The notes under the pieces: model-generated
Databases searched by the model: none
What the model saw: only the letters and a program-made list of their open reading frames with translations
What the model was told of the DNA's origin: nothing
Translations under genes and position numbers: made by a program
Assembly (NCBI RefSeq): GCF_003334765.1
Contig: NZ_QOWT01000100.1
Length of the DNA stretch: 773 bases
From: Escherichia coli
GTDB lineage: Bacteria > Pseudomonadota > Gammaproteobacteria > Enterobacterales > Enterobacteriaceae
Strand: one strand, 5' to 3'
Part shown: in pieces, positions 1 through 773 of the stretch
Position numbering within the stretch: position 1 is the first letter of the stretch
How the letters are laid out: every line of letters starts with the position of its first letter

Positions 1-773
1 CACATGCTGAGGGTGCTGTCCGGGTGCAGCTCCGGGTCGGGCAGGCGGTTACCTGCCGGGTCTGTGGCATACGGGATGCGGATATCCAGATTCGCTGCGG
101 TGGTGTGAACGCCGGTCAGCCTGCCGGTGGTGCTGTAGCTGTAACTCCGGGTCTGGCGCGGGCTGCTGATGCGGATGAGTTCGCCGTTGTCGTTCCAGGT
201 GTAATCGCGGTCAGACAGCAGGCTGTTCAGGTGCTGGCTCTGTAACTGCCCGGCAGGGGTATAAGCGGTGGTGAGTTCATAACGGCCGAAGCTGCGCAGC
301 GTTTCCCGGTGCAGGCGGTCGCGGGTGTACTCCACCAGCGGTGTGTCGCCGAGTTTCATGCCTGACAGCCAGCCGCTGCCGTAGGTCAGCCATTCCACGG
401 CGGGCAGGCTGTCCGGTATACAGCGGTTCGCCAGTCCCTGTGCGTTGTACGCATGTCTGGTCTCATGCTGCCAGAGCAGTTCATTCGTCTGCGGATGATG
501 CACCGTCAGGTGTTCACTGGCGAGGCGGCCTTTACTGTCATAACCATAGTGCACCGTCACCCGGTGCCCTTCGCTGATATGGCTGATGTCTGTCAGCCAG
601 CCGCGTTCGTCATACTGCCACCGCTCTGCGGTTTCGCCATTCACGGTGCGGTGCGTGAGGCGGTCTGCTTCGTCATAGTGCCAGTGGGTGACCAGCCCCT
701 CATCCTCGCTGCGGATAAGTTTGCCGGTCAGGTCGTGGTGATAACGCTGTGTGCGGCCGTCAAAGCCGGTTTC
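1..773 (-). CDS. rhs: Rhs-family core protein (YD-repeat polymorphic-toxin scaffold), internal fragment; both ends lie outside the window
   Basis: Seen in sequence: the reverse-complement frame with codons at 773..771 down to 5..3 is open for all 257 codons (nt 1-2 are a partial codon). The translation carries repeated YD-repeat motifs, e.g. WHYDEADRLT, WQYDERGWLT, HYGYDSKGRL, YTWNDNGELI, YSYSTTGRLT, YATDPAGNRL, and is rich in Y, D, G, R, T and H. Third codon positions are mostly G/C. Established knowledge: this motif array defines the Rhs / YD-repeat shell family. Assignment to the enterobacterial Rhs core is by recall, not a database search; the paralog (rhsA/B/C/D-like) cannot be resolved, so the symbol is given at family level only. 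Confidence 0.9.
42..743 (-). repeat. Tandem YD-repeat array at protein level, about 21-22 codons per unit, at least 10 units
   Basis: Seen in sequence: anchor tyrosines fall at protein residues 11, 33, 54, 78, 109, 131, 149, 171, 191, 213 and 235 (residue i occupies nt 774-3i to 776-3i), mostly 20-24 residues apart, each followed by a D/N-x-x-G-(R)-L-like segment. Nucleotide echoes of the repeat exist, e.g. ttcgtcata at 606-614 and 669-677 (63 nt apart, encoding YDE on the minus strand). Boundaries of the array are approximate and it probably continues beyond both window edges. Confidence 0.75.

Follow-up and report, generated by a model that had tools for sequence, protein, structure and literature searches.

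For the 773-nt stretch of Escherichia coli DNA analysed here (the window, at its full length), the question is which gene its YD-repeat frame, open from one edge to the other on the minus strand, belongs to, and whether such a segment can tell what cargo the gene carries. The window is almost certainly the middle part of the conserved, G+C-rich core of an Rhs polymorphic-toxin gene of the E. coli subfamily rhsABCF (clade I), with the sequence type of rhsC. As such it is an ordinary, well annotated and multi-copy segment of an already described gene, and knowledge of the Rhs elements in strain K-12 goes back to 1984. The organization of these elements into core, tip, immunity gene and orphan modules, together with their evolution by C-terminal displacement, has been published (PMC2935791; Poole et al. 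2011, PMC3150448; PMC8636562), so that the identification in itself matters little.

Family membership and YD repeats

The translation of the minus-strand frame aligned with positions 675-937 of the 1261-position NCBIfam model RHS_core (NF041261) at E=4.1e-162. The fragment alone scored 541.7 bits, under the curated equivalog cut-off of 2000 bits, only because it covers 263 of the 1261 profile positions; the complete rhsC of K-12, which holds the identical sequence, scored 2680.1 bits against the same model, above the cut-off. Tandem YD repeats of the YDxxGRL(I/T) type are present in the window, with a match to the TIGR01643 YD_repeat model at E=4.7e-8 (best stretch at residues 13-52 of the translation) and three matches to the Pfam RHS_repeat model PF05593. 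The repeat at residues 14-48 (positions 630..734, minus strand; PF05593 i-E=5.8e-5, also TIGR01643) contains HYDEADRL, and that at residues 54-88 (510..614, minus strand; PF05593 i-E=0.003, also found by motif scan) contains GYDSKGRL, the motif QYDERGWL beginning one residue before it at residue 53. The third, at residues 193-226 (96..197, minus strand; PF05593 i-E=6.6e-5), contains NDNGELIRI and YSYSTTGRLTGV.

The core-end motif PxxxxDPxGL is absent from the window translation, in which the sole DPxG is DPAGN at residue 238, and the core/tip junction therefore lies outside the window; as the gene is on the minus strand, its 3' end is to be sought to the left of position 1. On these points the original prediction, which had read the window as an internal slice of an Rhs core with canonical YD repeats, an uninterrupted minus-strand frame and an off-window junction to the left, agrees with the profile matches and with the perfect identity to codons 667-923 of K-12 rhsC described below. 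It had also named an absence of Rhs hits in a homology search as the outcome that would speak against it; the search was run, and Rhs matches were obtained instead. The window itself is devoid of cargo, of the core/tip junction and of regulatory elements.

Relationship to the rhs loci of K-12

In a megablast comparison with 5426 complete E. coli genomes, the window was matched in 3901 of them, at a median of five places per genome, and it is identical over 773 of 773 nt (100%) to rhsC of K-12 and of many other strains. The match in the K-12 record NZ_CP011343.2 occupies nt 1999-2771 of rhsC and residues 667-923 of the 1397-residue product. Positions 1..773 (minus strand) thus constitute an internal segment of the rhs core open reading frame, spanning codons 667-923 of the 1397-codon frame and ending with a partial codon at bases 2-1. 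The K-12 gene (rhsC, b0700) shares with the window the frame, the YD repeats and an atypical G+C content of ~62%, and no difference was observed between them inside the window.

The remaining rhs genes, taken from K-12 MG1655, are more distant. Both rhsA and rhsB show 95.99% nucleotide identity to the window (31 mismatches each and no gaps by blastn), and their tips and putative immunity genes (yibA, yhhH) differ from those of rhsC. All 31 substitutions separating rhsC from rhsA and rhsB are located at positions 272..771 (minus strand) according to both blastn and a profile in 250-nt bins, and nt 1-271 are identical across the three genes. The rhsD and rhsE genes, which belong to subfamily rhsDE, are 77% and 78% identical to the window, respectively, with an indel; they share the family and architecture of the window's gene, although rhsE is a 5'-truncated pseudogene that spans just part of the window. 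Assignment of the window to one locus works inside K-12, where only rhsC is identical, but fails across strains. As a separate observation, nt 271/272 of the window forms a sharp edge of a conversion tract among rhsA, rhsB and rhsC.

Identical windows with different cargo

Even though the window is invariant in the matches considered here, the sequences that follow it are not: at the rhsA, rhsB and rhsC loci of other E. coli strains, the identical 773 nt are followed by at least four different arrangements. Four unrelated sequences were encountered after identical windows, namely tips of 150, 164 and 152 amino acids and a 23-aa stub produced by an IS3 insertion. In strain CFSAN061761 (locus extract L002) the identical window resides at the rhsA locus, on the yibF side, in a gene that is cut by IS3 (L002 8829-10397) 23 codons after the core-end motif; beyond the IS3 element lie the remains of a tip of polymorphic toxin type 34, yibA and additional orphans. 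In strain 54 (L003) it resides at the rhsB locus, on the nikR side, and is followed by the 164-aa tip and then by yhhH. At the rhsC locus of LR-71-1 (L005 5003-9768) a full-length core carries the 152-aa tip that in K-12 belongs to the orphan module, with ybfC directly after it. The rhsC locus of A27 (L004 5001-9768) has the arrangement of LR-71-1, but the gene is frameshifted, and the rhsC loci of both strains are without the C-terminal tip of K-12 RhsC (RhsC-CT) and ybfB.

Profiles in 250-nt bins revealed that the cores are mosaic. The gene at the rhsB locus of strain 54 (L003 5003-9238) is of rhsC type over gene nt ~1750-3000 and of rhsB type elsewhere, and the gene at the rhsA locus of CFSAN061761 (L002 5003-8815) is of rhsC type over nt ~250-3000 with a 3' end of rhsA type; the rhsC-type tracts of both genes span the whole window. 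Such mosaics suggest that the loci exchange sequence by recombination or gene conversion, the property to which Rhs elements owe their name (PMC2935791). Because the cores are mosaic and identical copies precede different tips, the window does not reveal which cargo follows it.

This bears on the best of the alternative explanations, according to which the window belongs to the same family but to another locus or strain context, either a gene at the rhsA or rhsB locus or an rhsC locus with a different tip, so that the cargo is not RhsC-CT/YbfB. Such a placement is supported by the identical copies in CFSAN061761 (rhsA locus), strain 54 (rhsB locus) and LR-71-1 and A27 (rhsC locus) and by the mosaic structure of the cores across loci; nevertheless it appears somewhat unlikely, as 22 of 30 among the 100% matches listed are annotated as rhsC, two of the five unnamed 100% matches that were inspected also sit at the rhsC locus, and the only identical copy inside K-12 is rhsC, with rhsA and rhsB at 96.0%. 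The rhsC locus with the K-12 tip is accordingly the most frequent context for the window, although not a certain one. For genome scans, it follows that a window from an rhs core, being multi-copy and mosaic, cannot predict the adjoining toxin/immunity module, and that the flanks have to be read.

Downstream organization of the K-12 rhsC locus

The off-window part of the original prediction, which placed a core-end motif, a divergent tip, a small open reading frame and an orphan module to the left of position 1, was checked in the K-12 context (locus extract L001 of NZ_CP011343.2), and all of these elements are present there. On the right, K-12 rhsC reaches 1998 nt past window position 773, and on the left 1423 nt past position 1. 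Residues 1238-1247 of RhsC form the core-end motif, PISNIDPLGL, which ends 970 nt beyond position 1, again on the left, and is enclosed by the Rhs-associated core domain TIGR03696 (residues 1170-1247, E=1e-23). A PxxxxDPxGL motif was also found in the genes of CFSAN061761, strain 54 and LR-71-1. After PISNIDPLGL the K-12 protein continues into a divergent, AT-rich tip of 150 aa with lower G+C content; next comes ybfB (108 aa), and the start of ybfB and the stop of rhsC share one base.

Beyond ybfB there is a 5'-truncated orphan core fragment (L001 11553-13073; RHS_core positions 908-1261, E=3e-230), which has a junction motif of its own, PVQYIDSMGL, with serine replacing the proline of DP. The fragment ends in a different tip, of 152 aa, and is followed by ybfC (189 aa) and then by three remnants of ISAs1-family (H-repeat) transposases. 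The G+C content reflects this modular structure: it is ~0.60-0.65 in the core, drops to 0.33-0.49 over the tip and ybfB, goes up again over the orphan core fragment and comes down once more over the orphan tip and ybfC. In each of the contexts described, a small open reading frame (ybfB, ybfC, yhhH or yibA) occupies the place after the tip that is expected of a candidate immunity gene. The organization of the K-12 rhsC locus is the textbook layout of Rhs elements (PMC2935791, PMC3150448, PMC8636562).

The 5' end of the orphan falls within the part of the core that the window covers. Window positions 1..77 (minus strand) are present twice in the K-12 rhsC locus, the second copy being 100% identical and located at the 5' start of the orphan fragment, 1.9 kb downstream; by blastn, positions 697-773 of the reverse-complemented window correspond to L001 11568-11644 with 100% identity. 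Perfect identity between the orphan and the main core starts at L001 11568, or plus-strand nt 77 of the window, and a base-by-base view of the junction places the boundary of homology at window nt ~77-92; upstream of ~nt 92 there is an unrelated AT-rich spacer that follows ybfB. The core/tip structure, the displacement of tips and the evolution of Rhs elements by C-terminal displacement were set out by Jackson et al. 2009 (PMC2935791). Under that model, a circular intermediate would have brought in a core fragment starting at what is now the 5' end of the orphan, and this end would mark a past tip-displacement breakpoint.

Comparison with LR-71-1 fits this model in two respects. The main genes of K-12 and LR-71-1 differ by one base up to L001 ~9950, and from L001 ~10100 onwards the LR-71-1 gene shares its polymorphisms with the K-12 orphan, from which it has 10 differences versus 68 from the K-12 main gene. 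These polymorphisms are consistent with two origins of the LR-71-1 locus: it may show the state before displacement, or it may have arisen by deletion between the two copies of the core.

Proposed mechanism and delivery

A search of PDB sequences with the window identified T6SS Rhs cage effectors as all of the closest matches, led by Tse5 (8cp6, E=1e-20, residues 1-246), with further matches to 8qja (E=3e-18), Tse15 (8uy4, E=3e-14) and Rhs1 of P. laumondii (7q97, E=3e-10). Nearly the whole window (residues 1-246) aligns to YD repeats of the mid-shell in all four proteins, which are distant homologues from other genera, with N-terminal and toxin domains that differ from those of the window's gene. 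No structure of an E. coli protein of the rhsABCF type was returned by the same PDB sequence search. For Rhs effectors, the shell, the PxxxxDPxGL motif, autocleavage and mounting via PAAR have been described (Jurenas et al. 2021, PMC8636562).

[quoted passage not shown] An aspartyl autoprotease at PxxxxDPxGL would cut the toxin from the shell, the N-terminal prePAAR/PAAR region would mount the protein on the VgrG spike in T6SS-proficient strains, and the small downstream gene would protect the producer. In contrast to the identity of the window, its family, its position in the gene and the downstream organization in genomes with an identical copy, all of which were directly observed, the cage fold, autocleavage and T6SS delivery are carried over from the literature, as are the putative roles of RhsC-CT as toxin and YbfB as immunity protein. 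The N-terminus of RhsC begins with MSGKPAARQGD, with a literal PAAR at residues 5-8, and contains DUF6531 (E=5e-18); its match to the Pfam PAAR_motif is weak (E=0.18). The 7 kb upstream of K-12 rhsC contain neither vgrG nor hcp, nor a gene for an Eag-type chaperone.

K-12 is generally held to lack a T6SS; the literature search gave no explicit statement to that effect, only the report that MG1655 encodes no known competition system (PMC10761095). Delivery may therefore not operate in this strain, and K-12 rhsC probably does not serve that purpose. In Salmonella, rhs tips have internal promoters and behave as type II toxin-antitoxin modules, the full-length gene being silent (PMC7043789), and an internally expressed, toxin-antitoxin-like role of this kind is possible in K-12 as well.

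A broader form of this explanation would place the window in a disrupted or silent rhs copy, that is, a pseudogene or a gene whose product is never delivered. The role of such a copy, if any, would be that of an internally expressed selfish or toxin-antitoxin-like module and of a reservoir for immunity genes, not that of a contact weapon. This explanation draws on the identical windows in the frameshifted gene of A27 and the IS3-interrupted gene of CFSAN061761, on the fact that T6SS genes do not adjoin K-12 rhsC, and on the internally transcribed, toxin-antitoxin-like tips of Salmonella (PMC7043789). However, the 1397-codon frame is intact in K-12 and in most matches, the window is without a sigma-70-like promoter, and what was found in Salmonella applies to sequence immediately upstream of the tip and not to this part of the core, all of which makes a silent copy unlikely.

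RhsC-CT, YbfB and the orphan tip

In the K-12 context, RhsC-CT and YbfB are encoded at L001 10744-11522, off-window. The RhsC-CT tip, RhsC residues 1248-1397, is 150 aa in length with nine cysteines; it had no match in Pfam or NCBIfam, and its PDB sequence search yielded nothing at E≤1. For the 152-aa orphan tip, the PDB search likewise yielded nothing at E≤1 and Pfam returned just an insignificant match to OCRE (E=0.019), and neither YbfB nor YbfC was assigned to an NCBIfam family. About three hydrophobic segments are present in YbfB and one in YbfC, where it is N-terminal and resembles a signal sequence. The cysteines of RhsC-CT and the hydrophobic segments of YbfB and YbfC hint that the tips may be candidate envelope-directed toxins.

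Both modules are common in the species. Of the 5426 complete E. coli genomes, 2536 carry the RhsC-CT/ybfB module and 3518 the orphan tip/ybfC module, or about half to two thirds. The suggestion that a novel toxin/immunity pair would lie off-window was not borne out, since no such pair was seen in any sampled context and the K-12 modules are widespread. In the searchable literature, no functional study of ybfB and no test of RhsC-CT toxicity or YbfB protection was found. It is conceivable, though doubtful, that RhsC-CT/YbfB constitutes a toxin/immunity pair of undescribed and perhaps envelope-acting function, or that the source strain carries a tip unseen in the sampled contexts. Any residual novelty would lie in the flanks or in the activity of RhsC-CT/YbfB, and not in the window itself.

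Alternative readings of the open frame

YD repeats as such are common to Rhs, teneurin, wall-associated and Tc-toxin families, and on this ground the window could in principle derive from a YD protein with no polymorphic tip, such as a teneurin-like or wall-associated (WapA) protein or the TcB/TcC shell of a Tc toxin. This is extremely improbable in view of the 100% identity to annotated rhsC, the 2680 bits of the complete gene versus the RHS_core cut-off of 2000 and the presence of the junction motif, the tip, the open reading frame in the immunity position and the orphan. The PDB matches point in the same direction, as they are all of Rhs type (the named T6SS Rhs effectors and chains deposited as Rhs-family), and no Tc-toxin, teneurin or WapA chains are among them. 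A non-Rhs YD-repeat protein is thus refuted by the identity to rhsC, the full Rhs organization and the RHS_core score, and the original preference for Rhs over a teneurin-like or wall-associated protein proved correct. Nothing contradicts the identification of the window as an rhs core segment.

With regard to the coding evidence, the minus-strand frame read from base 773 has no stops in 257 codons, and the remaining five frames contain 2-13 stops each. Since the window is A-poor with 62.1% G+C, and since 9 of 1000 dinucleotide-preserving shuffles reproduced a 257-codon open frame in one of the six frames, the open frame alone is modest and insufficient evidence; it is homology, and not the openness of the frame, that is decisive for coding identity. 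No sigma-70-like promoters were found in the window and one terminator-like hairpin was found versus 0.6 expected, both counts being at background level; an Rfam search gave no match at E≤1, and no plus-strand feature in the window is annotated in any genome record inspected. The notion that G+C-rich composition opened this frame by chance and that the real feature is on the plus strand, to which the shuffles and the few stops of plus-strand frame 3 lend some color, has a negligible probability and is refuted by the minus-strand homology (E=4e-162), by the annotation of the inspected records and by the Rfam and background-level results just given. Plus-strand frame 3 itself has just two stops in 257 codons, yet neither annotation nor homology points to a gene in it, and this low stop count in an antisense frame is probably a by-product of G+C-rich codon usage.

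Follow-up and report, generated by a model that had tools for sequence, protein, structure and literature searches.

A 773-nt internal stretch of E. coli rhsC encodes eleven diverged YD units, and short repeats within it match the ends of natural deletions

The window, by which we mean the whole 773-nt stretch of DNA that we analysed, is an ordinary internal part of rhsC from E. coli K-12 (b0700), a gene of a known family, with 100% nucleotide identity at all 773 bases. The rhsC reading frame is on the minus strand (minus frame 0) and fills the entire window, with no stops in 257 codons. The order of genes at the locus is as in K-12: kdpFABC - ybfA - rhsC - ybfB - orphan core fragment - ybfC - ISAs1/H-repeat. 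The small ORF ybfB overlaps the stop of rhsC, and the orphan tip and ybfC come after. Open reading frames of 73-78 amino acids on the plus strand were treated as antisense artefacts; the coding region is 62% GC. Matches to the window are present in 3,901 of 5,426 complete E. coli genomes, at a median of 5 places per genome.

In profile searches, the NCBIfam RHS_core model NF041261, which stands for the RhsA-B-C-F subfamily of E. coli Rhs core proteins, scored 541.7 bits against the window alone and 2,680 bits against the whole of K-12 rhsC (model positions 1-1261); the equivalog cut-off of this model is 2,000 bits. An earlier note on this DNA had asked whether the copy is intact. We see no sign of damage: the copy is identical to the intact rhsC of K-12, which scores above the equivalog cut-off. 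For annotation, this settles the window as a stretch of intact K-12 rhsC, with no element hidden on either strand. Other parts of the gene also match Rhs models. Near the N terminus of RhsC there is a DUF6531 domain at residues 46-123 (E=1e-17) and a weak match to PAAR_motif (E=0.21). Beyond the window, TIGR03696 matches residues 1170-1247, PF03527 also matches, and the motif DPIGx18DPLG spans residues 1221-1246 (DPIG at 1221 and DPLG at 1243). DPxGx18DPxG is the autoproteolysis motif at the end of the Rhs shell (PMC10684867).

Within the window, a self-seeded HMM identified 11 consecutive YD units (Table 1), spaced by 20, 22, 23, 31, 21, 22, 21, 20, 20, and 26 residues (range 20-31). The anchor tyrosines are at residues 11, 33, 54, 76/78, 109, 131, 149, 171, 191, 211/213, and 235. 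Units 5-8 are degenerate: they lack the D, and some lack the G and R as well. Among these, W128, L129, Y131, G132, and G134 of unit 6 are invariant relative to Tse5 and 8qja, and R151, D152, H155, and R156 of unit 7 are invariant in alignment A1. Curated models also match the repeats. The TIGR01643 YD-repeat model scored 33.2 bits (cut-off 15.8), and the PF05593 RHS_repeat model matched three times (residues 14-48, 54-88, and 193-226; E from 6e-5 to 3e-3), so the units match RHS-repeat HMMs, as the earlier note had proposed checking. The curated repeat models cover only about 5 of the 11 units, and units 5-8 were seen by the self-seeded HMM alone.

Table 1. Features of the window (RHS_repeat ranges, strands, and low-confidence residues are numbered along the window's protein).
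Feature	Position	Strand	Details
Internal rhsC coding segment	1..773	-	RhsC residues 667-923 of 1,397 aa; NF041261 model positions 675-937
YD unit 1 (QRYHHDLTGKLIRSED)	702..749	-	HMM 11.3 bits; RHS_repeat 14-48; strands E10-13 / E19-24
YD unit 2 (THWHYDEADRLTHRTV)	642..689	-	HMM 16.8 bits; strands E27-33 / E39-44
YD unit 3 (RWQYDERGWLTDISH)	579..623	-	HMM 15.2 bits; RHS_repeat 54-88; strands E47-54 / E60-67
YD unit 4 (VHYGYDSKGRLASEHLT)	504..554	-	HMM 16.3 bits; strands E70-78 / E84-92
Degenerate YD unit 5 (TRHAYNAQGLANRCIP)	414..461	-	HMM 6.6 bits; Tse5 unit aligned; model low-confidence from residue 112
Degenerate YD unit 6 (VEWLTYGSGWLSGMKL)	351..398	-	HMM 6.1 bits
Degenerate YD unit 7 (EYTRDRLHRETLR)	294..332	-	HMM 2.0 bits, weak
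Degenerate YD unit 8 (TAYTPAGQLQSQHLN)	225..269	-	HMM 8.0 bits; strands E165-171 / E177-182
YD unit 9 (RDYTWNDNGELIRISS)	162..209	-	HMM 9.2 bits; RHS_repeat 193-226
YD unit 10 (RSYSYSTTGRLTGVHTT)	99..149	-	HMM 11.2 bits; strands E207-213 / E219-226
YD unit 11 (YATDPAGNRLPDPEL)	27..71	-	HMM 4.6 bits; aligns with Tse5 'YRYDAAGNRL'
Edge (5') of core segment duplicated downstream of rhsC	1..77	.	Exact 77-nt second match in rhsC locus
63-nt pair, copy 1 (TTCGTCATAcTGCCA; WQYDE)	606..620	.	In register with copy 2; LR-17-1 63-nt deletion end point
63-nt pair, copy 2 (TTCGTCATAgTGCCA; WHYDE)	669..683	.	In register with copy 1; LR-17-1 deletion end point
51-nt pair, copy 1 (TGCACCGTCA; LTVH)	499..508	.	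Out of register; strain 789 deletion end point
51-nt pair, copy 2 (TGCACCGTCA; VTVH)	550..559	.	One-base difference in rhsA and rhsB
93-nt pair, copy 1 (GATGCGGAT; IRI)	75..83	.	93-nt in-frame deletion end point
93-nt pair, copy 2 (GATGCGGAT; IRI)	168..176	.	93-nt in-frame deletion end point
91-nt out-of-frame pair, copy 1 (CCGGGTCTG)	56..64	.	91-nt deletion end point
91-nt out-of-frame pair, copy 2 (CCGGGTCTG)	147..155	.	91-nt deletion end point

The units have diverged: the mean in-register identity between them is 16% for amino acids and 37% for nucleotides. We relied on tyrosine spacing and the HMM because blastp and autocorrelation are too blunt for units of 16% identity and variable length. 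The window contains 9 pairs of tyrosines at a lag of 20-23 residues, as compared to 2.6 +/- 1.5 in shuffled sequences (P=0.00065). This excess bears out part of the claim that tyrosines recur regularly; the period is approximate (20-31 residues) and not strict. Self-comparison, which had been suggested as a check, also gave a mixed answer. No nucleotide period was detected, and the protein from the window gave no significant signal, either by ungapped BLOSUM62 autocorrelation (maximum z of 3.0; threshold 3.53) or by blastp against itself (no off-diagonal HSPs). The full-length RhsC protein did have a significant autocorrelation, at a lag of 21 (z=5.1).

The available evidence supports the view that the window encodes a segment of a YD/RHS beta-hairpin shell, as the earlier note had proposed: the matches to RHS_repeat, TIGR01643, and RHS_core, the homology to Tse5, and the fold matches all agree. 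A phmmer comparison of the window's protein to Tse5 (8cp6) gave E=1e-20 over residues 1-246, and 8qja, Tse15, RhsP, and RhsA were also matched. In the AlphaFold 2 model of the window, 21 strands alternate, and the anchor tyrosine is placed where a strand ends. The pLDDT of this model is 68.5 overall, 77-88 at residues 10-110, and below 50 at residues 112-141, so the centre of the segment is modelled at low confidence. When this predicted model was compared to the PDB with Foldseek, all 34 of the 34 best matches were Rhs, Tc-BC, or teneurin shells. In each YD unit, one strand runs up to the anchor tyrosine or an aromatic substitute, then comes a D-x-x-G-R/x turn, and another strand begins from a conserved leucine. 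Hairpins added in succession build up a beta-sheet that spirals into the Rhs cocoon around the C-terminal toxin. In Tse5, the hairpin turn is made by DXXGR and the tyrosine faces the cavity (PMC10684867).

Some short DNA repeats within the coding region had been noted earlier, and their coordinates and encoded peptides proved exact. TTCGTCATA occurs at 606-614 and 669-677; the 15-mers at 606-620 and 669-683 have one mismatch and, read on the minus strand, give WQYDE and WHYDE. GCACCGTCA, with copies at 500-508 and 551-559, can be lengthened to 10 nt (499-508 / 550-559), and both copies encode T-V-H. Overall, the window has 14 maximal exact direct repeats of at least 9 nt. Singly, these repeats are at chance level: a dinucleotide shuffle has 2.0 exact 9-mer pairs, and the blastn self-matches of the short repeats have E values of 0.11-1.8. 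Jointly, they are in excess. The expected number of repeats of at least 9 nt was 2.0 for the dinucleotide shuffle, 3.0 for a codon shuffle, 4.9 for a synonymous shuffle, and 3.6-5.0 for 3-periodic Markov models of order 2-3 (each P<=0.001). With an order-4 periodic Markov null, the excess was only marginal (P=0.04), but this null is overfitted, having been trained on rhsC itself.

These repeats had been read as the periodic signature of the shell, and this does not hold at the DNA level. We found no nucleotide periodicity (autocorrelation at lag 63 has z=1.9, with a threshold of 3.65). TRF found no 60-66-nt array in the window; its sole element was 2.3 copies of 11-12 nt at 11-37. The window thus lacks the head-to-tail DNA copies and detectable period of a minisatellite-like tandem array. 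We attribute the lack of tandem DNA periodicity to the age and divergence of the units. What is left is an excess of exact matches of 8-11 nt. A minority of these matches come from a shared motif (YDE or GWL), and the others from short peptides that recur and from the GC-rich choice of codons. The matches probably have no function of their own. A role at the DNA level, such as binding sites or RNA structure, was considered and dropped: the repeats lie within an ORF that is itself conserved, they do not share a register, and the paralogues have not kept them.

The repeats could instead be a pure coincidence of composition in GC-rich coding DNA, in which case they would say nothing about the homology of the units. 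There is something to this: of the 14 repeats, only the WxYDE, GWL, and SL pairs share a register within the YD unit and 11 do not, 4 lie out of frame, the best blastn self-match has E=0.11, there is no nucleotide period, and the excess shrinks with a higher-order null. The TVH pair is among the out-of-register repeats (it joins the first and second strands of a single hairpin) and is missing from rhsA and rhsB. However, the count exceeds the dinucleotide, codon, synonymous, and order-2/3 periodic Markov nulls, three pairs are in register, and in-register nucleotide identity is 36.8%, as compared to 29.0% for random in-frame segments (P<0.0005). We therefore regard pure coincidence as somewhat unlikely. 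It is far less probable that the WxYDE 15-mers owe their similarity to a recent event between units 2 and 3, either duplication or gene conversion, rather than to ancient conservation of a motif. Units 2 and 3 adjoin at a distance of exactly 21 codons, and no other two units are as similar (64% nucleotide and 43% amino acid identity over 14 codons, with means of 37% and 16%), but the identity collapses beyond the 15 nt, and the corresponding peptides in RhsD are WYYDE and WQYDG. Also, in alignments to Tse5 and 8qja, units 2 and 3 each have a diverged counterpart of their own, and both hence predate the enterobacterial core. The best explanation, and very probably the correct one, is that the window belongs to the GC-rich, conserved core of rhsC, with 11 old and diverged YD units, whose leftover microhomologies act in rare deletions.

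To look for such deletions, we sought the predicted junctions in the 5,426 complete E. coli genomes. The final queries for the 51-nt and 93-nt junctions had flanks of 15-16 nt, which cannot seed on normal alleles. (Flanks of 18-19 nt were uninformative, because the halves of a normal allele, 28 nt each, were merged into one place with 100% coverage.) Exact predicted junctions were found for four close repeat pairs: deletions of 63, 51, and 93 nt, which are in frame, and a deletion of 91 nt, which is frameshifted. The 63-nt deletion (TATGACGAA) is in rhsC of LR-17-1, and the 51-nt deletion (GACGGTGCA) is in the core at the RhsF locus of strain 789, each on a single contig. So, the suggestion that these repeats are prone to slippage fared well, as the predicted deletions exist for both of the pairs that had been noted. 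The 93-nt in-frame deletion (ATCCGCATC) is in strains XPFI_3_2 and YJR and also in GCA_052037505.1. This allele carries an additional 87-nt deletion that is flanked by the 8-nt GCGGCCTG, and it is present in at least 3, and probably 4, assemblies. The 91-nt deletion (CCGGGTCTG) is in 3 genomes, at 5 places, in rhsF and rhsA loci; the 3 places that we examined are all annotated as 'frameshifted'. For the 63-, 51-, 93-, 91-, and 87-nt deletions, the ends fall in a direct repeat and exactly one copy is kept. (The genomes include LR-17-1, GCF_036494325.1; strain 789, GCF_000819645.1; XPFI_3_2, GCF_055688005.1; and Res13-Lact-PEB17-18, GCF_015571715.1.)

In the same genome search, a control junction without microhomology had no matches. 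Neither did the junction for the 228-nt pair, which is the longest repeat (11 nt), the 115-nt out-of-frame pair, the duplication junction of the 63-nt pair, or the alternative crossover product of that pair. Among just six pairs, then, deletions were seen at spacings of 51, 63, 91, and 93 nt and none at 115 or 228 nt. The short matches thus serve as microhomologies at which closely spaced direct repeats are occasionally deleted, and the mechanism is probably RecA-independent, by slippage during replication or by template switching. In E. coli, it is established that short direct repeats undergo RecA-independent deletion that is sensitive to proximity (PMC7145654, PMC5426353). Each in-frame event takes out roughly one hairpin (17, 21, or 31 residues) while the gene stays open, and the out-of-frame event gives a pseudogene.

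Could the deletion alleles be artefacts of assembly, cloning, or sequencing instead of true cellular mutations? The 63-nt allele has been seen on a single contig, as has the 51-nt allele, multi-copy Rhs cores break draft assemblies, and many 'partial' Rhs proteins are found in the same clusters. But the allele with both the 93-nt and 87-nt deletions is in two complete genomes as well as GCA_052037505.1, and its protein has a separate GenBank accession (SQM59413.1). The 91-nt allele is from three countries (Canada, China, and Korea) and two different loci. Every junction keeps exactly one copy of the repeat, as slippage predicts, and we infer that microhomologies of 8-10 nt are far below the k-mer or overlap lengths of assemblers. 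Artefacts are quite improbable as the general explanation, and we continue to view these alleles as natural deletions, although the 63-nt and 51-nt singletons may yet be artefacts of sequencing or assembly; only the 93-nt and 91-nt alleles have independent sightings. A literature search for in-frame deletions in rhs cores turned up nothing specific. That YD-unit microhomologies are real deletion ends in natural E. coli, giving both open but shortened genes and pseudogenes, is a small addition, and it may be of mild use when an assembly contains a short Rhs core that might be a mistake.

A more speculative idea, which we consider unlikely, is that the Rhs cocoon tolerates the loss of a single hairpin, so that in-frame microhomology deletions would give shortened but functional shells. 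The in-frame losses are of 17, 21, and 31 residues, plus a double deletion (31+29) that is inherited across several strains. If the idea is true, then close in-frame microhomologies between YD units would be a natural route to variation in shell size, and there would be a ready deletion series with which to probe the number of hairpins that a cocoon requires. The natural hairpin-deletion variants are available for structural work on Rhs shells.

The repeats had also been flagged as a hazard for short-read assembly. We do not expect this, as repeats of 9-15 nt are too short, judging from the k-mer sizes of assemblers. The real hazard is the multi-copy paralogous cores. Relative to the window, rhsA and rhsB have 31 substitutions in 773 positions and no gaps (96% identity, with an exact run of 364 nt), and rhsD and rhsE have 77-78% identity and a 7-codon insertion. 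Also, a 1,045-nt copy of the core (about 97% identity) lies at the head of the orphan Rhs fragment, upstream of ybfC. We name the multi-copy core as the repeat problem because of the median of 5 copies per genome, the 96% identity to rhsA and rhsB, and the 364-nt exact run. For quality control of genomes, the concern moves to paralogues that are 96-100% identical and to orphan core fragments.

Several T6SS Rhs cocoons have been solved: Tse5 from P. aeruginosa (8cp6), VgrG-Rhs from A. mimigardefordensis (8qja), Tse15 from A. baumannii (8uy4), RhsA from P. protegens (7q97), and Rhs from P. laumondii (7pq5). Their YD hairpins align one to one with those of the window, at 28-34% identity. No solved E. 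coli Rhs structure was among the phmmer structure matches. The solved cocoons and the window have in common the consensus YDxxGRL[I/T/V] with its DxxGR turn (PMC10684867), whereas units 5-8 of the window are degenerate relative to it. The YD shells of Tc toxin BC and of teneurins (4igl, 6sue, 6fb3, and others) have the same beta-hairpin spiral fold but match it less closely (Foldseek E from 2e-9 to 2e-6); their identity to the window is only 12-16%, and their delivery systems and biological roles are different.

Recombination at the Rhs 'rearrangement hot spot' was reportedly described by Lin, Capage and Hill in 1984. The genes involved in that rearrangement, and in the displacement of C-terminal tips (Jackson et al. 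2009, PMC2935791), are the same genes as in the window, and the edge of the 1,045-nt duplicated core at the head of the orphan tip, a proposed substrate for tip displacement (PMC2935791), falls within the window. Rearrangement and tip displacement rely on core-to-core homology that runs to hundreds or thousands of bases, and presumably on homologous recombination, while the repeats discussed here are 9-15 nt and lie within one gene. The deletions between them resemble RecA-independent deletion at short repeats: as in that system, the rhs alleles have ends in repeats of 8-10 nt and one copy is kept. PMC7145654 describes a dependence on proximity for such deletions; the rhs alleles, natural variants that are known from a database search, come from pairs 51-93 nt apart.

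The window is part of rhsC of E. coli K-12, a member of a known gene family, and the earlier note read it correctly. Frame 0 of the minus strand has no stop in any of its 257 codons, versus 2-13 stops in each other frame, and encodes residues 667-923 of RhsC (1,397 residues). A megablast search of 5,426 complete E. coli genomes found matches in 3,901 of them (median of 5 places per genome), and rhsC from K-12 and numerous other strains is 100% identical to the window (773/773 bases). In the K-12 record, the rhsC gene is 4,194 nt and includes the window; it is flanked by ybfA/kdpFABC on one side and by ybfB, an orphan Rhs core fragment, ybfC, and ISAs1 remnants on the other. There was no sign of damage in the present rhsC copy. 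The GC content of the window is 62.1%. We also note antisense ORFs on the plus strand at 24-245 and 341-577 (73 and 78 codons) and that plus-strand frame 2 has two stops only; such ORFs are typical of the strand opposing a 62% GC coding region.

The YD repeats are textbook for rhsC, as is the shell fold. As the earlier note expected, RHS-repeat profiles score: Pfam RHS_repeat matches at three places in the window, and TIGR01643 reaches 33 bits (cut-off 15.8). The window corresponds to positions 675-937 of NF041261 (RHS element core; 542 bits), while the whole rhsC gene scores 2,680 bits (cut-off 2,000) and its product has additional RHS repeats elsewhere, as well as the family domains in the table. 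The anchor tyrosines of the window protein are at 11, 33, 54, 76/78, 109, 131, 149, 171, 191, 211/213, and 235, and 9 tyrosine pairs have a lag of 20-23 residues (2.6 ± 1.5 in shuffles, P = 0.00065). A unit HMM that was seeded with the window's own units and iterated over full-length RhsC gives 11 units in the window (spacings of 20, 22, 23, 31, 21, 22, 21, 20, 20, and 26 residues) and 17 more in the rest of RhsC. Ungapped BLOSUM autocorrelation is significant for full RhsC at lags of 21 (z = 5.1), 62 (z = 4.6), and 42 (z = 3.8), and it is not significant for the window protein (maximum z of 3.0 versus a threshold of 3.53). Between in-register units, identity is 16% for amino acids and 37% for nucleotides; in-frame segments taken at random give 6.6% and 29%.

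At the nucleotide level, the repeats in the earlier note and their encoded peptides are all correct. TTCGTCATA is at 606 and 669, within 15-mers that have one mismatch and code for WQYDE and WHYDE; GCACCGTCA is at 500 and 551, codes for TVH twice, and can be extended to a 10-nt match. A single 9-mer pair is not beyond chance (about 2 exact pairs are expected per dinucleotide shuffle of the window), and the best blastn self-match of the window has E = 0.11. Collectively, the short repeats are in excess, even though they are individually at chance level: counting maximal exact direct repeats of 9 nt or longer, the window has 14, where 2.0 are expected from a dinucleotide shuffle, 3.0 from a codon shuffle, 4.9 from a synonymous shuffle (protein preserved), 3.6-5.0 from 3-periodic Markov chains of order 2 or 3, and 8.1 from an order-4 chain, which is overfitted (P = 0.04). 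Of these 14 repeats, ten keep the reading frame.

The window has no periodicity at the nucleotide level: lag 63 has z = 1.9 (threshold 3.65). The only element that TRF reports in the window is a 2.3-copy, 11-12-nt repeat at 11-37. (This element, GGGTGCAGCTCC, scores 40 and falls within the PDPELHPD codons, directly upstream of the hyperconserved core end.) Just three repeat pairs share the same position in the YD unit (YDE/YDE, GWL/GWL, and SL/SL). The WxYDE pair is an in-register match between neighbouring units. The TVH pair is out of register and joins strands 1 and 2 within one hairpin; because its upstream copy is AVH in rhsA and rhsB, this repeat is allele-specific. Given the low in-register identity, the few in-register pairs, and the lack of periodicity, the exact repeats are a faint residue of motif recurrence plus composition, and not a periodic DNA signature of the shell. 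They are real but weak, and most are out of register.

The warning about slippage held up: deletion alleles with the predicted junctions are present, but rare, in natural E. coli genomes (see table). For each close repeat pair, we searched the 5,426 genomes with the deletion product that keeps one repeat copy, using flanks too short for megablast to seed on normal alleles. As positive controls, normal copies were searchable at 7,015, 5,086, and 11,230 places, so deletions are rare, with some 1-2 for every several thousand copies; as a hit needs an exact seed of 28 nt, these are minimum counts. In the same genomes, there were no matches for a control, a 63-nt in-frame deletion moved off the repeats, for the duplication junction of the 63-nt pair, or for its alternative crossover product.

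Repeat pairs (window coordinates) with their deletion junctions, and family domains (RhsC residues)
Feature	Position	Spacing	Frame	Genomes with junction
Repeat pair	606-620/669-683	63 nt	in frame	one, strain LR-17-1
Repeat pair	499-508/550-559	51 nt	in frame	one, strain 789, RhsF-locus core
Repeat pair	75-83/168-176	93 nt	in frame	two complete genomes, XPFI_3_2 and YJR
Repeat pair	56-64/147-155	91 nt	out of frame	three, 5 places
Repeat pair	30-38/145-153	115 nt	out of frame	no match in 5,426
Repeat pair (11-nt repeat)	366-376/594-604	228 nt	in frame	no match in 5,426
DUF6531	46-123
Rhs-associated core domain	1170-1247
DPIGx18DPLG	1221-1246

In LR-17-1, a clean 63-nt gap shortens rhsC from 4,194 to 4,131 nt; its product reads THWHYDERGWL, is shorter by exactly one unit, and is annotated as intact. 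The protein with the 93-nt deletion also occurs in GCA_052037505.1 and has a further GenBank accession, SQM59413.1. The 93-nt allele, in the RhsF-locus core, additionally lacks 87 nt (29 residues, in frame) toward the C-terminus of the core; this stretch, rhsC gene nt 3365-3451, lies beyond the window and is flanked in intact alleles by an 8-nt direct repeat, GCGGCCTG. Of the places with the 91-nt junction, we fetched three; they belong to the rhsF and rhsA loci and carry the annotation "frameshifted". NZ_CP159152.1 and NZ_CP097001.1 each have this junction at two places, and the fetched places in these genomes are not at one locus but at rhsF and rhsA. This doubling at differing loci suggests recurrent slippage or spread by gene conversion among paralogous cores. 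Separately, another full-length cluster member, WP_229019979.1, lacks 4 residues toward the N-terminus of the core (228-231 in RhsC numbering, outside the window).

The deletion end points lie precisely inside 8-10-nt direct repeats, with one copy kept, and among the pairs tried in the 5,426 genomes, deletions were found only at spacings of 51-93 nt. The deletions probably arose by RecA-independent slippage or template switching, which is known in E. coli and drops steeply with repeat distance (PMC7145654, PMC5426353). The 63-nt and 51-nt alleles may instead be artefacts, since both are singletons; the 93-nt and 91-nt alleles recur across independent assemblies. As rare natural alleles that document slippage, these deletions are a modest new detail and not a new kind of thing.

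The earlier note overstated the risk of misassembly from the short repeats, as we infer that 9-15 nt is shorter than the k-mers or overlaps that any assembler uses. The actual hazard is the long core repeats, which are of a different order of size. Aligned to rhsA and rhsB of K-12, the window shows 96.0% identity without gaps (31 mismatches; longest exact run of 364 nt), with mismatches concentrated near residues 72-100 (VTVHYGYDSKGRLASEHL versus VAVHYRYDEKGRLTGERQ); identity is 77-78% with rhsD and rhsE, which have a 7-codon insertion (SMAGSNA) after RSFG. Within the rhsC locus (L001), window 1-77 recurs exactly 1,871 nt downstream. These bases (L001 4130-4206) form the 5' edge of a second copy of the core 3' end, 1,045 nt long and ~97% identical (L001 3163-4206), which heads an orphan "RHS repeat-associated core" fragment ~1.9 kb downstream, upstream of ybfC; at the duplicate boundary, the orphan has GATATCCCG (D-I-P) and the core has GATATCCGCATCCCG (D-I-R-I-P). 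In the 90%-identity protein clusters (~14,000 members each), many entries are "partial" Rhs proteins, 200-1,180 residues long, from draft assemblies whose contigs break off inside rhs cores. The rhs genes are a rearrangement hot spot, named for such long repeats (PMC3150448), and the C-terminal tip displacement model rests on them (PMC2935791).

By sequence, the window aligns from end to end with Rhs cocoons of solved structure (Tse5 8cp6, E = 1e-20; 8qja; Tse15; RhsP; RhsA), and its degenerate units 5-8 line up with canonical units of these proteins. An AlphaFold2 model of the window, built from an alignment of five sequences, has moderate confidence (mean pLDDT 68.5; 77-88 at residues 10-110; under 50 at 112-141). 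It has 21 alternating strands, with each anchor tyrosine at a strand end, then a five-residue turn and the partner strand. In a Foldseek search of the PDB, the 34 structures that it matches best are without exception Rhs, Tc-BC, or teneurin shells. The Tse5 barrel has 40 hairpins with the consensus YDXXGRLV, in which DXXGR is the turn and the tyrosine points toward the cavity (PMC10684867), and our model agrees with this published description.

Follow-up and report, generated by a model that had tools for sequence, protein, structure and literature searches.

The GC-rich core of rhsC in Escherichia coli: composition, age and probable origin

The rhsC locus

The window, that is, the whole 773-nucleotide stretch of DNA analysed here, has only one stop-free frame of six, minus-strand frame 0, which runs for 257 codons and is open through both window ends. 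It matches rhsC of E. coli K-12 (b0700) at 773/773 nucleotides (100% identity, zero differences within the window) and corresponds to codons 667-923 of this 1,397-codon gene (positions 20001-20773 of the K-12 locus, L001, within rhsC at 18578-22771 on the minus strand). The first-pass annotation had implied a gene read from right to left, with its C-terminus to the left, and this is the orientation of the minus-strand frame. In RefSeq, the full gene containing the window is annotated as rhsC. The identical 773 nucleotides are present in many E. coli strains, in some of which they are labelled rhsB or 'RHS element core protein', and a copy of the core is found in 3,901 of 5,426 complete E. coli genomes, at a median of 5 places per genome. 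We assign the window to the middle of the conserved core of rhsC, a multi-copy Rhs gene, or of an identical allele.

All 257 residues align with positions 675-937 of the 1261 positions of the NCBIfam profile RHS_core NF041261 (E = 4.1e-162, 541.7 bits; the curated cut-off of 2000 bits refers to whole proteins and is out of reach for a 257-residue fragment). Tandem YD (RHS) repeats were found in the window protein, with three matches to Pfam PF05593 RHS_repeat (Table 1) and one match to TIGR01643 YD_repeat_2x at residues 13-52 (33.2 bits, against a cut-off of 15.8). At the DNA level, a 15-nucleotide direct repeat, TTCGTCATAnTGCCA, is present at positions 606-620 and 669-683 with a spacing of 63 nucleotides (21 codons), and is the trace of the W-x-Y-D-E motif from two adjacent YD repeats.

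In solved Rhs proteins, the variable C-terminal toxin sits inside a YD-repeat beta-cocoon shell. The solved cocoon relatives of the window protein are Tse5 (8cp6), an Rhs-Vgr fusion (8qja), Tse15 (8uy4) and RhsA ('Rhs family protein', 7q97). The window protein aligns over nearly its full length with the shell regions of all four, at E values of 1e-20 to 3e-10; in sequence, these are distant relatives. From this kinship with cocoon proteins of solved structure, the window would be expected to encode part of the YD-repeat beta-cocoon shell of an Rhs polymorphic toxin.

Table 1. Coordinates of features in the window and of Rhs core pieces on short contigs in other assemblies
Feature	Sequence	Position	Strand	Remarks
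rhsC core ORF, internal segment	window	1..773	-	first full codon from window base 773; six-frame translation
YD (RHS) repeat, residues 14-48	window	630..734	-	PF05593, i-Evalue 5.8e-05
YD (RHS) repeat, residues 54-88	window	510..614	-	PF05593, i-Evalue 0.003
YD (RHS) repeat, residues 193-226	window	96..197	-	PF05593, i-Evalue 6.6e-05
Chi octamer GCTGGTGG	window	332..339	- (coding strand)	one match in window
Antisense ORF, 73 aa	window	24-245	+	
Antisense ORF, 78 aa	window	341-577	+	
Rhs piece on short contig	L007	1915-2685		
Rhs piece on short contig	L008			
Rhs piece on short contig	L010			
Rhs piece on short contig	L017			
Rhs piece on short contig	L015	3-419		
Rhs piece on short contig	L021	312-542		

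That E. coli Rhs elements combine a GC-rich core and an AT-rich tip has been textbook knowledge since the early 1990s. Along rhsC, G+C remains at 0.56-0.70 until about codon 1200 and is 0.37-0.47 thereafter; the maximum-likelihood change point lies at rhsC nucleotide 3647, with 62.0% G+C before and 40.8% after. The motif PxxxxDPxGL marks the core/tip boundary, and a toxin/immunity function of Rhs tips has been shown in Dickeya (Poole et al., 2011; PMC3150448). Tip toxins that a downstream immunity protein neutralises, and delivery through a type VI secretion system (PAAR/VgrG), are known from Rhs systems other than rhsC (PMC3150448). In rhsC, this motif reads PISNIDPLGL, at residues 1238-1247 of the full protein and outside the window, and is followed by a 150-residue tip and then by ybfB in the position of an immunity gene. 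Expressed in window coordinates, the GC drop lies at about -875, the junction at -969 and the end of rhsC at -1422, after which comes ybfB. The first-pass annotation had held that tip and immunity regions are AT-rich, and G+C is indeed 40.8-41.3% in the tip and 31.2% in ybfB, compared with 62.0% in the core. It had also placed a sharp GC drop to the left of coordinate 1: the drop was found on that side, but 0.88-0.97 kb past coordinate 1 rather than at the edge.

Base composition and its source

The G+C content of the window is 62.1% (A109 C218 G262 T184). The first 120 nucleotides, for which a hand count had given roughly two-thirds, contain exactly 65.8% G+C, and the remainder is similar, as had been supposed, with sliding 120-nucleotide windows all in the range 56.7%-65.8%. 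In the minus-strand frame, GC1/GC2/GC3 are 62.6/47.5/76.3%. Codons do mostly end in G or C (196/257), with third positions distributed as C 123, G 73, T 33 and A 28.

As host background we used 250 kb in five 50-kb samples from the K-12 chromosome, with 51.6% G+C; the flanks of the rhsC element contain 51.8% and 51.9%. The host is therefore not itself a genome of 60-70% G+C, and the window does not lie near the genome mean. K-12 windows of 773 nucleotides have a mean G+C of 0.516 (sd 0.039), and GC3 in 178 long K-12 ORFs has a mean of 0.575 (sd 0.066; z = 2.8 for the window), with values of 0.49-0.65 in the genes neighbouring rhsC. The compositional deviation from the host by which genomic islands are recognised is present both in the window (z = 2.7) and, more strongly, in the whole 3,646-nucleotide core (z = 4.2, relative to K-12 windows of equal length). 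The reading of the window as part of an Rhs core that is richer in G+C than its host is borne out by the identity with rhsC, the RHS_core match and the difference between 62.1% and 51.6%, and so is the expectation that it would stand out between ordinary flanks, since it falls in the top 0.6% of 773-nucleotide windows.

Only 0.63% of the sampled K-12 windows of this size equal the window in G+C, and all of these lie in the phn operon. In this operon (K-12 phnE-phnI, L006 1-3750), 773-nucleotide windows reach up to 64.3% G+C and one 3.6-kb stretch has 62.2%. As the native-looking phn operon matches the G+C of the Rhs core, composition alone is not diagnostic of foreign origin.

To decompose the excess, the same 257 residues were re-encoded with the background (K-12) synonymous codon usage. 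The protein so encoded has 55.3% G+C and a GC3 of 0.579, compared with 62.1% and 0.763 as observed, and the number of GC-ending codons departs from the expected 0.579 with a binomial p of 5e-10. About one third of the GC excess of the window is due to amino-acid composition and two thirds to synonymous codon choice. The amino acids raised in the window are R, T, Y, G, D and H, and those lowered are K, I, V, F, A and M.

These figures bear on the proposal that the GC-richness merely follows from which amino acids the YD repeats contain, with no need to invoke codon choice or ancestry. The core is enriched in R (9.6% vs 5.9%), G (9.1% vs 7.3%), T and P and contains less K, I, F, N and M, and GC2 is raised accordingly to 0.475, against 0.408 in the background (z = 1.8 for the window). 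The shortfall of the re-encoded protein in both G+C and GC3 nevertheless makes this proposal very improbable: amino-acid composition is refuted as the sole cause and remains a partial contributor.

Codon identity bears similarly on translational selection, by which the high GC3 would reflect the use of preferred codons in a highly expressed gene. Enriched codons such as CTG, ACC, ATC, GAC and CAG are also preferred in E. coli. However, the core is enriched in rare codons too when compared with the background, among them CGG (28% vs 11% of Arg codons), AGG (8% vs 2% of Arg codons), GGG (20% vs 13% of Gly codons), CCC (17% vs 11% of Pro codons) and ATA (12% vs 6%), while the preferred CGT and GGT are depleted. 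Since rare CGG, AGG, GGG and CCC are enriched, the high GC3 is not an adaptation to the optimal codons of E. coli, and translational selection is hardly credible as its cause.

The rhsC element and its age

A query with the flanks of the element showed that ybgA and ybfA lie side by side in 1,313 of the 5,426 complete genomes of E. coli (24%). In strain ATCC 25922, the empty site consists of about 10 nucleotides between the two flank alignments. Delimited by this site, the K-12 element covers L001 13392-22961, or 9,570 bp (window coordinates -6608 to 2961), and contains rhsC, ybfB, an orphan core fragment with its own tip, ybfC, and ISAs1 (H-rpt) pseudogenes or remnants. The K-12 locus has the same architecture as the RhsC element described between ybfA and ybgA, with core, PxxxxDPxGL, AT-rich tip, ybfB, orphan fragment with ybfC, and ISAs1. 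By its presence/absence polymorphism and clean empty site, the rhsC element is accessory.

The element resembles composition-flagged genomic islands in the atypical composition of its core, its presence/absence polymorphism and its IS remnants. It differs from them in its age, discussed below, in that no integrase, tRNA gene or flanking direct repeats were seen at the rhsC element, and in its overall G+C content of 49.6%. Because the core at 62% and the remainder at 42.4% cancel each other, the element as a whole lies near the genome mean and would be missed by a coarse compositional scan. The practical lesson for such scans is that only fine-scale windows reveal the 9.6-kb rhsC element.

A second difference between the two strains was noticed close to the empty rhsC site. 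ATCC 25922 carries a lone 396-nucleotide fimbrial pseudogene (L024 9746-10141) between gltA and abrB, and the K-12 counterpart is the ybgD-Q-P-O fimbrial operon upstream of abrB (L001 1-4433). Judged from these two sequences, the ybgD-ybgO region represents a further presence/absence difference.

In its narrow classical wording, the foreign-origin idea has the core introduced recently, within E. coli, from a high-GC organism. Such an event would fit the polymorphic site, which is empty in about a quarter of the genomes, and the ISAs1 remnants inside the element. The E. albertii genome speaks against it. Positions 1-11743 of its locus (L011) align with L001 30830-19031 of K-12 in one colinear alignment of 11.8 kb at 91.8% identity, which starts at kdpD, passes over kdpA and ybfA and enters the core of rhsC, so that the E. 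albertii core occupies the same ybfA-kdp site. Between the two species, dS (Nei-Gojobori) is 0.24 in the whole core and 0.32 both in its window part and in the kdp and ybfA genes taken together. In this single comparison of K-12 with E. albertii, the core is thus not younger than the adjacent native chromosome.

From the shared site and the native-like dS it follows that the core is at least as old as the split of E. coli and E. albertii. A recent introduction within E. coli is quite improbable on this evidence, and 'recently introduced' is the wrong tense for an rhsC core at the ybfA/ybgA site that predates this split; for the empty E. coli sites, loss of the element is the simpler explanation.

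Two further observations were made in the same comparison. The core protein evolves faster than its neighbours, with a dN of 0.042 compared with 0.013 at a similar or lower dS, and dN/dS is about 0.17 in the core and about 0.04 in the kdp and ybfA genes. In addition, the alignment stops exactly at the last PxxxxDPxGL codon (L001 19031), and the tips beyond it are unrelated. Here an orthologous core has clearly had its C-terminal tip displaced.

Relatives of the core

One scan of species-representative genomes returned 16 loci. Homologous segments with 62-87% amino-acid identity were found in E. albertii (two copies), Citrobacter youngae, C. amalonaticus (copy L013), Buttiauxella, Superficieibacter and Atlantibacter; three further C. 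amalonaticus loci (L018-L020) were left out of the codon-position figures, as their match coordinates span an indel that produces stops. These enterobacterial segments have a GC of 0.60-0.66 and a GC3 of 0.71-0.83, compared with a GC of 0.45-0.56 outside the Rhs ORF in the same loci. High GC3 is a family-wide trait of Rhs cores whose hosts are ordinary in composition. All of the closest relatives recovered are enterobacterial and come from hosts of about 50% G+C.

The gene of the window resembles the RhsA-B-C-F subfamily defined by the Hill laboratory (clade I of Jackson) in its multi-copy core of ~3.7 kb with ~62% G+C and in its AT-rich extension. Copies of the rhsD/E type, such as the second E. 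albertii copy (L009), share only ~73% nucleotide identity with it and are equally GC-rich (GC3 0.79); synonymous divergence between the core subfamilies is dS about 1.

Pieces of E. coli-type Rhs cores were also noticed on short contigs of 0.4-3.6 kb (Table 1), with 73-99% amino-acid identity and GC3 0.71-0.81. These contigs were binned as Oscillospiraceae, Lentisphaerae, Akkermansia or Collinsella metagenome-assembled genomes, or belong to assemblies of Frankia tisae (cov 0.80) and Streptomyces griseoloalbus. Most likely, the pieces in these metagenome-assembled genomes and in Frankia and Streptomyces reflect Escherichia contamination or mis-binning and not real transfer.

Origin of the GC-rich core

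The GC-rich core of rhsC is already known from work of the Hill laboratory and from Jackson (2009), and the present finding is correct and ordinary in this respect. The Hill-laboratory description comprises a G+C-rich core of ~1,200 residues with a divergent A+T-rich extension, and distinguishes rhsABCF, rhsDE and rhsGH (Jackson et al., 2009; PMC2935791). Both this division into GC-rich core and AT-rich extension and a foreign origin are restated in PMC2935791 and PMC7259588, with reference to Hill et al., 1994 and Wang et al., 1998. The idea of Hill et al. (1994) that the GC-rich core came from a high-GC organism is given here as restated in PMC7259588, and the conclusion of Wang, Zhao and Hill (1998) as conveyed by its title in the reference list of Jackson et al. 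(PMC2935791). Jackson et al. (2009; PMC2935791) further concluded that the rhs family is ancient in enterobacteria and that its members are often gained, lost or subject to C-terminal displacement. Our results agree with this 'ancient and accessory' view and disagree only with the word 'recently'. To the existing picture they make modest additions, namely the division of the excess into one third and two thirds, a core older than the split of E. coli and E. albertii, and an AT drift like that of native genes.

We regard a compositional relic of a GC-richer background as the most likely cause of the core G+C, and as a rather probable one. The high G+C is a property of the whole 3.65-kb core and ends abruptly at the PxxxxDPxGL junction. 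The core lineage may have evolved in, or been repeatedly drawn from, a GC-richer genomic background before settling in Escherichia, and its composition would not yet have drifted down to the level of the host. A foreign GC-rich donor is what we infer from the composition, and the foreign origin would be old.

Third-position changes in the K-12 and O157 rhsC cores were polarised with the E. albertii ortholog as outgroup. A distant rhsD-like outgroup (dS above 1) was set aside, as parsimony is biased at such a distance. The 350 weak sites had undergone 14 AT-to-GC changes and the 865 strong sites 31 GC-to-AT changes, a total of only 45; the two counts are unequal (p = 0.016). From these counts, the core has an equilibrium GC3 of 0.53 (95% interval 0.35-0.67), below its present value of 0.71-0.73. 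For comparison, 21 native flanking genes (7,629 codons, GC3 0.584) were treated in the same strains with a B2 strain as outgroup, and gave 147 AT-to-GC and 248 GC-to-AT changes and an equilibrium GC3 of 0.45. With 45 core changes, the per-site ratio of the core is indistinguishable from the native ratio (p = 0.39). The core is slowly losing GC at native-like per-site rates. As this AT drift proceeds at an ordinary slow rate, an old foreign composition could still be visible.

The main rival to the relic is that the high GC3 is a steady state kept in place by GC-biased gene conversion among paralogous cores, or by selection on them; were this true, the GC-richness of the core would be a long-term steady state and not a fading foreign relic. 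The cores are multi-copy, at several places in the median genome, and the K-12 and O157 cores form a mosaic indicative of recombination, with blocks from 100% down to 92.7%. Furthermore, subfamilies separated by a dS of about 1 in six enterobacterial genera all keep a GC3 of 0.71-0.83, and the short-term excess of GC-to-AT changes could represent the passing burden of AT-biased mutations that is usual in native genes too. Yet recent third-position changes run in the reverse direction, the equilibrium GC3 lies under the present value and the rates are native-like. Within the limited power of 45 changes, the polarised third positions of the K-12 and O157 cores contain no sign of a local GC-raising force, and a native-like AT drift lends no support to a special GC-raising mechanism. 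In addition, rhs genes of one clade differ in base composition between genomes and different clades are alike within Yersinia (PMC2935791, where the data are not shown), a pattern that suggests drift toward the host and not a fixed intrinsic bias (PMC2935791). Taken with this evidence, active maintenance is unlikely, while retaining some weight.

The relic reading has points against it as well. The one orthologous comparison, with E. albertii, argues against a recent transfer. Moreover, subfamilies at a dS of about 1 all have a GC3 >0.7 in hosts of ~50% G+C, so that a pure relic would need either a divergence before the enteric bacteria or a very GC-rich ancestor. The first-pass annotation had called the composition consistent with a 'horizontally acquired' core, and this reading is supported with caveats: the composition is no more than consistent with it, about one third of the excess belongs to the amino acids, and the element is accessory, with an empty site in 24% of genomes. 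The foreign origin proposed there is likewise the best reading, but as an old event, given the same site in E. albertii and a dS of 0.24 compared with 0.32.

The mosaic was seen when the K-12 core (L001 19126-22771) was compared with that of O157:H7 (L025 13672-17871) in blocks of 100 codons, and the window overlaps the most divergent of these blocks. This pattern suggests recombination or gene conversion among core copies.

Minor features of the window

An Rfam scan of both strands at E <= 1 gave zero matches in the window, a promoter scan of the window gave no promoter-like site, and a terminator scan gave one terminator-like site that was not above shuffles. The repeat search of the window found short YD-repeat traces and one weak 30-nucleotide inverted pair with 73% complementarity.

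The single Chi octamer GCTGGTGG in the window (Table 1) was considered as a special feature and rejected. Among shuffled windows, 21/200 contain at least one such octamer. The octamer occurs twice in rhsC and 13 times in the 40.8-kb locus, compared with 1.5 times in shuffled versions of the locus, and its density inside rhsC is about that of the native flanks and matches the remaining locus. The octamer is probably incidental.

The two plus-strand ORFs of 73 and 78 aa were rejected as genes, as they have the look of antisense shadows cast by a gene with high GC3. Plus-strand frame 2 has just two stops across the 773 nucleotides, as is typical of the complement of a GC3-rich frame. At third positions of the coding (minus) strand, C-ending codons greatly outnumber G-ending ones, and this excess makes the GC skew positive on the plus strand between bases 1 and 360.

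Follow-up and report, generated by a model that had tools for sequence, protein, structure and literature searches.

The stretch of DNA analysed here, termed the window, is 773 nucleotides long and is taken up over its whole length by one open reading frame, which encodes part of an Rhs core. Six-frame translation shows that this frame (minus strand, frame 0) is an uninterrupted run of 257 sense codons, while each of the remaining five contains 2-13 stops. In a shuffle control, only 16 of 5,000 sequences obtained by mononucleotide shuffling had a fully open frame in any of the six frames, and the open frame is thus more than chance. The window has an overall GC content of 62%, and the GC content at codon positions 1, 2 and 3 of the open frame (62/48/76%) is that of typical coding sequence. 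Since the open frame lies on the minus strand, the gene is read towards lower window coordinates, with its 5' end past base 773; the frame overruns both ends of the window. These results bear out two claims of an earlier reading made from the letters alone (the sequence-only reading), namely that the frame is intact and not visibly degraded, and that the gene is read from right to left with its 5' end beyond base 773, frame 0 of the minus strand being the only open one. On the plus strand, two antisense ORFs (window 24-245 and 341-577; 73 and 78 amino acids) were considered as genes and rejected as a by-product of the 76% GC at third codon positions; plus frame 2 of the window has two stops only.

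The protein encoded by the window matches the NCBIfam profile NF041261 (RHS_core) with an E-value of 4.1e-162, over profile positions 675-937 of 1,261, which confirms the identification as Rhs core made in the sequence-only reading. The TIGR01643 profile scores 33 bits, compared to a cutoff of 15.8 bits, and Pfam RHS_repeat (PF05593) is found twice and, more weakly, a third time at residues 54-88 of the window protein (Table 1). Moreover, a YDSKGRLA motif is present at residue 744 of the gene. The same frame and the same position within the core are found in RhsC of K-12 (b0700), which belongs to the RhsA/B/C/F subfamily, clade I of Jackson et al. (2009). RhsD and rhsE of K-12, which make up the RhsD/E subfamily, have a homologous core region that is, however, only 77-78% identical to the window, and rhsE is 5'-truncated. 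In its sequence, its repeats and its composition the window belongs to the E. coli clade I Rhs core family.

Table 1. Features of the 773-base window, in window coordinates.
Feature	Position	Strand	Evidence
Internal Rhs core segment, codons 667-923 of the 1,397-codon K-12-type rhsC	1..773	-	Open frame, exact rhsC match, RHS_core, Tse5 shell alignment
RHS/YD repeat unit, window protein residues 14-48	630..734	-	PF05593 i-E = 5.8e-05; TIGR01643 residues 13-52
RHS/YD repeat unit, window protein residues 193-226	96..197	-	PF05593 i-E = 6.6e-05
Core 5' of the rhsC-orphan breakpoint; in K-12 in full-length genes only, plus partial cover by rhsE (78%)	78..773	-	BLAST against five K-12 rhs loci
First 77 nt of the homology tract common to the main rhsC core and the downstream orphan ybfO	1..77	-	100% match, gene-sense 697-773
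rhsC-type span with all 31 nt (12 amino acid) differences from MG1655 rhsA/rhsB	365..696	-	Sequence comparison
Two sites that differ from MG1655 rhsC and have the allele of rhsA, rhsB and the orphan	14, 68 (rhsC nt 2758, 2704)	-	Sequence comparison

Full-length and truncated copies of the window region

We searched 5,426 complete E. coli genomes with the window using megablast. Matches are present in 3,901 of these genomes (median, five places each) and amount to 20,145 places in all; in 596 complete records the best place is at least 99% identical to the window. When the window is extended in the 5' direction by 2,301 nt, which comprise the start of rhsC, the ybfA-rhsC spacer and the end of ybfA, 574 records reach the same identity. 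The best 30 matches of the window are all 100% identical and are annotated as rhsC, rhsB or "RHS element core protein", a name that derives from NF041261, whose curated cutoff is 2,000 bits. As the megablast results give the best place per record only, full-length genes and fragments were judged from a sample of 60 records, spaced evenly over the ranking of the 3,906 matching records and again considering the best place of each. For 58 of the 60, this place spans the window from end to end, and the gene around it bears the name rhsA, rhsB, rhsC or RHS element core protein. The remaining two are a frameshifted rhsA-locus gene in strain 2012C-4227, which is 96% identical and has a gap in the window, and a fragment in strain S1, annotated as hypothetical protein, which covers 51% of the window with 79% identity. 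Some 1,500 of the 5,426 genomes searched keep ybfA without an adjoining rhsC-type gene (e.g., ATCC 25922, NZ_CP037449.1), in agreement with the finding that the clade I rhs expansion is absent from one group of pathogenic strains (PMC2935791).

An exact match to all 773 bases is found in E. coli K-12 substr. GM4792, within rhsC (positions 10003-14196 of the extracted locus, L001), where the window corresponds, in frame, to nt 1999-2771 of the gene (L001 12001-12773). Compared to rhsC of the reference strain MG1655, the window is 99.7% identical and shows two substitutions, in codons 902 and 920; rhsA and rhsB of MG1655 are each 96.0% identical to it, with 31 mismatches, and rhsD is 77% identical. 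The rhsC gene of GM4792 encodes 1,397 amino acids, starts with an ATG that is preceded by AAGGA 7 nt upstream and by an in-frame stop 15 nt upstream, and has a single terminal stop. Thus, its length agrees with the figure of about 1,400 amino acids that the sequence-only reading had given for full-length Rhs proteins. Moreover, K-12 rhsC matches RHS_core from the first to the last profile position (1-1261) with 2,680 bits. We inspected four genomes that carry an identical window: GM4792 and LR-71-1, in which it is found at the rhsC locus, CFSAN061761, in which it lies at rhsA, and strain 54, in which it lies at rhsB. The offset of the window is the same in each of these genes, and on its 5' side it is preceded by 1,998 nt more of coding sequence, at the beginning of which the same N-terminal peptide, ATG and AAGGA are found; in the other three inspected loci this extension shows 1-36 mismatches. 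The start codon and ribosome-binding site that the sequence-only reading had proposed to look for upstream of the window are therefore present in every one of these genomes. Three of the four genes are intact, with 1,397-1,411 amino acids and one terminal stop.

K-12 also has truncated copies that overlap the window region, in line with the earlier statement that both kinds of copy, full-length genes and 5'-truncated orphans, occur at rhs loci. Orphan rhs-CT/rhsI modules, such as ybfO-ybfC of K-12 and the orphan rhs of Salmonella Typhimurium, have core sequence in common with the window but, unlike a full-length rhs gene, lack the N-terminal region and most of the shell. In the K-12 orphan ybfO (L001 14553-16073) the core homology starts at rhsC nt 2695 (core codon 899), and the homology tract between rhsC and the orphan extends from there to rhsC nt 3738. 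Its overlap with the window is limited to bases 1-77, which are 100% identical and correspond to L001 14568-14644; the other 696 of the 773 window bases are missing from ybfO. Against NF041261, the 506-residue orphan protein scores only 767 bits. The rhsE pseudogene of K-12 matches 579 nt of the window with 78% identity, starting at gene-sense position 188. Finally, in BLAST searches of the five K-12 rhs loci, gene-sense positions 1-696 are matched by rhsC (100%), rhsA and rhsB (96%), rhsD (77%) and, in part, by rhsE. Since the two truncated copies cover the window either partly (ybfO, 77 nt at 100%) or at 78% identity (rhsE, 579 nt), neither can give a contiguous exact match of 773 bases, and they were rejected as the source of the window.

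Very probably, the window comes from the middle of an rhs gene of the RhsA/B/C subfamily (clade I) that is full-length and 5'-complete, and it is identical in sequence to the corresponding codons of a K-12-type rhsC. From the extension seen in identical sequences elsewhere, we consider it nearly certain that the source copy is 5'-complete. The sequence-only reading had held that a full-length gene and an orphan fragment could not be told apart; this is true of the window taken alone, but the comparison with identical copies resolves the matter in favour of a full-length gene. It is most improbable that the window derives from a long 5'-truncated orphan or vestigial core, which, like rhsE, would have kept the window region without the N-terminal delivery part. 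Such fragments do exist, as illustrated by rhsE itself, whose homology begins within the window, and by the fragment of strain S1. However, no orphan or truncated copy matching the whole window was seen among the K-12 rhs loci or in the 60-record sample, all 34 exact or best listed matches lie within genes named as full-length cores, the four inspected genes all start 1,998 nt upstream, and the number of records with at least 99% identity is nearly equal for the window and for its 5'-extended form. A complete 5' end, on the other hand, is no guarantee of an intact gene, as shown by an IS3 element in one of the four identical copies, that of CFSAN061761, which severs a gene with an identical window from its toxin tip. 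The source gene could likewise have been inactivated outside the window, by an IS element, a frameshift or a stop, and be a pseudogene despite its clean frame. The frameshifted rhsA-locus gene of strain 2012C-4227 and the richness of rhs loci in IS and H-rpt elements are consistent with such a fate. We nevertheless regard it as improbable, if less so than a truncated source, given that 25 of the best 30 matches are annotated as intact rhsC or rhsB, that three of the four inspected genes are intact, and that the gene of strain 2012C-4227 is a more distant copy with a gap in the window.

Recombination among the rhs loci

The rhsC genes of the GM4792 type and of MG1655 differ at 13 sites, all of which lie within nt 2704-3246 (L001 12706-13248). 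Window bases 68 and 14 are the first of these sites and mark the 5' edge of an rhsB-like tract of at least 543 bp. At the 13 sites, the alleles of GM4792 rhsC equal those of rhsB in 13, those of rhsA in nine and those of the orphan in four cases. Both rhsC variants are present among K-12-derived records. Either rhsB has converted rhsC over 543 bp or more, or the tract is an artefact that arose when these near-identical repeats were assembled or polished. Below base 365, towards base 1, the window is identical to rhsA and rhsB, and relative to the MG1655 paralogues it is, as judged by sequence comparison, a mosaic of an rhsC-type part (nt 1999-2500) and an rhsA/B-type part (nt 2501-2771). We put forward only tentatively, and with less than even confidence, that the window is a recombinant variant, that conversion from rhsB to rhsC takes place on laboratory time-scales and that rhs cores might serve as a recorder of recent ectopic recombination.

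Tracts of the K-12 rhsC type are also found embedded at other loci, in the rhsA-locus gene of CFSAN061761 (L006 10003-13815; about nt 500-2500) and in the rhsB-locus gene of strain 54 (L007 10003-14238; about nt 1751-2500). The occurrence of rhsC-identical tracts at the rhsA and rhsB loci indicates that the type of a core is not tied to its chromosomal locus. We considered assigning the window to the rhsC locus and rejected this, because other strains have identical bases at rhsA and rhsB; since gene conversion moves identical tracts among rhsA, rhsB and rhsC, the locus of the window cannot be assigned. In CFSAN061761, the IS3 element (L006 13829-15397) lies directly after the rhsA-locus core and splits it from a tip annotated as "polymorphic toxin type 34" and from yibA.

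At the rhsC locus of LR-71-1 (L008 10003-14768), the main core is fused to the ybfO tip and directly followed by ybfC, and the rhsC tip and ybfB are gone. The parental alleles change over at about nt 2900-3100. By its sequence, this arrangement is a natural tip replacement, brought about by a crossover between main gene and orphan in their shared tract. These observations agree with previous work, which has described rhs elements as recombination hot spots, in which tips are displaced by homologous recombination in the conserved core (PMC2935791; PMC3150448). At the 5' breakpoint of ybfO, the motif GATATCC is found beside the start of the homology in both copies, in the main gene (L001 12685-12700, GGATATCCGCATCCCGTATG) as well as in the orphan (L001 14553-14570, TTGATATCCCGTATG); it possibly represents microhomology at the junction.

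Architecture of the full gene and its structural homologues

The domain layout and the motifs of the full gene were observed in rhsC. The protein begins with MSGKPAARQGD and has a PAAR-like piece of 47 residues, which ends at a conserved site (H/PVNPLLGAK, with the slash marking the site). The sequence-only reading had asked whether the gene has an N-terminal secretion or PAAR-type region: a short PAAR-like N-terminus is indeed present, but the Pfam PAAR_motif matches residues 2-20 of RhsC only, with an E-value of 0.24, which is below significance. The N-terminal piece is followed by a DUF6531 plug (residues 46-123, E = 6.8e-18), and PF03527 and TIGR03696 are matched at the end of the core. 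A DPIG at residue 1221 and a DPLG at residue 1243 form the DPxG-X18-DPxG aspartyl-protease motif of the C-terminal plug, with the X18 spacing that is typical for enterobacterial proteins, and the PxxxxDPxGL core boundary is found at residue 1238. The variable tip comprises 150 cysteine-rich residues (1248-1397; L001 13744-14196) and is followed by ybfB (L001 14196-14522), a small gene that overlaps the stop codon of rhsC. Searches of Pfam and NCBIfam assigned no family to the RhsC tip, YbfB or YbfC. Finally, the GC content of the rhs core is 56-68%, compared to 30-45% for the tip, ybfB and the flanks; a GC-rich core next to an AT-rich tip and flanks is the classical Rhs pattern (PMC2935791).

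The closest solved homologue of RhsC is Tse5 (PA2684) of P. aeruginosa (PDB 8cp6, E = 5.6e-126), and further structures of T6SS Rhs cocoons that it matches are 7q97, 8qja, 8uy4 and 8h8a. The window protein itself aligns to residues 577-825 of the Tse5 shell (chain B) with an E-value of 1.1e-20, which suggests that the window residues are part of the barrel wall. In Tse5, the DUF6531 region is the N-terminal plug and the barrel is built from the YD hairpins; the first 47 residues make up the PAAR-like domain required for VgrG-dependent secretion, and an aspartyl-protease plug with a DPxG-X19-DPxG motif, whose aspartates are essential, frees the encapsulated toxin (PMC10684867). The Tse5 shell chain, which begins after self-cleavage between K47 and P48, aligns from its first residue with P48 of RhsC (PVNPMLGSKLLP vs PVNPLLGAKVLP). 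The N-terminal cleavage site of Tse5 is thus aligned with H47/P48 of RhsC, where cleavage is predicted. Like RhsC, Tse5 consists of a PAAR-like N-terminus of about 47 residues, a DUF6531 plug, a YD shell, an aspartyl-protease plug and a tip of about 150 residues. However, the two proteins are distant in sequence and their tips are unrelated; moreover, the Tse5 gene adjoins that of its VgrG and its secretion has been shown, whereas no vgrG is found next to rhsC.

Cleavage, encapsulation, secretion and immunity of RhsC are predicted by analogy with homologues, and a mechanism can be proposed from those that have been solved, namely Tse5, Rhs1 of Photorhabdus and RhsA of P. protegens. The residues encoded by the window would form beta-hairpins in the wall of a YD-repeat cocoon that encloses the toxic tip, and the aspartyl-protease C-terminal plug would cut this tip free. 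The loaded cocoon would be carried on the VgrG spike by a T6SS into adjacent cells, and the producer would be shielded by the product of the downstream gene, ybfB. Crossovers in the tract shared by rhsC and the orphan, which includes window bases 1-77, swap the active tip. In its architecture RhsC resembles a PAAR-like Rhs effector of the Tse5 type that would be delivered by a T6SS; its membership among T6SS effectors is not established, linkage to vgrG being negative and the PAAR match not significant.

Genomic neighbourhood, delivery and meaning

The sequence-only reading had suggested looking for vgrG, hcp or other type VI secretion genes next to the gene. In this respect the expectation failed: in five genomes, the annotation of about 10-12 kb around the rhsA, rhsB or rhsC loci shows neither vgrG nor hcp nor any further gene of a T6SS, and the neighbours there are yibF/selA (rhsA), nikR (rhsB) and kdp/ybfA (rhsC). 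An in silico study of EHEC likewise found these genes without T6SS linkage and left it undecided whether RhsA, RhsB or RhsC is carried by any VgrG, and by which one (PMC7216683). In the 500 nt upstream of rhsC, a simple scan detected no consensus sigma-70 promoter and no terminator.

How the gene is used may depend on the host. In a host that has no T6SS, such as K-12, an intact rhsC might not be a delivered weapon at all, and might instead persist as a selfish or toxin-antitoxin-like module, with internal expression of tip and immunity gene, or as a repeat that promotes rearrangements. Classical laboratory strains of K-12 have been reported to lack T6SS clusters (bioRxiv 10.1101/2025.02.08.637259), and the rhsC region has been reported to be silenced in K-12 (PMC8282354). 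Moreover, in Salmonella, internal promoters express the tips of orphan and main Rhs genes together with their immunity genes, in what resembles a type II toxin-antitoxin module, and similar promoters have been reported upstream of Rhs toxins in E. coli (PMC7043789). It follows that orphans are not necessarily silent. The rhs repeats were, in addition, first found as recombination substrates (PMC2935791). We nevertheless consider persistence without delivery unlikely. It concerns the use of the gene in one host rather than the identity of the window, and as such is compatible with the window being part of a full-length gene. In thousands of natural isolates the frame is unbroken and the architecture for delivery conserved in full, an argument that the delivered form is under selection in strains that possess a T6SS.

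All of these findings are established Rhs biology: as an unremarkable stretch from the interior of a textbook gene, the window adds nothing new to what is known of the family. Their importance hardly goes beyond annotation, where the proper label is that of an internal, shell-coding segment of a full-length rhs gene of clade I and not that of a possible orphan. In view of gene conversion, a 773-base piece of an rhs core by itself allows no chromosomal locus to be assigned. Finally, bases 1-77 of the window are the place where homology with the downstream orphan begins, and crossovers that switch the tip can occur there.
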